A DNA stretch of 64,000 bases from an uncultured Gammaproteobacteria bacterium. GTDB lineage: Bacteria; Pseudomonadota; Gammaproteobacteria; JAURND01. This document shows positions 1-64,000 of the stretch, one piece after another (within the stretch, counting starts at the first letter, position 1; every line of letters starts with the position of its first letter). Under the pieces are notes generated by a model. That model did no database searches and was not told where the DNA came from. It saw only the letters and a list, made by a program, of their open reading frames with translations. The stretch is taken from NCBI GenBank assembly GCA_963714975.1, contig CAVQQD010000002.1:704001-768000 (forward strand), read 5' to 3'. The position numbers and the translations under genes were made by a program.

Positions 1-11
1 GTATCCAAAAT

Positions 12-815
12 ATGAATAAGCCACTGTTTGAAAAAGTAGTGATTATTGGAGTTGGGTTGATAGGAGGGTCTTTAGCTAAAGCATTAGTCGCTAATCAGGT
101 GGTAAGTTTAGTGGTAGGAGTCGATCAAGATACGAAAGACAGCTTGCCGCAGGTTCTGGAGAAAGCGGAAGTTATTATTCTGGCAGTACCGCCGCTGCAG
201 ATGGAGCAAGTGCTGCAGCAAATAAGCCCATTTTTAGTGGCTGATATGATAATCACTGATGTGTGCAGTGCCAAACAAAAGCCGATTGCTTGGGCAAAAG
301 AGCATTTAAATGCTTATTATGAGCGCTTTGTTCCTGCCCATCCTATTGCCGGATCAGAAAAATCGGGAGCGTCTTATGCCGGTGCAGACTTATTTCAAAA
401 TAAGCGCCTTATTATTACCCCAACAGCAGAGACGAATCAGCAGGCTATTGATTCTGTCAGCCAATTGTGGCAACGTTGTGGCGCTGTTGTCACCCAAATG
501 TCTCCACAATTGCATGATTTTCTTTTTGCTTGGGTGAGCCACTTACCCCATGTTTTGGCCTTTGCTCTTTTAGACTGCATAGTGCAACAAGCGGAACTGC
601 CTCCTTACCTGGAATATGTAGGCGCTGGATTTCGAGACTTTACCCGCATTGGCAGAAGTAACCCGGTATTGTGGCAAGAAATTTGCGCAATCAATCGAGA
701 AGAAATTATACAGGCATTAACTCATTATCAATCCGAATTAGCGCAGGTCATTGAAGCCTTACGTCAGGGAGATGATCACAAGTTATTAACCATATTTAAG
801 GGCGGGAATTCTTAA
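12..815 (+). CDS. tyrA: Prephenate dehydrogenase
   Basis: Rossmann IIGVGLIGGS; HPIAGSEKSG, VSHLPH and GAGFRDFTRI motifs; upstream of aroA. Confidence 0.9.
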   Translation: MNKPLFEKVVIIGVGLIGGSLAKALVANQVVSLVVGVDQDTKDSLPQVLEKAEVIILAVPPLQMEQVLQQISPFLVADMIITDVCSAKQKPIAWAKEHLNAYYERFVPAHPIAGSEKSGASYAGADLFQNKRLIITPTAETNQQAIDSVSQLWQRCGAVVTQMSPQLHDFLFAWVSHLPHVLAFALLDCIVQQAELPPYLEYVGAGFRDFTRIGRSNPVLWQEICAINREEIIQALTHYQSELAQVIEALRQGDDHKLLTIFKGGNS

Positions 816-875
816 AGGCACCAGTAATTCCCGCTCTACAATAATTTGACCGACTAAACTATCAGGGGCCATCAA

Positions 876-2177
876 ATGAATTATCAGGTTAAACCATCTA
901 AACTATCAGGGGTCATCAAAATACCGGCTTCCAAATCACATACCTTACGCGCTATTTTATTGGCGAGTATGGCGCAGGGGAAAAGCATCATCCGTGATTA
1001 TTTAGCTTCGCCTGATACCTGGGCTATGGTAACTGCTTGTCAACAAATTGGCGCTAAGATTCAATGTGAGCCGGCGCAACTGATTATTGAAGGTGTGGCC
1101 GGAAAACCAAGCTTACCAGATGACGTGATTAATGCGGGCAATTCTGGTCAAGTTCTGCGTTTTGTAGCCGCAATAACCGCTTTAATTCCAGGCTATACGG
1201 TATTTACCGGCGACCATTCCATCCGCTATAGTCGCCCCATGCAGCCGCTATTAAATGGCATAACTCAACTCGGTGGATTTGCCGAATCAAGCAAGGGCGA
1301 TGGCCACGCCCCTGCAATTATTAAGGGCCCGATTCAACCAGGAACCGCCCGAGTAGAGGGGCAGGATTCTCAAACTGTCTCAGCGTTGCTGATGGCAGCG
1401 GCTTTTTTACCTGGAGAAACGGTGATTGAAGTGGAACATCCTGGAGAAAAACCTTGGGTTAATTTGACCTTACATTGGTTAGCACGCCTCGGAATTGTTT
1501 GCACCCAGCAAAATTTTGAACGCTACATCGTTCGGGGTAATGCTGCTTATCACGGTTTTGATTATACTGTGGCGGGAGATTTAAGTTCGGTCGCTTTCCC
1601 TCTGGGGGCTGCCTTAATCACCGGTTCTGAAATTCAATTAGAAAATGTGGATATGAATGATCCGCAAGGCGATAAGGCTTTGGTTTATGTATTACAACAA
1701 ATGGGCGCTCGTATTGAGATTGAGCCTGCTACTAAGCGCTTGATTGTGAAGAAAAGCCCGCCTTTAATTGGTCAGACGATTGATATCAATGATTTTGTGG
1801 ATGCAATCGCTATTTTGGCGGTAGTGGGTTGCTATGCGGAAGGGAAAACAGAAATTACTGGGGCTGCCATTGCCAAACGTAAAGAGTCGAATCGGGTAGC
1901 AGCCATGGCAGCTGAATTACGCAAAATGGGCGCAAGCGTTACCGAAACCGAAGAGGGTCTCATTGTTCAGCATAGTGACTTAGTGGCAGCCGCAGTGACC
2001 AGCCATCAAGACCATCGCATTGCCATGTCCCTTGCTGTGGCAGGAATGGCCGCCAAGGGTACGACAGAAATTACCGAAGTGGATTGCGTACAAAAAAGCT
2101 ACCCCGAATTTGCCCAAGCAATGCAGCAGTTGGGAGCAGACCTAACCGTAACTCCCCCCTTTGAAAAAGGGGGGTAG
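876..2177 (+). CDS. aroA: 3-phosphoshikimate 1-carboxyvinyltransferase (EPSP synthase)
   Basis: PASKSHTLRA, GNSG, KESNR and DHRIAM motifs. Confidence 0.97.
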   Translation: MNYQVKPSKLSGVIKIPASKSHTLRAILLASMAQGKSIIRDYLASPDTWAMVTACQQIGAKIQCEPAQLIIEGVAGKPSLPDDVINAGNSGQVLRFVAAITALIPGYTVFTGDHSIRYSRPMQPLLNGITQLGGFAESSKGDGHAPAIIKGPIQPGTARVEGQDSQTVSALLMAAAFLPGETVIEVEHPGEKPWVNLTLHWLARLGIVCTQQNFERYIVRGNAAYHGFDYTVAGDLSSVAFPLGAALITGSEIQLENVDMNDPQGDKALVYVLQQMGARIEIEPATKRLIVKKSPPLIGQTIDINDFVDAIAILAVVGCYAEGKTEITGAAIAKRKESNRVAAMAAELRKMGASVTETEEGLIVQHSDLVAAAVTSHQDHRIAMSLAVAGMAAKGTTEITEVDCVQKSYPEFAQAMQQLGADLTVTPPFEKGG

Positions 2178-2186
2178 GGGGGATTT
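2153..2186. repeat. Short palindromic repeat, CCCCCTTT-AAAGGGGG family, overlapping the aroA 3' end
   Basis: ccccctttgaaaaagggggg-tagggggg-attt; related copies at about 29987-30021 and 39830-39992. Confidence 0.75.
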
Positions 2187-2189
2187 ACC

Positions 2190-2714
2190 ATGAATATTAT
2201 TTTAATTGGTTTTAAAAAAACCGGAAAAACCACTATTGGTAAAGCATTAGCGAAAGCAATGGGAATGCAATTCCTTGATACCGATCATTGTATTGAAAAT
2301 GATTTTTATCAGACTACCGAGATGAAATTTAGTGCCCGAAAAATTTATGATTGGTTAGGAGGTGAGGCATTTCGCGGCTTAGAAAAACAAGCGATCAAGA
2401 AGTTGCTCCCGATCGAAAATGCGGTTATTTCTACGGGCGGTGGCAGTTTGGTGGATCCTGAAAATGTGGCTAGTTTAAAACAAATCGGGCAATTAATTTA
2501 TTTAAATACTCCTAGCCAAGTGTTATTGGAGCGCTTCCGCCATGGCGGCCAGTTGCCTTCATTTATCGATGAAAATGACATCGAAAATAGTTTTGAAAAA
2601 CTCTATCAAGAAAGACTAACATTGTATCAGGCGAATGCAGATATTATCCTAGATACAGGACACATGAATGTTAATCAAGTGGTTAAAGCAATCATTGCAA
2701 AGTTACGAACCTAG
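2190..2714 (+). CDS. aroK: Shikimate kinase
   Basis: GFKKTGKTT P-loop, FLDTD, FRGLE, STGGG. Confidence 0.93.
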   Translation: MNIILIGFKKTGKTTIGKALAKAMGMQFLDTDHCIENDFYQTTEMKFSARKIYDWLGGEAFRGLEKQAIKKLLPIENAVISTGGGSLVDPENVASLKQIGQLIYLNTPSQVLLERFRHGGQLPSFIDENDIENSFEKLYQERLTLYQANADIILDTGHMNVNQVVKAIIAKLRT

Positions 2715-2725
2715 GAGTAAACCCC

Positions 2726-3826
2726 ATGTCCAGTAATTCATTTGGAAATATTTTTCGCATCACCACCTTTGGTGAATCTCATGGCAAAGGAATTGGTGTC
2801 GTGATCGATGGTTGTCCCGCAGGATTAGCCCTAGAGGATGAAGATATCAACCAAGCCTTGGCCTTACGTGCTCCAGGTCGAAATCCCTATACTTCGCCAC
2901 GACAAGAAGCGGATCGAGCCGAAATTTATTCTGGGGTTTTTCAAGGAACAACCACGGGCGCTCCCATCGCCATCATTATCCTCAATAAAGATGCCGATTC
3001 CACTAAATACGAACCGATAAAAAATTTATTGCGCCCGGGCCATGCTAATTTTACCTATCTGGAAAAGTATGGCATTTTTGACTACCGTGGCGGAGGGCGT
3101 TCCTCAGCTCGTGAAACTGCCTGTCGGGTAGCTGCTGCCGCGGTGGCGAATAAATTATTAGCAACGGCAGGTATTACGGTAGCGGCTTATTTATCTGCAG
3201 TCGCGCAAATAAAAGCCAGCGTCAAACTGGATACTCCTTTAGAGCAGTGGCTTCCCAATATTTTACAAAGCCCTATTTTTTGCCCTGATCCAGTAGCCGA
3301 AACGCAAATGCAAGACTTGATCCTAAAAGCAAAGGAGCAAGGTGATTCCTTAGGTGGGGTGGCCACATTTGTGGCGACTGGCTTACCTGTGGGCCTAGGG
3401 GATCCGATCTATGAAAAAATAGAAGCCAACCTGGCTAAAGCCATGATGAGTTTACCGGCTACTAAAGGGTTTGAAATGGGAGAGGGTTTTCATGCCGTAG
3501 AAATGCATGGTTCCGAACATAATGATCCATTTATTATGGCTGAGGCGGAGCATAAAATCAGACCGGCAAGTAATTATGCCGGCGGAACCTTGGGTGGAAT
3601 AACTACAGGCCTGCCCTTATTAGGCCGGGTAGCGTTTAAGCCGACTTCCAGCATTACCAAGCCGCAAACCACCGTCAACTTAGCAGGGGATGCTAAACCC
3701 TTTAACTTGCCTGAAGGATCACGCCATGATCCCTGTGTCGCCATTCGTGGGGTACCCTGTGTCGCGGCGATGTGCTCTTTGGTGTTGGCGGACGCACTCC
3801 TATTGAATCGTTGTGTCAGGCTATGA
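2726..3826 (+). CDS. aroC: Chorismate synthase
   Basis: TFGESHG, RPGHA, GGGRSSARET, RHDPC. Confidence 0.98.
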   Translation: MSSNSFGNIFRITTFGESHGKGIGVVIDGCPAGLALEDEDINQALALRAPGRNPYTSPRQEADRAEIYSGVFQGTTTGAPIAIIILNKDADSTKYEPIKNLLRPGHANFTYLEKYGIFDYRGGGRSSARETACRVAAAAVANKLLATAGITVAAYLSAVAQIKASVKLDTPLEQWLPNILQSPIFCPDPVAETQMQDLILKAKEQGDSLGGVATFVATGLPVGLGDPIYEKIEANLAKAMMSLPATKGFEMGEGFHAVEMHGSEHNDPFIMAEAEHKIRPASNYAGGTLGGITTGLPLLGRVAFKPTSSITKPQTTVNLAGDAKPFNLPEGSRHDPCVAIRGVPCVAAMCSLVLADALLLNRCVRL

Positions 3827-4932
3827 AGACCTTATTAGTTCAGGCGGTAAGACCTTATTCTATCTATATCGCACCCGGCTTGCTAGACTCCTCTTTTTTA
3901 GTTGAGAAAATCCGCCCGCTAGGGCATCGGTTTGTAATCATTAGTGATTCTCAAGTCGCCGAATTGCTAGGCGAGCCTTGGTTAATTTTCTTATGTTCCC
4001 AGGGTTTGACTGTGGGTCTCATCAAATTTCCTAGTGGAGAAGCGTTCAAAACTCGCCAGACTAAGCAGCAACTTGAGGATGAATTATTTTTATTAAGCTG
4101 CCAGCGTGATACGGTCATTTTAGCCCTGGGAGGCGGGGTGGTTACGGATTTAGCTGGTTTTGTTGCCGCTACTTATTATCGTGGTATACCGGTTGTATAT
4201 ATCCCGACCAGCTTATTGGCCATGGTCGATGCGAGCATTGGCGGGAAAACCGCAGTCGACACTCCTTATGGTAAAAATTTAATTGGGGCATTTAGTTCAC
4301 CACGAGACGTATTTATCGATCCCAGCTTATTGCAAAGCTTACCAGAGCGAGAATTACGCAATGGCGCAGTTGAAATGATTAAGCACGCATTGATTGCTGA
4401 TCCGGATTTGTTTTTGCAATTACAACAACAACGCGAAGCCTTCTTCGCCTGTGACCCATTGATTCTCCAAGATTTAATTGAACGAAATTGCCAAATAAAA
4501 CGCCATGTTGTAGAGATAGATGAAATGGAGCAAGGTTTGCGGCAATTATTAAATTTTGGGCACACGATAGGACATGCCATAGAAAATCTAGATCAGTACC
4601 AAATACAGCATGGCGAAGCCGTTGCGATCGGCCTTATTTTAGAGAGTTTTCTTTCTCACCGGCGTGGTTATTTGTCCGCGGAAAATTTAAAAAAAATTCA
4701 AGAGATTATTTTTGCTTATGGAGTTAATTTGCAAACTACTGCATTGCAAGATGAGAACGCGTTTTGGCAGGCTTTAACTTATGATAAAAAAGCCAAAGCA
4801 GGGCAGGTACAAGTCGTAATGCTCGATGACATTGGTAAACCTCATCATGAACAAAATCAGGTTACCGTCAGCATTTCTCGAGAGGAAATAGCTGTTATGT
4901 TGCGAGAATCTGCTAGTTTATTGAATCATTAA
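3823..4932 (+). CDS. aroB: 3-dehydroquinate synthase
   Basis: GGGVVTDLAGF, DASIGGKT, LNFGHTIGHA; ATG at 3823 overlaps the aroC stop (ATGA) and is preferred to the GTG at 3772. Confidence 0.96.
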   Translation: MKTLLVQAVRPYSIYIAPGLLDSSFLVEKIRPLGHRFVIISDSQVAELLGEPWLIFLCSQGLTVGLIKFPSGEAFKTRQTKQQLEDELFLLSCQRDTVILALGGGVVTDLAGFVAATYYRGIPVVYIPTSLLAMVDASIGGKTAVDTPYGKNLIGAFSSPRDVFIDPSLLQSLPERELRNGAVEMIKHALIADPDLFLQLQQQREAFFACDPLILQDLIERNCQIKRHVVEIDEMEQGLRQLLNFGHTIGHAIENLDQYQIQHGEAVAIGLILESFLSHRRGYLSAENLKKIQEIIFAYGVNLQTTALQDENAFWQALTYDKKAKAGQVQVVMLDDIGKPHHEQNQVTVSISREEIAVMLRESASLLNH

Positions 4933-4996
4933 AAATCACATGATCCATATTAAAAATGGTTCTATGTAGAATCGAGTGGGTAGATTCTACATAGAA

Positions 4997-5029
4997 CCTA
5001 ATTTTCCCTTAATCTAGCTCTGGTACAAT
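4997..5029 (+). promoter_or_regulatory. PmrA-like box plus -10 element upstream of the ankyrin gene
   Basis: cctaatttt-cc-cttaatcta-N7-tacaat resembles the Legionella/Coxiella cTTAAtatT-N2-cTTAAtatT consensus. Confidence 0.5.
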
Positions 5030-5061
5030 CTGGCTTGTACCATGAACAGAGGGTGTAAAAA

Positions 5062-6750
5062 ATGAGCACAGCAAGGTCTGAAAAATTATTGAAAGCTATC
5101 AGGCAAGATGATGCAACCGCGGTTAGACAGATAATTGCCTCTGCAGAAGAAAATATTAATCAACTATTTCCCATAGATAATTGGAGAGAAATGGTCCCAA
5201 TAACCTATGCAATCACCTTGGGGAAAACACAGGCTTTAAGTGCTTTATTAGAAGCAAAACATTTACAAGTAAACCAAATAAACCTCGAAGGAGAAGACCC
5301 TCCCTTATTTCTTGCAATGAAAAACGACCAGTTAGAGTGCTTCAAAATTTTATTAGCCGACCCGAGGGTTGATATCAATGCAACTGGCACCATGTACAAA
5401 TACACTCCATTGATTGCGAGTGTTTCAACAAAAAAAAAACAATTCTTCCAGGCTTTACTTGACTCAAAAAGAGCGAGCGAACTTGATGTAAACAAACAAT
5501 GTCAAGACACGGTAGGCTCAGCAATTGGTTGGGCTGCCTTTAGAGCTGACTTATTTTATCTGCAAAAATTGTTGCGCCACCCTAAAATAATAATACAGGA
5601 TGATCAGAATCATATTAAAGATAAACTTGATAATGAGAAGAATCTCTCCAAAGCTGAAGATTTGAGATTGCTTGAAGAAGCCGTTGCACGCGGGCGTTTG
5701 AATGCAAATACAAATGAAAATCCCCAGCCCCCTAGTGAAAATAAAGTTACTGCACTTCAGCCTATCAGCGACGAAACAAGGCCTAACAGATTACTTCAAG
5801 CAATAAATGATGATAACGAAGAGGAGATTAGGCGGATAATTACCTCAAAGGAAGAGAATATTAATAAACGATTTACTATTGATTGTGGGGACGTCATGGT
5901 TCCTTTAACCTATGCAGTTACTAAGGGCAAAGCAAAGGCTTTAAAAGCTTTATTAGAGGCAAAGGATATAGAGTTAAACCCCAAAGAAGTGTCTGGCCTC
6001 CCTTTATTTCTCGCAATGAAAAACGACCAGTTAGAGTGCTTCAAAATTTTATTAGCCGACCCGAGGGTTGATATTAATGCAACTGACACTATGTACGCCA
6101 TTACTCCCTTGATTGACAGTGTTTATAAGAAAAAAGAACTATTCTTTAAGGCCTTACTAGAATCAAAAAGAAAAATAGATGTAAACAAATCTTCTGAACT
6201 ATCCACAGCACTTGAATGTGCTTGCAAGCCTACTGAACTATTTTATCTGCAAGCGTTGTTGCGCCTTCCTGAGATAACAGTACCTGATAAATCCCTCTAT
6301 GGTTCAGATATTCAAGTTGCTGCGCACATTAGATCCAAGCTTGATACAGCGCAAAATCTCTCAAGGACTGATGATTTGAGATTTTTAGACCAAGCCATTG
6401 CATGTGGAAATCCTGACCAAGGCAAATATAAGCGTAGATCAGGCATTTTTGTAGCTGTAGCAATTCCTTTAATTTATACCATTGGAGTTATCGGAATCCC
6501 TTTGGGATTTACGCGCAAACCTCAGGAGACCTATGAAGCTTTTGAAAAATTACATTTAGACGGTTTAATAGATAACATTTCGGAGTCGACAAAGGCCCAA
6601 GTAATGGCTGGGATGATAGGAGGGGTGCTTTTAATTGCATTGTTAGTTACTGCAGGTATTTTAATTAAGAACAATCCACCACCCGCAAAAGAATCTAAGG
6701 ATGATGGTAACCATTCACCACAATTAAATGGCAGCCAAGCCTTACAATGA
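5062..6750 (+). CDS. Ankyrin-repeat protein with internal duplication and two C-terminal TM segments (candidate secreted effector)
   Basis: Two copies of PLFLAMKNDQLECFKILLADPRVDINAT; TPL..A-type ankyrin motifs; two hydrophobic stretches near the C-terminus. Confidence 0.85.
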   Translation: MSTARSEKLLKAIRQDDATAVRQIIASAEENINQLFPIDNWREMVPITYAITLGKTQALSALLEAKHLQVNQINLEGEDPPLFLAMKNDQLECFKILLADPRVDINATGTMYKYTPLIASVSTKKKQFFQALLDSKRASELDVNKQCQDTVGSAIGWAAFRADLFYLQKLLRHPKIIIQDDQNHIKDKLDNEKNLSKAEDLRLLEEAVARGRLNANTNENPQPPSENKVTALQPISDETRPNRLLQAINDDNEEEIRRIITSKEENINKRFTIDCGDVMVPLTYAVTKGKAKALKALLEAKDIELNPKEVSGLPLFLAMKNDQLECFKILLADPRVDINATDTMYAITPLIDSVYKKKELFFKALLESKRKIDVNKSSELSTALECACKPTELFYLQALLRLPEITVPDKSLYGSDIQVAAHIRSKLDTAQNLSRTDDLRFLDQAIACGNPDQGKYKRRSGIFVAVAIPLIYTIGVIGIPLGFTRKPQETYEAFEKLHLDGLIDNISESTKAQVMAGMIGGVLLIALLVTAGILIKNNPPPAKESKDDGNHSPQLNGSQALQ

Positions 6751-6796
6751 TAAATTTAGCTCTATAAAGTTTTGTGGGTAAAAACCAGTGAATGAT

Positions 6797-6849
6797 CCCT
6801 TCTCCCACAGCGATTTTCTGTGGGAGAAGGTGCCGAAGGCGGATGAGGG
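6797..6849. repeat. Palindromic repeat, CCCTCATCCGGCC..CTTCTCCC family
   Basis: cttctcccacag..ctgtgggagaaggtgccgaaggcggatgaggg; related copies at 11880, 38313, 60147, 62957, 63606. Confidence 0.75.
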
Positions 6850-6953
6850 CAGATGTACTCCGATTTATGGATCAGGATTATGTCCCTTTCACTAACAATC
6901 AAGGTGAAAATGACATTCGTATGACCAAAGTTCAGCAAAAAATATCAGGATGT
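6850..6953 (+). mobile_element. IS66-family transposase fragment
   Basis: DVLRFMDQDYVPFTNNQGENDIRMTKVQQKISGC matches the recalled IS66 TnpC motif VPFxNNxxExDIRMxKVxQKISGC. Confidence 0.75.
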
Positions 6954-7008
6954 TTAGGCGCGCATTACTATCTTGCTGAGTTTCTAATACAGTTAATTGC
7001 GCTAGCAG
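6953..7008 (-). pseudogene. 56-bp fragment of an Rpn-family gene
   Basis: Matches 10419-10474 at 53 of 56 nt by eye. Confidence 0.8.
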
Positions 7009-7101
7009 GAAAGCAGGTTAGACTAGAAGCAGCAGAGGTAGGATTTTGGCGGAGCAGCCGAAATGTTGCTCTGCTGCTTCGTGCATAATCCTAGGTTTTT
7101 G

Positions 7102-7188
7102 GTGAGCTCAAACTGAACTGAAGTCCCGTCGCCCGCCTACGGGGTCCTGCCGCGCGAGCAACGGGACTTCAGTTCAGTTTGAGCTCAC
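7102..7188. repeat. MITE-like element with perfect 28-bp inverted arms
   Basis: gtgagctcaaactgaactgaagtcccgt (7102-7129) / acgggacttcagttcagtttgagctcac (7161-7188). Confidence 0.9.
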
Positions 7189-7294
7189 GAATCTCCTAAC
7201 CTTATGTAGTAGAAAATTCGCAGCTATATACTAGACTTACACGGAATAGGTTAAGTTATATGTGGAAATTTGTGAATTTTATGGGAGGTGTGTT

Positions 7295-7432
7295 ATGAGA
7301 ATTGAGAAAAAACCTGTTAAAATTTTAGATCCAGATTATGGTCGAAAGTGGACTAATGGAAATGGACCAGGAAAAATTGATGAAAAAGAATATTTGTCGT
7401 TGTGTGAAAAGGTAAAAAAATTGGAAAAATGA
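7295..7432 (+). CDS. 45-aa small ORF, candidate RiPP precursor (MRIEKKPVKILDPDYGRKWTNGNGPGKIDEKEYLSLCEKVKKLEK)
   Basis: GGAGGTG RBS at 7284-7290, ATG at 7295, TGA at 7430-7432; immediately upstream of two co-oriented YcaO genes; below the ORF-track size cutoff. Confidence 0.75.
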   Translation: MRIEKKPVKILDPDYGRKWTNGNGPGKIDEKEYLSLCEKVKKLEK

Positions 7433-7468
7433 TCCGCAGGGTCAAATTAAATGCATTAACTAAATATT

Positions 7469-7493
7469 AAGCTGTCATATGACATGGCAGCTT
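7469..7493 (+). terminator. Intercistronic stem-loop after the small ORF
   Basis: aagctgtcat-atgac-atggcagctt (10-bp stem, one G-U) followed by a weak U tract. Confidence 0.55.
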
Positions 7494-7533
7494 GATTTCG
7501 TTCGTTATATAATCCGGCGGGCTTATTCCTATC

Positions 7534-8739
7534 ATGATAAATTTCGAGCGTTCCTTCTCTCCCGATAATGCAATACACTATTTTGATAATAAAGAACATA
7601 ATTTAGAGATTGATTTAATTCGTTTTGATGGTAAATACCCAGTATATAAATGTTATTTGACCGATAATAATAATTCTCATACCTATATTGGTGGCGGTGG
7701 AGGATTGGGGTCTGCGAGCCAGGCTGCTGCACTTTTTGAATCTGCACAACATTATTTTTCGACACGTGGGTTACAAGATAATCTAAAAGACATCCATTTT
7801 TTTCCTATCGTTGAAGCCCCAGAATTGGGATATCTGTCAAAAACTGAATTTTTACCGGGTAATTTATGCAACTTCCCAGATCAAGAGCTTCCTTGGTTAC
7901 AATATAAAAGTTACACGGATGAACAAATCATCTATTATCCAGTAACATTGACCGAAGTTAGGTTGCACCATTTTCCTAAATTTAAAGATTATATGGATTT
8001 TAATTGGATGAGCCATGATACTGGCATGGCCATTGGCAGTGATTTTATGGAGGCAAGTATACATGGCATCAACGAATGGATTGAACGCGAATCATATGGT
8101 TTTTTATTATTGAAGTTATTTATTAATAAATCGAATAAAAAAATTCGTTTGCTAGATCATTTCACTATCCCAGAACATTTATTTCAACTTGTGAAATATA
8201 TTGAGCAAAATTTTAGCGATGATCTATTGATCGTTGATATAACTAGCGATATAAATGTACCTGCTTTTCTTGTCTCATTTACCAAACAACCAGCAATTTT
8301 CCAACCAAGGGGAATGGCTGCCTCATTATCCAAATCTTGTGCCTTGGAACGTGCTATCTATGAAGCTTTGCAGGCACGCATGCTTTACAATGAGAAATCT
8401 AAAGAATCGGAGTTTCATTGCATTAAGTCTTTAAAAAATACTCCTTTATTGTTAAAAGCTGCAGAATGTAACCTGACAGATTTAATCAATAACGACGAAT
8501 ATGTGTCTATTAATTTTTCGCAAGTTGCTGACTATTCTTCTTTGACCGACTTATCTGAACAGCTCAATAAACTGCATAATTTATTAAGCAGTAAAGGTCT
8601 TAAGGCTTTTTATCATTACTATGCATTAACTGATCACCTGGTATGTTTAGGGGTTATTATTCCAGGGCTAGATCAGTTTTTTATGGTGAGATGTGGTAGG
8701 TTTATTATGCCAAATTCTCGAGGATTGCAACTTTTGTAA
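7534..8739 (+). CDS. YcaO-family protein (degenerate first ATP-binding motif)
   Basis: TGMAIGSDFMEASIHGINEWIERES, VDITSDINVPAF, ALERAIYEALQ, IIPGLD; paralogous to the next gene. Confidence 0.85.
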   Translation: MINFERSFSPDNAIHYFDNKEHNLEIDLIRFDGKYPVYKCYLTDNNNSHTYIGGGGGLGSASQAAALFESAQHYFSTRGLQDNLKDIHFFPIVEAPELGYLSKTEFLPGNLCNFPDQELPWLQYKSYTDEQIIYYPVTLTEVRLHHFPKFKDYMDFNWMSHDTGMAIGSDFMEASIHGINEWIERESYGFLLLKLFINKSNKKIRLLDHFTIPEHLFQLVKYIEQNFSDDLLIVDITSDINVPAFLVSFTKQPAIFQPRGMAASLSKSCALERAIYEALQARMLYNEKSKESEFHCIKSLKNTPLLLKAAECNLTDLINNDEYVSINFSQVADYSSLTDLSEQLNKLHNLLSSKGLKAFYHYYALTDHLVCLGVIIPGLDQFFMVRCGRFIMPNSRGLQLL

Positions 8740-8758
8740 AAATAAAGGATAAATATTT

Positions 8759-10015
8759 ATGGATGAGAACTTTATCAATTGTGAACGCATTGTTCCTTCT
8801 ATCCAAGCTTTGAAGATTGTCATGACGGAATTAAATCATCTGGGTTTAGATTTGGAGTATAAATGTGCGGGAAATACTCTGCAAACATATCATTGCAAAT
8901 TGATTGATCCAGTGAATAATTGGATTTTTTATGGTTGTGGTAAGGGTATCGGCATCCAATCGAAGGTCAGTGCTACATTTGAGGCTCTGGAACATTATTA
9001 TTGTTATAAACTTGCTACCAATAATAAACATGATTCTTTAAAATTTATGAGTTATGCAGAGGTGTTGGGTAAAGAGTCAAATCTACCGGTATCAAATTTT
9101 TTACCTAAACGCATGATCGCAGAGGAATTTAGCAACATCACTCTGCCTTGGGTTGAATTTGTAACTTTTCAAAATAACAACGAATTTTATTATCCGTTAT
9201 TCTTAATCGAGCCCCACTATCTTAAATTTGGCGATAAATTTAATGAAGATTATTATGATTACCAGGATTTATGCTCATTAGCCTGTGACTCGGGGACAGC
9301 TTCAGGTAGTTCATTTATTGAGGCAGCGCTGCATGGACTAAATGAATGTGTTGAGCGTGATGCAACTTCAATTTTTTTAGTAGAAGCTTTCCTTAAACAA
9401 AACCCTATTCATTTAATTGATAAACTAACTTTACCTGAGAACTTGCTTCAATATGTCAAATTAATTGAGGAAGAATTTGATGATGAATTGGCAGTTGTAG
9501 ATATTACCTCTGATAGCGGTATCCCAACCTTTTGTGTAGCGTTTACTAGACAAAATGTATTGATACAACCCAAGGGATTTGGTACTTCATTAAATAAAAA
9601 TTATGCCTTGGAGCGAGCACTATTAGAATCATTACAGCCTTTGCACTTACGTAATGCAAATTTAGTGCAAATGGAAAAAATTATTTTACAAAATTTTGTG
9701 TCATATCCTAAATTACAGGCTGCAGCTATTGCAGATATAGCACAGATGGTTACGGATAAGAATTTTATTACCACTTCTTTTCAAAAATTAGCGGATCCTA
9801 TCCAAAATTATTCAGACATTTCCAGTCAATTAGTAGAAATTATCCGTAGAATAAACGCGATTGGATTAACCCCACATTACATGTATTTAACTGCAGCAGA
9901 AAATGAAGTGACTTGCTTAAAACTTATAGTTCCTGGGATGGATAACTTCTTTTTAGTTAGCGATGGAAAGTTAGTGTTGCCTGGTAAACGTAGTCTTAAA
10001 GAGAAGGATTTTTAG
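8759..10015 (+). CDS. YcaO-family protein (stand-alone, intact motifs)
   Basis: GCGKG..SATFEALEHY, SGTASGSSFIEAALHGLNECVERDA, DITSDSGIPTF, ALERALLE, IVPGMD. Confidence 0.92.
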   Translation: MDENFINCERIVPSIQALKIVMTELNHLGLDLEYKCAGNTLQTYHCKLIDPVNNWIFYGCGKGIGIQSKVSATFEALEHYYCYKLATNNKHDSLKFMSYAEVLGKESNLPVSNFLPKRMIAEEFSNITLPWVEFVTFQNNNEFYYPLFLIEPHYLKFGDKFNEDYYDYQDLCSLACDSGTASGSSFIEAALHGLNECVERDATSIFLVEAFLKQNPIHLIDKLTLPENLLQYVKLIEEEFDDELAVVDITSDSGIPTFCVAFTRQNVLIQPKGFGTSLNKNYALERALLESLQPLHLRNANLVQMEKIILQNFVSYPKLQAAAIADIAQMVTDKNFITTSFQKLADPIQNYSDISSQLVEIIRRINAIGLTPHYMYLTAAENEVTCLKLIVPGMDNFFLVSDGKLVLPGKRSLKEKDF

Positions 10016-10032
10016 GATGTTGAGTGAATTTG

Positions 10033-10098
10033 TGACTCAACAACCGATCTAATCAGCAAACACCTCATCTAAGGTTTTAGCATCAAAAATACGATCAG
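10033..10098 (+). repeat. 66-bp direct repeat, copy 1 (copy 2 at 11724-11789)
   Basis: tgactcaacaaccgat(c/t)taatcagcaaacacctcatctaaggttttagcatc..acgatcag at both sites. Confidence 0.9.
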
Positions 10099-10261
10099 CC
10101 CATAATAGGAGCGTATCGGCATCAGCTTGCATAACCTGGGTTAGGTAAGTGGAGGGTATCGAGTGAAAGCGACGCTGCAGCAGGCGAATTAATATAGTAG
10201 ATTCACCTTGTTGAATCCCCTCTTGTCTGCCAATACGTTGTGGGGTAGTAATATAATTCAT
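10049..10261 (-). CDS. Putative RpnS-like 70-aa protein from an internal start
   Basis: GAGGAGG-aaaaacgt-ATG internal RBS; frame intact to the Rpn stop. Confidence 0.55.
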   Translation of the reverse strand: MNYITTPQRIGRQEGIQQGESTILIRLLQRRFHSIPSTYLTQVMQADADTLLLWADRIFDAKTLDEVFAD

Positions 10262-10704
10262 ACGTTTTTCCTCCTCAATATGTTTTATGGCCTGATTGTA
10301 TATTGGCTCGAGTTCTTTGGGAAGGGTAATCAGCCAATCAAGCAAAGTAAATAACCGAATAATATCTTGTTTACTATAGCCTTTCTCATATAATTGGCGT
10401 GTAAGAGCCGTCTTAGCTTTTAGGCGTGCTTTACTATCTTGCTGAGTTTCTAATACAGTTAATTGCCCTAGCAGCACTATGGCAAAGCGATTGTTGGCAG
10501 CTTCAAGTTCTTGCCGACGGGTTTGATATGAACTCTTTATCCAAGGATTCGTAGTCTTTAAGACCAATCAATTTGTGTTGCAATATGGGGAAAACAAAAC
10601 TCCATAAAATCGCGAAAATAAAGGCCCAAGCTTTGTTTCCAGGGACTGTCATAATCGGGGCGAGTATCTTGTTTTTCAATAGGTGTAATTGTCTCGGTAT
10701 TCAT
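10049..10704 (-). pseudogene. Rpn-family (PD-(D/E)XK, putative transposase/nuclease) gene, broken, with large internal deletion
   Basis: N-terminus from 10704 reads MNTE..PDYDSPWK..YFRDF..FPHI..IDWS then stops; C-terminal part LDWLITLP..EEEKRM..GRQEGIQQGE..LDEVF lies in another frame. Confidence 0.8.
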
Positions 10705-10906
10705 CCGTTCATCTTAGAAAAAAATGAGGCTTTCGCAATACCGTAGTGGTGCCCACTTACACCCTAATGCAACACCGTTCTTGCATTTATTATATCTCGT
10801 TGAATAATAAGGAACCTCAGGTGGTGACACCTGAGGCGCGCGGTACGGATGTTACAAGCATCCGCGACCGAACTTCCACATGACAACTCAGTCAGGAGTT
10901 AGCCAT

Positions 10907-11743
10907 ATGACGTTTTTGATTTTAGCCTATCGTTGGTTGTTTCCAAACTGCTTTTTACATTTTGCCCCTGGTTGTCGTTTTCACCTTACCTTTTTGCAAT
11001 TGCGTAATGCAGCGATTAGTAATTTGTTAACGCGCAAGGATCCTTATTGGAAAGAGCTTCCGCTGCACTTATCTGCACGATTGGCATTAGTCCGCAGAAT
11101 GGACAAATTAAAAGCGAGCCTCCAGGAAGATAAAAAAGTAGTAAGATCTTTATACCCTTTGGTGTCATACATTACTGATTTTTCTGGAATTACTAATTTT
11201 TTGCCTAAAGAAGGCAAGTTAACAAAAAACGTTTTGGATGCGGATAGCCGGGCATTAGAGCGAACAGTAACATTGTATGAACGATTTTGCTCATCTACCT
11301 CTGAAGTCAAAGAGGCAAAGGACACAGATCATAACCCCACTCTCGAAATTAAAGGCACAAAGCCTCGAGACCTTGAGCTCGTCACAGATAATTCCGGCTC
11401 TTGTTGCAATATTAAGAAGATATTAAATTTTACTGCGCAAGGCATTGTTACATTACATGTATCCTCAGCTGTGACAATTGCTGTAACGGAATTAGGAAGC
11501 GTGGTAAAGGAATCCATTGGTAGAGGTTTTTTTGCCACAGTTACTAAATTCAATGACTTAATGTTGCAATCGAACTTTACTAAGGGAATAAGCGGGGCTT
11601 ATTTTGGATTAGCAGTTATATTATTTTTACTATGGCTTGCAAATAACTATCGTAAGAATAATTATATTCAAAAGGCACAGCATAACGACTACGAACAAAG
11701 ACTGCCTACAGCTAATTCTGCTATGACTCAACAACCGATTTAA
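10907..11743 (+). CDS. Hypothetical membrane protein (effector-like)
   Basis: Long ORF; AGGAG RBS 8 nt before ATG at 10907; C-terminal hydrophobic segment; no recognised family. Confidence 0.6.
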   Translation: MTFLILAYRWLFPNCFLHFAPGCRFHLTFLQLRNAAISNLLTRKDPYWKELPLHLSARLALVRRMDKLKASLQEDKKVVRSLYPLVSYITDFSGITNFLPKEGKLTKNVLDADSRALERTVTLYERFCSSTSEVKEAKDTDHNPTLEIKGTKPRDLELVTDNSGSCCNIKKILNFTAQGIVTLHVSSAVTIAVTELGSVVKESIGRGFFATVTKFNDLMLQSNFTKGISGAYFGLAVILFLLWLANNYRKNNYIQKAQHNDYEQRLPTANSAMTQQPI

Positions 11744-11789
11744 TCAGCAAACACCTCATCTAAGGTTTTAGCATCCAGAAAACGATCAG
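11724..11789 (+). repeat. 66-bp direct repeat, copy 2 (Rpn 3' end remnant)
   Basis: Near-identical to 10033-10098. Confidence 0.9.
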
Positions 11790-11879
11790 TCTGTACTAAA
11801 GCCTTTCAATGCGGTCTTGCATTTGCTATAAACTTGTTAAATAATGTGTTCCAAAATGCTGAAAGCTATCTTCAAACAT

Positions 11880-11954
11880 CCTCATCCGGCCTGCGGCCAC
11901 CTTCTCCCTAATCCCCTTCCCCTTTTTAAAGGGGAAGGGGATTAGGGAGAAGGG
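11880..11954. repeat. Palindromic repeat, CCCTCATCCGGCC family
   Basis: ctcatccggcctgcggccaccttctccctaatccccttcccc..ggggaaggggattagggagaagg. Confidence 0.8.
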
Positions 11955-11975
11955 ATATTAAGAGAGATAATTCTG

Positions 11976-13403
11976 ATGCGTGTTGCAAGTATTATTGCTA
12001 ATAATTATGTCACTGCTCAGCAGCAAATAGCTGAAGCGGTCCCCTATGCTGACGTGATTGAATTACGTTTAGATTATTGGTCTAGTTTAGAGATTAGTGA
12101 AGTAAAAGAATTACGCGATTCCCTCACTTTACCAGTATTATTTACCTTGCGCACGAAAAGCCAAGGGGGTCATTGCACGCTTGAAGAATCGCAGCGTTTA
12201 TTGTTGCTTGAGCAATTGGCAAGTTTATTACCAGATTATATGGATTTGGAATTTGACGTTCCGGTTGAGTTTGCGCTTGCTTTGCGAGAAGAGTTTCCAC
12301 AAATTCAATTGATTCGCTCCTACCATGATTTTACTCAGACCCCAAATAATTTAGAAGCTTTGCTGCAAAAATTATATCATCCAGCCTTTCATTTCATTAA
12401 GATCGCAGTGTTTGCGCACACTATTCTCGACACGCTGCGTTTATTGCTATTTATCCAGCAAAATAGCCAAAAATATTCACTCATTGGCATTGCTATGGGC
12501 GAGTACGGCGAAGCCAGCCGCATTCTGGCACCAATATTGGGTAGTCGATTTACTTATGGCAGTATCAATACGGAGCAAGCAGCAGCGCCAGGGCAACTTA
12601 GTTTGGCAGAATTAACTAACACCTATCGGGTGCAGTTATTAAATCGGAGCACTGCTATTTATGCTTTGCTGGGGGACCCAGTAGCTTCAAGTCGCGGACC
12701 GATCTGGCATAATGCTTATTTTGCTAGTCATGATAAAAATGCAGTGTACATTCGCCTGCGTATTCCACCGGCTGATTTAGCGGCAGCAGTTGGGTATTTA
12801 CGACAATTACCCTTTTTTGGTTTTAGTCTCACCATGCCGCTAAAAGAAGATATTTGTCCGCATTTGGATCAGATCGATGAAGCGGATAAAGCCATTGGGG
12901 CGATTAATTCTATTGTAGTTACCGATGGAAAATGGCTTGGATTTAATACTGACGGTAAGGGAGCTATTGCTGCCATTGCTCAGCAGACAAGTGTCGCGAA
13001 TAAAACCGTGGTTATTTTAGGCGCGGGTGGGTCAGCAAAAGCGATTGCATTTGAGGCCGCAAAGCAAGGTGCTAAGCTTATTGTATTAAATCGCACTCCC
13101 GAGAAAGCAGAGCAATTGGCGCGATGGCTCAAAGCTAGAGGAGGTGGATTTGATCAACGCGATGGGTTATTAACAGAGGGTTATGATGTACTGATCAATA
13201 CCTTACCTCCTGCGGTCAATAATCGTGTCGAAGATTTTCCCTTACAAGCCACGCATTTTTTGCCAGGCGCAGTGGTAATGGATATTGTTTACAACCAAGG
13301 TGACACAGCCTTTCTCAAGTTAGCTAAATTAGCTGGCTGTCGCATTGTCGACGGTAATGAGATGTTTGTCCAACAGGCACTTTTACAACAGCAACGATGG
13401 TAA
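11976..13403 (+). CDS. aroE: Bifunctional type I 3-dehydroquinate dehydratase / shikimate dehydrogenase (AroDE)
   Basis: N-terminal IELRLD, SYHDF, MGEYG, APGQ; C-terminal TMPLK, NTDG, GAGGSA. Confidence 0.92.
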   Translation: MRVASIIANNYVTAQQQIAEAVPYADVIELRLDYWSSLEISEVKELRDSLTLPVLFTLRTKSQGGHCTLEESQRLLLLEQLASLLPDYMDLEFDVPVEFALALREEFPQIQLIRSYHDFTQTPNNLEALLQKLYHPAFHFIKIAVFAHTILDTLRLLLFIQQNSQKYSLIGIAMGEYGEASRILAPILGSRFTYGSINTEQAAAPGQLSLAELTNTYRVQLLNRSTAIYALLGDPVASSRGPIWHNAYFASHDKNAVYIRLRIPPADLAAAVGYLRQLPFFGFSLTMPLKEDICPHLDQIDEADKAIGAINSIVVTDGKWLGFNTDGKGAIAAIAQQTSVANKTVVILGAGGSAKAIAFEAAKQGAKLIVLNRTPEKAEQLARWLKARGGGFDQRDGLLTEGYDVLINTLPPAVNNRVEDFPLQATHFLPGAVVMDIVYNQGDTAFLKLAKLAGCRIVDGNEMFVQQALLQQQRW

Positions 13404-13465
13404 GAGGGTGACAGTACCAGGAGTTCTGAGCTAAAATTCAGGAAATTCCTTAATCAGGCCTCTTT

Positions 13466-15172
13466 ATGCAATTACCATTAGGTTATGATAATTTCAAAGC
13501 AATTATCGACAAACAACTGGATTTTGTGGATAAAAGCTTATTGATCAAAGAAATTCTTGATGACTTTGCAACACAGATCGTTGTAATCACCCGTCCGCGC
13601 CGTTTTGGCAAAACTTTAAATTTATCCATGTTGCATCACTTTTTAGCAGCAGAGGCGTATGGACAATCCACGCAGGGATTATTCGATGGCCTAAAAATTT
13701 CGGCTTTGAGCCAGGAGTATCTGCAACATCAAGGCCACTATCCCGTGATCTTTGTTACCTTTAAGGATGTTAAAGATCATGGTTTTGAAGAAGCGCTACA
13801 AAAACTAGCGATCTTAATGATGAAAGTATATGCAGAACATCGTTATTTATTAGCAAGTCCCCAATTATACGCGGCAGACAAAATATTTTATAACAATATC
13901 CTAAATCTAGAAGCCAATCAAAGCATGCTGGAAGCAGCACTAGAACGCTTAACTTTTTATCTATTTCAGCATCATGGCGTCAAACCCTGGCTGCTGATTG
14001 ATGAATACGATACGCCGATTCAATCTAGTTATTTGTATGATTATTACCGACCCATGGTAAATTGCTTACGTAATGTATTTGGCGTTGCATTAAAAACTAA
14101 TCCTTACCTGGAAAAAGCGGTGATTACCGGTATCTTGCGAGTGGCAAAAGAAAGTTTGTTTTCCGGGTTAAATAACTTAAAAGTGTACACCCTAACCAAT
14201 TCTCAATACGGGCAGTATTTTGGTTTTACTGAAGAGGAGGTCGGAAATTTATTACATAGGGCAGGATTGCAACAACAAGCTCAGGCTATTCGGGATTGGT
14301 ACAATGGCTATCAAGTAGGAACCCACACGGTTTACAATCCTTGGTCCATGGTGAATTGCATTCGCGAACAAGGCGAGTTAGCGGCTTACTGGGTCAATAC
14401 CAGTGATAACCAATTAATTAAAACCATCTTGCTTGGTTCCAGTGAAAGTTTTAGAACACAATTTGAGGATTTATTACAAAATAAAACAGTCAAAAAAATC
14501 ATCGACGAAAATATGGTATTTGATGATCTGAGAAAAAATGAAAAAGCGGCCTGGAGTTTGTTGTTTATGGCGGGCTACTTAAAGGTGATTTCTTCCGAGC
14601 GAATTGAAGCGCAATTGCATTGCCAATTAGATATTCCCAATCGCGAAGTGCGTAGTTTATATCGCGAAATTATTCGGCAATGGTTATCGAATGGTTATGG
14701 CACAGAATGGTTCGATTCCTTTTTAAATCATTTACTCACGGGTAATTTAGTCGCCTTTGAGCATGATTTAAAACATCTGGTGGAGGAAACGTTTAGCGTC
14801 CACGATGTCTCTAAAGATCCCGAAGTTTTTTATCATGGCTTTATGGTGGGTGCAACGGCGAGCCTTTACAACAATCGAAATTATGAAATTAAATCGAATC
14901 GAGAGAGTGGCTATGGTCGTTATGACTACATGATATTTTCTCATGATGAAAACAAGCCGACCATTATAATTGAACTCAAACGCGTGCCAAAAAATACTCC
15001 GAATTTAGATCAGGCATTAGAACATGCAGCACAACAAGCTTTGGAGCAAATACAATTACAAAGTTATACAACTGAAGCCAGGCAGCGAGGCAGAACTAAT
15101 ATACTAAAACTTGGTTTGGCTTTTTCGGGCAAGCAGTTTAGACTACTATCACTCTTTGAGGAACGAAAATGA
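13466..15172 (+). CDS. AAA-ATPase-like protein with C-terminal PD-(D/E)XK nuclease domain
   Basis: RPRRFGKT, LIDEYD, SNRESGYGRYD, IIIELK. Confidence 0.9.
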   Translation: MQLPLGYDNFKAIIDKQLDFVDKSLLIKEILDDFATQIVVITRPRRFGKTLNLSMLHHFLAAEAYGQSTQGLFDGLKISALSQEYLQHQGHYPVIFVTFKDVKDHGFEEALQKLAILMMKVYAEHRYLLASPQLYAADKIFYNNILNLEANQSMLEAALERLTFYLFQHHGVKPWLLIDEYDTPIQSSYLYDYYRPMVNCLRNVFGVALKTNPYLEKAVITGILRVAKESLFSGLNNLKVYTLTNSQYGQYFGFTEEEVGNLLHRAGLQQQAQAIRDWYNGYQVGTHTVYNPWSMVNCIREQGELAAYWVNTSDNQLIKTILLGSSESFRTQFEDLLQNKTVKKIIDENMVFDDLRKNEKAAWSLLFMAGYLKVISSERIEAQLHCQLDIPNREVRSLYREIIRQWLSNGYGTEWFDSFLNHLLTGNLVAFEHDLKHLVEETFSVHDVSKDPEVFYHGFMVGATASLYNNRNYEIKSNRESGYGRYDYMIFSHDENKPTIIIELKRVPKNTPNLDQALEHAAQQALEQIQLQSYTTEARQRGRTNILKLGLAFSGKQFRLLSLFEERK

Positions 15173-15996
15173 TTCTTGAGCAATCTGAATTAGGCAAAAA
15201 TGCAGCTTACGACAGTCAGTATGATCCTAGCAAACTTTTCGCATTCCCACGTAAAATAAAGCGAGAAGAAGTTGGTATTTTCGATAAATTGCCTTTTTAT
15301 GGATTTGATCTTTGGAACCATTATGAAGTTTCTTGGTTGAATGAAAAAGGCAAACCGGTGGTTGCTTTAGCCGAAATTATTTATAGTTGTGATTCGGAAA
15401 GTATTATTGAATCCAAATCGATGAAACTTTATTTTAATTCTTTTAACAACACCCACTTTAAAGATGTAAGTCAGGTACAAGCGGTTATTCAGCGGGATTT
15501 AGCAGTGCGGATTAAGGGTTCTGTTGTTACTGTGCGCATTATTCCGATTGAGCTTTTTACCGAAGATAAATTGAGTAAATTAACTGGTATTTGCCTAGAT
15601 GAATTAGATGTAGCTTGTTCGGTGTACCATACCGAGCCTAATTTTTTAGTAACGGCAAATGAATTAGTGACGGAGACAGTATATTCTCATTTGTTAAAAT
15701 CAAATTGTTTAATGACCAGTCAGCCTGATTGGTGCAGTGTACAAATCACTTATCAAGGCAAGAAAATAAATCATGCAGGATTATTGCAGTACATTGTTTC
15801 ATTTCGTAATGAAAATGAATTTCATGAACCCTGTATCGAGAAAATTTTTATGCATATTATGCAACGTTGCCAGCCGACGGACTTGACAGTATTTGGTTGG
15901 TCAACCCGCAGAGGAGGGGTGGATATTAACTCCAAACGTTCTACCCGACCCATCGATCCAAACGCAATGCCTAATAGTAGATTGTGCCGTCAATGA
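15169..15996 (+). CDS. queF: NADPH-dependent 7-cyano-7-deazaguanine reductase
   Basis: ESKSMKLYFNS, LLKSNC..T.QPDW, FHEPC, RRGGVDIN. Confidence 0.95.
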   Translation: MILEQSELGKNAAYDSQYDPSKLFAFPRKIKREEVGIFDKLPFYGFDLWNHYEVSWLNEKGKPVVALAEIIYSCDSESIIESKSMKLYFNSFNNTHFKDVSQVQAVIQRDLAVRIKGSVVTVRIIPIELFTEDKLSKLTGICLDELDVACSVYHTEPNFLVTANELVTETVYSHLLKSNCLMTSQPDWCSVQITYQGKKINHAGLLQYIVSFRNENEFHEPCIEKIFMHIMQRCQPTDLTVFGWSTRRGGVDINSKRSTRPIDPNAMPNSRLCRQ

Positions 15997-16011
15997 GCTA
16001 TCCAATTCCGG

Positions 16012-17205
16012 CTAAAATACTTTATGCGTTAAGGCATATTCAGCCAGCAAAAACATCGAGGCGTTCCAGGTTTGACCAGGCATACCATAGGGTTCGCCGG
16101 TAATCCCATGGAACCACTCATTGAATTCCCAATTATTTTTCTGATTGGCGATTGCTAGGGCGACTAAAGCATCGATAGCTTCTTCTTTATAACCCAGCAC
16201 TCCTAACGCAATCACCCAAAAGCCACCAATAAAAGGCCACGCTCCACCATTATGATAACAATATTCACGGTTTTGCTGATGACGGACCATATAAGTTCGC
16301 CACAGCGGATCGTTCGAGGTGATGGGCGTGAGTGTCGCCTTAACGGGTATCGGGACTTCAATATGCTCGCGGAGCAAAAAGCGCACTATTTGATTACGCC
16401 GTGTGTGGTCGGGTATGCCAAATAAAATGGCCAGTAAATTACCTAAAATATCTCCTTCCTCGCCAAAAAAGGAAAAGTTTACAAAACTTAAATATAAATG
16501 CTGATAAGAGAGTTTTTTGCGCAGGTAGTGCATTAATAGGCGCAAGCGCCGATATTCAGGCAAATCTCGAGTAAATGGGTGAAATAGGTGGTTAAAATGG
16601 TGCCGCGTTTCCTGGAAGTGCGGTAATTCATAGCAGCGTTTTACTTGGTACCATAAGGCATTCGAATAAAGCACAAATCCAGAGCGAGGCATGATATCAG
16701 CCCAATCGCTTGCTTCATTTTGTTGTAACAAGTAAAGACGGGGATGCTCTTGGCAACGCAGCCAACAAAGGGCCTTAGTAATTTTTTCAGAAAGCTCCGC
16801 TTGTAAATTAATTTCGGTACGGCGGGTCACAAAATCAATAGCTAACAACCACCATAAAGTGGCATCAATACAACCTATGTACCAAAAATCTCCTTCTTTT
16901 TGGGCAGGATCAACATATTTAGGAATCTGTCCATTAGCCGCTTGATGATCAGCCAGAGTACGTAAACTGGTACAAGCCCCTTTTATTAGCTCTTCGTCTT
17001 GGGAAATGACCATGCCAAAGGCAGCAATAGCAGCATCCCGTCCAAAGATACAATGGTAATGGCGCTTATCCTCTTCAGGTTTTACATGGGCAGCAGCGAT
17101 GCCGTAAGGTGTAAGATTTTGATGTAATGTTTTGCAAGCATAATAATGGCATTCTTCTAAGAAGGCTTGAAAGTCGTTTTTTCCATGGCGTATTTCCTTT
17201 TTCAT
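16012..17205 (-). CDS. (alpha/alpha)6-barrel glycoside hydrolase (GH100 invertase / amylo-alpha-1,6-glucosidase-like)
   Basis: IFGRD, DATLWW, DWAD, YHNGGAWP, EFNEWFHG, QTWNA motifs. Confidence 0.75.
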   Translation of the reverse strand: MKKEIRHGKNDFQAFLEECHYYACKTLHQNLTPYGIAAAHVKPEEDKRHYHCIFGRDAAIAAFGMVISQDEELIKGACTSLRTLADHQAANGQIPKYVDPAQKEGDFWYIGCIDATLWWLLAIDFVTRRTEINLQAELSEKITKALCWLRCQEHPRLYLLQQNEASDWADIMPRSGFVLYSNALWYQVKRCYELPHFQETRHHFNHLFHPFTRDLPEYRRLRLLMHYLRKKLSYQHLYLSFVNFSFFGEEGDILGNLLAILFGIPDHTRRNQIVRFLLREHIEVPIPVKATLTPITSNDPLWRTYMVRHQQNREYCYHNGGAWPFIGGFWVIALGVLGYKEEAIDALVALAIANQKNNWEFNEWFHGITGEPYGMPGQTWNASMFLLAEYALTHKVF

Positions 17206-17258
17206 AAGGAAATTATAGTTCCCTTCGAGACGCTTCGCTCCTCGGGACGAACGGTTAT

Positions 17259-17906
17259 CTATGGCAGTAGAGTAATATTCCCATCAATTGGGATATTAAT
17301 CTGGCTGCGGGGGGGGATTGTCTTAAAAATAGCCAATAAATCTTCTTTAGCTAAGCTTACACAGCCTACGGTAGGGCCATATTGCCCTGGTCCGACTAAT
17401 CGAGCAACATGTACAAAAATAGCGCTGCCTTTACCCTTAACCACGGGATGGTCATTGTAACCAATGACCGCAATCAGGTCATAGACATCATCATCCCGCC
17501 ACAACTTTTCATGGCTGGGAAGTTGTTGTCCATTGAAGCTAGAAATTTTAATGTGTTGATTATAATAAGTGGAGTTAACATCATCGGCCCAACCATCATC
17601 GGGTGTTAGGGCTTGCACTTTAAATCCGCGTTGACCCATTTTTTGCACTATGGCTATCTCATCATGAGTTAATTTATCCGGGCGATAAAAAATTGCTTGG
17701 ATAGGAAATTGCCCAGCGGGAGTTGCTTGATCACCTTCCTGTTTATCATTACGCACGCCGTTTTTGCCGACCGCGCAAGGATATATGTGATGCGTAGTAA
17801 TAACCTCGCACGTTCGCTGAGTCACTAGGGTAGGAGGCGCAGAAACAGGGCTTGCCTGCGCTAGTTGCAGAGAAAGTCCAATTAATAGGAGTAATAATTT
17901 ATTCAT
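17259..17906 (-). CDS. Secreted L,D-transpeptidase (YkuD-like)
   Basis: Signal peptide; KQEGD.ATPAG, GSAIFVH..PTVGCVSL. Confidence 0.85.
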   Translation of the reverse strand: MNKLLLLLIGLSLQLAQASPVSAPPTLVTQRTCEVITTHHIYPCAVGKNGVRNDKQEGDQATPAGQFPIQAIFYRPDKLTHDEIAIVQKMGQRGFKVQALTPDDGWADDVNSTYYNQHIKISSFNGQQLPSHEKLWRDDDVYDLIAVIGYNDHPVVKGKGSAIFVHVARLVGPGQYGPTVGCVSLAKEDLLAIFKTIPPRSQINIPIDGNITLLP

Positions 17907-17937
17907 CTTGACATCCTCGCTTCACTCGGGTGAGTAA

Positions 17938-20541
17938 TTATAACGCGCCTAAATATGTTTGTAGCGTCAAATTTTGGGTTGCTGGTGGAGTAGTGCGCTG
18001 TCTTAGCGAATTATCAGTCAATGATGAAGGCCCCTCAATCTTCTCGCTACTTTTATGCGATGAGTTATTGCTGATTCGTAATCGATCGCTAACTTCCTTC
18101 TCAACCTCCGGCCTTATTTCATCCTCGATACCAGAAAACCTTTTTTCTCTCTCCGCTATAATTTTCTGAGATGTGTCATTTTCATTGCATTGCTTAACAT
18201 AATCAATTACATGCATTCCAGGCTGAGTTTGTTGCCGCTGTTCTTCTGTAATGAGGTAGGACAAGGATCGTTTTAGGCTTTCTCTAGTGTTTTCTATAGT
18301 ACTTTGCCTCTGGCTTAATCGCTCTTTATCTTCTGGTTTTGCTTTGTCTGTAACGCCAGCTTCAATTAAAGCTTGTTTATACTCCGCTATTTTCATAGTT
18401 ATTTGATGTTGATACGAAGCAAGCACTGCCTCATCCATTTTCTTTGTCGCAGCTGTTCTTTCCTCCTCAGTGGTATTTTTTTTGCTATCTGCGGGCTTCG
18501 GTAATTGCTTTCGCAAGTCAGTTTGAGCTCTCGTAATCTCTTTCCGGTAATAGGGATCTATATTCAAGTCTTTCATCAGGGTTTGATTTTGTAACCACTC
18601 GGGCCAGCTTGTTTTATCAGGGTGATTTATATTGCTGAACTTTTTACTTATTTCCCACCTTTTCCAAAGTATGATAAAAAGGGCGAGAAGTGCTGCTGCT
18701 CCTACTGTAGCAGTGATTAGGCTAGCTGCTGTTTGCTCTAGTGGAATCAGATGGAAATCCAAAAAATTCATAGTGCTCGGTAAGACTGCCGTAATATCGG
18801 CAAGGATCAAAAATAAAGGTAAAGTTAGCCATCTCTCTATTTTTTCCAATTGTTGTCTTTTCGAGTAGGCAAGACAAAAACCTACGCGCGCTTTCCGCAC
18901 CGCTTCTCCATAGACTTTAATGGCCTCTTGAAATTGTTTTATTTGCGCAGGGTTCTTATAATCTAAATAAATACCCAAAGACTGTAGCCATTTATTCATA
19001 TTACTACAGAGGTGATTTAACTTCCCAATGTGGTTTTCGCCCAACATAGCATCGACGCTGCAGTACCGCATCTCATTGCCATTTTGCGCGAAAGCATCTG
19101 TAAATCCAAATGTTGCTATGCGATTAGAATGTGACTTTGTCTCTTTTGACTCAGGGCGTTTTAAAATATCTTCTTTTTTATAGCTAACTTGTTTTTGTAA
19201 TTCACTTGCTAATTTTTCTGATTCAGTTTTAAATTGCTGGAAAACCTTAGTGTTTTGTTCATCAATTGCAGTTATTTTTTTGTTTAAGAGCGCTTTCTCC
19301 AGAGTCGAATAAGCTATTCTTTCCCTAATTTTTTCCAGCCAACTCTTCCAAAAATCTTCCAGGTAAGGGAAACTGATAGAGGCAATAGGAGTGATGTTTT
19401 CTTTATGTGGTTGCAGCTCTTTTAAGCCACGAAGTATTCCCGTGTAGTATGCTGTTGGATAAATGGAATATAGTTGCATCCATCTCAGAGGAATATCCTT
19501 CCTATTATAAAATTGTTGGTAGGGCTCCAGAAATAAACCCATTCCCAGCGCTCCTATTTTATAATTAATATTTTGTTCATCGTTTAAAATCGCCATACTA
19601 GAAGTATTAATAGCACCGGCAACTACCATATTTGCTATGTGTTGGATGTAAGGTTCGGTATCCACTATCTCAATAATAGTATCTTTTCCATCTTTGATTG
19701 GCTGGTAACGACCGCCGGATAAATAATGTGGATCCTGAATTTTTTTATTTTCGGATTGCACTGCAAGGTTTCGTTCTTGCTCTTCATACTTTTTCATAGC
19801 TTCAGAAAAAGAAATAGGCTGCTCATCTGCAGGTAAAAGCTGTTTCAGCAAAAATTCATCTAAAGCGCCTTGTCTCATTGAGTCAAATTTTTTGCCACTC
19901 TCCTTGCTTTCTTTTGTTGGATTTTTTATCTCAGTTTCGTCTCTTCTAATGTGATGTAAGCGCCCGGTATTGGAAGGCGTTTGGTATTGCAGAGCAGGTT
20001 GATCAATCAAGAAGTCTATTTCAGGTGATCCGAGTTCCGTACGTGTTGAACTTTGGGGATAGCCTCCTATATGAGTGGCCCAAGCTCGACCCGTGAGTTG
20101 ACACCGGGATATTAAATCTCGGATTGTGTGCAGAATTGAGATCGGCAAATCCCCGGCGATCCCAAAATCTTCCATACCTGTGGAATTTAATCTGTGATTA
20201 CGAAATAACTGTAAATGGTAGAGTGTCACATCCTTAAAAATTTGTGGGTATTCAATAATTTCTGCAGGAGACTCAGATTTTTCAATCCTTAATTTTTTTC
20301 CCGCCAGGTGTGGATGGAGTATCTCTAAAGCATCTCGTACTGCTGGATCAGCAAAAATAAAAACCGTGGGATTCTGAGCCAGGGCAACATATTTGGGGTC
20401 CTGCTTGTCTCTTGCTTGCACAATAACCGCTTCCTGCGTTGGATCGGGGAGCATAGCTTTTTTAGTATCGGGAGGAGAAAAAAAACCTGAGGGGTTCTGG
20501 GAGTCGGGCGTTGATGGCGGCTGGGCCTTTTGGTTAGTCAT
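17938..20541 (-). CDS. Large hypothetical protein with two TM helices (candidate effector, possible macrodomain)
   Basis: 867-aa ORF; two hydrophobic segments; charged helical C-terminus; GALGMGLF and DAFAQNGNE..SVDAM motifs. Confidence 0.65.
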   Translation of the reverse strand: MTNQKAQPPSTPDSQNPSGFFSPPDTKKAMLPDPTQEAVIVQARDKQDPKYVALAQNPTVFIFADPAVRDALEILHPHLAGKKLRIEKSESPAEIIEYPQIFKDVTLYHLQLFRNHRLNSTGMEDFGIAGDLPISILHTIRDLISRCQLTGRAWATHIGGYPQSSTRTELGSPEIDFLIDQPALQYQTPSNTGRLHHIRRDETEIKNPTKESKESGKKFDSMRQGALDEFLLKQLLPADEQPISFSEAMKKYEEQERNLAVQSENKKIQDPHYLSGGRYQPIKDGKDTIIEIVDTEPYIQHIANMVVAGAINTSSMAILNDEQNINYKIGALGMGLFLEPYQQFYNRKDIPLRWMQLYSIYPTAYYTGILRGLKELQPHKENITPIASISFPYLEDFWKSWLEKIRERIAYSTLEKALLNKKITAIDEQNTKVFQQFKTESEKLASELQKQVSYKKEDILKRPESKETKSHSNRIATFGFTDAFAQNGNEMRYCSVDAMLGENHIGKLNHLCSNMNKWLQSLGIYLDYKNPAQIKQFQEAIKVYGEAVRKARVGFCLAYSKRQQLEKIERWLTLPLFLILADITAVLPSTMNFLDFHLIPLEQTAASLITATVGAAALLALFIILWKRWEISKKFSNINHPDKTSWPEWLQNQTLMKDLNIDPYYRKEITRAQTDLRKQLPKPADSKKNTTEEERTAATKKMDEAVLASYQHQITMKIAEYKQALIEAGVTDKAKPEDKERLSQRQSTIENTRESLKRSLSYLITEEQRQQTQPGMHVIDYVKQCNENDTSQKIIAEREKRFSGIEDEIRPEVEKEVSDRLRISNNSSHKSSEKIEGPSSLTDNSLRQRTTPPATQNLTLQTYLGAL

Positions 20542-20587
20542 AATGGTTGCTCATTTAGTAAATTCATAGTGTTAGAAGTTAGAACCA

Positions 20588-20620
20588 ACATTACCTGATC
20601 TATCTTAACTGAATATGAAC
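20588..20620 (-). promoter_or_regulatory. PmrA-like box plus -10 element
   Basis: Minus strand gttcatatt-ca-gttaagata-N7-taatgt, same geometry as 4997-5029. Confidence 0.4.
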
Positions 20621-20723
20621 AGTAACATTTTCTAGCGGCTGGCTTCAGCGATCATTAATAACGGGGTGGGTGCTAGCAAGAGCTTCTTAGTAGCGATAAA
20701 ACCCATGTCGTATTTTCTCCAAT

Positions 20724-21416
20724 TTAAACCGAATCTGTCTTTTCTGCGAGTGCTTTGAGTAATGCCTGTGCTGCGGCGGTGGAAGATGCAGGATTCTGAC
20801 CCGTGATAAGACGACCATCAATAACTACAAAGCTTTGCCAATTGGGTGCTTGTTCAAACTGTCCACCTAAACGTTTCAGCTCATCCTCAACTAGGAACGG
20901 TACAATTTTCGTAAGCTGCACTTCTTCCTCTTCACTATTGGTAAAACCAGTTACGCGCTTAGCTTTTACCAGGGGCTCCCCTTGGTAAGTCACTTTATGG
21001 AGTACACCAGGCGCATGGCATACTAAAGCAATAAACTTACCAGAATTGTAAAAAGATTCGAGCAGAGCAATTGAATCGGGACTTTCGGCAAGATCCCACA
21101 TAGGGCCATGTCCACCCGGATAGAATACTGTATCAAAATCTTCTGCTCGCATGTCAGCAAGCTTGGCTGTTTGAGAAAATGCTTTTTGTGCTATGGCATC
21201 TTGCTTGAATCGTGTCATGGCTGGGGTCTGATTTTCCGGCAAATCACTCTTTGGATCGATAGGGGGCTGTCCACCTTGAGGAGATGCTAAGGTAAGGTTA
21301 ACACCCGCATCGCGGAAAACAAAATACGGAGCTGCAAATTCTTCTAACCAAATACCAGTCTTGCGACCTGTATTACCTAGTTGGTCGTGCGAAGTCATAA
21401 CCATCAATATATCCAT
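20724..21416 (-). CDS. DJ-1/PfpI family (type 1 glutamine amidotransferase-like) protein
   Basis: TGIWLEEFAAPY, PGGHGPMWDL, VCHAP, TGQNPAS. Confidence 0.92.
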   Translation of the reverse strand: MDILMVMTSHDQLGNTGRKTGIWLEEFAAPYFVFRDAGVNLTLASPQGGQPPIDPKSDLPENQTPAMTRFKQDAIAQKAFSQTAKLADMRAEDFDTVFYPGGHGPMWDLAESPDSIALLESFYNSGKFIALVCHAPGVLHKVTYQGEPLVKAKRVTGFTNSEEEEVQLTKIVPFLVEDELKRLGGQFEQAPNWQSFVVIDGRLITGQNPASSTAAAQALLKALAEKTDSV

Positions 21417-21571
21417 ATTTATTTTCTCTCTTTCCGAATTAATAATTACAGGATAGCTTACATCACTATTGAGCCAGTTGATTTATTCCTAAGTGACTTA
21501 TTGCGCTATCCAGTTTATAGTATTCGCTTCTGGATGAAAGTCAACTTAAAAACCATTGGATTTAGTTAAAT

Positions 21572-22423
21572 GTGAAAGCAGCTATCCGAGGTACTGAGAT
21601 CTATTTTGATATTGCTGGTATGCAATTCGCGCCGGAGGGGAAAACTTTTGTAGAGCGACCGGTGGTATTTATGCTGCATGGAGGTCCTGGTGGGAGTCAT
21701 TTACGGTATAAGCAATTTAGCTTGGAATTACAGGAAGTAGCACAACTGGTTTTTATTGATCACCGTGGCTGTGGCCTCAGCAAAAAGACTCGTGCTGCTG
21801 ATTATACTTTAGAAAATAATATTGAAGATATTGAGGCCTTGAGGCTCTTGTTGGGCTTACAACAGATCTGTATTTTGGGTACTTCCTATGGGGGAATAGT
21901 AGGCCAGGGTTATGCGATACGCTATCCGAAAAATGTCAGTAAATTACTTTTAGTCGCTACTGCTCCCAGTTATCGATTTATTGCTGAGGCGCAGCAAATT
22001 TTACAACAGCGCGGTAATCCAGCCCAAATTGCCATGGCTAAGCACCTCTGGGAAGGTTCCTTTAAAAATGCAGCACAGGTGGAAAAATTTTTTGCCTTGA
22101 TGGATCCACTGTATTGTTTGCAGGCGGGAAAAAATAAAAATTTGCGAGCTAAATTTAAATTAGAGTGGTCGTATTTAGCTCTAAATCAAGGTTTTGCTAG
22201 TTTTTTACGTCAATTCGATTTTATTCCTCAATTGCATAAAATTTCATGTCCCACCTTAATATTGGGTGGCGAAGATGATTGGATATGTAGCCCAAGTCAG
22301 GCGAAAATTTTGGCGAAATTTATTCCTCAGGCCAGCTTGAAATTATTCAAAAATTGTAGTCATGCTATTTCTGTGGATGCACATAAAAATTACATTAAGA
22401 TAATTAAAAGGTTTTTGCTTTAG
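21572..22423 (+). CDS. Alpha/beta hydrolase (proline iminopeptidase-like)
   Basis: LHGGPGG, DHRGCGLS, GTSYGG nucleophile elbow. Confidence 0.85.
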   Translation: MKAAIRGTEIYFDIAGMQFAPEGKTFVERPVVFMLHGGPGGSHLRYKQFSLELQEVAQLVFIDHRGCGLSKKTRAADYTLENNIEDIEALRLLLGLQQICILGTSYGGIVGQGYAIRYPKNVSKLLLVATAPSYRFIAEAQQILQQRGNPAQIAMAKHLWEGSFKNAAQVEKFFALMDPLYCLQAGKNKNLRAKFKLEWSYLALNQGFASFLRQFDFIPQLHKISCPTLILGGEDDWICSPSQAKILAKFIPQASLKLFKNCSHAISVDAHKNYIKIIKRFLL

Positions 22424-22518
22424 CATTCTTATGCATGCATTGTCTAATGGGATTTCACTTTACATCTTTCTTAGTGTTTGCTTAAATCGCAATTCCCAAT
22501 TAACGACAAGGAAACAGT

Positions 22519-23220
22519 ATGATCTATATTCGCAAAAGTAATGAAAGGGGCAATACTCGATCTGAATGGCTAAATAGCTATCATACTTTTTCTTTTGCAG
22601 AGTATTACGATCCCAAGTTTATGGGATTTGGTAATTTGCGTGTTATCAATGAAGATACCGTGCAGCCGGACTATGGGTTTGGTCAACATCCTCATGATAA
22701 TATGGAAATTATTTCCTATGTTATTTCGGGTTCATTAGAACATAGGGACAGTATTGGAACTGGCTCAACCATAAAACCAGGTGAAATCCAAATTATGTCT
22801 GCGGGATCCGGTGTTAGGCATAGCGAATTTAATCCTTCTAAGTCGGAATTAGTACACTTTCTGCAAATTTGGATCATGCCACGAGAGAGAAATTTAAAGC
22901 CAAGCTATCAACAAACAGTAATTAATAAAATCAATAATCAACTTATTTTAATCGGTTCGGGTAATCAACATGGCTTGACCGCGGTCACTATAAATCAGCA
23001 AGTGGATTTATATGCGGCCTATCTTAACCCGGGACATTCGGTTGAGCATGATCTTAGGGCTGGGAATCTTGCGTGGGTGCAATTAATTAAAGGAAGCATT
23101 CAGCTGGGTGGGAATGAATTAAGGGCGGGGGATGGAGCGGGAATCCTCGAGGAAAAACATATGGTAATTAAATGCAGCGAAGATGCAGAATTGTTAGTAT
23201 TTGATTTAGTATCTTGTTGA
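22519..23220 (+). CDS. Pirin family protein (YhhW-like)
   Basis: HPHDNMEIISY, MSAGSGVRHSE, FLQIWI. Confidence 0.93.
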   Translation: MIYIRKSNERGNTRSEWLNSYHTFSFAEYYDPKFMGFGNLRVINEDTVQPDYGFGQHPHDNMEIISYVISGSLEHRDSIGTGSTIKPGEIQIMSAGSGVRHSEFNPSKSELVHFLQIWIMPRERNLKPSYQQTVINKINNQLILIGSGNQHGLTAVTINQQVDLYAAYLNPGHSVEHDLRAGNLAWVQLIKGSIQLGGNELRAGDGAGILEEKHMVIKCSEDAELLVFDLVSC

Positions 23221-23244
23221 GCTCTAGAGAAGGAAGAAACTTTC

Positions 23245-23275
23245 CTGGATCCCGCGGACAAGCCGCGGGACGACG
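23245..23275. repeat. Short palindrome (GGATCCCGCGGACAAGCCGCGGGA), possible terminator
   Basis: tcccgcgg-acaag-ccgcggga hairpin just after the pirin stop. Confidence 0.65.
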
Positions 23276-23389
23276 TAATGGGGGCTAATTGACGACCATC
23301 CCTAGTGCTCAGAGTAGTGTAAATGACATTAAAAAATTTCGGAATTATAGAGAAACTGAATCATGGGTCAATGAGGTCAACACAAAAAG

Positions 23390-23476
23390 CAGCAATTCCC
23401 GCTGCTCCGTCATTTGACCGACGGGTGCCGCAGCGGCAGGACCCGTCGGGGAGCAAGGCTTCAGCGGAAATTGCTG
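23390..23476. repeat. Palindromic element, AATTCCCGCT / GACGGG-CCTGCCGC family
   Basis: Homologous to 45245-45313 and to the element inside rlmN (57187-57319). Confidence 0.85.
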
Positions 23477-23491
23477 ACCGAATTGTGTGCA

Positions 23492-24763
23492 TCAGATAGC
23501 TACTATATTCCGCAACTCATGTAAAGTTTTCCCGACTTCTAAAACATGGGTTGGCTTTTTAAGTAATTCTTGCAATTGCGGCGGGATGGGTATGGATGCC
23601 TGTATTAAAGGCTCAATGACTGTATCAAACTTCACCGGATCTGCTGTTGCTACAATGATCCAAGGTTCTGCAGAAAGTTTTTCTCTCACAAAACAAGCGG
23701 TAGCGGTGTGTGGGCAGACAATTGTGTTATGTTCCTCGTAGATGTGCTTAATAGTAGTGGCAATTTCTTCATCGCTGACACTAAAAGCCTGCACATTATT
23801 TTTAAAAGACTCAAAAGTGTTAAAGAAATATTGCAGACGCTCAAAATTACTGGGATTACCCACATCCATGGCATTCGCTAAAGTGCTAATACTTTGACGC
23901 GGTTGGTATTCCCCTGACTGTAAATAATCCGGGATAACTTTATTAGCATTGGTTGCTAACACAATTTCGCGAATTGGAAAACCCAGCATTTTTGCACAAT
24001 AGCCAGCGGTAGCATTTCCTAAATTGCCTGTTGGGACAATATAACCCGGGGCAAGCTGATGTTGCTGATAAAATTGCAGACTACTAAAGGCATAATAGGT
24101 AATTTGAGGCAAGAGTCGCCCAATATTGATGCTGTTGGCACTGCTTAAGCTGATATGCTGTTGCCACCATGGATCCCTAAAAGCTGCTTTCACCAAGGCT
24201 TGGCAATCATCAAAAGTCCCATCAACTGCTAATGCCAATACATTTTGATCCCAGCAAGTTATTTGATGCTCTTGTCGGGTTGCAATCTGGCCTTTGGGAA
24301 ATAAAATAATCACATTGACATTGGATTTTAAATAAAAAGCACTGGCAACCGCGGAACCAGTATCTCCTGAGGTTGCTACCATGATGGTGGTTTTTTGCCC
24401 AGTAGCAATGTGATTAATACACTCTGCTAAAAAACGCGCACCAAAATCTTTGAACGATAAGGTGGGTCCATGGAAAAGCTCAAGCATATAGGTGTTATGA
24501 TTTAATGAATGAAGAGGCACTGGAAAGGAAAAAGCATTAGCACACATTGCTGATAAATTTTCTGAAAGTGCATCTCCTTGAAAAAATTCTTGCAATACTT
24601 TTTCGGCAAAAGCAGGATAGCTAGGTATATCAGTAAAAGAGTTAAAATCAATTTTAGGAATGGACTCAGGAACAAACAGTCCCCCATCTTCAGCCAATCC
24701 ACAACGGATTGCTGCCGATAAAGATTTATGAATATTTTTGTCTCGTGTGCTAATGAAATTCAT
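23492..24763 (-). CDS. thrC: Threonine synthase
   Basis: GLAEDGGLFVP, ELFHGPTLSFKDFG, ATSGDTG. Confidence 0.96.
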   Translation of the reverse strand: MNFISTRDKNIHKSLSAAIRCGLAEDGGLFVPESIPKIDFNSFTDIPSYPAFAEKVLQEFFQGDALSENLSAMCANAFSFPVPLHSLNHNTYMLELFHGPTLSFKDFGARFLAECINHIATGQKTTIMVATSGDTGSAVASAFYLKSNVNVIILFPKGQIATRQEHQITCWDQNVLALAVDGTFDDCQALVKAAFRDPWWQQHISLSSANSINIGRLLPQITYYAFSSLQFYQQHQLAPGYIVPTGNLGNATAGYCAKMLGFPIREIVLATNANKVIPDYLQSGEYQPRQSISTLANAMDVGNPSNFERLQYFFNTFESFKNNVQAFSVSDEEIATTIKHIYEEHNTIVCPHTATACFVREKLSAEPWIIVATADPVKFDTVIEPLIQASIPIPPQLQELLKKPTHVLEVGKTLHELRNIVAI

Positions 24764-25728
24764 AAAGCCTCTTTGACTTCAATCACCCGTGCGGGATGTT
24801 TGCTAATAGGCGAAATCCAAGTATCAGTCTTTATGCCTTGCTCATGTAATGGTTCCTGCATGGCATTGCTAATCATGACTGCTTGATGTTTATTTTCCGC
24901 GAAAGCAAAGATACTGGGTCCTGAGCCAGAAAAGGATACCCCCAGCGCTCCCGCTTGCAAGGCTGCAGCTTTAATTTGATAAAAACCCGGCACAAATTGT
25001 ACTCGCTGCGGTTCAATGAGTAGATCATCTAAAATTTTAGGCCATAATGTGCGATCATTTTTGTAGAGTGAGCTGATGAACGCTGCCAGATTAGCCGATT
25101 GCCTAACGTAGTCTTTTAAAGGCAATTGCTCTTTTAAGATGCTCCTGGCCTGATTGGTAGATACATGCAAATGAGGATGAACTAACACGCAATATACGTC
25201 TGGAATGGGTAACTGAATCACTGCAATGGGATCTGTGCATTGAATTAAAGTTAGACCTCCAAAAATGCAAGGCACTACATTATCTGCATGTTTTTGTCCG
25301 CTGGCCACCTCTTCACCTAATAGGGCATATTGCGCTAATTCATCCAGTGATAAGGCTGGATTTAGAAAAGCATTAAAAGCTGTTAGAGCTGCTACTGCTG
25401 ATGCTGCTGATCCCCCCATCCCGGAACTTAACGGAATACCTTTTTCAATGCGAATGGAAAAGCCTAGGTCTAATTGCATGGCTTGACATAATTTTTGCAC
25501 CACGACAGAGGCGGTATTTTTTTCGACGGCTAAGGGTAATTGCTCATCAGAGTTAACAAACCCAGCGGATTCAATCACAACCTTATTATCGTCGCGACGT
25601 GTTAAGGTGACGTGATCACCAACTGCTTCTAATGCAAAGCCGAGAATGTCAAAGCCCACGGCAACATTAGCGCAAGAGGCAGGGGCAAAAGCTTTTACCG
25701 AATGAATGTTTGAATTTATGGTCGACAT
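24760..25728 (-). CDS. thrB: Homoserine kinase
   Basis: APASCANVAVGFDILG, PLSSGMGGSAAS, HADNV, SGSGPS. Confidence 0.95.
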   Translation of the reverse strand: MSTINSNIHSVKAFAPASCANVAVGFDILGFALEAVGDHVTLTRRDDNKVVIESAGFVNSDEQLPLAVEKNTASVVVQKLCQAMQLDLGFSIRIEKGIPLSSGMGGSAASAVAALTAFNAFLNPALSLDELAQYALLGEEVASGQKHADNVVPCIFGGLTLIQCTDPIAVIQLPIPDVYCVLVHPHLHVSTNQARSILKEQLPLKDYVRQSANLAAFISSLYKNDRTLWPKILDDLLIEPQRVQFVPGFYQIKAAALQAGALGVSFSGSGPSIFAFAENKHQAVMISNAMQEPLHEQGIKTDTWISPISKHPARVIEVKEAL

Positions 25729-25860
25729 TAATTTTACTCTATACCTGTATTGTTACTTTATATGATATTTGAAAGGATATTGTACAGCAATGAACACTTT
25801 GGCTTGGGTTTGCACTTCCTGCTAATTGACTTCAAATTTAGTTTGCATAGAATTGGATTG

Positions 25861-25936
<76 letters not shown>

Positions 25937-25997
25937 AAACTAAATTGTCATCTTATACTATAATTTGATGATATTTAAAAGGATATTCGGGTGTCAC

Positions 25998-27485
25998 ATG
26001 AATAATTCAGTTCCCTTGTTTGCTGCAGAACAGATCAAACTATTAGAACAATTGGTCATGGGGCAGCTCCAGCTGTCAGCATTTGATTTGATGGAGCGGG
26101 CTGGAGCAGCTGCTTTTAAGCTACTGAGGCAGCGTTGGCCACTGGCCCATAATATTCTGGTTTTTTGTGGTAAAGGTAATAATGGGGGTGATGGCTATGT
26201 GTTGGCTCGTCTTGCCAAAGAACAGGGCTTAAATGTATTAGTCCACCATCTTCGGGATCGAGGCAATCTGCCCGAAGCAGCCAGTGAAGCGTTACAGCGA
26301 TGTTTAATGGCCGGTGTGGATGTTCGCACTTATGTGGAAGGAGATTCTTTGCGCCCCGATGTAGTGGTGGATGCATTATTGGGGATTGGTCTGCGAGGAG
26401 AAGTGGCTGCTGACTATGCCCGCTATATCGAAGTCATCAACCAAATGCCTTGCCCGATACTAGCAATTGATGTCCCTTCGGGAATCAATGCGGACACGGG
26501 TACGGTAGGAGCTGCTGCGGTTCGAGCGACAGCGACCATCACCTTTATGGCTTATAAATTAGGTCTAGTGACTGGCAAAGCGGCTGAATGCAGTGGGGAG
26601 TTGCACTTTGAAAGTCTAGGAACTACCCATGATATGCTTACGCAATTGCCTTATACTGCTGAAACCCTAAGCACCCAAATTTTATCTGAAAGTTTGTCGC
26701 GTCGTGCTAAGAATGCGCATAAGGGCGATTTTGGTCATGTATTGGTTTTAGGGGGTAACACCGGCATGGCAGGAGCAGTGCGAATGGCGGGGGAAGCAGC
26801 AGCGCGGGTAGGCGCTGGTTTAGTCAGCGTGGCCACTCGAAAGGAACATGCGGCTATTATTGCCGCAATGCGACCGGAGCTCATGTGTCATGGCATTGAA
26901 GATGCAGCAGAATTAGAACCTTTATTCGCCAAGGCTACGGTGTTAGTACTAGGGCCTGGTTTAGGTCAGGACCAATGGGCGCAGAGGTTATTGGCAAAGA
27001 CTTTGAAAGCGCCGCAGCCCAAAGTATTGGATGCAGATGCGTTAAACCTGTTAGCAAAGAGTCCAGCACAGCAAGCTAATTGGGTTTTAACGCCTCACCC
27101 TGGAGAAGCGGCTCGTCTGCTCAATTGTACTGTTGCGGAAATTGAAGAAAATCGCTATTTATCAGTACGTCGTTTACAAGCAGCTTTTGGTGGAGTAGCG
27201 GTGTTAAAAGGTGTAGGCAGTTTAGTGCAAAGTGAAAGTGAAGTCACCGGGGTTTGCCTTGCAGGAAATCCCGGTATGGCAAGTGGAGGGATGGGTGATG
27301 TGCTTGGGGGCGCCATTGGTGGTTTATTAGCACAAGGACTTGCTTTGGAAGCAGCCGCCCGCATGGGAGTATTGATTCATTCCATAGCGGCAGATACGGC
27401 GGCACAGCCTTTGGGAGAACGGGGTTTATTGGCGAGTGATTTAATGTTGGAATTAAGAAAACAAGTCAATTGTCTGGTGGAATAG
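25998..27485 (+). CDS. nnr: Bifunctional NAD(P)HX epimerase/dehydratase
   Basis: LMERAG, GKGNNGGDG, HKGDFG, TPHPGEA, GGMGDVL; ATG at 25998 preferred. Confidence 0.95.
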   Translation: MNNSVPLFAAEQIKLLEQLVMGQLQLSAFDLMERAGAAAFKLLRQRWPLAHNILVFCGKGNNGGDGYVLARLAKEQGLNVLVHHLRDRGNLPEAASEALQRCLMAGVDVRTYVEGDSLRPDVVVDALLGIGLRGEVAADYARYIEVINQMPCPILAIDVPSGINADTGTVGAAAVRATATITFMAYKLGLVTGKAAECSGELHFESLGTTHDMLTQLPYTAETLSTQILSESLSRRAKNAHKGDFGHVLVLGGNTGMAGAVRMAGEAAARVGAGLVSVATRKEHAAIIAAMRPELMCHGIEDAAELEPLFAKATVLVLGPGLGQDQWAQRLLAKTLKAPQPKVLDADALNLLAKSPAQQANWVLTPHPGEAARLLNCTVAEIEENRYLSVRRLQAAFGGVAVLKGVGSLVQSESEVTGVCLAGNPGMASGGMGDVLGGAIGGLLAQGLALEAAARMGVLIHSIAADTAAQPLGERGLLASDLMLELRKQVNCLVE

Positions 27486-27492
27486 GTCCGCA

Positions 27493-27960
27493 ATGTCACA
27501 GTCATTTATTTTGGCAGATGAAGCTGCCACGCATTCCTTTGCAGCACAATTAGCCGAAGCTGTTCTTTCAATGTGGCCATTATTAAATCAACAAAAAAGT
27601 TTTAATATTTATCTTTCTGGGGAATTAGGCGCAGGTAAGACCAGTTTTGTGCGGGGTTTTTTACGAGCCATGGGTTATGAGGGAAAGGTAAAAAGCCCAA
27701 GTTATGGCTTGATTGAGCCTTATGTATTTTCGGAATACTCGGTCTTTCATTTTGATTTTTATCGGATTCAGAGTATCCAAGAATTGGCTTCCTTAGGTTT
27801 AGAAGATTATTTTAGCCAAAAAGCCATTTGTCTCATCGAATGGCCGGAGCAAGCATTCCAGCTCTTGCCCCCAGCCGATATTTTCTTGCGGATTAGCATT
27901 CAGGGGACACAACGTCGCATAGAACTTGATAAATCCTTTGGGAAGAAGGGATTGCTTTAG
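27493..27960 (+). CDS. tsaE: tRNA threonylcarbamoyladenosine biosynthesis ATPase
   Basis: GELGAGKT, VKSPSY, HFDFYR, IEWPE. Confidence 0.96.
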   Translation: MSQSFILADEAATHSFAAQLAEAVLSMWPLLNQQKSFNIYLSGELGAGKTSFVRGFLRAMGYEGKVKSPSYGLIEPYVFSEYSVFHFDFYRIQSIQELASLGLEDYFSQKAICLIEWPEQAFQLLPPADIFLRISIQGTQRRIELDKSFGKKGLL

Positions 27961-28817
27961 GGACACATTTGGTAGTAACGCTTAGTTCCTTGCACAATAG
28001 CTGCCGCTAAACGCCGCTGATAGTTAATGTCGACCAGTTGGCGTTCTTGCCGCAGATTGGAAATATACCCCGTCTCCACTAGCAAAGAAGGAATATCGGG
28101 AGACTTAAGCACCACAAAACCTGCTTGCTCTACCCGACGATAATGTAAATGGGTGATCGGTGCTAACTCTGTTAGAATTAGCTGCCCCAATTCTAAGCTC
28201 ACAGCAATCGCATGATTTTGTGAAAGATCCAATAATACCGAGCGTAACAGGCGGTCTTTTTGTTCTATAAAAACCCCATCGATCAATTCAGATTGATTTT
28301 CTTTTTTAGCTAACCAGCGCACCATCTCGCTAGTAGCTCCTCGTTCCGACAAGGCAAAAACCGAAGCGCCCACTGCTGTATTGTTATAAGCAGCATCCGC
28401 ATGGATCGCCAAAAATAACTTTGGTTTGTAACGACGTGCAATCGCTAAACGTTCTCGCAAAGGAAGATAAGTGTCGCGAGAACGGGTTAAGACCGCATGA
28501 AAGCCTGGTTGTTGATTAAACTGTCGCTGCAATTGTTTAGCAATAGCAAGCGCTACATCTTTTTCTCGATGGCCAGCTTTACCTACGGCTCCTGAATCCT
28601 TTCCCCCGTGACCCGGGTCAATCACCACCACTATGGGCTGCTTGGACCGTTTCACGGTAGGTTTGGTTTTCTGCGTGGACTGCTGGGCTGCAGCTATGCA
28701 AGACAAAAGCCCAAAGATAATGATTAACAAAACAATTAACAAAAGGCGAAGGCTAAGTACAAAATACATGTGGCAAAAGTTCCATAATCGTTCAGCAGCT
28801 CTCGGCGAAATAAACAT
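27957..28817 (-). CDS. N-acetylmuramoyl-L-alanine amidase (Amidase_3)
   Basis: IDPGHGGKDSGA, IHADA, VLKSPDIPSLLVETGYISN; start uncertain. Confidence 0.93.
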   Translation of the reverse strand: MFISPRAAERLWNFCHMYFVLSLRLLLIVLLIIIFGLLSCIAAAQQSTQKTKPTVKRSKQPIVVVIDPGHGGKDSGAVGKAGHREKDVALAIAKQLQRQFNQQPGFHAVLTRSRDTYLPLRERLAIARRYKPKLFLAIHADAAYNNTAVGASVFALSERGATSEMVRWLAKKENQSELIDGVFIEQKDRLLRSVLLDLSQNHAIAVSLELGQLILTELAPITHLHYRRVEQAGFVVLKSPDIPSLLVETGYISNLRQERQLVDINYQRRLAAAIVQGTKRYYQMCP

Positions 28818-28954
28818 CCTGAATTTTTACACGCTAGTTCTCGCTCAGCAAGTACCAGCTGTGCTATAATACCCGCCCTGACTTCGCAGGAGCGGAGTCT
28901 TTTTGTCTAACAAGGAAGTTAGACTTGGCAATTAATTACCAAGGAGGGAGTATT

Positions 28955-29953
28955 ATGCCAAAGGCCAAGAAGGCAAAGGTCACCAAGGATGAAGCAGTTG
29001 CTTCTCAGCCCCTTTCGGATTCTGAAGATCCATCCGAAGAACCGTCATTAGAGCTTGAGTTAGAAGAAGAGGAATTTGTTGAAGAAGACTTGCCACAAGA
29101 AATCCCCTTGCCTCATCACACCACTGCTTCGCCGGATGCTACCCAATTATATTTAAGTGAAATAGGCTTTGCGCCACTACTCAGCCCTGGGGAAGAACTA
29201 GAAGTCGCATTGCTAGCCAGGCAAGGGAATCCAGCAGCGCGCAAGCGGATGATTGAAAGCAATCTACGACTAGTTGTAAAAACTGCACGGCATTATTTAG
29301 GCAGGGGCTTGCTCTTTCTGGACTTAATTGAAGAAGGAAATTTGGGCCTGATGCATGCGGTTGAAAAATTTGATCCTAGCCTTGGCTTTCGGTTTTCTAC
29401 TTATGCTACCTGGTGGATTCGTCAATCTATTGAGCGTGCCATTATGAATCAACGGCGTACCATCCGCCTTCCTATCCATAAAATTAAAGAATTAAATGTT
29501 TATTTGCGAGCTGCAAGACAATTGACTCAGGAATTGGACCATGAACCCACCTGCGAAGAGATTGCCAAACGGGTGGACAAACCGCTAGAAGAAATTCAAT
29601 ATATGCTGGAGCTAAGTAAAGATACGACCTCTTTAGATGTTCCCGTGGCAAAAGATACTGAGCGATCTTTGGCTGAAACCTTGGTGGACGAAACTAATGT
29701 CGATCCGGTGGAGCTATTATCCGACGCGGATATGCATCAACATGTACATTTGTGGTTTAATGAGCTAAGCTCAAAACAAAAAGAAATTTTAGCCCGTCGC
29801 TTTGGGCTGTATGGTCATGATAAGCAAACTCTGGAAGAGGTAGGTGGGGCTATTGGCCTAACTCGAGAACGAGTGCGGCAAATTCAGATTGAGGCGATTA
29901 AAAAGTTACATGATATTGTGATTGAGCAGGGTTATGGTGAAATGAATGAATAA
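28955..29953 (+). CDS. rpoS: RNA polymerase sigma factor RpoS
   Basis: [43 protein letters not shown]; AGGAGG RBS before ATG at 28955. Confidence 0.92.
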
Positions 29954-30041
29954 CCATTGAATTTTTTAAATTGATCATTATATTATAAATCCCCCTAACC
30001 CCTTTTTCAAAGGGGGATTTTAAATTTTGACGGAGAAAGAT

Positions 30042-31964
30042 ATGTCAATTGAAGAGCAAAAAGAAACTCTAAATTTTCAAACTGAAGTCAAACAGCTATT
30101 ACATTTGGTCACGCATTTTTTGTATAGCAACAAAGAGATTTTTTTGCGTGAGCTTATTTCTAATGCTTCTGATGCTCTTGAGAAGTTGAGCTTTGAAGCC
30201 TTGGGAGATGCTGCGTTATTTGAGAACAATTCAGAATTGAAAATATGGGTTGAGGTAGATAAACAGCAAAAAACTATTACGATTCGTGACAATGGCATTG
30301 GGATGAGCCGCGAGGAAGTGATAGAAAACTTAGGCACAATTGCTAAGTCAGGTACTCGAGAATTTCTAGCTAGGCTCACCGGGGATCAAAATAAGGATGC
30401 TAATCTGATTGGTCAATTTGGGGTAGGTTTTTATTCTGCTTTTGTGGTTGCACAAACAGTAGAAGTCTTTACTCGCCGAGCCGGAATGAATGAAAATCAG
30501 GGAGTATATTGGGCTTCTACTGGTGAAGGAGACTACACCATCCAAAATGTTATTAAAGCGGATCGGGGGACAAAGATCGTTTTACATTTGCGCGAAGATA
30601 ATGAAGAATTTTTGGATGATTGGCGCTTGCGAAGCATTATTACCAAATATTCTGATCATATACCCTTCCCGATTTTAATGCCTAAATCTGAAGTTGAGGC
30701 AGAAGAAGTCGAGAAACCGAAAAAAAAGCAAAAGCAGAAAGCAGAATCGGAATGGGAAGTAGTTAACCGTGCCACTGCTCTTTGGACTTTGCCAAAAAGT
30801 CAAATTAAAGCAGAAGAATATAATGAACTTTACAAACACATTTCTCATGATTTTGAGCCCCCGTTAGTCTATTCGCACAATAAGGTAGAGGGAAAACTGG
30901 AATACACCAGCATTCTCTTCATTCCTAGCCGAGCTCCTTATGATCTGTTGAATCGTGATAAAAAACATGGGTTAAAACTTTATGTGCGGCGGGTCTTTAT
31001 TATGGATGATGCAGAGCAATTATTGCCGCTTTATTTGCGTTTTGTCCGCGGAGTTGTTGATTCCAGTGATCTGCCTTTAAATGTCTCTCGAGAAATTTTG
31101 CAAGACAGTCATGTGATTACCAGCATTCGCTCCGGCTGCATTAAACGGGTTTTGGATATGTTGGATGATTTAGTCAGCAATGAGCCAGAAAAATACACTA
31201 CTTTTTGGGGCCAATTTGGTGCAGTCCTCAAAGAAGGTCCAGGTGAAGATTTTGCGAATCGAGAACGTTTAGCCAAGCTATTTCGTTTTGCCTCAACCAA
31301 GCTTGATACGCCAGAACAAGTAGTTTCCTTGCAAGACTATGTCGGTCGCATGTTACCGGGACAAGACAAAATATATTATATAACGGCCGATTCTTTTAAC
31401 ACGTCCCGTAATAGTCCGCACTTAGAAGTATTTCGTAAAAAAGGGATTGAGGTTTTATTATTGTTTGATCGAGTAGATGAATGGTCAACTTCCTTTTTAA
31501 CTGAATTTGAAGGTAAGTCTTTGCAATCAGTCGCTAAGGGTGGGGTCGATCTAGGAGGTTTAGAAGATAAAGAGGCCGCGGAGCAGGTGAAAGCAGCAGA
31601 AGGGGAGTTTACTACTATTTTGGAAGAGGTTAAGAAAATCTTGGGCGATAAAGTCAAGGAAGTCCGGTTAACGAATCGCTTAACCGATTCGCCTGCTTGT
31701 TTAGTCGCCGGTGAAGCTGAAATGAGTATTCATCTGCAAAATATGTTAAAAGCTGCTGGCCAAAATTTTCCAGGGAGTAAACCGATATTTGAGCTCAATC
31801 CGGAGCACAAAATCGTGCAAAAATTAAAGGCCGAGTCCGATATGGAACGTTTTGCCGAATGGACCTGGGTATTATTTGATCAAGCGCAATTGACGCAAGG
31901 AATTCCATTAGAAGATCCGGCAAGCTTTGTGAAAAAGGTTAATGCCTTATTATTGCAAGGATGA
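30042..31964 (+). CDS. htpG: Chaperone HtpG (Hsp90)
   Basis: [28 protein letters not shown]. Confidence 0.98.
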
Positions 31965-32836
31965 TGCTGCCGCCGGTTCTGTGTTTGATGGGGCCGACTG
32001 CCTCAGGAAAGACTAAGACAGCATTCGAGTTATGCGATCGCCTACCTTGCGATATTGTTAGCGTTGATTCGGCAATGGTCTATTGTGGTATGGATATTGG
32101 CACAGCTAAACCCAGCTTTGCAGAGTTAGCGCAGTTTCCGCATCGTCTGATCAATATTCGAGACCCTGCGTGTGCTTATTCTGCAGGACAATTTCGCCTC
32201 GATGCCCTACAACAGATTGAAAAAATTCTGGCAGCTGGTCGCATTCCGCTGTTGGTGGGTGGGACCATGCTGTATTTTCATGTCTTACAACAAGGTATTA
32301 CCCCCTTACCTCGAGCAAATCCTAAAATTCGGCAACAGCTAACCCATGAAGCAGCAGCAGAAGGCTGGCCTGCGCTGCATCGTCGTTTGCAGAGTATTGA
32401 TCCGGTAGCCGCAGCACGCATTCAACCGCAAGATGCCCAACGGATTCAACGAGCATTGGAAGTCTATGAAATCACCGGGATGTCTTTGACCGATCTTTGT
32501 CAGCAAAGCGATCGAACACCTGCAGCGTTTCGGTGGATAAACCTTGCGCTTATCCCCAGTGATCGAGAGCTATTACATCAACGTATTGCAGCGCGTTTTG
32601 ATGCCATGCTGCAACAAGGGTTTATAGCCGAGGTAGAAGCATTACAACAACGCGGTGACCTTCATCCTGACTTCCCTGCGCTGCGCGCGGTAGGATATCG
32701 CCAGGTATGGGAATATTTGCAGGGCAAGTTATCTAAGCAAGAAATGCGTGAACAGAGTATTGCCGCTACTCGCCAACTCGGGAAGCGGCAGCTTACTTGG
32801 TTACGGAAGTGGCCTAATATTCACTACTTTATTTGA
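31961..32836 (+). CDS. miaA: tRNA dimethylallyltransferase
   Basis: [32 protein letters not shown]. Confidence 0.97.
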
Positions 32837-33521
32837 ATAAATGCTCGAATTCGTATAACAAATCATCATTAAAGAGCATTACCTTCTGGTCAGTATATTC
32901 TCGCTGTTGCGCAGTCACTTTATGGCCTGCTTGATCAAAATAATAAGCGCTAATCTGGCCAATAATTTCGCTAAAAATAACTGCTTTAGCCTGATTACTG
33001 TACATCTGCATTTGCACATATCCGGCACAAAATTCCCCAGCCAAATTAAATGCTCGATTTGTGAGGGCATGACCAAAAAGATCGTGAGTTGCTCTAAACA
33101 AATCGTTGTAACAAAATTCCACACCATCAATAATGATCCCAGTTAATTCCAACATAGGATGGTCATCATAATGTTGATCACGTTTTCCGTAACCAGTCTT
33201 GGTCATATAGACATAAATTTCCCCATTCTGGATTCCCTCAATTATCTCCTTGGATGAATGATAAGGTTGATCATAGTTGGTCCAGGGTTTTATTTTAAAC
33301 CCATATTCAATTAGGCTATCGTAATGTTGTCGGGTTTCAAGTTTAAATTGGCGATAGGCATTTATAACATTAAAGGAGCTATTGCTATCTGCGAGCGCAA
33401 GATCGTAGCGATGATATATTTTAGCTATTTTACAAGCGAACTGTTGAATAACAGCGGATGCGAATTGACGATCATAAAAACTAAAGCAATTGGCCGGATC
33501 GTGCCCATGGTTAATAGGTTT
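32829..33521 (-). pseudogene. 5'-truncated conserved hypothetical gene (NDLFRAxHDxFGH motif)
   Basis: Frame stays open about 106 codons upstream of ATG 33206 with no ATG/GTG/TTG, ending at the 33522-33550 palindrome. Confidence 0.6.
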
Positions 33522-33543
33522 AACCTAGTTTCTACTGCCGAAT

Positions 33544-33618
33544 CTAGGTTAAATATTGTCGAACCATCTCTAAGCCAAGACTTCGGTTGGCTCCCGTAAT
33601 TAGGATTGTTTTGGACAT
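33544..33618 (-). pseudogene. 5' stub of a short-chain dehydrogenase/reductase gene
   Basis: GGAGG RBS, then MSKTILITGANRSLGLEMVRQYLT*, an SDR TGxxxGxG-like start cut after 24 codons. Confidence 0.75.
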
Positions 33619-33911
33619 TAAACCTCCGATCTGTTAAATAATTTTCCAATTATTCTCAATAGCTATGAACGATATAGAAGTATAAGAGTCTGTGGTAGAA
33701 ATAGCCAGTCTCGTGGGAATCGACCAGGAATAGATGAAAAGCATAAATTATCTGGTAACTTAACATGGTATTAGCAATTTGATCAGGAAATTAAAAATTT
33801 TGCAGCTATAATTTTTGAGTATCAATAGTATTCATCAATTTATACAACTTCTCTTACTTGGGAGAGAAAGACCAAATTGTGCTTAATAGTTGCTAAAAGA
33901 CCGGAGAATCC

Positions 33912-34232
33912 ATGTATTACCTGCATTTTTACGTCCCTGAATCTCATCTTGAACTTGTAAAAGCGGCCTTGTTTGCAAAGGGTGCTGGCCGAATTGGCAA
34001 TTATGATCAATGCGCTTGGCAAGTTCTGGGTGAAGGCCAATACCGCCCCCTGGAAAATAGCAAAGCTTTTATCGGCGAACCTTTAAAACTGTCCAAGATT
34101 GCTGAATATAGGGTAGAAATGATTTGCGAGGACGACTGCATTGAGGCAGTAATCGACGCATTGCTCGCGACGCATCCTTGGGAACAACCAGGTTATGTAG
34201 TTATTCCTGTGACTTGTTCAACTTTTGAGTGA
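33912..34232 (+). CDS. Small NIF3-related (YqfO-like) protein
   Basis: FYVPESH...AGRIGNYD.C, G.GQYRP, HPWEQP. Confidence 0.85.
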   Translation: MYYLHFYVPESHLELVKAALFAKGAGRIGNYDQCAWQVLGEGQYRPLENSKAFIGEPLKLSKIAEYRVEMICEDDCIEAVIDALLATHPWEQPGYVVIPVTCSTFE

Positions 34233-34852
34233 TTAGAATAAGTAGGCCAATCTGGAAAATATTTTTCAGCTTGATCTCCCCATGCATCCCAATTTTTTCT
34301 CGAGCCTCGGGCAAATAGCTCAAGGTAGGGTCCGGGGCTACACGATTCCACGATATCATAAAATTCATCTGGTTTACGAGAATGCTCGCGTTTTCGTGTG
34401 GCAAGAAAATTGACTTGGCGGCGACCTGGTTCAAGAGTGCGAGCGTTTTTACCTCGCACTCCAAATAGGATAAGTTCGGTTACATTGCGAAAATAGAAAC
34501 CTACACCACGTCCATCTGGACCACCATCTTTGCGTATTTTGTGCCAGACTAAATTGCCTTTGTAATGGAAGCCCCAAGCTTTCATTACAAGTAAACCTTC
34601 TGGTAGCAAAGCATTTGGTACCCATAAATATAAGTGAGCAGTTTGGTTGCTAAGTTGTGCAATGGGAAGGTTTATAATGTCTTGTAAATCCATAGTGTTA
34701 TAGCGCGATAACCGCTTGTGTTCTGGGGCCATCTTCCCGGTACGATTTTGAAATTGCCAGGGAGGATCCGCTAATATGGTAAAGAAACGTTTTTTTTCGA
34801 ACTTGCTAAGCAAATCCTTGGCTGCATTAAGTTCAGTTTTCAATTTTCTCAT
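34193..34852 (-). CDS. MT-A70-family adenine DNA methyltransferase
   Basis: ADPPW, HLYLWVPN, EHSRKP, YLELFAR. Confidence 0.92.
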   Translation of the reverse strand: MRKLKTELNAAKDLLSKFEKKRFFTILADPPWQFQNRTGKMAPEHKRLSRYNTMDLQDIINLPIAQLSNQTAHLYLWVPNALLPEGLLVMKAWGFHYKGNLVWHKIRKDGGPDGRGVGFYFRNVTELILFGVRGKNARTLEPGRRQVNFLATRKREHSRKPDEFYDIVESCSPGPYLELFARGSRKNWDAWGDQAEKYFPDWPTYSNHSKVEQVTGITT

Positions 34853-35664
34853 GGGGGATTCCAGTCAGTTATTAATCTCGGTGTGATTCCAAATACTAAT
34901 ATTGGGCATCCACCATGCCGTCCAGCATTTAAACGATAAAGTAACTTGCCCATCCAGGTAGTACTGGCGCCATATTTAGCTTTTACAGTTTTAGCTTGAC
35001 CAATTTTCTTACCAACTTTATGCATCTCAACTTGACCTGATTTTGTTAATTGTGGGACAGCTTCGAATACTGCGTTTAAACTTGCACTGCGTGTTATCAT
35101 GATGCCAACACTAATTAGCCCACATTCGTGAAAAGCGCGTAATGCATATAAATCACGGTCAAAGGTTTGATCCTTTGAGTTCCATTCCAAATCAAAGGCC
35201 ACACGGTTTTTTACATAATCAATCTTATGGCCATCAATAAAATTAGTAATCGTCTGCGATTTATATTCAGGACGTTTGATTTTCTTAATTTTAGAATCTG
35301 ATAAGAATAATTCATCATATTCTTGCATCCGTATTAGCAAGTCACCCTGGATTCGGGTTTCAGTCCAACCAGCAGGCCTTAAGATGCGTGAGAATTTCTT
35401 AGGGATATCAGATTCATTCCCACCAGGGGCGCTTATTTCTTGTAGAGTAATTTGAAAAGCTAGTAATGCTTGTTCAATTTGATGTAATTCGTTTGGAAAT
35501 GAATTAGCTAAAATCGCAGCAGCGTGCCGATAGCTATATATTTCATAAAGCTCTCTGACTTTGCTACTGATGTATGGTTCTATACTATCCATATCATCAG
35601 CGTTCTGGCCAGGTCGTAGATCAATATCATCAGCTGTTTCAATAGATTTTTCTTGTATATTCAT
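34849..35664 (-). CDS. BglII/BstYI-family type II restriction endonuclease
   Basis: GGNES, HKIDYVKNRVAFDLEWNSKD..FDRDL, GGCP; overlaps the MTase start. Confidence 0.85.
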   Translation of the reverse strand: MNIQEKSIETADDIDLRPGQNADDMDSIEPYISSKVRELYEIYSYRHAAAILANSFPNELHQIEQALLAFQITLQEISAPGGNESDIPKKFSRILRPAGWTETRIQGDLLIRMQEYDELFLSDSKIKKIKRPEYKSQTITNFIDGHKIDYVKNRVAFDLEWNSKDQTFDRDLYALRAFHECGLISVGIMITRSASLNAVFEAVPQLTKSGQVEMHKVGKKIGQAKTVKAKYGASTTWMGKLLYRLNAGRHGGCPILVFGITPRLITDWNPP

Positions 35665-35806
35665 ATTAGATTATCCAGTGGGTGTTTCTATCAAAACCTA
35701 TTATCGTCAAATAGCTATTGCTTTTTCAACCTATGAATTTATTCTCTCTCTTATATTAAATTTAGCTAGACTTTATCATTAACAGCTTCACTTTGGTAGT
35801 TGTAGC

Positions 35807-36667
35807 TTAATTAAATCGCCATGGGATTGGTGAAAATGGCGTTAATTCTTTCAGGAATTCCTCTACGGGTAAGCATAGAATATGGTTTTTTTGTAGGCGG
35901 TCTTTGCCGCGATATAGGAAAAGTGGGGCTACTTCTGGATAATCCTCACAAAAGGCTTTTAATCCATTAAGGTCTTTGTCATGAATTTTGTCGGCATTTT
36001 TCACTTCGATAGCAAAAAGACCGGCTTTGCCGTCAATAATAAAATCCACTTCCAGGCCATAGCGAGTGCGCCAATAATATAATTTGTTGGGTTCTCCTTG
36101 GGAATCATTCCACGCCCGTAAATGTTGAGCGACTAATCCTTCTAGACCTGCCCCATTTAATTCAGCGACGGTATCCAAATAACCGCTAGGGCGCAAATTG
36201 TTATAAACACCCGTATCAAAGTAATAAAATTTGGGATGTGAAATCAATTCACGTTTGGCTCTAATACTGAAAACAGGGATTTGAAAGCTCAGCAGTAAAT
36301 CCTGTAAAACATCTAGATAACCTTCGATTAATTTACGTGATAATTCACACTCTCGGGCAATGTTGCTGAGATTAAGGATAGCTCCTTGAGAAAAGCTCAT
36401 GACCTCAAGAAACCGTGAGAAGAGCAATTCTGGCAGTTTTTGTACTTCATCAATGATAATTGTTTTAGTTTTTGCGGCACGCACAATCTCCTCCAATCGC
36501 TCTGGGTAAGCACGGTATTGACGAATTTCTGCCGGTTTTAGCAGGTCTATTCTCAATGCATTGGGGTAATTGAGCTTCAACCAAGTAGATTTGCCGGTAC
36601 CACGCGGGCCGAACAAAAAATAGGATTGCTCTATTGGGATTAAAAACCGCTTAATGGAGTTGTACAT
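35807..36667 (-). CDS. AAA_14 ATPase / DUF4143 protein, probably internally deleted
   Basis: GPRGTGKS, IDEVQK, KFYYFDTG, YWRT...EVDF, IEVK; only 286 aa. Confidence 0.8.
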   Translation of the reverse strand: MYNSIKRFLIPIEQSYFLFGPRGTGKSTWLKLNYPNALRIDLLKPAEIRQYRAYPERLEEIVRAAKTKTIIIDEVQKLPELLFSRFLEVMSFSQGAILNLSNIARECELSRKLIEGYLDVLQDLLLSFQIPVFSIRAKRELISHPKFYYFDTGVYNNLRPSGYLDTVAELNGAGLEGLVAQHLRAWNDSQGEPNKLYYWRTRYGLEVDFIIDGKAGLFAIEVKNADKIHDKDLNGLKAFCEDYPEVAPLFLYRGKDRLQKNHILCLPVEEFLKELTPFSPIPWRFN

Positions 36668-36682
36668 CGTAATTTACCCGCG

Positions 36683-36739
36683 AAATTTCACCTGTCACCT
36701 CCATTTTTGCAGCAAAAATGGAGGTGATAAGTGAAATTT
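36683..36739. promoter_or_regulatory. Long near-perfect palindrome upstream of the AAA/DUF4143 gene
   Basis: aaatttcacctgtcacctccatttttgc-a-gcaaaaatggaggtgataagtgaaattt. Confidence 0.6.
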
Positions 36740-36955
36740 TGGCACGTCGTCCCGGCAGGACTGGCATCCATGCCAGGACGACATTCGAATTAATTAAGCT
36801 TACCTTAATTAATCGATGGCAAATTGCCAATTACATGGTAAACTTGCCAGCTCATCCTTCAATGCGAGGGAGGGGGTTTATTTGAGAATCCCAGTTGCGA
36901 CTGTCAGCGGAATCGCTGATTAGTTTTTAGTTAGACAAATAGCAAGGAGAACGCT

Positions 36956-37198
36956 ATGACTAAAGGACATTTGCTACAAGATCCTTTTTTAGAAACTTTA
37001 TGTAGAGAAAAAGTACCTGTCTCAATTTACCTAGTAAATGGTATTAAGCTACAGGGGCAGATTGAAGCTTTTGATCCGGCCGTGGTACTGTTAAAAAATA
37101 CCTCGAGCCAGATTGTTTATAAACATGCAATTTCCACCATTGTACCCTCACGCAAAATTGTGCTTGAAGGCTTTAATGAAGAGGTAGAAAGCGCCTGA
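36956..37198 (+). CDS. hfq: RNA chaperone Hfq
   Basis: [27 protein letters not shown]. Confidence 0.98.
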
Positions 37199-38313
37199 AG
37201 TCCAATAAATCTGAGAAACCAAAGGGAGAGCCTGCTATCCTCGTGCATATTGATTTTCATACTGTGCACGAGGAAGAATATATTGCTGAGTTTTACGAAC
37301 TTGCCTTATCAGTTGGAGCTGTGCCTAGCCAGCTTATTAGGGGGGCTCGTAAGGTGCCTGAGCCAAAATATTTTATTGGTACCGGTAAGGCAGAAGAAAT
37401 TTTGCATTCAGTTGAGGCGCAAAAGATAAAACTCGTTTTGGTCAATCATGAATTATCCCCCAGGCAAAAGCGTAACTTAGAACTGCTGCTGCAGTGCCAG
37501 GTGCTGGACAGAACTGAAGTCATTTTAAAAATTTTTGCCCAGCGCGCTCGTACTTTTGAGGGAAAGCTGCAGGTTGATTTAGCGCAGATGCAATATTTAT
37601 TGTCTCGTTTAGTACGGGGTTGGACGCACCTGGAACGACAGCGCGGGGGGTTAGGGTTACGTGGTGGCCCTGGTGAAGCGCAAATTGAATTGGATCGGCG
37701 CTTATTGCGTGATCGCATTAACGTGATTAAAAAGCGCTTGGAGAAGGTTCGAAAGCACCGTAATTTGAGCCGTCGTGCCAGGCAGCGGGCAGCCATTCCA
37801 ACTGTCTCTTTGATTGGTTATACCAATGCCGGTAAATCTACATTGTTCAACAAGTTGACCAAGTCACAGGTTTTTGTTGCTGATCAACTGTTTGCCACTT
37901 TGGATCCGAGTTTACGTCGAGTCAATATTCCTAAAGCAGGAACTGTCATCTTAGCGGATACAGTGGGTTTCATTCGCGATTTGCCGCATCATTTAATCGA
38001 AGCTTTTCATGCTACTTTGGAAGAGACGGTAGAAGCTAGCTTGTTATTGCATGTGGTTGATGCTCATAATCCTGAGCGTCAATTTTATATGGAACAAGTG
38101 GATAAGGTTTTACAACAAATTGGAGCTGATCAAGTCCCCCAGCTGCAGGTTTTTAATAAAATTGATTTATTGCCTGAGCTGTTGCCTAGAATTGATCGTG
38201 ATGCATCAGGTCGACCAATTCGGGTTTGGCTATCAGCCACCACGGGTCAGGGCATTGAGTTGCTAAAAGAAGCACTACAGGAAGTAATTTCTGCTGAAAT
38301 TCGGCTCCCTTAA
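37195..38313 (+). CDS. hflX: Ribosome-associated GTPase HflX (start uncertain, C-terminally short)
   Basis: [34 protein letters not shown]. Confidence 0.93.
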
Positions 38314-38394
38314 CTCCTTCTCCCCTTGTGGGAGAAGGTGCCCGCTAGGGCGCGGAGGGGTAAGTTTTATGGGATAGCATCCCTATAAGCATTC

Positions 38395-39672
38395 TTACAG
38401 GGTCAGGCTTTTTGCTGTCTCTGTGCCTTTCTTTTGCTGAGGGTAGGTAGTCTCTTCCTTGCCCAAAAGCTTGTAAATAAGGCTCTTGCCCTGTTCTTCG
38501 GGAATTATAAAAATCGCATATTCTATAATTATTTTAAGTAACTCAATTGGGAAGGTCTGATGAAGATAACTGCGTAATTCTTTTGCATCTTGTTGTTTCA
38601 ACCTGTTTTGCCAAAAAGACCATTTATTCCTTAGCTTCTGGTTGGGGCTCTGCGATAACAATTCGTTAATTTTTGTTTGAGTATGACCTGTCTCTTTTGC
38701 TTTTTTGTTATCTAAAAAGGTTTTTGCAACAGTTAACTGAAAAATTTCTTGCTCCTCTTCATCTGCTACTTGTTTTATTGGTTTAAAGGAAGGACGCTGC
38801 CCTAACAAATCCTTTGCTTGTTGATGTCCTTGAGCAGCAGCTTGTCTAAGCCAACGCGCACCTTCTTTCTGGCTCTCCAGGTCAATATCCCTAAAGAAAT
38901 CTCTCACCGAGGTAAACCAACTTTTTTCCCTATCCGTCTGGGGAGCAGCAGGTATGCGAATTTTTCCATTTATATAAAGCGAAGCTAAATTATATTGTGC
39001 AGTGACGCATCCTAGCTCAGCAGAGGTGTATAAAAAATTCACTGCTTTTTTCTCATCTTTTTCAACGCCTTCGCCGTTCCAAAAATGTAGACCTAAGTGA
39101 CAGTTTGCATCGGCATCTCCTTGTTCAGCAGCCAAAAGAAATAAACGTATTGCTTCTTCTTGGTTACCCTGTTGCGCGCAATGCCGACCTAAAGATGTTT
39201 GTGCAGGAGGGTATCCTTGCTGAACAGCAAAATCCAATAAACGCTGTGCTTCTTGCTGATTTTTTTCTACACCTCGTCCGTGTTTATAACATTTACTTAA
39301 ATGATATTGTGCAGCAGCGAGTCCTTGCTCAGCAGCTAAACTCCATAGGCGCACTGCTTCTTGCTCTTGCTCATGGGTGCCATTAGGATGTTCCCGACCC
39401 AAATAATATTGTGCTATTGCCTCATCAAATTGTTTTGCCAGACCGTATAAAAATTGCACCCTTTTTTTATCGGGTTCGCTGAAAATTTCAAACTTCTCCA
39501 AAATCTTATCCAGAATAACTACCAATTCATTGGACAATTTTTTGTAATCATCCTTTATGCTGCATTTTTTTGCTTCCGCTATTTTTATTTCTAATTTATT
39601 TAATAATTCACCTAACGTATTAGTTGTATTTTTGGGGGGACTTACTTCTATTGCTGTTTTTGACTCATTCAT
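38395..39672 (-). CDS. Sel1-like repeat protein (candidate effector)
   Basis: Repeated AAEQG..AQY.L....G.GV.K motifs; inserted antisense between hflX and hflK. Confidence 0.85.
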   Translation of the reverse strand: MNESKTAIEVSPPKNTTNTLGELLNKLEIKIAEAKKCSIKDDYKKLSNELVVILDKILEKFEIFSEPDKKRVQFLYGLAKQFDEAIAQYYLGREHPNGTHEQEQEAVRLWSLAAEQGLAAAQYHLSKCYKHGRGVEKNQQEAQRLLDFAVQQGYPPAQTSLGRHCAQQGNQEEAIRLFLLAAEQGDADANCHLGLHFWNGEGVEKDEKKAVNFLYTSAELGCVTAQYNLASLYINGKIRIPAAPQTDREKSWFTSVRDFFRDIDLESQKEGARWLRQAAAQGHQQAKDLLGQRPSFKPIKQVADEEEQEIFQLTVAKTFLDNKKAKETGHTQTKINELLSQSPNQKLRNKWSFWQNRLKQQDAKELRSYLHQTFPIELLKIIIEYAIFIIPEEQGKSLIYKLLGKEETTYPQQKKGTETAKSLTL

Positions 39673-39829
39673 AGTATTTTCCTCCTCTTGGTTTTTCGTA
39701 GACTTTAGGGTTAGGGTAACCTCAAAACTTAAAAACTGCGAATAGGACTATTTTTGATAATAGCCTTTGGAAAATTCTGGCTCCTGCCTAGCGGCAAGTG
39801 AGTAAGAAGTACCTCTGTAGGGGACAAAA

Positions 39830-39992
39830 ATAATCCCTCCCTTTGCAAAAAAGAGGTTTAGGAGGGATTTAAAGAAGCATTGAATACTAACGAAAATAAC
39901 GTTAGTACTCTACATCTTTATTAAATCCCCCCTACCCCACTTTTTTCAAAGGGGGGGGGGATTATCTTTGTATCCCCCTTTTTCAAAGGGGA
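39830..39992. repeat. Cluster of CCCCCTTT-AAAGGGGG family palindromes
   Basis: Three related hairpins with aaatccccc..acccc flanks. Confidence 0.7.
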
Positions 39993-40200
39993 AAATTATT
40001 TTTGTCCCCTATAGAGAAGAAGTACTACTCTTTGTTGTCCGACGTTACTTGTCGGAGTTAATGGTAACATTTGCAGGAGGTAATAAGAAGGGTTTTGCGG
40101 TGCTGTCCCGGTGTTTTGATCACATCCGGTTGCTAGAGATTCATTGCAATGCTAAGCTTGTTGGCTTCCCGAATTGCCCTTTATGTGGAGAGTGATAAAA

Positions 40201-41339
40201 ATGCTTTGGAATCTATTTAAACAGAATGGTGAGAAAAACGTGCCCCAAGGGCCTCCGGATTTAGATGCTTTATTGCGGCAATATAAAAATAAATTGTTAG
40301 CCGCTCTTCGTGGTAAAAAACCAGGAGGTTATGGCGCTAGTACTCCTTCTGGGAAGGGGGGGGGGGTCATGATGGCGATTGTAATTTTGGTTGCAATAAT
40401 AGTCTGGGCGCTACTCGGTATTTTTATCGTCTCCCCGGCAGAAAGAGCGGTAATCCTTCGGTTTGGTCGTTACGTCGAAACAGTCGGCTCAGGCCCGCAT
40501 TGGATCCCCTTATTCATTGAGTCTAAACGCCTCGTGAATGTCCAGCGCGTTTCCAATTTTAAATATGAAGCAGAAATGCTCACCAAAGATGAAAACATTG
40601 TTTCGGTTGCAGTGGCTGTCCAATATCGAGTCGATAATGCCCGAGACTTTCTCTTCAATGCGGTGGATCCAGATATCGGTTTACAACAGGCTATTGCCAG
40701 TGCTTTGCGTCAAGCTGTGGGTCACAATACCTTGGATGATCTACTGACTACAGGTCGTCAACAAGTTCGTGAACAAATGGCCGTGCAGTTGCGACAAATC
40801 CTCTCCAATTATCATTCAGGATTATTAATCACTGACGTAACCTTACAATCCATTCGGCCTCCCGAAGAAGTCACCGATGCTTTTGACGATGCTGTGAAAG
40901 CCCGAGAAGACCAACAATCTTACATTAATAAAGCGGATGCTTATGCCAAGCAGGTGAGTGCTACTGCTCAGGGTCAAATAGCACGCTTATCACAAGAAGC
41001 TGAGGCAGCCAAAAAACAAATTGTCCTTGAAGCCCAAGCTAGTACAGCCCAGTACTTGGCCTTATTGCCAGAATATCAAAGATCCCCCCAAATCATGAAG
41101 GTACGTCTCTATTTTGGTACTTTACAAGAAGTATTCGCTCAAACTCCAAAGTTATTTTGGGATCAACGAAACGCTGGACCATTAATTTTTTCTTTTGATA
41201 AGCTCGCTCAAGCGGCCAGTATGCTTTCTACTGAAACTTCAGCTACTTCTGAGAATGCAAAAGCCTCTTTATTGAACTCGCTTACTAACCTGCCAAGTCA
41301 GCCAGGGCCTGCAAGATTTCCGTCACGAGGAGCGAATCC

Positions 41340-41343
<4 letters not shown>
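40201..41343 (+). CDS. hflK: FtsH modulator HflK
   Basis: QGPPDLD, SPFH domain MLTKDENIV, PPEEV..AFDD. Confidence 0.95.
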
Positions 41344-43860
<2,517 letters not shown>

Positions 43861-43884
43861 GGGATAAGACTGATAACCTAATGT

Positions 43885-43971
43885 TGGTGCCGAGGAGAGG
43901 ACTCGAACCTCCACAGGGTTTCCCCCACAAGTACCTGAAACTTGCGTGTCTACCAATTTCACCACCTCGGC
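43885..43971 (-). tRNA. tRNA-Leu(CAG)
   Basis: GCCGAGGTGGTGAAATTGGTAGAC..caagt-tt-CAG-gt-acttg, long variable arm, ..CCA. Confidence 0.95.
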
Positions 43972-44036
43972 TTGTTTTTACCCCCTCTCCCACCTTCCCT
44001 TGCTGGCGCCCGCGTGGGGGAGAGGGAGTAAAGCTC

Positions 44037-44327
44037 TTATCGGGTCGGCCTTATTGGACCGGATCCATTATGAATTTTGACTTCATCACAATGGTAAAAA
44101 TCATATTCCTTATACAAAGCAGCGTCAGTTGCAGGTGTATAAGGCAACCCATTAGGTGGACTTGGTGGATTAGTCACATTATCATTCATGATGATGTCTT
44201 GACTTATGGTATCACAGATTGTGCTGCGTTGATCAATAGGAATTACACTTGGTTTAGACGCACAACTAACCACGAGCAGAGGGATACTTAAAATAGCGAA
44301 ATAAACCGACTTGGGTTTGAGAAGCAT
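44037..44327 (-). CDS. Small putative lipoprotein
   Basis: Signal peptide with lipobox-like LVVSC; AAGGA RBS. Confidence 0.65.
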   Translation of the reverse strand: MLLKPKSVYFAILSIPLLVVSCASKPSVIPIDQRSTICDTISQDIIMNDNVTNPPSPPNGLPYTPATDAALYKEYDFYHCDEVKIHNGSGPIRPTR

Positions 44328-44407
44328 GGGTAAATCCTTCAGTCATTATTGTTAAAAAGAGGGTGCTAACTTTAGCACTTCCAATTGGTTATTTCATTAT
44401 AGTTCAT

Positions 44408-45196
44408 ATGATCACTGGCGCTTTAAAAAAAATGACGACAGCTTTGCAAACTCCTGTCGCCTATTATTTATCCTTAAATCAAGAGTTGATATTACTTAAC
44501 TCTTACCTCAACCAGGAAATTCATCTTCGGTATTTAGGGGAAATTTATTGTATTCAGTGTGGGCGCAAAACGCCTAAAAGTTTTCAGCAAGGACATTGTT
44601 TTCCATGTTATCGGCGTTTGCTGGAATGTAATTTATGCGTCATTCATCCGGAAAAATGTCTTGGGTTGCTGACTCATTGTAATCAGCCCCATGTGGTTTA
44701 CTTGGCTAATTCTTCTGGACTTAAAGTAGGGATTACTCGTGAAGCTCACGTTCCTAGTCGTTGGATTGATCAAGGAGCGACACAAGGTTTAGTGATATTT
44801 AAAACTCAAAACCGCTATCAGGCGGGGGTTATAGAGCAGGTTTTGAAACAATATGTCGCAGATAAAACCAAGTGGCAGGTGATGTTGAAATCACATAACC
44901 AAGATTTATTGTTATCTGAAAAACGTGATGAAATTTGGGCGCAAGCCAAGCCTATCCTAGATAATACAGTCCAGCAGTTTCCTTTGGACATTGAAAGTGT
45001 AACCCATGCAGAAATGATCTCCATTCACTATCCGATTCTGGAATTTCCGCAAAAAATTACGACTTTTAATTTAGATAAGAACCCGCTAGTAGAAGGCCTA
45101 TTAAAAGGGATTAAAGGCCAATACCTAATCCTAGATACTGGTGTGATCTCCATCCGCAAGTTTGCTGGCTATGCTGTGGAGTGGCGTGCAGAATAA
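44408..45196 (+). CDS. DUF2797-like conserved protein
   Basis: CxxCG..T.KSF.QG.CFPC, KVGITR, RWIDQGA, GIKGQYL. Confidence 0.85.
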   Translation: MITGALKKMTTALQTPVAYYLSLNQELILLNSYLNQEIHLRYLGEIYCIQCGRKTPKSFQQGHCFPCYRRLLECNLCVIHPEKCLGLLTHCNQPHVVYLANSSGLKVGITREAHVPSRWIDQGATQGLVIFKTQNRYQAGVIEQVLKQYVADKTKWQVMLKSHNQDLLLSEKRDEIWAQAKPILDNTVQQFPLDIESVTHAEMISIHYPILEFPQKITTFNLDKNPLVEGLLKGIKGQYLILDTGVISIRKFAGYAVEWRAE

Positions 45197-45244
45197 CTCC
45201 GCGGTAACTTGAGCCTGGCGATCCCGGCCGTAGCATCAGGCGTA

Positions 45245-45313
45245 GTCATTTGACCGACGGGTGCTGCAGCGGCAGGACCCGTCCGGGGAGCAGGGCTGCA
45301 GCGGGAATTGCTG
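45245..45313. repeat. Palindromic element, same family as 23390 and 57187
   Basis: gtcatttgaccgacgggtg..gcggcaggacccgtc..cagcgggaattgctg. Confidence 0.85.
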
Positions 45314-45391
45314 ACAGGTTGCCAGCGTGGTAGGCGAGGTGATAATCTTATATAAAAGTTAATGATACAATCCAATTATTGAGGAAAAATT

Positions 45392-45931
45392 ATGAGTTTC
45401 ACCAATATTACTGCTGGGCAAAATCCACCAGATGAAATCAATGCTGTGATTGAAATTCCAGCCAATAGTAGTCCCGTCAAATACGAAATGGACAAGAAAA
45501 TCGGGGTGCTTAATGTCGACCGCTTCTTGAGCACGGCAATGTTCTATCCTTGCAACTATGGATATATCCCCCAAACCCTATCTGAAGACGGCGACCCTTT
45601 AGACGTCCTCGTGATTACCCCGATCCCACTCATCCATTGGTCAGTGATCCGTTGCCGTCCAGTCGGAATGCTGAATATGACAGACGAAGCAGGGATAGAT
45701 GCCAAATTATTGGCAGTACCTATCGATAAACTAACTCCTGCTTATCGTCATATTAAAACTATCGAAGACGTACCGCGGGAAGAGCTAGCAAAAATTGCTC
45801 ATTTTTTTGAGAATTATAAAGCCCTAGAAGCTGGGAAATGGGTAAAAGTAGAAAATTGGCAGGGAATAAAAGAAGCCAAAAACGAGATTATGCAAAGTAT
45901 CGAGCGCTACAAGACACATTCTGGAGAGTAA
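45392..45931 (+). CDS. ppa: Inorganic pyrophosphatase
   Basis: YPCNYG, DGDPLDV, DEAG.DAK. Confidence 0.97.
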
Positions 45932-45936
45932 GATTA

Positions 45937-48900
45937 ATGAGCCCCTTTATTTTTTCTGATGAATTGCTACCACTGACCCCGCTGCGCAAGGCGATTAATG
46001 CTGCTTATCACCAAGATGAGGCAGCTTGTTTAGAAGTCCTCCTTAAAGCGGCGGAGCTTCCAGAAATGCTCCTGGAGAAAATTAGACACGCAGCGGAACG
46101 GTTAGTGATTTCTGTTCGGGAGCAACGCTTAGGCAAAGGGGGGCTCGATGCTTTTTTATACCAATATGACCTTTCTACTGAAGAAGGCATAGCCCTAATG
46201 TGTTTGGCCGAGGCGACTCTGCGAGTTCCTGATCGCCGATACCATCGATCGATTAATTAAAGACAAAATTGCGACTGCCGATTGGGAGTCTCATCGTGGG
46301 AAAAGCGACTCTTATTTTGTCAATGCCGCAAGCTGGGCGCTAATGCTTACTGGCAAGATCTTGGCGCCGGAGCAAACCAGTGCAGGTTATTTTGGTCCAA
46401 TCCTCAAAAATTTCTTAAAAAAGGCCGGTGAGCCAGTCGTTCGTAAAGCAGTTGGACAGGCCATGCGCATTATGGGTAAGCAATTTGTCATGGGAATCGA
46501 TATTCAAGATGCCCTAGTACGTTCACGAAAAGAAGAAAAAGAGGGCTATCGTTTTTCCTATGATATGTTAGGCGAGGCAGCACGCACCCAAGAAGATGCC
46601 GATCGTTATTTTGAAGAATACCAAAAAGCCATTGCTGCCATTATAAAAGCAGAACGAGGCAAAGATGTGCTCCGCAGTGCTGGTATTTCTGTGAAACTTT
46701 CTGCGTTATATCCTCGCTACGAAGTAGCCCAGCGCCAATTTTGTCTTCCGGCATTAATTGATCGGTTGCGCGCTTTAGCTTTACAAGCTAAAGAGGGTAC
46801 TATTGGGTTAACGGTGGATGCCGAAGAAGCGGATCGTCTCGATTTATCCCTGGATATTATTGAAGTTGTGGCTCAAGATTCAGCCCTAAGTGGTTGGGAT
46901 GGCTTTGGTTTAGCAGTTCAGGCTTATCAAAAACGTGCCTTCTATGTGATCGATTGGTTAGCGGCTTTAGCCAGAAAAACCCAATGTCGAATCATGGTCC
47001 GGTTAGTGAAAGGCGCCTATTGGGATTACGAGATTAAAGACAGCCAAGTGAAAGGATTAGAGAATTATCCGGTTTTCACCCGCAAGGTCAATACCGATGT
47101 TTCTTATCTGGCTTGCGCCAAGAAATTAATCGAATATGGAGATATTTTTTATCCACAATTTGCTACCCATAATGCCTATACCGTAGCTGCAGTGCTGGCC
47201 ATGATGGGGGAGCGGCGTGATTTTGAATTTCAATGCTTAAGAGGCATGGGTCGTGCTTTGTATGATCAAGTAGTTTCTACCGATCAAAAATGCGATTGCT
47301 TGTCGCATCTATGCTCCCGTGGGCAAGCACGAAGATTTACTGCCTTATTTAGTCCGCCGCTTATTGGAAAATGGCGCGAACTCCTCGTTTGTGAATCGAA
47401 TTGTTGATGAAAAAACTCCAATTGCCGAGTTGGTCGAACATCCAGTGCAAAAAATACGCGGATTAGCCAGCAAAACCCACCCGCGCATTCCTTTGCCAAG
47501 TGCCCTTTATGGAGAAGAGCGTCGAAATTCCAGTGGTATAGATCTCTCAGATATGGAACAACTTACTGATCTTGCTCATGCCATGAATAAAACTCAAGGA
47601 ATGGCTTGGATAGCGGCGCCGACTATTGGCAAATCATTAGCCGACGTACAAGCCTCGAATACCCATCGTAAAGTGACGAGTCCCAATAATCGCAGCGAGG
47701 AAGTAGGGACAGTATTAATGTCGACTAAAGAAGATTTGGAACTGGCTTTAACCCGGGCCACCCAAGCGGCTGCAGATTGGGATCGAGTTTCGGTCGACAA
47801 AAGAGCGGCGTATTTGGAAAAGTTGGGAGAGTTGTTTGAGATTAATAAGGCGGAATTGATGGCCTTGTTGGTTCAGGAGGGAGGGAAAGCTATTCCCGAT
47901 GCGCAGGGTGAGGTACGTGAGGCGATTGATTATTGTCGTTATTATGCGCTAATGGCGCGGGAAACTTTAAGTCCTAAAAACCTACCAGGCCCCACTGGCG
48001 AAACTAACCAACTTTTCATGCATGGCCGTGGGGTTTTTTTATGTATTAGTCCTTGGAATTTCCCTTTAGCTATTTTTTCAGGCCAAGTACTCGCTGCTTT
48101 AGCGGCAGGAAATTGTGTAATTGCCAAACCTGCAGAACAAACGTCGTTAATTGCGGCGAAAGCAGTGGCTTTAATGCATGAAGCGGGTATCCCTTCTTCT
48201 GTAGTACAGCTGCTGCCAGGTAAGGGTTCTGTGATCGGAGCGGCAGCAGTAGCCGATGAACGAGTGCAAGGAGTAATGCTCACGGGTTCCACGGAAACGG
48301 CCCGCATGATTAATCAGAATTTAGCCCAACGTCACGGGCCGCTTGTGCCATTAATTGCTGAAACAGGTGGGCAAAATGCGATGATCGCAGATTCAACAGC
48401 TTTGCCGGAGCAGTTGGTGATGGATGTGGTGATGTCGGCCTTTAATAGTGCCGGCCAACGTTGTTCTGCTGTGCGAGTATTATATGTTCAAGATGAGGTG
48501 GCAGATCGCATTATCAAGATGTTAAAAGGAGCCATGGCGGAATTAAAAATGGGGTTGCCTGGTCTTTTAGCGACGGATGTCGGGCCGGTTATTGATGAAA
48601 ATTCTCGATCCTCGCTTGAGGCTCATGTGGCACGGATGGACCGGGAAGCTAAACTCATTTTTGCGGTCCCGTTGCCCAAAGAGGCAGAATATGGCTCTTA
48701 TTTCGCACCACGGGCTTATGAAATACCGCGGCTTAGCCTGTTAACCAATGAAGTATTTGGTCCGATTCTGCATGTAATTCGTTATAGTCAAAGCAATTTA
48801 GCTCAGGTGATTGCTGATATTAATGCCACTGGGTTTGGTTTAACTTTTGGAGTCCACAGTCGAATCAACAGTACGGTTGAATATATTACTAGCCGAATTC

Positions 48901-49100
48901 ATGCGGGTAATGCTTACGTCAATCGCAATATGATTGGAGCAGTAGTGGGAGTCCAACCTTTTGGCGGTGAGGGCTTATCGGGAACCGGCCCCAAGGCCGG
49001 AGGCCCGCATTACTTATTGCGCCTCTGTCATGAACGTACCTTATCAATCAATACCGCTGCCGCTGGCGGAAACGCCAGCCTAATGTCGATGGGCGACTAG
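45937..49100 (+). pseudogene. putA: Bifunctional proline dehydrogenase / P5C dehydrogenase with two +1 frameshifts (pseudogene or sequence error)
   Basis: EGIALMCLAE, SYDMLGE, RLVKGAYW, RRLLENGANSSF, GEVREA.D, GTGPKAGG; extra C at 46234 and extra A in the 47286-47290 run. Confidence 0.9.
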
Positions 49101-49153
49101 GGGGGGGCCCCTCGGGCCGGCCGGGGCGGGGGGGGCGAGGTGGCTGAGCTGGG

Positions 49154-49229
49154 TGGCGCCCCGGGCAGGACTCGAACCTGCGACCTATCCCTTAGGAGGG
49201 GATCGCGCTATCCTCTGTGCCACCGGGGC
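49154..49229 (-). tRNA. tRNA-Arg(CCT)
   Basis: GCCCCGGTGGCAC..atccc-ct-CCT-aa-gggat..GGTTCGAGTCC..CCA. Confidence 0.92.
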
Positions 49230-49307
49230 AAAGCATCGAAATGATATTTTATTTGACCTGGTAAGTAAATCATACCAAAATGCTGCAAGCAAAACATTAG
49301 GGCCAAT

Positions 49308-49392
49308 GCGAGAGTGGCGGAACTGGTAGACGCGCTGGATTTAGGTTCCAGTAGGGCAACCTGTGAGAGTTCGAGTCTCTCCTTTCGCACCA
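49308..49392 (+). tRNA. tRNA-Leu(TAG)
   Basis: GCGAGAGTGGCGGAACTGGTAGAC..ctgga-tt-TAG-gt-tccag..CCA; usual position upstream of tig. Confidence 0.95.
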
Positions 49393-49421
49393 TAATCAAT
49401 ACGAGGTAACAGAGGTAATTC

Positions 49422-50762
49422 ATGTCTGATGTAAGATTAGAGGTAACGTTAAAAGAAATTAAAGGTCTTGAGCGCAAGATGACGGTATCTGTGCCGGCTG
49501 AAGAGGTAGATAAGAAAGTGCATAAACGCTTACTGGAAATAGCCCCCAAGGTAAAACTGGCAGGCTTTAGACCAGGCAAGGTGCCAATGGCTCGTTTGCA
49601 ACAACTCTATGGTGAGTCGGTGCGTAATGAAGTGATCTCTGAGGTGATTCGGAAGAGCTATGAGGATGCTCTCTCGCAGGAAAAATTAGTCCCAGTCGGT
49701 CCTCCCAAAATGCAAATTATCACTAATGTTAATGGCAAGCCTTTAGAATATGAGGTGCTATTTGAAATCTTTCCCCCTATGGAATTCAAAGACTTAACTG
49801 GTGTTGAAGTGAAAAAACTTCAAGTGGAAATTGCCGACGAAGATGTCAATAAAATGGTTCAAAAGCTGCAGGAGCAGCAAGCAGAATGGCTGCCCAATAT
49901 CGAAGCTGCTAAATTAGGTGACCGTGTTAACATTGATTTTGAGGGTCAAGTGGATGGTGCCGCTTTTGAAGGGGGATCGGGTAAAAATGTCACCCTTATT
50001 TTAGGTAGTCATACGGCTATTCCAGGATTTGAAGAGGGTTTAGTGGGGCATAAGGCTGGTGAAGAAGTTCAACTTACCTTGGAGTTTCCTCAAACTTACC
50101 CTAATGAAGAATTGGCCGGTAAAACCACCCAAATTTCCGTGCAGGTGCATCAGGTAATGTCTCCCAAACTGGCCGAAGCTTCTGCATTACCAGCCAAACT
50201 GGGCATTGCCGATGGTGGAATCGAAAAATTAAAGCAAGAAGTACGTGACAACATGGAAAAAGACTTAGAACAAACCATAAAAAATCGGGTTAAAGAACAA
50301 ATAGTTGAGGCTATATTAGCTAGAAATCCTGTTGAACTGCCTAAAATACTGATAGCAGCCGAACTAGAAAACATCAAGAAGCAGACGGAGGAATTGAATT
50401 CTCAAGGTGCAGGAATCAAGATCACTCCCAAGCTGGAACAGCAATGGCTAGAGACAGCTCGAAGACGGGTGGGTTTAAGCTTAATTTTTCGAGAATTTAT
50501 TACTTTCCATCAGATGAGAGCTAATCCTACCCGAGTACAGACTCTGCTGCGTCAAATGGCTGCCCCTTATAAAGACCCAGAAAGTGTCATCCAATGGTAT
50601 CGCAGCAATCCAGAGCAACTGGCTATGATTGAGGCTCTTGCTTTAGAAGAACAAATCATCGAGCAATTGATGAAGCAAGTTACTATCGTCCCAGAAGCAA
50701 TAAAATACCCGGATTTATTAAGTAAAAACAAAACTCAACCACAGGATGAACCAATGCTATGA
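49422..50762 (+). CDS. tig: Trigger factor
   Basis: [25 protein letters not shown]. Confidence 0.95.
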
Positions 50763-51382
50763 TAAATACCCAACGTAATAGTGCCCTGACGACACACGCT
50801 CAATTAGTTCCCATGGTCGTTGAACAAACAGCTCGAGGGGAGCGGGCCTACGATATTTATTCGCGTTTATTGAAGGATCGAGTGGTATTTTTAGTAGGAG
50901 AAATTGAGCCCCACATGGCTAATTTAATTGTGGCGCAATTCCTTTTTCTAGAAGCAGAGAATCCTGACAAGGATATTTCGCTGTATATTAATTCCCCAGG
51001 AGGTTCGGTAAGCGCCGCCTTGTCTATTTATGACACCATGCAATTTATTAAGCCGGATGTCAGTACCTTGTGTATTGGACAAGCCGCTAGTGCAGGCGCC
51101 TTGCTATTAGCTTCTGGGGCGGCTAAGAAGCGCTTTTGCTTGCCTCATGCTACGGTGATGATTCATCAGGTATTGGGTGGTTTTCAGGGGCAAGCTGCTG
51201 ATATCGAGATCCAGGCTCGAGAAACCCTAAGGATTGGCTCCTTGGTTAATGAAATATTATCTAAGCATACCGGCAAAACCCTGCCAGAGCTTAAGCAGGA
51301 CACCGACCGGGATTATTTCTTACCTGCACAGGAGGCTGTGGCCTATGGATTGGTTGATGAGGTGATTGAACGGCGGAAATAG
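50759..51382 (+). CDS. clpP: ClpP protease proteolytic subunit
   Basis: [24 protein letters not shown]. Confidence 0.97.
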
Positions 51383-51524
51383 GGACTGTTTACAATTCGC
51401 TAGGCTGAGCTGTAGGTTGCTGATTTTTTGCGATCCGTTGCTCACATACTGGCGTGTATGCTGCGCTACGGTTCTCAAAAATCATCAACCTACAGCTCAG
51501 CCTAGCGAATTGTAAACAGTCCCT
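51381..51524. mobile_element. MITE-like element with perfect 39-bp terminal inverted repeats
   Basis: agggactgtttacaattcgctaggctgagctgtaggttg ... caacctacagctcagcctagcgaattgtaaacagtccct. Confidence 0.85.
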
Positions 51525-51615
51525 TTTGATTGAATTATATGATTGAACTAGTTGAAATATCAAACAAGGCCCCCCATGTACTATACTTTGACTGTAGATC
51601 TATTAGGTGAGAATT

Positions 51616-52875
51616 ATGGCAGATAAAGAGAAGCTTCCTTGTTGCTCTTTTTGTGGAAAATCCAAAAAAGAGGTACAGAAGCTAATTTCAGGTCCTTCCG
51701 TATTTGTATGTAACGAGTGTGTCAAGCTCTGTACAGACATCATTCGCGAAGAAGAACAAGCTGCGGCAGCGGCGGTTGCTCCTGATCCTCAAGAGAAACT
51801 GGTTACCCCCATCGAAATAAAAAACTTCCTTGATGAGTACATTATTGGCCAGGGGGCTGCTAAAAAAGCCCTTGCGGTAGCCGTGTACAACCATTACAAA
51901 CGTCTTTATAGCCGGGTTGCGAGTGAGGATGTGGAGTTAGGAAAAAGTAATATTTTACTTATTGGGCCCACCGGGAGTGGTAAAACTTTGTTAGCTGAAA
52001 CCTTAGCTAGATTGCTTAATGTTCCTTTTGCCATTGCGGATGCCACTACTTTAACTGAAGCAGGCTATGTGGGTGAAGATGTTGAAAATATTCTTCATAA
52101 ATTATTGCAAAATTGCGAATACAAAGTTGACAAAGCCCAAGCTGGGATTATTTATATTGATGAAATTGATAAAATTGCTCGTAAATCAGAGAATCCTTCG
52201 ATCACTCGCGATGTTTCAGGTGAGGGAGTGCAGCAGGCCCTACTAAAATTGGTGGAAGGGACTATTGCTTCGATTCCTCCGCATGGTGGGCGAAAACATC
52301 CGCAGCAAGAATTTTTACAAATTAATACCAAAAACATTTTATTTATTTGTGGAGGAGCTTTTTCTGATTTGGATCGGATTATTCGTGCTCGGACTGAAAA
52401 AGGTGGTATTGGTTTTTCAGCCGAAGTGCATAGTAAGGAAAATAAACGAGTTGTAAGCGAAACATTACAATTAGTTGAACCTGAAGATCTGATCAAATAT
52501 GGTTTAATTCCAGAGTTTGTTGGGCGCTTGCCAGTGCTTGCTACTTTGGATGATTTAGATGTTGATCATTTAGTGCGTATCCTGACTGAGCCACGCAATG
52601 CCTTAACTAAGCAGTATGCAAAACTATTTCAAATGGAAAATGTCGAATTAGAATTTTCTGAGTCTTCCCTGCGTGCTGTAGCTAAAAAAGCCATGGATAG
52701 AAAAGCAGGCGCGAGGGGTCTGCGTTCTATTTTAGAACATGTTTTATTAGAAGTGATGTATAGTTTGCCCTCAATGGAAAATGTGGCAAAAGTAGTAATT
52801 GATGAATCGGTTATTTTAGGGGAATCAGAGCCCTTATTGCTTTACAGGCAAGATACACCCCCGCAAGCCGCGTGA
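51616..52875 (+). CDS. clpX: ClpX ATPase
   Basis: CSFCGK Zn finger, [21 protein letters not shown] loop. Confidence 0.98.
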
Positions 52876-52990
52876 ATTATTTAGACTGCGCTCGTGGAAT
52901 GAATCCACGGGCTTGCCCAAGGGGGAGAATGGCATCTCTCCCCCTTGGTAATCCCCATTGCTTTGTCCATGGATAAGTGAGTAGACAATT

Positions 52991-55414
52991 ATGGCTAGTT
53001 CAGAACTGGATACCGATAAAATAATTGAAATCCCGGTATTACCACTGCGGGATGTGGTGGTATACCCTCACATGGTTATTCCCTTGTTTGTGGGTCGGCA
53101 AAAATCGATCAAAGCCCTCAAAGTTGCGATGGAGCACACCAAGCAGGTATTTTTAGTAGCACAAAAAAATGCTTCTTTGGAGGTTCCAGAAAGTAAAGAT
53201 TTTTATACGGCAGGGACCATTGCAACCATCATGCAATTATTGGAATTACCTGATGGAACAATCAAAGTATTGGTGGAGGGGAATAGTCGGGGTAGCGCCC
53301 AAGAATATACCATGACTGAAGATTTTTTCATGGCAGTTGTTGAATCCACTGCAGATGAGCCAATCACTCGATCAGCAGAAGTTGAAGTAGTTGCGCGCAC
53401 TTTATTTAATCAGTTTGATCAATATATAAAACTCAATAAAAAAATTCCAGCAGAAATTTTATCTACCCTTGCTGCTGTGGAAGATTTGGGGCGTTTAGCC
53501 GATACTGTTGCTGCTCACATGTCATTAAAGGTAGAAGATAAGCAAAAAATCTTAGAGCAAACTAAGATTAAGCAACGTTTGGCAATAGTTTTAGAACTGC
53601 TAGGCAAGGAAATTGAGCTCTTGCAGATAGAGAGGAAAATTCAGTCCCGAGTCAAGAAACGGATGGAAAAGGGCCAACGTGATTATTATCTCAACGAAAA
53701 GCTTAAGGCGATCCAAGATGAATTGGGTGAAGAAAGCGGAGACGAGAAATTAAAGGAAAAAATTGCAAAAGCAGGAATGACTCCTGAAGCTAAAGAAAAA
53801 GCCATAGCAGAACTCAATAAATTAAAGATGATGCCTGCCATGTCCGCAGAAGCAACCGTGTCGCGTAATTATTTAGATTGGTTGTTGGCAATGCCTTGGA
53901 AAAATCAAACTAAAGTCAGTCACGATTTGCGCAGGGCTCAAGAAATTTTGGATAAAGAACATTATGGCTTAGAAAAAGTCAAAGAACGCATTATTGAATT
54001 TTTAGCGGTACAAACCCGAGTGAAAAAAGTCAAAGGACCTATCTTGTGTTTAGTCGGGCCTCCTGGAGTTGGAAAAACCTCTTTAGGACAATCGATTGCT
54101 AACGCTACGGGTCGAGAATTTATTCGCATGTCTTTAGGCGGAGTGCGGGATGAAGCAGAAATTCGTGGTCATCGACGTACTTATATTGGCTCCATGCCGG
54201 GGCGCGTAATTCAAAAATTAGCCAAGACGAAAGTACGTAATCCATTATTTATGTTGGATGAAGTCGATAAAATGGCCATGGATTTTCGGGGGGATCCTGC
54301 TGCTGCTTTACTAGAGGTGCTCGACCCAGAACAAAACCATTCCTTTAATGATCACTATCTTGATCTCGATTATGATTTATCGCATGTGATGTTTATAGCC
54401 ACAGCAAATTCATTGGACATTCCAGATCCGTTGCTCGATCGTATGGAAGTGATCAGAATCCCCGGTTATACGGAAGATGAAAAGTTAAACATAGCTTTGC
54501 AATATTTGCTGTCTAAGCAAATTAAAGACAGCGGGTTAAAACCATCAGAAATTAAAGTCACTTCTGGTGCTATACGTGACATAATTCGTTATTATACTCG
54601 GGAAGCCGGGGTACGTAGCCTTGAGCGCGAAATTTCGAAGATTTGTCGCAAAGTTGTGAAAGAAGTACTGTTGAGAAAGGGTAAAAAGGCGCGATTACAG
54701 GTCACTTCACGTAACTTAGAGCATTATTTAGGGATCAAAAAGTTTCGTTTTGGCGTTGCTGATGAACGTGATGAAATAGGGCAGGTGACTGGCCTAGCAT
54801 GGACTGAGGTCGGCGGCGAATTACTTAAAATAGAAGCCTCTGTTGTTCCTGGAAAGGGCAAATCTACTTATACCGGCCGATTGGGAGATGTTATGCAAGA
54901 ATCAATCCAAGCGGCGGTTACCGTAGTGCGTAGTCGCTGCCGCATTTTAGGCATTCCAGAAGATTTTTATCAAAATAAAGATATTCATATTCATGTCCCC
55001 GAGGGAGCAACTCCCAAAGATGGCCCCAGCGCCGGGATTGGGATGTGCACGGCCTTGGTATCAGCATTAACGGGCATTCCAGTAAAAGCCAATGTGGCTA
55101 TGACCGGAGAAATAACTTTGCGTGGTGAGGTATTACCGATTGGCGGGCTGAAGGAAAAATTATTGGCGGCATTGCGTGGAGGCATTCAGAGTGTCATTAT
55201 TCCGACAGAAAATATGAAAGATATGAAAGAGATGCCAGCCAATATTATCGAGCATCTTGAAATCCATCCGGTTCGCTGGATAGATCAAGTATTAGGAGTT
55301 GCCTTACAACGTATGCCAGAACCTCTTACGGATGAAACTTTATCGAAAGAAGCAATAGTTATTAGTGGCATCCATAGTAAATCTAAAAGAAAATCCGAAA
55401 GTGCAAGACATTGA
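52991..55414 (+). CDS. lon: Lon protease
   Basis: LPLRDVVVYP, GPPGVGKTS, PKDGPSAG. Confidence 0.98.
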   Translation: MASSELDTDKIIEIPVLPLRDVVVYPHMVIPLFVGRQKSIKALKVAMEHTKQVFLVAQKNASLEVPESKDFYTAGTIATIMQLLELPDGTIKVLVEGNSRGSAQEYTMTEDFFMAVVESTADEPITRSAEVEVVARTLFNQFDQYIKLNKKIPAEILSTLAAVEDLGRLADTVAAHMSLKVEDKQKILEQTKIKQRLAIVLELLGKEIELLQIERKIQSRVKKRMEKGQRDYYLNEKLKAIQDELGEESGDEKLKEKIAKAGMTPEAKEKAIAELNKLKMMPAMSAEATVSRNYLDWLLAMPWKNQTKVSHDLRRAQEILDKEHYGLEKVKERIIEFLAVQTRVKKVKGPILCLVGPPGVGKTSLGQSIANATGREFIRMSLGGVRDEAEIRGHRRTYIGSMPGRVIQKLAKTKVRNPLFMLDEVDKMAMDFRGDPAAALLEVLDPEQNHSFNDHYLDLDYDLSHVMFIATANSLDIPDPLLDRMEVIRIPGYTEDEKLNIALQYLLSKQIKDSGLKPSEIKVTSGAIRDIIRYYTREAGVRSLEREISKICRKVVKEVLLRKGKKARLQVTSRNLEHYLGIKKFRFGVADERDEIGQVTGLAWTEVGGELLKIEASVVPGKGKSTYTGRLGDVMQESIQAAVTVVRSRCRILGIPEDFYQNKDIHIHVPEGATPKDGPSAGIGMCTALVSALTGIPVKANVAMTGEITLRGEVLPIGGLKEKLLAALRGGIQSVIIPTENMKDMKEMPANIIEHLEIHPVRWIDQVLGVALQRMPEPLTDETLSKEAIVISGIHSKSKRKSESARH

Positions 55415-56747
55415 TTCCCTTGGCGAGGGTGATGCAGAGCTAACGAAAATTGTGACTGATCTCTTGGTAGAAGCTAAGCAATTAGGTGCTACCCAAGCAG
55501 AAGTCGCTGCAAACACAGAAATAGGTTTTTCTGTGCAGGTGAGAAAAGGAGAAGTCGAAACAATAGAACATCACCGGGGTCGAAACTTAAGTTTAACTGT
55601 CTATTTCGGCCATTGTAGCGGCAGCAGCCTTACTTCAGATTTAAGTCCCCCAGCCTTAAAAACCACCTTGGAAAAAGCTTGTAATATTGCACGCTATACC
55701 GGCGAAGATCCTTGCTCGGGATTAGCTGATACTGAGCTTATGGCCACTCATTATCCAGACCTAGAGTTATATCATCCTTGGGACCTTACTCCCGAACAAG
55801 CCATAGCGATGGCAACAGAATGTGAATTCTTGGCGCTCAATGCTGATAAACGGATCACGAATTCAGAAGGAGCAGCAGTCAGCACTCATGCCCATTGGCA
55901 AATTTATGCGAATACTCACGGTTTTCTAGGTTATTTCCCGAGTACCTATCATTCGATTAATTGCACACTGATCTCACAGCAAGGAAATGAGATGCATTTG
56001 GATTCTGATTATACCTGTGCCCGGAATCCTGATACTTTGGAGTCAATTAAGGTTGTGGCGAAACGAGCGGCTGAAAATACGGCATCACGCGTAGGCGCTA
56101 AACGTTTAGCAACGCGGCGAGCTCCAGTGATTTTCCAAGCGGATGTGGCCAAAGGCTTAATAGCACATTTTCTATCGGCAATTAGTGGCGGTAATTTATA
56201 TCGGCGTAGCTCATTTTTGTTGGATCAATTAGATCAGCCCGTTTTTCCTACATTTATTGATATCTTGGAACGCCCCCATGTTCGGGCTGGCATTGGAAGT
56301 GCCCCCTTTGATTCGGAAGGAGTCAGAACTCATGAGCGTCATTTGATTTCTGCAGGTACGTTGCAAAGTTATTTATTAGGCAGTTATTCTGCAAGACAAT
56401 TAAAGCTGCAATCTACAGGAAATGCCAATGGCGCACATAATGTAAGCATTGTGGCAAGAGGGTCGGAAGATTTATCCAGTTTATTGAAAACTATGGGTAC
56501 TGGTTTATTCGTCACAGATTTAATGGGACAAGGGGTCAATATCATCACCGGTGATTATTCCCGCGGTGTTTTTGGTTACTGGGTTGAGCAAGGAGAAATT
56601 CAATATCCTGTACAAGAAGTAACCATTGCTGGTAACCTAAAAGAGATGTTTGCGCATATTGTGGCTGTGGGAAATGATGTGGACCTACGCGGCAATATTC
56701 AAACAGGATCAATTTTATTAGAATCTATTATGATTGCTGGGGAATAA
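55401..56747 (+). CDS. pmbA: Metalloprotease PmbA (TldE)
   Basis: VR.GEVETIE, FDSEGV, GQGVNI.TGDYSRG, TIAGNL; start uncertain. Confidence 0.93.
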   Translation: MQDIDSLGEGDAELTKIVTDLLVEAKQLGATQAEVAANTEIGFSVQVRKGEVETIEHHRGRNLSLTVYFGHCSGSSLTSDLSPPALKTTLEKACNIARYTGEDPCSGLADTELMATHYPDLELYHPWDLTPEQAIAMATECEFLALNADKRITNSEGAAVSTHAHWQIYANTHGFLGYFPSTYHSINCTLISQQGNEMHLDSDYTCARNPDTLESIKVVAKRAAENTASRVGAKRLATRRAPVIFQADVAKGLIAHFLSAISGGNLYRRSSFLLDQLDQPVFPTFIDILERPHVRAGIGSAPFDSEGVRTHERHLISAGTLQSYLLGSYSARQLKLQSTGNANGAHNVSIVARGSEDLSSLLKTMGTGLFVTDLMGQGVNIITGDYSRGVFGYWVEQGEIQYPVQEVTIAGNLKEMFAHIVAVGNDVDLRGNIQTGSILLESIMIAGE

Positions 56748-56750
56748 ATC

Positions 56751-57176
56751 GTGAAACAACGTACATTATCTATCATCAAGCCGGACGCAGTAGCTAAAAA
56801 TAACATCGGCGCCATTAATCAACGTTTTGAACAAGCAGGATTAAAGATCATTGGGGCAAAAATGCTCCACCTGACACAGAATCAGGCAGAACAATTTTAT
56901 GGCATTCACAAAGAGCGGCCTTTTTACGCCAGTTTAGTAGACTTTATGATTTCAGGTCCGGTGTTAGTGCAGGTACTGGAGGGGGACAATGCTGTGGCTA
57001 AAAATCGTGAATTGATGGGAGCCACTAATCCAAAAGAAGCTCTGCCGGGGACGATCCGTGCAGATTTTGCTGCTTCGATTGAGGAAAATGCTGTGCACGG
57101 TTCTGATGGAGCGGAAACTGCTGCTTGGGAGATTGCATTCTTCTTTGCCCCAGAAGAGATTCATAGCCGAAAATGA
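56751..57176 (+). CDS. ndk: Nucleoside diphosphate kinase
   Basis: IIKPDAV, GTIRADF, NAVHGSD. Confidence 0.98.
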
Positions 57177-58432
57177 CTGATAAAGGAGGAATTCCCGCTG
57201 AAGCCTTAATACCCGACGGGTCCTGCCGCGCGGGCAATCCGCCGAGCTCGCTCGCTGCGCGCGGCGTTATTACCCCACGCGTCACCCGTCGGCCAGATGG
57301 CGTAGAAGCGGGAATTACTACTAATAAGATCAACTTATTGAATTTCGATCGGGCAGGCCTGCGGCAATTTTTCCAGGGCTTAGGAGAAAAGGAATTTCGT
57401 GCTGACCAACTAATTCAGTGGGTACATCAGGAGGGAGTTACTGATGTCAACACCATGAGCAATTTTAGCAAAGCATTGCGTCAGCGTTTGTCCGATTTAG
57501 TTCATGTTGAGTTGCTTGAAATTGGCCATGAAAACATCGCAAGCGATGGCACGCATAAGTGGCTCATGCGGTTAAAAGAAGGCAATTCCATTGAAACTGT
57601 ATTTATTCCAGAAGTTCGTCGCGGTACCTTATGTATTTCTTCCCAGGTAGGCTGCGCTCTAGATTGTCGCTTTTGTTCTACAGGAAAGCAGGGGTTTAGT
57701 CGTAATTTGACCGTAGCAGAAATCATTGGCCAGGTTTGGGTTGCCAAGCAAAGGTTGGCGGCCCATCACGCTGGCGATCGGCCGGTCATTACCAATATTG
57801 TATTAATGGGCATGGGCGAGCCATTACTCAATCTGGATAATGTAGTGAAAGCCATGAATATCATGATGGATGATTTTGCCTATGGCTTATCTAAACATCG
57901 GGTCACTTTAAGTACTTCGGGGGTAGTGCCTGCTATGCTAGAATTACGCAAATTGAGTTCAGTGGCATTGGCAGTATCATTACATGCGCCAAATGATGCG
58001 CTACGCAGTCAATTAGTTCCATTAAATAAGAAATATCCTCTCAAGGAATTAATGGCTGTTTGTAAAGATTATTATAAGGAGCAACCGAAACGTGTCGTGA
58101 CGATGGAATATGTGATGTTAAAAGACGTCAATGATCACACCGGTCACGCGCAGGAATTGGTGAAGTTACTAAAAGGGATACCTTGTAAACTGAATTTAAT
58201 TCCGTTTAATCCATTTCCTTTTACCGAATATGAATGCTCATCTTATGAAACCATTCGCAGATTTCAAAGAATCACGCAAGAAAATGGTATCCACACGACG
58301 ATTCGTAAGACCCGTGGCGATGATATAGATGCGGCGTGTGGGCAATTAGTTGGAAATTTCCAAGACCGTACTTTGCGCAACAAGCGTTGGACCCAGAGAC
58401 ACGAGATGCAAAAAACAGGAGAAAAATTATGA
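57173..58432 (+). CDS. rlmN: Dual-specificity RNA methyltransferase RlmN with N-terminal in-frame repeat insertion
   Basis: [27 protein letters not shown]. Confidence 0.96.
57187..57319. repeat. Palindromic element inserted in the rlmN coding sequence
   Basis: aggaattcccgct .. agcgggaattact termini; reverse complement aligns with 23390-23476. Confidence 0.88.
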
Positions 58433-58881
58433 GTGAAATGTCCCCATCCCCGGTCCGAGGTGGACCAGGCGCTAGTCTACGTATTATGCGTGAAGCTAAA
58501 AACCGCAGTTTAGAGGAAGTTGCCGAGCAATTAAAATTATCTCCCCAGCGCTTAACGCAAATTGAGCAGGATGATTATAAAAGTATTGGCGCCGATGCTT
58601 ATGCTATTGGCTACTTACGAGGTTATGCACGAATATTGGGTTTATCTGAAAACGAGGTTCACGAAATACTTAATGCGTTTGAAACCTCGGGTCTGGCGGC
58701 AGAAATTTCTCGCCAGCCGTTAGAGTTGCTGAATAAAAAAATTTCGCAGTCAGCTCCAAAACGAGCACGTCGCTTTGGTTATTTGCTGTTGTTGTTAGTC
58801 GTTGGCGTGGCTGGCTTTTGGTGGTATCACCATGTAACTGAGACCGAAAAAACTTCTCCTGTCCAGGAAGAGAGGCTCTAA
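58429..58881 (+). CDS. rodZ: Short RodZ-like HTH-TM protein
   Basis: [25 protein letters not shown], one TM; little periplasmic sequence. Confidence 0.8.
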
Positions 58882-58884
58882 GCG

Positions 58885-60195
58885 TTGAATTTACAAGCCA
58901 TTCGCGGAATGAATGATATTCTTCCTGCACAAACACTGTATTGGCAGTATTTGGAAACGCTGTTAGCCAATCTGGCGCGCAGTTTTGGCTATGATGAAAT
59001 CCGCTTTCCGTTATTAGAATTCACCGCTTTGTTCAAGCGAGGTATTGGCGAAGCCACGGATATCGTTGAAAAAGAAATGTATAGTTTCACCGATAGGAAT
59101 GGGGATAGTTTAACGCTTCGCCCTGAAGGGACGGCAGGTTGTGTACGTGCTGCTATTCAACAGGGTTTATTGCATACTCCCCAGCAGCGCTTGTGGTATC
59201 TTGGCCCGATGTTTCGGCATGAACGTCCGCAAAAAGGTCGCTATCGGCAATTTTATCAGTTTGGTATTGAAGCTTTTGGGATGCCAGGCCCCGATATTGA
59301 TGTGGAAATGATTTTCATCAGTGCCCGGATTTGGGAATTATTAGGGATTCAAGATCGGGTTAGGCTACAACTCAATTCTCTGGGCTCCCCGGAGTGTCGA
59401 TTGCATTACCGGACAAAATTGGTTGAGTATTTTACTCGTCACTCCCAATTATTAGACGAGGACAGCCAACGACGCCTGACCACCAATCCGCTGCGTATTT
59501 TGGATAGCAAAAATCCGGCTATGCAGGCTCTGATTGCCGGTGCGCCAGCACTCATTGATTCTTTAAATCCATCCGCTCGTGCTCATTTTGATAGTTTAAC
59601 CAGCCTGTTAGATGAGGCTGGAATTAGCTATGAAATTAATCCACGCTTGGTGCGGGGTTTAGATTATTATGGGGGCATGGTATTTGAGTGGGTGGCTGAA
59701 CATATTGGCGCCCAAAGTGCGATTTGTTCTGGTGGACGTTATGATGCTTTAGTCGAGTTATTGGGCGGAAAAGCTACTCCAGCAGTAGGTTTTGCTCTGG
59801 GCATGGAGCGAGTCATTGGCTTGTTAGAAGAGTCTAAGCAATTAACAGAAACCACCGATGTTTATTTTATTTTAGTGGGTTTAGCTGCCGAACGAAAAGG
59901 CACGGTGTTAGCGCAACAATGGCGCAGGGAATTTCCTAAGCTGCGGCTGATTATCAATTGTGGTGGAGGGAATTTTAAAACTCAATTTAAACGAGCAGAC
60001 CGTAGTAACGCACGGCTAGCTTTAATTTTGGGTGAAGATGAATTAATTCAGGCCAAAATATCCGTAAAATACCTCCGAGAAGACCGCCCTCAAGAATTAG
60101 TACCCTTTGCAGAAATTAGCCGCCTCTTTATCGATCAAGGCACCTATCCTTCTCCCCTTGTGGGAGAAGGTGGCCGCAGGCCGGATGAGGGGTAA
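58885..60195 (+). CDS. hisS: Histidine--tRNA ligase
   Basis: [34 protein letters not shown]. Confidence 0.98.
60147..60193. repeat. CCCTCATCCGGCC-family palindrome forming the hisS 3' end
   Basis: ccttctccccttgtgggagaaggtggccgcaggccggatgagggg. Confidence 0.85.
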
Positions 60196-60409
60196 GTCTC
60201 ACTTGTGCTCCTATTCCTAGATTTTCTCCCATAGCTCACTGAAATAAGGGGTCTCTCTAGCGGACCTACAAATAGCTAAAGGATAGTTCAACCTAGATTC
60301 GGCCTGTGGATTTTCATTAAGGCTACGAAAAAAAAGCATTGTGCAAGGAACAGTGTCTCGCTATTATTGCGATGATATATTGTTCTAGATTTAAGAGGAG
60401 TGCCATTTT

Positions 60410-60967
60410 ATGGCTCAAGAAACATTTACAATGCTGCAAGAAAGAGAACCCAACTTAGTAACAGGAAAGGAGGCGGTGACTTGGGGCCAACTTCAGCCAA
60501 TGTTACAAGCAGTGGATCAGAAACCCCTTTTAGATTTTTATGGCCAGTTATCATCCGCTGAGCTGCGTCAATGCTACTGCTTGTTAGAGTCCAATTCTCA
60601 AGAAAAGTCTCACTTTTTGCGTTTGTCAAGTGTAGTAGGCCAAAAAATCCATGACGTAGAAATAGAACCTCCGGGTTGTGCCTCATCAATCCTAGGAGTT
60701 GGGGGTGGGGCAGCTGCGCTGGGCAGCTATATATACCTTGGAATATGGCTTGTAGCTAATAGACCTAATGGAGCTGGGCTGCCTTTTTATGGGCTTAGTG
60801 TATTTCCTATGGCATGTTTATCGCTGTTTTTAATGGCTGTAATAGGAGGGACTTCTTCAATGATTGGAGATTATTTTAATAAGGAACTTACTGCGCTTAA
60901 GGAATTGCGTCGTGAGATTGATGATAGACAAGATGTAACAAGTCCTTCAGGCTTGGCAAGTAAATAG
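60410..60967 (+). CDS. Hypothetical two-TM protein, paralog of 63150-63587
   Basis: GAGGAG RBS; shares QKIHD..PGCAS and DYxNKELTxL with 63150. Confidence 0.75.
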   Translation: MAQETFTMLQEREPNLVTGKEAVTWGQLQPMLQAVDQKPLLDFYGQLSSAELRQCYCLLESNSQEKSHFLRLSSVVGQKIHDVEIEPPGCASSILGVGGGAAALGSYIYLGIWLVANRPNGAGLPFYGLSVFPMACLSLFLMAVIGGTSSMIGDYFNKELTALKELRREIDDRQDVTSPSGLASK

Positions 60968-61012
60968 AGGTTATTTCAAACACCTTCCTCCGGTTATGAA
61001 GCAAAATTTTTT

Positions 61013-62950
61013 ATGAAAAAAAATTCTATTATAATTTTAATTATTTTTTTGGCATTCAATTTCCATGTAATTTACGCAAATCCAAATCAAATACGCAATG
61101 TTTCACTATTTGAGCCTTTGACCCAGCAGGAATTGGTTAAAACAATAAAGCTTATTAAAAAATCTCCCCACTATTCAAAAGATATAGTATTTACTTACTT
61201 GAGTTTGCAAGAACCACAAAAGACCGACCAAAAATATATTCGACAAGCGGTGGCTTTGTTATTTAATCCCAAACAAAATAAATCCTATGAAGTAATTATT
61301 ACCTTAGGTAGCAAATCTTCACTGTCGTGGAAAGAGCTGCCGCAAGTACAGCTGATGGGAAGCAATTATGATTACTCAACCATACCTGAATTATTAAAAA
61401 GCAATGACGCTTGGAAAAGTGCTTTAGCCAAACGTGGCATTAAAAAACCTACTGAAGTCTTTGTTAGCCCTTGGATTGCGGAGCCTTCGAATGATCCGAA
61501 CTTACAAGGTCATCGTTTATTTCACGCCATCCCTTATGACGCAAGGAATAACTTAAACGATTACGGAAGACCGATTGAGGGATTAAGCGCTTTGGTTGAT
61601 TTGACCACGCAAAAAATTCAAGTACTGGATACGGGAATTATACCTATTGCGAAAAGTGATAGCCCTTATAACAGCAAATCAGTAGGCCCTTTAAGAACAC
61701 CTCCTAATCTAGTGCATAGTGATCAGCCGCAAGGCTACAGTTTTCAGTTAAAAAAACATCAAGTTACCTGGCAGAAATGGCGTTTTAATATTGGTTTTAA
61801 TCCACGTGATGGACTGACTTTGCATCAGATCCAATATTACGATCAAAGAAAATGGCGTTCTATTTTGTATCGACTTTCTTTAGCCGATATTTTGGTTCCT
61901 TATGGAGATCCCGATCCGCAATGGAATTGGCGCCATGCTTTGGATGCTGCAGAATATGGCTTGGGCTTGGTAACAGTCCCATTGCAAAAAGGTTTGGATG
62001 TTCCAGAAAATACGCATTTAATCAGTATCCCCAGTGTCAATGATGAGGGAAAACTGGAATTTCGCAAAGATATCATCGCATTATATGAACAATACGGCGG
62101 ATTGAGTTGGAAGCATTATGATCTGGATCGAACTCACACCAATGAAGCACGCCGCGCGCAAAATTTAGTAGTGGCTTCGCACGTGAGCATAGGTAATTAT
62201 GATTATCTGATTCAATATATTTTTAAACAAGATGCGAGTATGGAAGTAGTCGTTTCTTTAACGGGGATTATGTTACCTAAGGGCATTGAAAAAAATAAAG
62301 TTGATCATTTTGCTCATCAAGTTACTGCCGATATTGCTGCGCCACATCATCAGCATTTTTTTAATTTTCGTCTTGATTTTGATGTAGATGGTAGGGAAAA
62401 CACCCTCGTGGAGGAAAACACCCTGCCCATGCCGCAAGGAAAGGATAATCCTGCAGGCAATGCTTTTATGCATCAGGGAACTGTGTTAGCAACTTCTGTT
62501 GCAGCACGTCGTAATCTCAACCTCGATAGCGATCGTTTTTGGATAATCTTAAATCCGAAGGTAAAAAATAGTTTGGGGCAGCCAGTAAGTTACGGGTTAA
62601 TTCCAGGCAGCAACACCATCGCCCATGCTCAGCCTAATAGTGAAGTAAGACGAATGGCAGGATTTATTAATTACCACTTATGGGCGACTCCCTATGATCC
62701 AGAGCAAATGAATGCTACGGGTCTTTATCCAGTACTCAATAAACATATTAATGGATTGGAACAATGGGCAGCTGAAAATAAATCGATTGAAAATACCGAT
62801 CTGGTGGTGTGGTATACCCTGGGTGTGACTCATATTCCTCGTCCTGAAGAATGGCCAGTGATGCCAGTCACCAGCATTTCCTTTAAGATTGTGCCGGTTG
62901 GATTTTTTACCCAGAATCCTGCTTTAGATTTACCCCCGCTTGGAAGCTAG
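61013..62950 (+). CDS. Copper-containing primary amine oxidase with signal peptide
   Basis: GNYDY TPQ motif, HQH copper ligands, HIPRPEEWPVMP. Confidence 0.93.
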   Translation: MKKNSIIILIIFLAFNFHVIYANPNQIRNVSLFEPLTQQELVKTIKLIKKSPHYSKDIVFTYLSLQEPQKTDQKYIRQAVALLFNPKQNKSYEVIITLGSKSSLSWKELPQVQLMGSNYDYSTIPELLKSNDAWKSALAKRGIKKPTEVFVSPWIAEPSNDPNLQGHRLFHAIPYDARNNLNDYGRPIEGLSALVDLTTQKIQVLDTGIIPIAKSDSPYNSKSVGPLRTPPNLVHSDQPQGYSFQLKKHQVTWQKWRFNIGFNPRDGLTLHQIQYYDQRKWRSILYRLSLADILVPYGDPDPQWNWRHALDAAEYGLGLVTVPLQKGLDVPENTHLISIPSVNDEGKLEFRKDIIALYEQYGGLSWKHYDLDRTHTNEARRAQNLVVASHVSIGNYDYLIQYIFKQDASMEVVVSLTGIMLPKGIEKNKVDHFAHQVTADIAAPHHQHFFNFRLDFDVDGRENTLVEENTLPMPQGKDNPAGNAFMHQGTVLATSVAARRNLNLDSDRFWIILNPKVKNSLGQPVSYGLIPGSNTIAHAQPNSEVRRMAGFINYHLWATPYDPEQMNATGLYPVLNKHINGLEQWAAENKSIENTDLVVWYTLGVTHIPRPEEWPVMPVTSISFKIVPVGFFTQNPALDLPPLGS

Positions 62951-62956
62951 GCATAC

Positions 62957-62988
62957 ACCCTCATCCGGCCTACGGCCACCTTCTCCCC
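62957..62988. repeat. CCCTCATCCGGCC-family repeat (another at 63606-63635)
   Basis: accctcatccggcctacggccaccttctcc is identical at both sites. Confidence 0.85.
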
Positions 62989-63149
62989 AACTGCAGTTGA
63001 CTTGCTAGCTGCGGTGGTGGCATACCCACTCCATATAAATACGTTATAAATACGTTGTAACTTGGTTTTTTCAGTCCTTTCAGGTACAGTTAATTATTTT
63101 TTAGGTTATATATAACAATTTTGTCTCACTTAAAGAGGAGTGTAATTTT

Positions 63150-63587
63150 ATGGCTACTACAATTCGAGAAACAACAGTCGTAAAGCTGCAAAACCAATTC
63201 AGCGGCTTCAAGTCTCATTTTCGAGAAAAATCTGATTTTGAGGATTTGTTACGAACAGTAGACCAAAAAATTCATGATATATCCGGTCCAGGTTGCGCAT
63301 CGTGGGGCCTAGGAGTAGTGGTTGGGGCAGGTACAGTGGCCGGTTATATAGGCCTTGAACAGTGGTTTGCAGACAAGGATGGAACGTTTCCCGCAGAGTT
63401 CATGTTCACATATCCTCCACTTGTCGCTTTGGCAATTGTTGTAATAGCGTTAATAATCGGAACAGCAATGATTACGTCAAAGATTACAGATTATTGTAAT
63501 AAGGAACTTACTCAGCTTGAGACACTACGAGACGATATACAAACGACAATAAGGAATTTGTCTGGGGAGGGGCCCGCATACAAATAG
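63150..63587 (+). CDS. Hypothetical two-TM protein, paralog of 60410-60967
   Basis: Similar leader (aagaggagtg..tttttatggct) and shared motifs. Confidence 0.75.
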   Translation: MATTIRETTVVKLQNQFSGFKSHFREKSDFEDLLRTVDQKIHDISGPGCASWGLGVVVGAGTVAGYIGLEQWFADKDGTFPAEFMFTYPPLVALAIVVIALIIGTAMITSKITDYCNKELTQLETLRDDIQTTIRNLSGEGPAYK

Positions 63588-63649
63588 CTAAAAGCCATTT
63601 CAAGCACCCTCATCCGGCCTACGGCCACCTTCTCCAAGAGATGAAGAGA

Positions 63650-64000
63650 TTAGGCAGAAGCAGTTCCTCGTCGATGCCAAATGATCGGTGCGGCGGCTTT
63701 TACTTGCTGATTATATAAGGTGAAAGTGGCAACTGTAGTCTCCGGGTTGGTGCATTGCAAATGATATAAGCCTTCCTGGGAGCCTGGTTTTAAGCGGCGT
63801 AAAAGTATTTCATTATGTGCCGTTTCTATAATGCAGTCCTGATTAATTAAACTTTTAATAGCTTCTCCAGTGCGGATACGTCCTGCCACATAATCTCCAG
63901 GCTGGTAATGAGGCGACATCCCATCATCCGTTAGCATAATACTGAGGGCATTTTCATTCAGGCTGCGAAAGAGAATCAGTTCTTGGATAATATTTTCAGA
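63650..64000 (-). CDS. C-terminal S24/LexA-like domain of a probable regulator (partial at window edge)
   Basis: DDGMSPHYQPGDYV...ILLRRL...LQCTN resembles S24 GDSMxP..GD..KRL..LxSxN. Confidence 0.55.
   Translation of the reverse strand, partial: SENIIQELILFRSLNENALSIMLTDDGMSPHYQPGDYVAGRIRTGEAIKSLINQDCIIETAHNEILLRRLKPGSQEGLYHLQCTNPETTVATFTLYNQQVKAAAPIIWHRRGTASA

What the first reader, a model, noticed from the sequence alone, without database searches (positions are those of the whole stretch)
7284..10015. Candidate new minimal RiPP system: 45-aa precursor plus two tandem stand-alone YcaO proteins
Seen: RBS, a 45-aa ORF, a hairpin, then YcaO1 (401 aa) and YcaO2 (418 aa), all co-oriented and visibly more AT-rich than the aro genes. 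No E1-like/RRE partner, TfuA, flavin dehydrogenase, radical SAM enzyme, protease or exporter is adjacent. Known: YcaOs phosphorylate backbone amides to form azolines (usually with an E1-like partner and a C-terminal PxPxP motif), thioamides (usually with TfuA) or amidines (stand-alone YcaOs in bottromycin and streptamidine); bottromycin has a precursor followed by two YcaOs. Both proteins here lack PxPxP and end FFxVxxGxxxxP..R. Inference: a bottromycin-like stand-alone YcaO pair acting on an unfamiliar peptide, in a lineage where I know of no such RiPP. The product could be a host- or competitor-directed compound.
Basis: partly seen in the sequence, partly recalled or inferred. Interest (0 to 1): 0.92.

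Follow-up and report, generated by a model that had tools for sequence, protein, structure and literature searches.

The report
Mobile small-peptide plus twin-YcaO cassette
A three-gene unit (a 45-residue peptide gene followed by two related peptide-modifying YcaO enzyme genes) is real, conserved and horizontally mobile among several bacterial lineages, and probably makes an undescribed modified peptide whose chemistry is still unknown.

Summary

All 7 distinct loci that carry the close-family YcaO pair and have upstream DNA also carry a homologous small ORF. A profile search of 5.8 billion proteins found 22 such peptides. All are unnamed, and all 22 carry DxD[YF]GR-x4-GxGxG followed by a C-terminal helix.

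No other gene is conserved beside the trio. The cassette is AT-richer than its flanks in 6 of 8 loci, is single-copy here, and lies among mobile-element debris. It was not found in 40 relatives.

Y1 and Y2 are sister clades with matching sub-trees. Y2 keeps every canonical YcaO motif position. Every Y1 has lost at least one.

The nearest characterised enzyme is the bottromycin macroamidine YcaO BtmF (26% identity, 120-124 bits), not the thiazoline-type BtmE. The peptide has no conserved Cys, Ser or Thr.

Best reading: an undescribed minimal RiPP-type system. The chemistry (amidine-type ring or thioamide) is unresolved. The host is an unnamed gammaproteobacterium.

The parts
7284..7289 (+). Shine-Dalgarno-like GGGAGG, 6 nt before the start codon of the small ORF
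   Evidence: read directly
7295..7432 (+). 45-aa small ORF, the candidate precursor peptide. The N-terminal ~11 residues are variable. The invariant block is D12-x-D14-[YF]-G16-R17-x4-G22-x-G24-x-G26. A C-terminal helix is predicted at residues 30-44.
   Evidence: homologues in 7 of 7 loci; 22 database peptides, 22 of 22 with the motif; dN/dS 0.16-0.25; AF2 helix at 30-44, mean pLDDT 68
7466..7496 (+). 13-bp hairpin between the peptide gene and YcaO1, followed by a U-rich stretch. Likely a leaky terminator (attenuator).
   Evidence: z -2.61. The closest relative L100 has a hairpin with a shared stem sequence plus a UUUUGUUU tail. An analogous predicted attenuator lies between btmD and btmE (PMC7113386 passages).
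7534..8739 (+). YcaO1 (401 aa), the divergent paralogue. The second Glu of the first motif is Gln here.
   Evidence: PF02624 102.7 bits; motif comparison; Y1 clade support 0.989; 26% identity and 120 bits to BtmF
8759..10015 (+). YcaO2 (418 aa), the conserved paralogue with all canonical YcaO motif positions. Presumed catalytic subunit.
   Evidence: PF02624 130 bits; motifs invariant in 28 sequences; AF2 pLDDT 90.2, best solved neighbour the M. jannaschii YcaO 6peu, TM 0.68-0.75; 26% identity and 124 bits to BtmF
6953..7008 (+). Left copy of a 56-nt direct repeat (95% identical) that brackets the cassette. It is a fragment of the DUF4351 gene family.
10419..10474 (+). Right copy of the 56-nt direct repeat, inside the DUF4351 gene (10049-10567, minus strand)

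Best explanation
This is a self-contained, horizontally mobile three-gene RiPP-type cassette.

- The 45-aa product is the substrate.
- Its C-terminal helix (residues ~30-44) serves as a follower-like recognition element.
- Its disordered invariant segment, DxD[YF]GR-x4-GxGxG, is the site of modification.
- The two stand-alone YcaO paralogues work together, probably as a heteromer.
- Y2 keeps the complete nucleotide/Mg motif set and carries out ATP-dependent activation of a backbone amide.
- Y1 has lost at least one canonical motif residue in every lineage. It acts mainly as a partner or substrate-holding subunit, or performs a second, altered step.
- The peptide has no conserved Cys, Ser or Thr, and the nearest characterised enzyme is the macroamidine-forming BtmF. 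The most likely outcome is therefore an intramolecular attack by a nitrogen nucleophile, giving an amidine-type ring (-18 Da), rather than an azoline.
- The hairpin after the peptide gene keeps peptide transcripts in excess over enzyme transcripts.

Shown: the gene content, conservation, co-inheritance, mobility and homology. Inferred: the substrate role, the heteromer, the division of labour and the reaction type.

The confidence given is for 'the peptide is the substrate of the YcaO pair'. I give about 0.3 to the amidine-type outcome specifically.
For: - Peptide and pair travel together. 7 of 7 distinct close-family loci with upstream DNA carry peptide-Y1-Y2 in that order.
- 22 peptides were found among 5.8e9 proteins, and 22 of 22 have the motif with fixed spacing.
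- The small ORF is under purifying selection, dN/dS 0.16-0.25 in 4 pairs.
- No other gene is shared across loci.
- The cassette has lower GC than its flanks in 6 of 8 loci, e.g. 0.395 vs 0.624 in L010.
- The flanks of the closest relative L100 (Y1 65%, Y2 71% identical) do not match the flanks of the window's cassette; only weak matches (24-29% identity) lie elsewhere in its genome.
- Y1 and Y2 are each monophyletic (0.989, 0.958), are sisters (0.967), and show the same three sub-clades.
- The Y1 stop overlaps the Y2 start in 5 of 7 loci.
- Fused YcaO-YcaO proteins exist in distant relatives (P0084, P0105).
- Y2 motifs are invariant, while every Y1 carries E78Q and/or R286Q/K or an E196 change.
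- Similarity to BtmF is 120-124 bits, against 25 bits to BtmE and about 50 bits to the genome's own TfuA-linked YcaO. BtmF's role in macroamidine formation comes from PMC5103208 passages.
- A C-terminal motif, G-x-x-V/I-L/M-P-x-x-R, is shared with BtmF.
- The peptide is predicted disordered over residues 1-29 and helical over 30-44.
- The hairpin is present here and in L100.
- The general rule that RiPP operons place an attenuator after the precursor gene comes from PMC7113386 passages.
Against: - There are no biochemical data of any kind.
- No protease, exporter or immunity gene is conserved, which is unusual for secreted antibiotic RiPPs.
- Almost the whole peptide is conserved apart from the N-terminus and one position between the glycines. 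Typical RiPPs have a conserved leader and a hypervariable core.
- No side-chain nucleophile known from YcaO chemistry is conserved.
- The N-terminus varies in length and sequence and mostly would keep its Met, so a bottromycin-style N-terminal amidine is unlikely.
- Identity to BtmF is only 26%, and the node joining the family to BtmF has weak support (0.458).
- The best solved structural neighbour is a thioamide-forming archaeal YcaO.
- Which YcaO motif residues are essential is partly recalled knowledge.
Confidence: 0.6

Rival explanations
1. Same cassette and same substrate, but the reaction is backbone thioamidation (+16 Da) of one or more residues in or next to the GxGxG loop. Sulfur would be supplied by host metabolism rather than by a cassette-encoded TfuA.
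For: - The closest solved structures to the Y2 model are the stand-alone thioamide-forming YcaOs of M. jannaschii and M. kandleri.
- Y2 scores 64 bits on the McrA-glycine thioamidation model TIGR03266.
- E. coli YcaO thioamidates uL16 at Met82, next to Gly83 and Gly85, without any TfuA (PMC13063428 passages).
- The genome's own uL16 loop reads RQGKGKGPVEYW, a motif-level likeness to GxGxGx[IV][DE]..Y in the peptides.
Against: - TIGR03266's cut-off is 365, so the 64 bits are far below it.
- The nearest characterised sequence relative is amidine-forming BtmF.
- The genome's TfuA is linked to a different YcaO that shares only about 50 bits with Y1 and Y2.
- No sulfur-transfer gene travels with the cassette.
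- The likeness to uL16 is not statistically significant. For the 7 peptides, 103 to 438 of 500 shuffles reach the observed score.
Confidence: 0.2
2. The small protein is not the substrate. It is an adaptor, regulator or decoy of the YcaO pair, and the real target is a cellular protein (for example a ribosomal protein loop) or a host protein.
For: - YcaOs with protein substrates exist: uL16 (PMC13063428 passages) and McrA (model name).
- The peptide is conserved along most of its length, like a small protein partner.
- No maturation or export genes are present.
- There is a motif-level likeness to the uL16 loop.
Against: - Y1 and Y2 score 0 and 24 bits on the E. coli-type model NF040716, whose cut-off is 700.
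- The strict precursor-first gene order with an attenuator-like hairpin is the RiPP pattern.
- The cassette works its way into hosts as different as 28% GC and 62% GC genomes, which argues against dependence on one host target.
- Residues 1-29 are predicted disordered, as for linear YcaO substrates.
Confidence: 0.12
3. In this genome the cassette is a silent or decaying passenger of mobile DNA with no present function.
For: It sits in a patchwork of IS66 and DUF4351 remnants and a repeated palindrome. Its GC is atypical. It was not found in 40 relatives.
Against: - All three ORFs are intact with RBS and start codons.
- Y2 keeps every invariant family residue.
- The peptide keeps all 10 invariant columns.
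- The family shows purifying selection.
Confidence: 0.05

Closest known systems
Bottromycin biosynthesis genes btmD-btmE-btmF
   Same: - The gene order is the same: short precursor, then two stand-alone YcaO genes without an E1-like or RRE partner.
- Y1 and Y2 are homologous to BtmF over almost full length (26% identity, 120-124 bits).
- The C-terminal G..VLP..R motif is shared and PxPxP is absent.
- Both precursors have a helical acidic C-terminal part (for this peptide; the BtmD sequence is).
- An attenuator is predicted after the precursor gene.
   Different: - There is no BtmE-type paralogue (25 bits). The two YcaOs here come from a duplication inside their own clade.
- There is no Met-Gly-Pro N-terminal core and no Cys.
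- None of the radical SAM methyltransferases, amidohydrolase, aminopeptidase, P450 or exporter of the btm cluster is present.
- The hosts are mostly low-GC Gammaproteobacteria, not streptomycetes.
Streptamidine family (AmiA precursor, stand-alone YcaO AmiD; Actinobacteria and Firmicutes)
   Same: A stand-alone YcaO acts on a precursor without a Cys/Ser/Thr-rich core. A subset of those clusters has two YcaO genes. The product is an amidine (PMC8442711 passages).
   Different: - Those precursors carry motifs A or B with a shared ALV, and the clusters usually include AmiB, a hydrolase, a dehydrogenase and transporters. None of these is here.
- That family was reported only from Actinobacteria and Firmicutes.
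Stand-alone thioamide-forming YcaOs of methanogens (M. jannaschii 6peu/6pe3, M. kandleri 6ci7) and E. coli YcaO acting on uL16
   Same: They are the best solved structural neighbours of the Y2 model (TM 0.65-0.75). They are single-domain enzymes of similar size that work without an E1-like partner. Their substrates have glycine-rich loops next to the modified residue.
   Different: - Their substrates are large folded proteins encoded elsewhere, not an adjacent 45-aa ORF.
- Sequence scores are far below the family cut-offs: TIGR03266 at 64 vs 365, NF040716 at 24 vs 700.
- They occur as a single YcaO, not a conserved pair.
Azoline-forming TOMM cyclodehydratases (SagD/McbD/LynD type)
   Same: The YcaO fold and nucleotide-site motifs are shared.
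   Different: TIGR03604 scores 67 and 79 bits against a cut-off of 219. There is no PxPxP tail, no E1-like/ThiF or RRE partner and no dehydrogenase, and no conserved Cys/Ser/Thr in the peptide.

Membership tests
YcaO superfamily (PF02624) | Pfam YcaO domain above the gathering score | tested here: met
   Y1 102.7 bits and Y2 130 bits, cut-off 25.7. The Y2 model has the YcaO fold, pLDDT 90.2, and 41 of the 42 PDB chains at E<=0.001 are YcaO enzymes.
YcaO superfamily (PF02624) | Conserved acidic/basic nucleotide-Mg motif positions: ExxE, ExxER, RxxxE(xxQ). Their roles are recalled from the YcaO literature; only E202 of the E. coli enzyme was seen in print here. | tested here: inconclusive
   Y2 has all of them in 28 of 28 aligned sequences. 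Y1 has at least one position changed in each of 8 Y1 sequences: E78Q in WIN, L100, L108, L112 and L010; R286Q/K in L102, L103, L101, L108, L112 and L010.
Azoline-forming TOMM cyclodehydratase (SagD family, TIGR03604) | Score above the NCBIfam cut-off | tested here: not met
   67.5 and 79.3 bits against 219.25
Azoline-forming TOMM cyclodehydratase (SagD family, TIGR03604) | C-terminal PxPxP motif (named in PMC12338566 passages) | tested here: not met
   The C-termini read ...GRFIMPNSRGLQLL and ...GKLVLPGKRSLKEKDF
Azoline-forming TOMM cyclodehydratase (SagD family, TIGR03604) | E1-like/ThiF or RRE partner, and a Cys/Ser/Thr-rich core peptide | tested here: not met
   No such neighbour here or in 7 related loci. 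No invariant Cys, Ser or Thr in the peptide alignment.
YcaO-TfuA thioamide systems | TfuA gene adjacent to the YcaO | tested here: not met
   The only TfuA in the genome is at C3:472783-473139, beside a third YcaO. None lies beside the cassette in any locus.
McrA-glycine thioamidation YcaO (TIGR03266) | Score above the NCBIfam cut-off | tested here: not met
   39.5 and 64.2 bits against 365
E. coli-type YcaO (NF040716; uL16 thioamidation) | Score above the NCBIfam cut-off, and ~570-residue architecture | tested here: not met
   Y2 24 bits against 700, Y1 no hit; lengths 401 and 418 aa
Bottromycin-type system | Precursor gene followed by two stand-alone YcaO genes | tested here: met
   Same order here and in L051
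Bottromycin-type system | One BtmE-like (thiazoline) and one BtmF-like (macroamidine) YcaO | tested here: not met
   Both paralogues match BtmF (120 and 124 bits) and barely match BtmE (25 bits). They are sister clades.
Bottromycin-type system | N-terminal core starting Met-Gly-Pro with a Cys, followed by a follower peptide | tested here: not met
   The second residue is R, K, Q, N, G, D, E, V, M or S, and there is no conserved Cys. A C-terminal helix is predicted, so only the follower-like part is compatible.
Bottromycin-type system | Accessory radical SAM methyltransferases, amidohydrolase, aminopeptidase, P450, exporter | tested here: not met
   Absent from the window neighbourhood and from related loci
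Bottromycin-type system | Macroamidine in the product | not testable with these tools
   Needs mass spectrometry or NMR of the product
Streptamidine family | Precursor with motif A or B (shared ALV), and AmiB/hydrolase/transporter neighbours | tested here: not met
   The motif described in PMC8442711 passages is absent from the 22 peptides. The neighbours are absent. Homology to AmiD was not tested.

The most novel reading that the evidence does not exclude
The YcaO heteropair may perform a reaction not yet known for this superfamily on the invariant D-[Y/F]-G-R / GxGxG segment. One option is attack of a backbone nitrogen (the Gly after the aromatic residue), giving an imidazolinone of the kind seen in X-Tyr-Gly chromophores. 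Another is attack of the invariant Arg side chain, giving a cyclic amidine.

The product is conserved rather than hypervariable, and the cassette carries no export, protease or immunity gene. It would then act inside the producer or its host cell as a cofactor-like or signalling peptide, not as an antibiotic. It would also be passed around among intracellular or amoeba-associated Gammaproteobacteria, including Legionella- and Coxiella-type genomes.
Probability: 0.12. Interest if true: 0.85.

Novelty: new variant of a known kind. Interest (0 to 1): 0.62.

Why it matters
If active, this would be the smallest YcaO-based peptide-modifying system so far: one precursor and two paralogous enzymes, with nothing else conserved. 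Three features make it useful.

- The precursor family matches no Pfam or NCBIfam model and lacks the usual nucleophiles. It therefore offers a clean system for asking what a stand-alone BtmF-like YcaO can do on its own.
- One paralogue with intact motifs is paired with one that is degenerate. This is a natural test of whether YcaOs can use a pseudo-enzyme partner in place of an E1-like or RRE protein.
- It occurs as a mobile unit in Legionella-like, Coxiella and other small-genome gammaproteobacterial lineages, with an outlier in a high-GC actinobacterial MAG. That points to a function that is portable between hosts and possibly tied to an intracellular lifestyle.

The whole system is about 2.8 kb, so it can be tested directly by co-expression.

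Tried and rejected
- **Complex prediction** (Y1 + Y2 + peptide, peptide as partner). No verdict: median score 0.41, but a control with Y2 replaced scored 0.51. This is not used as evidence either way.
- **Sequencing runs**. No RNA holder was listed. Only two soil-metagenome DNA runs hold small shares (0.08, 0.05).
- **Plasmid collection**. Only 7 distant hits (26-29% identity; Bacillus, Streptomyces), so there is no evidence that the cassette is plasmid-borne.
- **Genome-collection scan with the broad alignment**. Only 2 of 80 kept loci belonged to the close family. Legionella and Coxiella genome loci were therefore never fetched, and the peptide could not be checked in named Legionella or Coxiella records. 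L101, whose Y2 is 86.6% identical to a Legionella sp. protein, has the pair but starts inside Y1.
- **Synteny test for an insertion between aroB and aroDE.** Relatives are too distant (AroDE about 50% identical) and do not have aroB within 1.5 kb of aroDE. No conclusion.
- **My early guess that the genome is chlamydial** (from the fused aroDE model name). Rejected: uL16 is E. coli-like, and the best named AroC relatives are uncultured Gammaproteobacteria MAGs at 66-68%. The OmcB search was uninformative because its control was silent.
- **Likeness of the peptide to the uL16 loop.** Not significant by shuffling. Kept only as a lead.
- **Tiarin/trifolitoxin clusters in Legionella**. A different system with TfxB/C dehydrogenases and an RQGC core. 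Not related.
- **Supplements of papers were closed.** The peptide networks of PMC8442711 and Supporting Data Set 3 of PMC13063428 (non-acidic YcaOs with RiPP context) might list this family. I could not see them.
- **The Chem. Rev. YcaO review** (PMC5406272) is not held.


Full report
**1. Observation**

Six bases before the ATG at 7295 lies GGGAGG (7284-7289). The ORF from 7295 to 7432 encodes 45 residues, MRIEKKPVKILDPDYGRKWTNGNGPGKIDEKEYLSLCEKVKKLEK.

The 101-nt spacer contains a 13-bp hairpin at 7466-7496 followed by a U-rich stretch. The spacer folds at -28.2 kcal/mol, z = -2.61, and 0 of 200 shuffles fold as well.

Two co-oriented ORFs follow: 401 aa (7534-8739) and 418 aa (8759-10015). 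Both match Pfam YcaO, at 102.7 and 130 bits against a cut-off of 25.7. They are 34% identical to each other. The cassette has 34.2% GC against 42.9% for the rest of the window.

The neighbours are:
- upstream, tyrA-aroA-aroK-aroC-aroB, an ankyrin-repeat protein and an IS66 transposase remnant;
- downstream, a DUF4351 protein, a 287-aa protein with no family, aroDE, a 568-aa protein with no family, and queF.

No E1-like, RRE, TfuA, dehydrogenase, radical SAM, protease or transporter gene is adjacent.

**2. The small ORF is a conserved gene that travels with the pair**

Searching Y2 against 5.8 billion proteins gave 60 relatives. The best were unnamed (71%, 56%, 50% identity). Next came proteins that their sources name as Coxiella burnetii (41%) and three Legionella species (41-42%).

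Two collection scans gave DNA context.
Only 2 of the 80 loci kept (L009, L010) belonged to the close family.
- A metagenome scan with an alignment of the family-specific N-terminal motif gave 47 loci. Of these, L100, L102, L103 (identical to L009), L108 and L112 carry the tandem pair with upstream DNA. L101 carries the pair but starts inside Y1.

That makes 7 distinct loci with pair and upstream DNA: window, L100, L102, L009/L103, L108, L112 and L010. In all 7 a small ORF of 43-50 codons lies directly upstream, and the seven peptides align.

A profile of the seven peptides found 22 peptides among 32 candidates in the 5.8-billion-protein set, all at E <= 2.4e-12. This count includes the window's own peptide and the copies from my loci. 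None has a name other than 'hypothetical protein', and none has a Pfam domain.

All 22 of 22 carry D-x-D-[YF]-G-R, exactly four residues, then G-x-G-x-G. The invariant columns are M1, D12, D14, G16, R17, G22, G24, G26, Y33 and L36. There is no invariant Cys, Ser or Thr.

dN/dS of the small ORF is 0.16-0.25 in four locus pairs, with synonymous sites near saturation. It is therefore maintained as a protein-coding gene. AlphaFold2 on the seven-row alignment predicts no regular structure for residues 1-29 and a helix for 30-44. Mean pLDDT is 68, and 84 in the 31-40 block.

**3. Nothing else is conserved, and the unit is mobile**

An all-against-all comparison of neighbouring ORFs in eight loci found only two kinds of sharing outside the YcaOs. 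A LysR-type regulator is shared by L103 and L101. Ordinary flanking genes are shared by the close relatives L112 and L010. Pfam on ten neighbours showed unrelated functions: methyltransferase, Sel1-repeat protein, DNA ligase, creatininase, GroES/GroEL, BON and DUF1543.

The cassette is AT-richer than its flanks in 6 of 8 loci:

| Locus | Cassette GC | Flank GC |
|---|---|---|
| window | 0.342 | 0.429 |
| L103 | 0.362 | 0.418 |
| L108 | 0.283 | 0.331 |
| L102 | 0.403 | 0.448 |
| L112 | 0.487 | 0.640 |
| L010 | 0.395 | 0.624 |
| L100 | 0.359 | 0.360 (no difference) |
| L101 | 0.336 | 0.343 (no difference) |

L100 has the closest cassette (Y1 65%, Y2 71% identical). Its flanks do not match the flanks of the window's cassette; two of its flanking proteins have only weak matches (24-29% identity) elsewhere in the genome.

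The pair was not found in 40 relatives of the window's genome. Two of them gave weak hits at 28-29% identity, in the same weak range as the genome's third YcaO (30%). In the order that holds L009's genome, only 2 of 86 genomes matched at E <= 1e-30.

In the window's genome the cassette is single-copy. It is bracketed by a 56-nt direct repeat, 6953-7008 and 10419-10474, 95% identical. That repeat is a piece of the multi-copy DUF4351 gene family. A repeated palindrome (7084-7206; 26 blastn hits in the genome) and IS66 debris lie beside it.

**4. The two enzymes**

I built a FastTree of 104 YcaO sequences on 402 trimmed columns, rooted on the genome's own TfuA-linked YcaO.
- Left out: the truncated Y1 of L101; the partial matches L078, L082, L083 and L086; and loci without an ORF over 330 aa across the match.
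- L051 entered the tree as BtmE and BtmF.

The results:
- Y1 is a clade (0.989) and Y2 is a clade (0.958).
- The two are sisters (0.967).
- Both show the same three sub-clades, each supported at 0.999-1.0: window+L100; L102+L103 (plus L101 for Y2); L108+(L112, L010).

So one duplication came first and the pair has been inherited together since. The Y1 stop codon overlaps the Y2 start in 5 of 7 loci. Fused YcaO-YcaO proteins of 796 and 841 aa exist among distant relatives.

Y2 keeps GCGKGxGxQSKVSAxFEAxEHY, NExxERD and YALERALLExLQP, with the key positions invariant in 28 of 28 sequences. Every Y1 has lost at least one of those positions:
- the second Glu of the first motif is Gln in window, L100, L108, L112 and L010;
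- the Arg of the third motif is Gln in L102, L103 and L101, and Lys in L108, L112 and L010;
- the first Glu of the second motif is Asp in L103 and Gln in L101.

That these positions bind ATP/Mg is recalled from the YcaO literature.

The Y2 model is confident (pLDDT 90.2, pTM 0.91). Its best solved neighbours are the stand-alone thioamide-forming YcaO of M. jannaschii (6peu, TM 0.68-0.75), then LynD, the M. kandleri enzyme, E. coli YcaO and MusD. By sequence, no solved structure is closer than E = 1e-7.

**5. Relation to known systems**

NCBIfam places neither protein in a named subfamily:

| Model | Scores (bits) | Cut-off |
|---|---|---|
| TIGR03604, azoline | 67 and 79 | 219 |
| TIGR03266, McrA thioamidation | 40 and 64 | 365 |
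| NF040716, E. coli type | 24 (Y2 only) | 700 |
| TIGR00702, generic kinase domain | 76.0 (Y2) | 75.65 |

One of the fetched loci, L051 from Streptomyces scabiei, turned out to be the bottromycin cluster. It holds the precursor gene at 4527-4661, followed by two YcaO ORFs. Y1 and Y2 match the second of these, BtmF, over nearly full length (26% identity; 120 and 124 bits; E 5e-34 and 3e-35). They match the first, BtmE, at only about 25 bits, and the genome's own TfuA-linked YcaO at about 50 bits.

Passages of PMC5103208 assign BtmF to macroamidine formation and imply thiazoline formation for BtmE. BtmF shares the C-terminal G..VLP..R motif. The node that joins the family to BtmF is weakly supported (0.458), so BtmF is the nearest characterised relative, not a close one.

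More distant single-YcaO relatives, and many actinomycete loci in the same broad clade, have short upstream ORFs that begin Met-Gly and end in an acidic helix-like tail. The 22 peptides here do not begin that way.

The streptamidine family (abstract and passages of PMC8442711) has other precursor motifs, other neighbours and other hosts.

**6. Mechanism**

Shown: a conserved, co-inherited, mobile trio; a disordered invariant Gly-rich segment plus a C-terminal helix in the peptide; one paralogue with intact motifs and one degenerate; and homology to an amidine-forming enzyme.

Inferred:
- the peptide is the substrate;
- its helix is the handle (follower-like);
- Y2 activates a backbone amide with ATP;
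- Y1 is a partner subunit;
- the outcome is a nitrogen-nucleophile cyclodehydration (about 0.3) or a thioamide (about 0.2).

The hairpin is shared in stem sequence with L100, where it carries a U tail. It fits the attenuator that RiPP operons commonly place after the precursor gene, one of which is predicted between btmD and btmE (passages of PMC7113386).

A motif-level likeness exists between the peptides (GxGxGx[IV][DE]..Y) and the uL16 loop of this genome (RQGKGKGPVEYW). That loop is the one E. coli YcaO thioamidates at Met82 (passages of PMC13063428). The likeness is not significant by shuffling and is kept only as a lead for the rival readings.

**7. Host**

The genome is a gammaproteobacterium of an unnamed lineage. 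Its uL16 is E. coli-like. The best named AroC relatives are uncultured Gammaproteobacteria MAGs at 66-68% identity, and one MAG labelled Chlamydiota at 69%. Its family holds only eight other species genomes in the collection.

The cassette's other carriers include:
- a Legionella-like contig (L101; Y2 86.6% identical to a Legionella sp. protein);
- proteins named from Coxiella burnetii and Legionella species;
- two Gammaproteobacteria MAGs, and an Actinomycetota-labelled MAG with 62% GC flanks.

**8. Novelty and verdict**

Seven full-text searches found no paper on this peptide family or this YcaO pair. Supplementary tables that might list it were closed.

I rate it a new variant of a known kind: a YcaO-dependent RiPP-type system with a new precursor family, a hetero-paralogue enzyme pair and no accessory genes. 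Interest is 0.62. It is a well-supported and compact lead that can be tested directly, with open chemistry, but it is not yet a surprise of principle.

Noticed in passing
own genome G000:C3:472003-474586 (loci L001, L147), outside the window: A third YcaO (382 aa from the first Met; PF02624 244.6 bits) lies directly beside a 430-aa protein with an N-terminal TfuA domain (164.9 bits). This is a separate YcaO-TfuA pair of the thioamide type. Weak relatives occur in 2 of 40 related genomes.
   Followed up: partly
window 7084-7206: An imperfect palindrome (53-nt arms, 83% complementary) sits just upstream of the small ORF. Pieces of it give 26 blastn hits across the genome, so it looks like a dispersed repeat element.
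   Followed up: partly
window 10049-10567 (-), with fragments at 6953-7008 and 11724-11798: The DUF4351 gene belongs to a multi-copy family: 15 blastn hits in all, falling in about six other regions of contigs C2 and C3. Fragments of it lie on both sides of the cassette and again before aroDE, which suggests recombination among copies.
   Followed up: partly
window 11900-11953: A perfect 26-nt inverted repeat separated by 2 nt, just upstream of aroDE (start 11976). It is unique in the genome.
   Followed up: no
window 5062-6750: The 562-aa ankyrin-repeat protein contains an internal duplication of about 700 bp (5302-5472 vs 6001-6171 at 85%, with further repeat pairs at a spacing of 687-714). 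It ends in a hydrophobic segment.
   Followed up: no
L106/L107/L111, L104/L105, L113, L120, L012, and many actinomycete loci among L013-L085: Single YcaOs of the same broad clade have short upstream ORFs that start Met-Gly and end in an acidic, helix-like tail. One recurring example in the Nonomuraea loci starts MGNVVDY. These look like a large set of uncharacterised bottromycin-style (core first, follower last) precursors.
   Followed up: partly
proteins P0084 (796 aa) and P0105 (841 aa): Natural fusions of two YcaO domains in one polypeptide, from high-GC organisms. They are 24-28% identical to Y1 and Y2.
   Followed up: no
L009/L103: 4008-5312 and 8071-8589 in L103 coordinates: In the Gammaproteobacteria MAG the cassette lies between nitrile-hydratase-like genes (alpha subunit, a short beta-like ORF, an accessory-like ORF; my reading of the translations, not searched) and a DUF1543 gene. 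The DUF1543 start overlaps the Y2 stop.
   Followed up: partly
L010 and L112: The cassette (39-49% GC) sits in 62-64% GC DNA next to a P450-like gene, in a MAG labelled Actinomycetota. This is either a recent transfer into a high-GC host or a chimeric contig.
   Followed up: no

Follow-up and report, generated by a model that had tools for sequence, protein, structure and literature searches.

The window, by which we mean the whole 64,000-nucleotide stretch analysed here from a contig of an uncultured gammaproteobacterium, carries two adjacent YcaO genes on the same strand. The first, YcaO1, occupies 7534..8739 (+), starts with ATG and encodes 401 aa. After a gap of 19 nt it is followed by YcaO2 at 8759..10015 (+), which encodes 418 aa. 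Upstream of the pair lies a previously unannotated small ORF at 7295..7432 (+), encoding a peptide of 45 aa (MRIEKKPVKILDPDYGRKW...), with GGAGG 8 nt upstream of its ATG. Between the peptide gene and YcaO1 there is a hairpin at 7466..7506 (+), formed by a 13-bp stem with a T-rich run behind it. As RNA, 7425-7540 folded at -28.2 kcal/mol (z -2.61), and none of 200 shuffled sequences was as stable. The consensus terminator scan did not call this hairpin, and the spacing between the peptide and YcaO genes varied in other loci. It could possibly be a partial terminator or an attenuator, but this assignment is uncertain. Across 6700-10900, promoter-like sites were no more frequent than expected (16 vs 16.0), nor were terminator-like sites (2 vs 2.9).

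The GC content of the three-gene module was 0.34-0.38, compared with 0.41-0.48 in the surrounding DNA, where it sits between shikimate-pathway genes. In the window its flanks hold a fragment of an IS66 transposase and a DUF4351 gene. None of eight other genomes from its family carried the pair. Of 400 sampled genomes from the class, only the window's own had it, and two others had a single weaker YcaO match. With its rarity among relatives, low GC content and transposase flank, the module looks acquired, an island rather than a lineage trait. The sequencing runs listed for this stretch comprised two soil DNA runs, each with a small share of its words, and no RNA run.

Both proteins matched the Pfam YcaO family PF02624 (cut-off 25.7 bits). 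YcaO2 scored 130 bits over profile positions 2-324, and YcaO1 scored 102.7 bits over positions 71-324 only. As the match of YcaO1 began only at position 71, its N-terminal nucleotide motif was too deviant to align with the profile. At 34% identity over 379 columns (E 3e-71), the BLASTP alignment of YcaO1 and YcaO2 set GGGGGLGSASQAAALFESAQHY against GCGKGIGIQSKVSATFEALEHY. In YcaO2 numbering, YcaO1 had the changes K62>G, Q67>A, S71>A and E78>Q, and it retained the equivalents of E75, E196, E199, R200, R286 and E290. An earlier note, made from these letters alone, had read K>G, S>A and E>Q between the two proteins; the BLASTP alignment bore this out and added Q67>A, which the note had not mentioned. 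The note had also described the second motif (NEWIERE vs NECVERD) as retained and the YcaO1 ORF as intact. Indeed, both Glu and the Arg were present in each protein, and the start of YcaO1 aligned with residue 1 of its orthologues. The canonical ATP/Mg site (GKG Lys, Q, SxxxExxE, ExxER, ER..E) was incomplete in YcaO1 and complete in YcaO2, which had all residues that were invariant in 29 and in 51 sequences of its own clade (clade B, below).

The Lys and the SxxxExxE residues were reportedly found by Dunbar et al. in 2014 to bind ATP/Mg in E. coli YcaO. Ten site positions of YcaO2 (K62...E290) are considered here, which we take, after Dunbar et al. 2014, to be the ATP/Mg ligand positions. The motif GKG..Q.K.SA..EA.E was common to four YcaOs whose structures were solved with bound nucleotide (LynD, MusD, MJ1094 and M. 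kandleri YcaO). Passages of PMC6395948 describe three helices that form the ATP coordination sphere and carry conserved Mg-coordinating Glu residues, and they state that altering one such Glu nearly abolishes activity. In a passage of PMC13063428, E. coli YcaO-E202A is an impaired variant. An ATP/Mg-binding role of the motif positions is indirectly supported by the motif of the solved structures, the invariance in clade B and the Glu passages of PMC6395948.

A word-indexed search of 5.8 billion proteins returned 12 relatives with YcaO1 as the query and 60 with YcaO2. An exhaustive search of 1.84 billion representative proteins returned 680 YcaOs at E<=1e-3. A midpoint-rooted tree (FastTree, LG+gamma) was built from 196 retrieved YcaOs of 330-470 aa, with fragments and four long proteins left out. 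In this tree, 20 proteins that each lacked at least one conserved ATP/Mg residue formed clade A, to which YcaO1 belongs (support 0.97). The 52 tips of clade B, including YcaO2, had a canonical site (support 0.94). Clades A and B were exact sisters, and their joint node had support 1.0 and no further members. The 20 sequences had been chosen by motif before the clade question, and the definition of clade A is therefore partly circular; the informative part of the result is that no canonical sequence was nested among the 20. Descent of YcaO1 and YcaO2 from one ancient duplication would be the best reading of these relationships.

Each of K62, Q67, S71, E75, E78, E196, E199, R200, R286 and E290 was 100% conserved in clade B (n = 51). 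In clade A (n = 18), retention was 28% for K62, 33% for Q67, 39% for S71, 100% for E75 and 50% for E78 in the first part of the site. It was 72% for E196, 100% for E199, 72% for R200, 39% for R286 and 100% for E290 in the remainder. The earlier note had named recurrence in first-position orthologues as the check on its substitutions, and they did recur: the Lys was gone in 13 of the 18 proteins and the Ser in 11, and E>Q was found in nine, all in the sub-clade of the window. The second-position proteins kept all of these residues in 51 of 51 cases. Within the window's sub-clade, E78>Q was accompanied by R200>Q/C/K in some members; the Legionella sub-clade had K62>S/C, S71>K and R286>Q. This mosaic, in which the lost ligands differ between clade-A lineages, suggests that the ATP site is no longer constrained.

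The acidic equivalents of E75, E199 and E290 were invariant in clade A, as was H192, and N195 was mostly kept. Gln is also able to ligate Mg. With three invariant acidic residues and Gln as a possible Mg ligand, clade A might still have a weakened or altered nucleotide site. The loss of constraint in clade A is not specific to the ten ligand positions and extends beyond them: of the 59 columns that were near-invariant in clade B, only 17 reached 90% conservation in clade A, three of them among the 10 ligand positions and 14 among the 49 other columns. The C-terminal G-K-x-x-x-P, near-invariant in clade B, was also relaxed in clade A, where the Pro was present in 33%. Overall, 32 columns were at least 94% conserved in clade A vs 68 in clade B. 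Clade A had invariant residues of its own within the site helices, namely W182, T163 and G178. W182 lies between both Glu of the second site helix, at a position where clade B has A, L, C or S. One clade-A protein, P0012, was short by about 70 residues.

Selection was estimated by the Nei-Gojobori method. As dS was saturated in five of the seven orthologue pairs, only two dN/dS values were usable, both with dS near saturation. Between the window and L015 the ratio was 0.138 for clade A and 0.081 for clade B, and between L010 and L012 it was 0.168 and 0.149, respectively. Whether dN/dS of the first-position gene is below 1 had been a further check named in the earlier note, and both clade-A values, 0.138 and 0.168, are. 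In all seven pairs dN was 1.1-1.25 times higher for clade A than for clade B. Clade A evolves under purifying selection. The two clades are also co-inherited: A-to-A and B-to-B distances were strongly correlated over 15 linked pairs (Mantel r 0.96, reached by 0 of 2000 permutations), with the A-B linkage of 6 of the 15 taken solely from equal-sized contigs. In 101 of 105 comparisons the clade-A gene had diverged further than its clade-B partner. As in pseudoenzymes, motif residues have been lost, the gene is under purifying selection and it is kept with an intact paralogue; loss of activity is predicted.

Scans found five loci in one-genome-per-species contigs and 36 in metagenome contigs. All ORFs of at least 100 aa in them were scored against clade-A and clade-B profiles, and some of the scanned loci encode proteins that were also used in building these profiles. 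The synteny was obligate: wherever a clade-B gene scored above 520 bits and sequence upstream of it was available, a clade-A ORF lay directly upstream (12 of 12 loci: the window, L010-L019 and L023). Two loci, L026 and L029, end at a contig edge and were kept outside this count, and the lower-scoring loci had single YcaOs that belong to neither clade. In L014 the clade-A gene was split over two frames and clade B was intact. This split and the gap in P0012 may be assembly errors, or they may be a sign that A is dispensable. The A and B ORFs overlapped by 11-35 nt in four Legionella-type loci, and in Coxiella burnetii the A/B pair had neighbouring locus tags.

Pfam searches of 43 neighbouring ORFs from 10 loci revealed no conserved E1/ThiF-like protein, SagB-type dehydrogenase, TfuA, protease or exporter. 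The sole recurrent neighbour was a downstream LysR-type regulator, found in five loci (L010, L011, L012, L018 and L023). The window's genome has a single TfuA, located on contig 3 next to a third YcaO with a canonical site.

A short ORF homologous to the small ORF of the window was found upstream of the first YcaO in all 10 paired loci with upstream DNA. These ORFs encode 43-57 aa and have a Shine-Dalgarno-like site. D12, D14, G16, R17, G22, G24, G26, Y33 and L36 were invariant among the ten peptides, giving the motif D-x-D-[YF]-G-R...G-x-G-x-G. A profile search of the 5.8-billion-protein collection returned 62 peptide homologues, from Legionella cincinnatiensis, L. birminghamensis, L. quinlivanii and others; the named ones were all "hypothetical". 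The small ORF had no match in Pfam or NCBIfam, and a Legionella peptide hit only unnamed clusters in the protein atlas. There was no conserved Cys or Ser column in the 62 peptides. A Thr after G-R was present in 41 of the 62 and absent from the window peptide. The peptides were conserved over their full length, with no variable core. In 5 of 5 loci a peptide with D-P-D-[YF]-G-R was accompanied by a Gln-type A protein, and in 5 of 5 a peptide with D-K-D-Y-G-R by an A protein of the Ser/Lys type, a match that may reflect shared descent. A RiPP cluster would need a short precursor gene beside the modifying enzyme and a modified product; the loci showed a conserved short ORF (10 of 10), with no variable core and no linked protease or exporter. 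The small ORF, which the earlier note had passed over, encodes a candidate precursor peptide and is the likely substrate of the YcaO pair.

YcaO1 was modelled with AlphaFold2 from the clade-A alignment. The model had a pLDDT of 90.3 and a pTM of 0.92, and it superposed on M. jannaschii YcaO 6PEU with TM 0.73/0.77. YcaO1 is thus predicted to have a complete YcaO fold. YcaO2 just reached the cut-off of the YcaO-type kinase domain TIGR00702 (76.0 vs 75.65), and the best solved relative of clade B by profile was MJ1094 (E 7e-21). Neither YcaO1 nor YcaO2 reached the family cut-offs for the SagD/TOMM, McrA-thioamidation and E. coli S12/uL16 types.

The TOMM cyclodehydratases (SagD family TIGR03604; LynD, TruD, MusD) have the YcaO domain in common with the pair and gave significant sequence and fold matches. 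However, the pair scored 67.5 and 79.3 against TIGR03604, below its cut-off of 219.25, and it has no fused or adjacent E1 domain, no dehydrogenase and a peptide without conserved Cys/Ser. The nearest solved relatives of the pair are the TfuA-associated thioamide YcaOs (MJ1094 6PE3/6PEU; M. kandleri 6CI7/6CIB). Like the pair, they are stand-alone proteins of about 380-400 aa without a PxPxP tail. Unlike them, the pair has no TfuA in 10 loci, and its scores against TIGR03266 were 39.5 and 64.2 vs a cut-off of 365. E. coli YcaO, which acts in uL16 thioamidation, is described in passages of PMC13063428 as activating an amide in an ATP-dependent manner without the need for an adjacent partner. It differs from the pair (418 and 401 aa here) in its length of about 580 aa, its extra C-terminal dimerisation domain (a passage of PMC6395948) and its protein substrate. 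YcaO2 had 24 bits against its family NF040716 (cut-off 700), and YcaO1 had no match. A link to trifolitoxin-type tiarin clusters, which include a Legionella birminghamensis example, was considered and rejected: they are described as needing TfxB/TfxC dehydrogenases, and there were none in 10 loci.

In the bottromycin cluster (BotC/BotCD), two YcaO genes likewise lie beside the precursor gene without an E1-like partner, and both enzymes are described in passages of PMC8442711 as working with no partner protein. Each is reported to be active, with different products. In contrast, the genes described here are sister paralogues in a fixed order, one of them with a degenerate nucleotide site. By description, which was the basis of this comparison rather than sequence, the stand-alone bottromycin pair would be the nearest architectural parallel. 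The nearest functional parallel to the role proposed below for YcaO1 would be the non-catalytic E1-like partner. According to passages of PMC6395948, E1-like, Ocin-ThiF-like and RRE partners (e.g. McbB in McbBCD) are non-catalytic proteins that hold the peptide and also make contact with the YcaO at its nucleotide site. They have unrelated folds, whereas the candidate here is a YcaO paralogue. Outside clades A and B we also found two natural two-YcaO fusions, P0093 (796 aa) and P0113 (841 aa). The first half of P0093 carries GFGEG, without the Lys, and the second half carries GTGKG. Such fusions show that a single polypeptide can combine two working YcaO units, and they lend weak support to the reading that follows.

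Our favoured reading, which we hold with little more than even confidence, is that a non-catalytic YcaO1 works with a catalytic YcaO2 on the conserved small peptide. The module would consist of three genes, for the 45-aa peptide, YcaO1 and YcaO2. YcaO2 would be the ATP-dependent catalyst and would phosphorylate a backbone amide of the peptide. YcaO1 would keep the YcaO fold and no longer need the nucleotide site; in a hetero-complex with YcaO2 it might hold the peptide, activate YcaO2, or both. It would stand in for the E1-like/RRE or TfuA partner of other YcaOs. As there is no conserved Cys or Ser in the peptides, and no Thr at the relevant site in the window, an azoline product is improbable. 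More likely would be a thioamide, or a link of the amidine type, in the D-x-D-[YF]-G-R...G-x-G-x-G stretch. We infer, then, a loss of ATP use by YcaO1, its association with YcaO2, the peptide as the substrate and a non-azoline chemistry. The earlier note had proposed an active/inactive YcaO heterodimer in which YcaO1 replaces an E1/RRE partner. Of this, the recurrent substitutions, the 12 of 12 loci and the dN/dS values support YcaO1 as a degenerate but conserved partner of an intact YcaO; the heterodimer, the loss of ATP use and the replacement of E1/RRE are predictions.

Several site residues are substituted in YcaO1 and one orthologue (L014) is split, as might be seen in a decaying duplicate without function. 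However, the orthologues are intact at 27-65% identity, dN/dS is 0.14-0.17, 32 columns of clade A are at least 94% conserved and the AF2 model of YcaO1 is confident. The recurrent substitutions, the low dN/dS and the intact orthologues rule out simple decay, which the conservation data refute, and we regard a functionless YcaO1 as hardly credible. The main rival is that both YcaOs are active, each making a different modification of the peptide as in bottromycin, with YcaO1 using a variant nucleotide site. Such an activity would agree with the whole fold, the three invariant site Glu and the invariant His of clade A, which is almost as constrained as clade B, its dN being only 1.1-1.25 times higher in the seven pairs; the bottromycin YcaOs, both acting without a partner (PMC8442711), offer a precedent. 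It is difficult to reconcile with the lack of one common ligand set in clade A, where the Lys, the Ser, the second Glu and both Arg have each been lost in some lineage. The YcaO groups known at the time of a 2015 survey are, moreover, all reported in passages of it (PMC4603692) to keep a canonical ATP pocket. We consider it unlikely that both are active.

YcaO1 might instead have gained a new, ATP-free activity, its pocket binding another ligand or part of the peptide, or the protein serving as a peptidase on the modified peptide; altered chemistry such as proteolysis had also been raised in the earlier note. The clade-A-specific invariant W182, T163 and G178 in the site helices would fit such a change, and a YcaO peptidase is known from the title of PDB 7U58. 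By that same title, however, the known peptidase is ATP-dependent, and nothing in the present analysis points to hydrolysis, so we hold a new activity to be improbable. It is also conceivable that the pair modifies a cellular protein, as with E. coli uL16 and archaeal McrA, and that the small ORF is an accessory factor or regulator. Protein substrates of YcaOs are established (passages of PMC13063428), the peptide is conserved end to end without a variable core, and the loci have no conserved exporter or protease nearby and a linked LysR regulator in five cases. Yet the synteny of the peptide is strict (10 of 10 loci), and its type tracks the YcaO-A type (5 of 5 and 5 of 5 loci), a correspondence confounded by shared ancestry. 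The module is also rare and mobile (1 of 400 class genomes), which makes it a poor fit with a housekeeping target. A protein substrate seems quite improbable to us.

A full-text search, which covered the main texts of papers outside subscription, found no paper on this YcaO pair or on inactive or pseudo-YcaOs. If a non-catalytic YcaO1 does assist a catalytic YcaO2, clade A might be the first pseudo-YcaO, a former ATP pocket with an invariant Trp having become a substrate-recognition or activating subunit. The module might then be a new three-gene peptide-modification family in Legionella, Coxiella burnetii and uncultured relatives, with a non-azoline backbone product, perhaps a cofactor or signal inside the cell to which the linked LysR responds. 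This wider proposal is a tentative one, to which we give somewhat less than even weight. The chemistry may be new, as the 62-member peptide family has an unusual invariant motif and no azoline-forming residues. A selected YcaO with a relaxed pocket, in tandem with an intact one, is a clean test system for the pocket residues. Substrate recognition by partner-less YcaOs is only partly understood. The module occurs in bacteria that live inside cells, among them several Legionella species and Coxiella burnetii. If the proposal is true, it would represent a new route to substrate recognition, in which an enzyme recruits a dead copy of itself.

The YcaO module of the window, comprising the 45-aa peptide gene (7295-7432), YcaO1 (7534-8739) and YcaO2 (8759-10015), is flanked by the C-terminal fragment of an IS66-family transposase (98 aa, 6792-7088, plus strand) and by a gene for a 172-aa DUF4351 protein (10049-10567, minus strand). 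The GC content falls to 0.34 at this stretch. Together, the IS66 fragment, the DUF4351 gene and the GC dip suggest that the module sits in an acquired island, with aroB (3772-4932) on one side and an aroD/aroE fusion (11976-13403) on the other. Shortly 5′ of the peptide gene lies a near-perfect palindrome of 88 nt (7101-7188), with 26-bp arms and a GC-rich centre. Pieces of it were matched at 36 places across all three contigs of the genome, and it therefore belongs to a dispersed family of palindromic repeats or is MITE-like.

Three further plus-strand ORFs were found near the module. The first (5062-6750) encodes a 562-aa protein whose two ankyrin-repeat halves are nearly identical and whose C-terminus has a hydrophobic stretch; such eukaryote-like proteins are common in intracellular bacteria. 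Between the island and aroD/aroE, a 287-aa ORF (10880-11743) has a hydrophobic C-terminal segment and gave no match in Pfam or NCBIfam. The third ORF (13466-15172), between aroD/aroE and queF, encodes a 568-aa protein predicted to be an AAA-ATPase with a fused PD-(D/E)XK nuclease domain.

At five of the compared loci, a LysR-type regulator of 287-291 aa follows the YcaO pair on its 3′ side and on the same strand (L010, 10416-11288; L011, 9256-10116; L012, 9263-10135; L018, 5207-6079, where a DUF1543 gene precedes it; and L023, 2126-2998). This regulator is not present in the window. On an uncultured Legionellaceae contig (L014), the first-position YcaO (6750-7957) is broken into two overlapping frames, either by a frameshift or by an assembly error; the peptide ORF and the second YcaO beside it are both intact.

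Two high-GC proteins outside both YcaO clades, P0093 (796 aa) and P0113 (841 aa), each carry two complete YcaO units in a single chain. P0093 has GFGEG in unit 1 versus GTGKG in unit 2.

The genome of the window also has a third YcaO (382 aa), in the region 471283-475738 of contig 3 (loci L001 and L051). It has the canonical GKG...S...ExxE residues, and the gene directly 3′ of it encodes a protein with a TfuA domain, roughly 500 aa long. The two are a separate YcaO-TfuA pair of the thioamide type.
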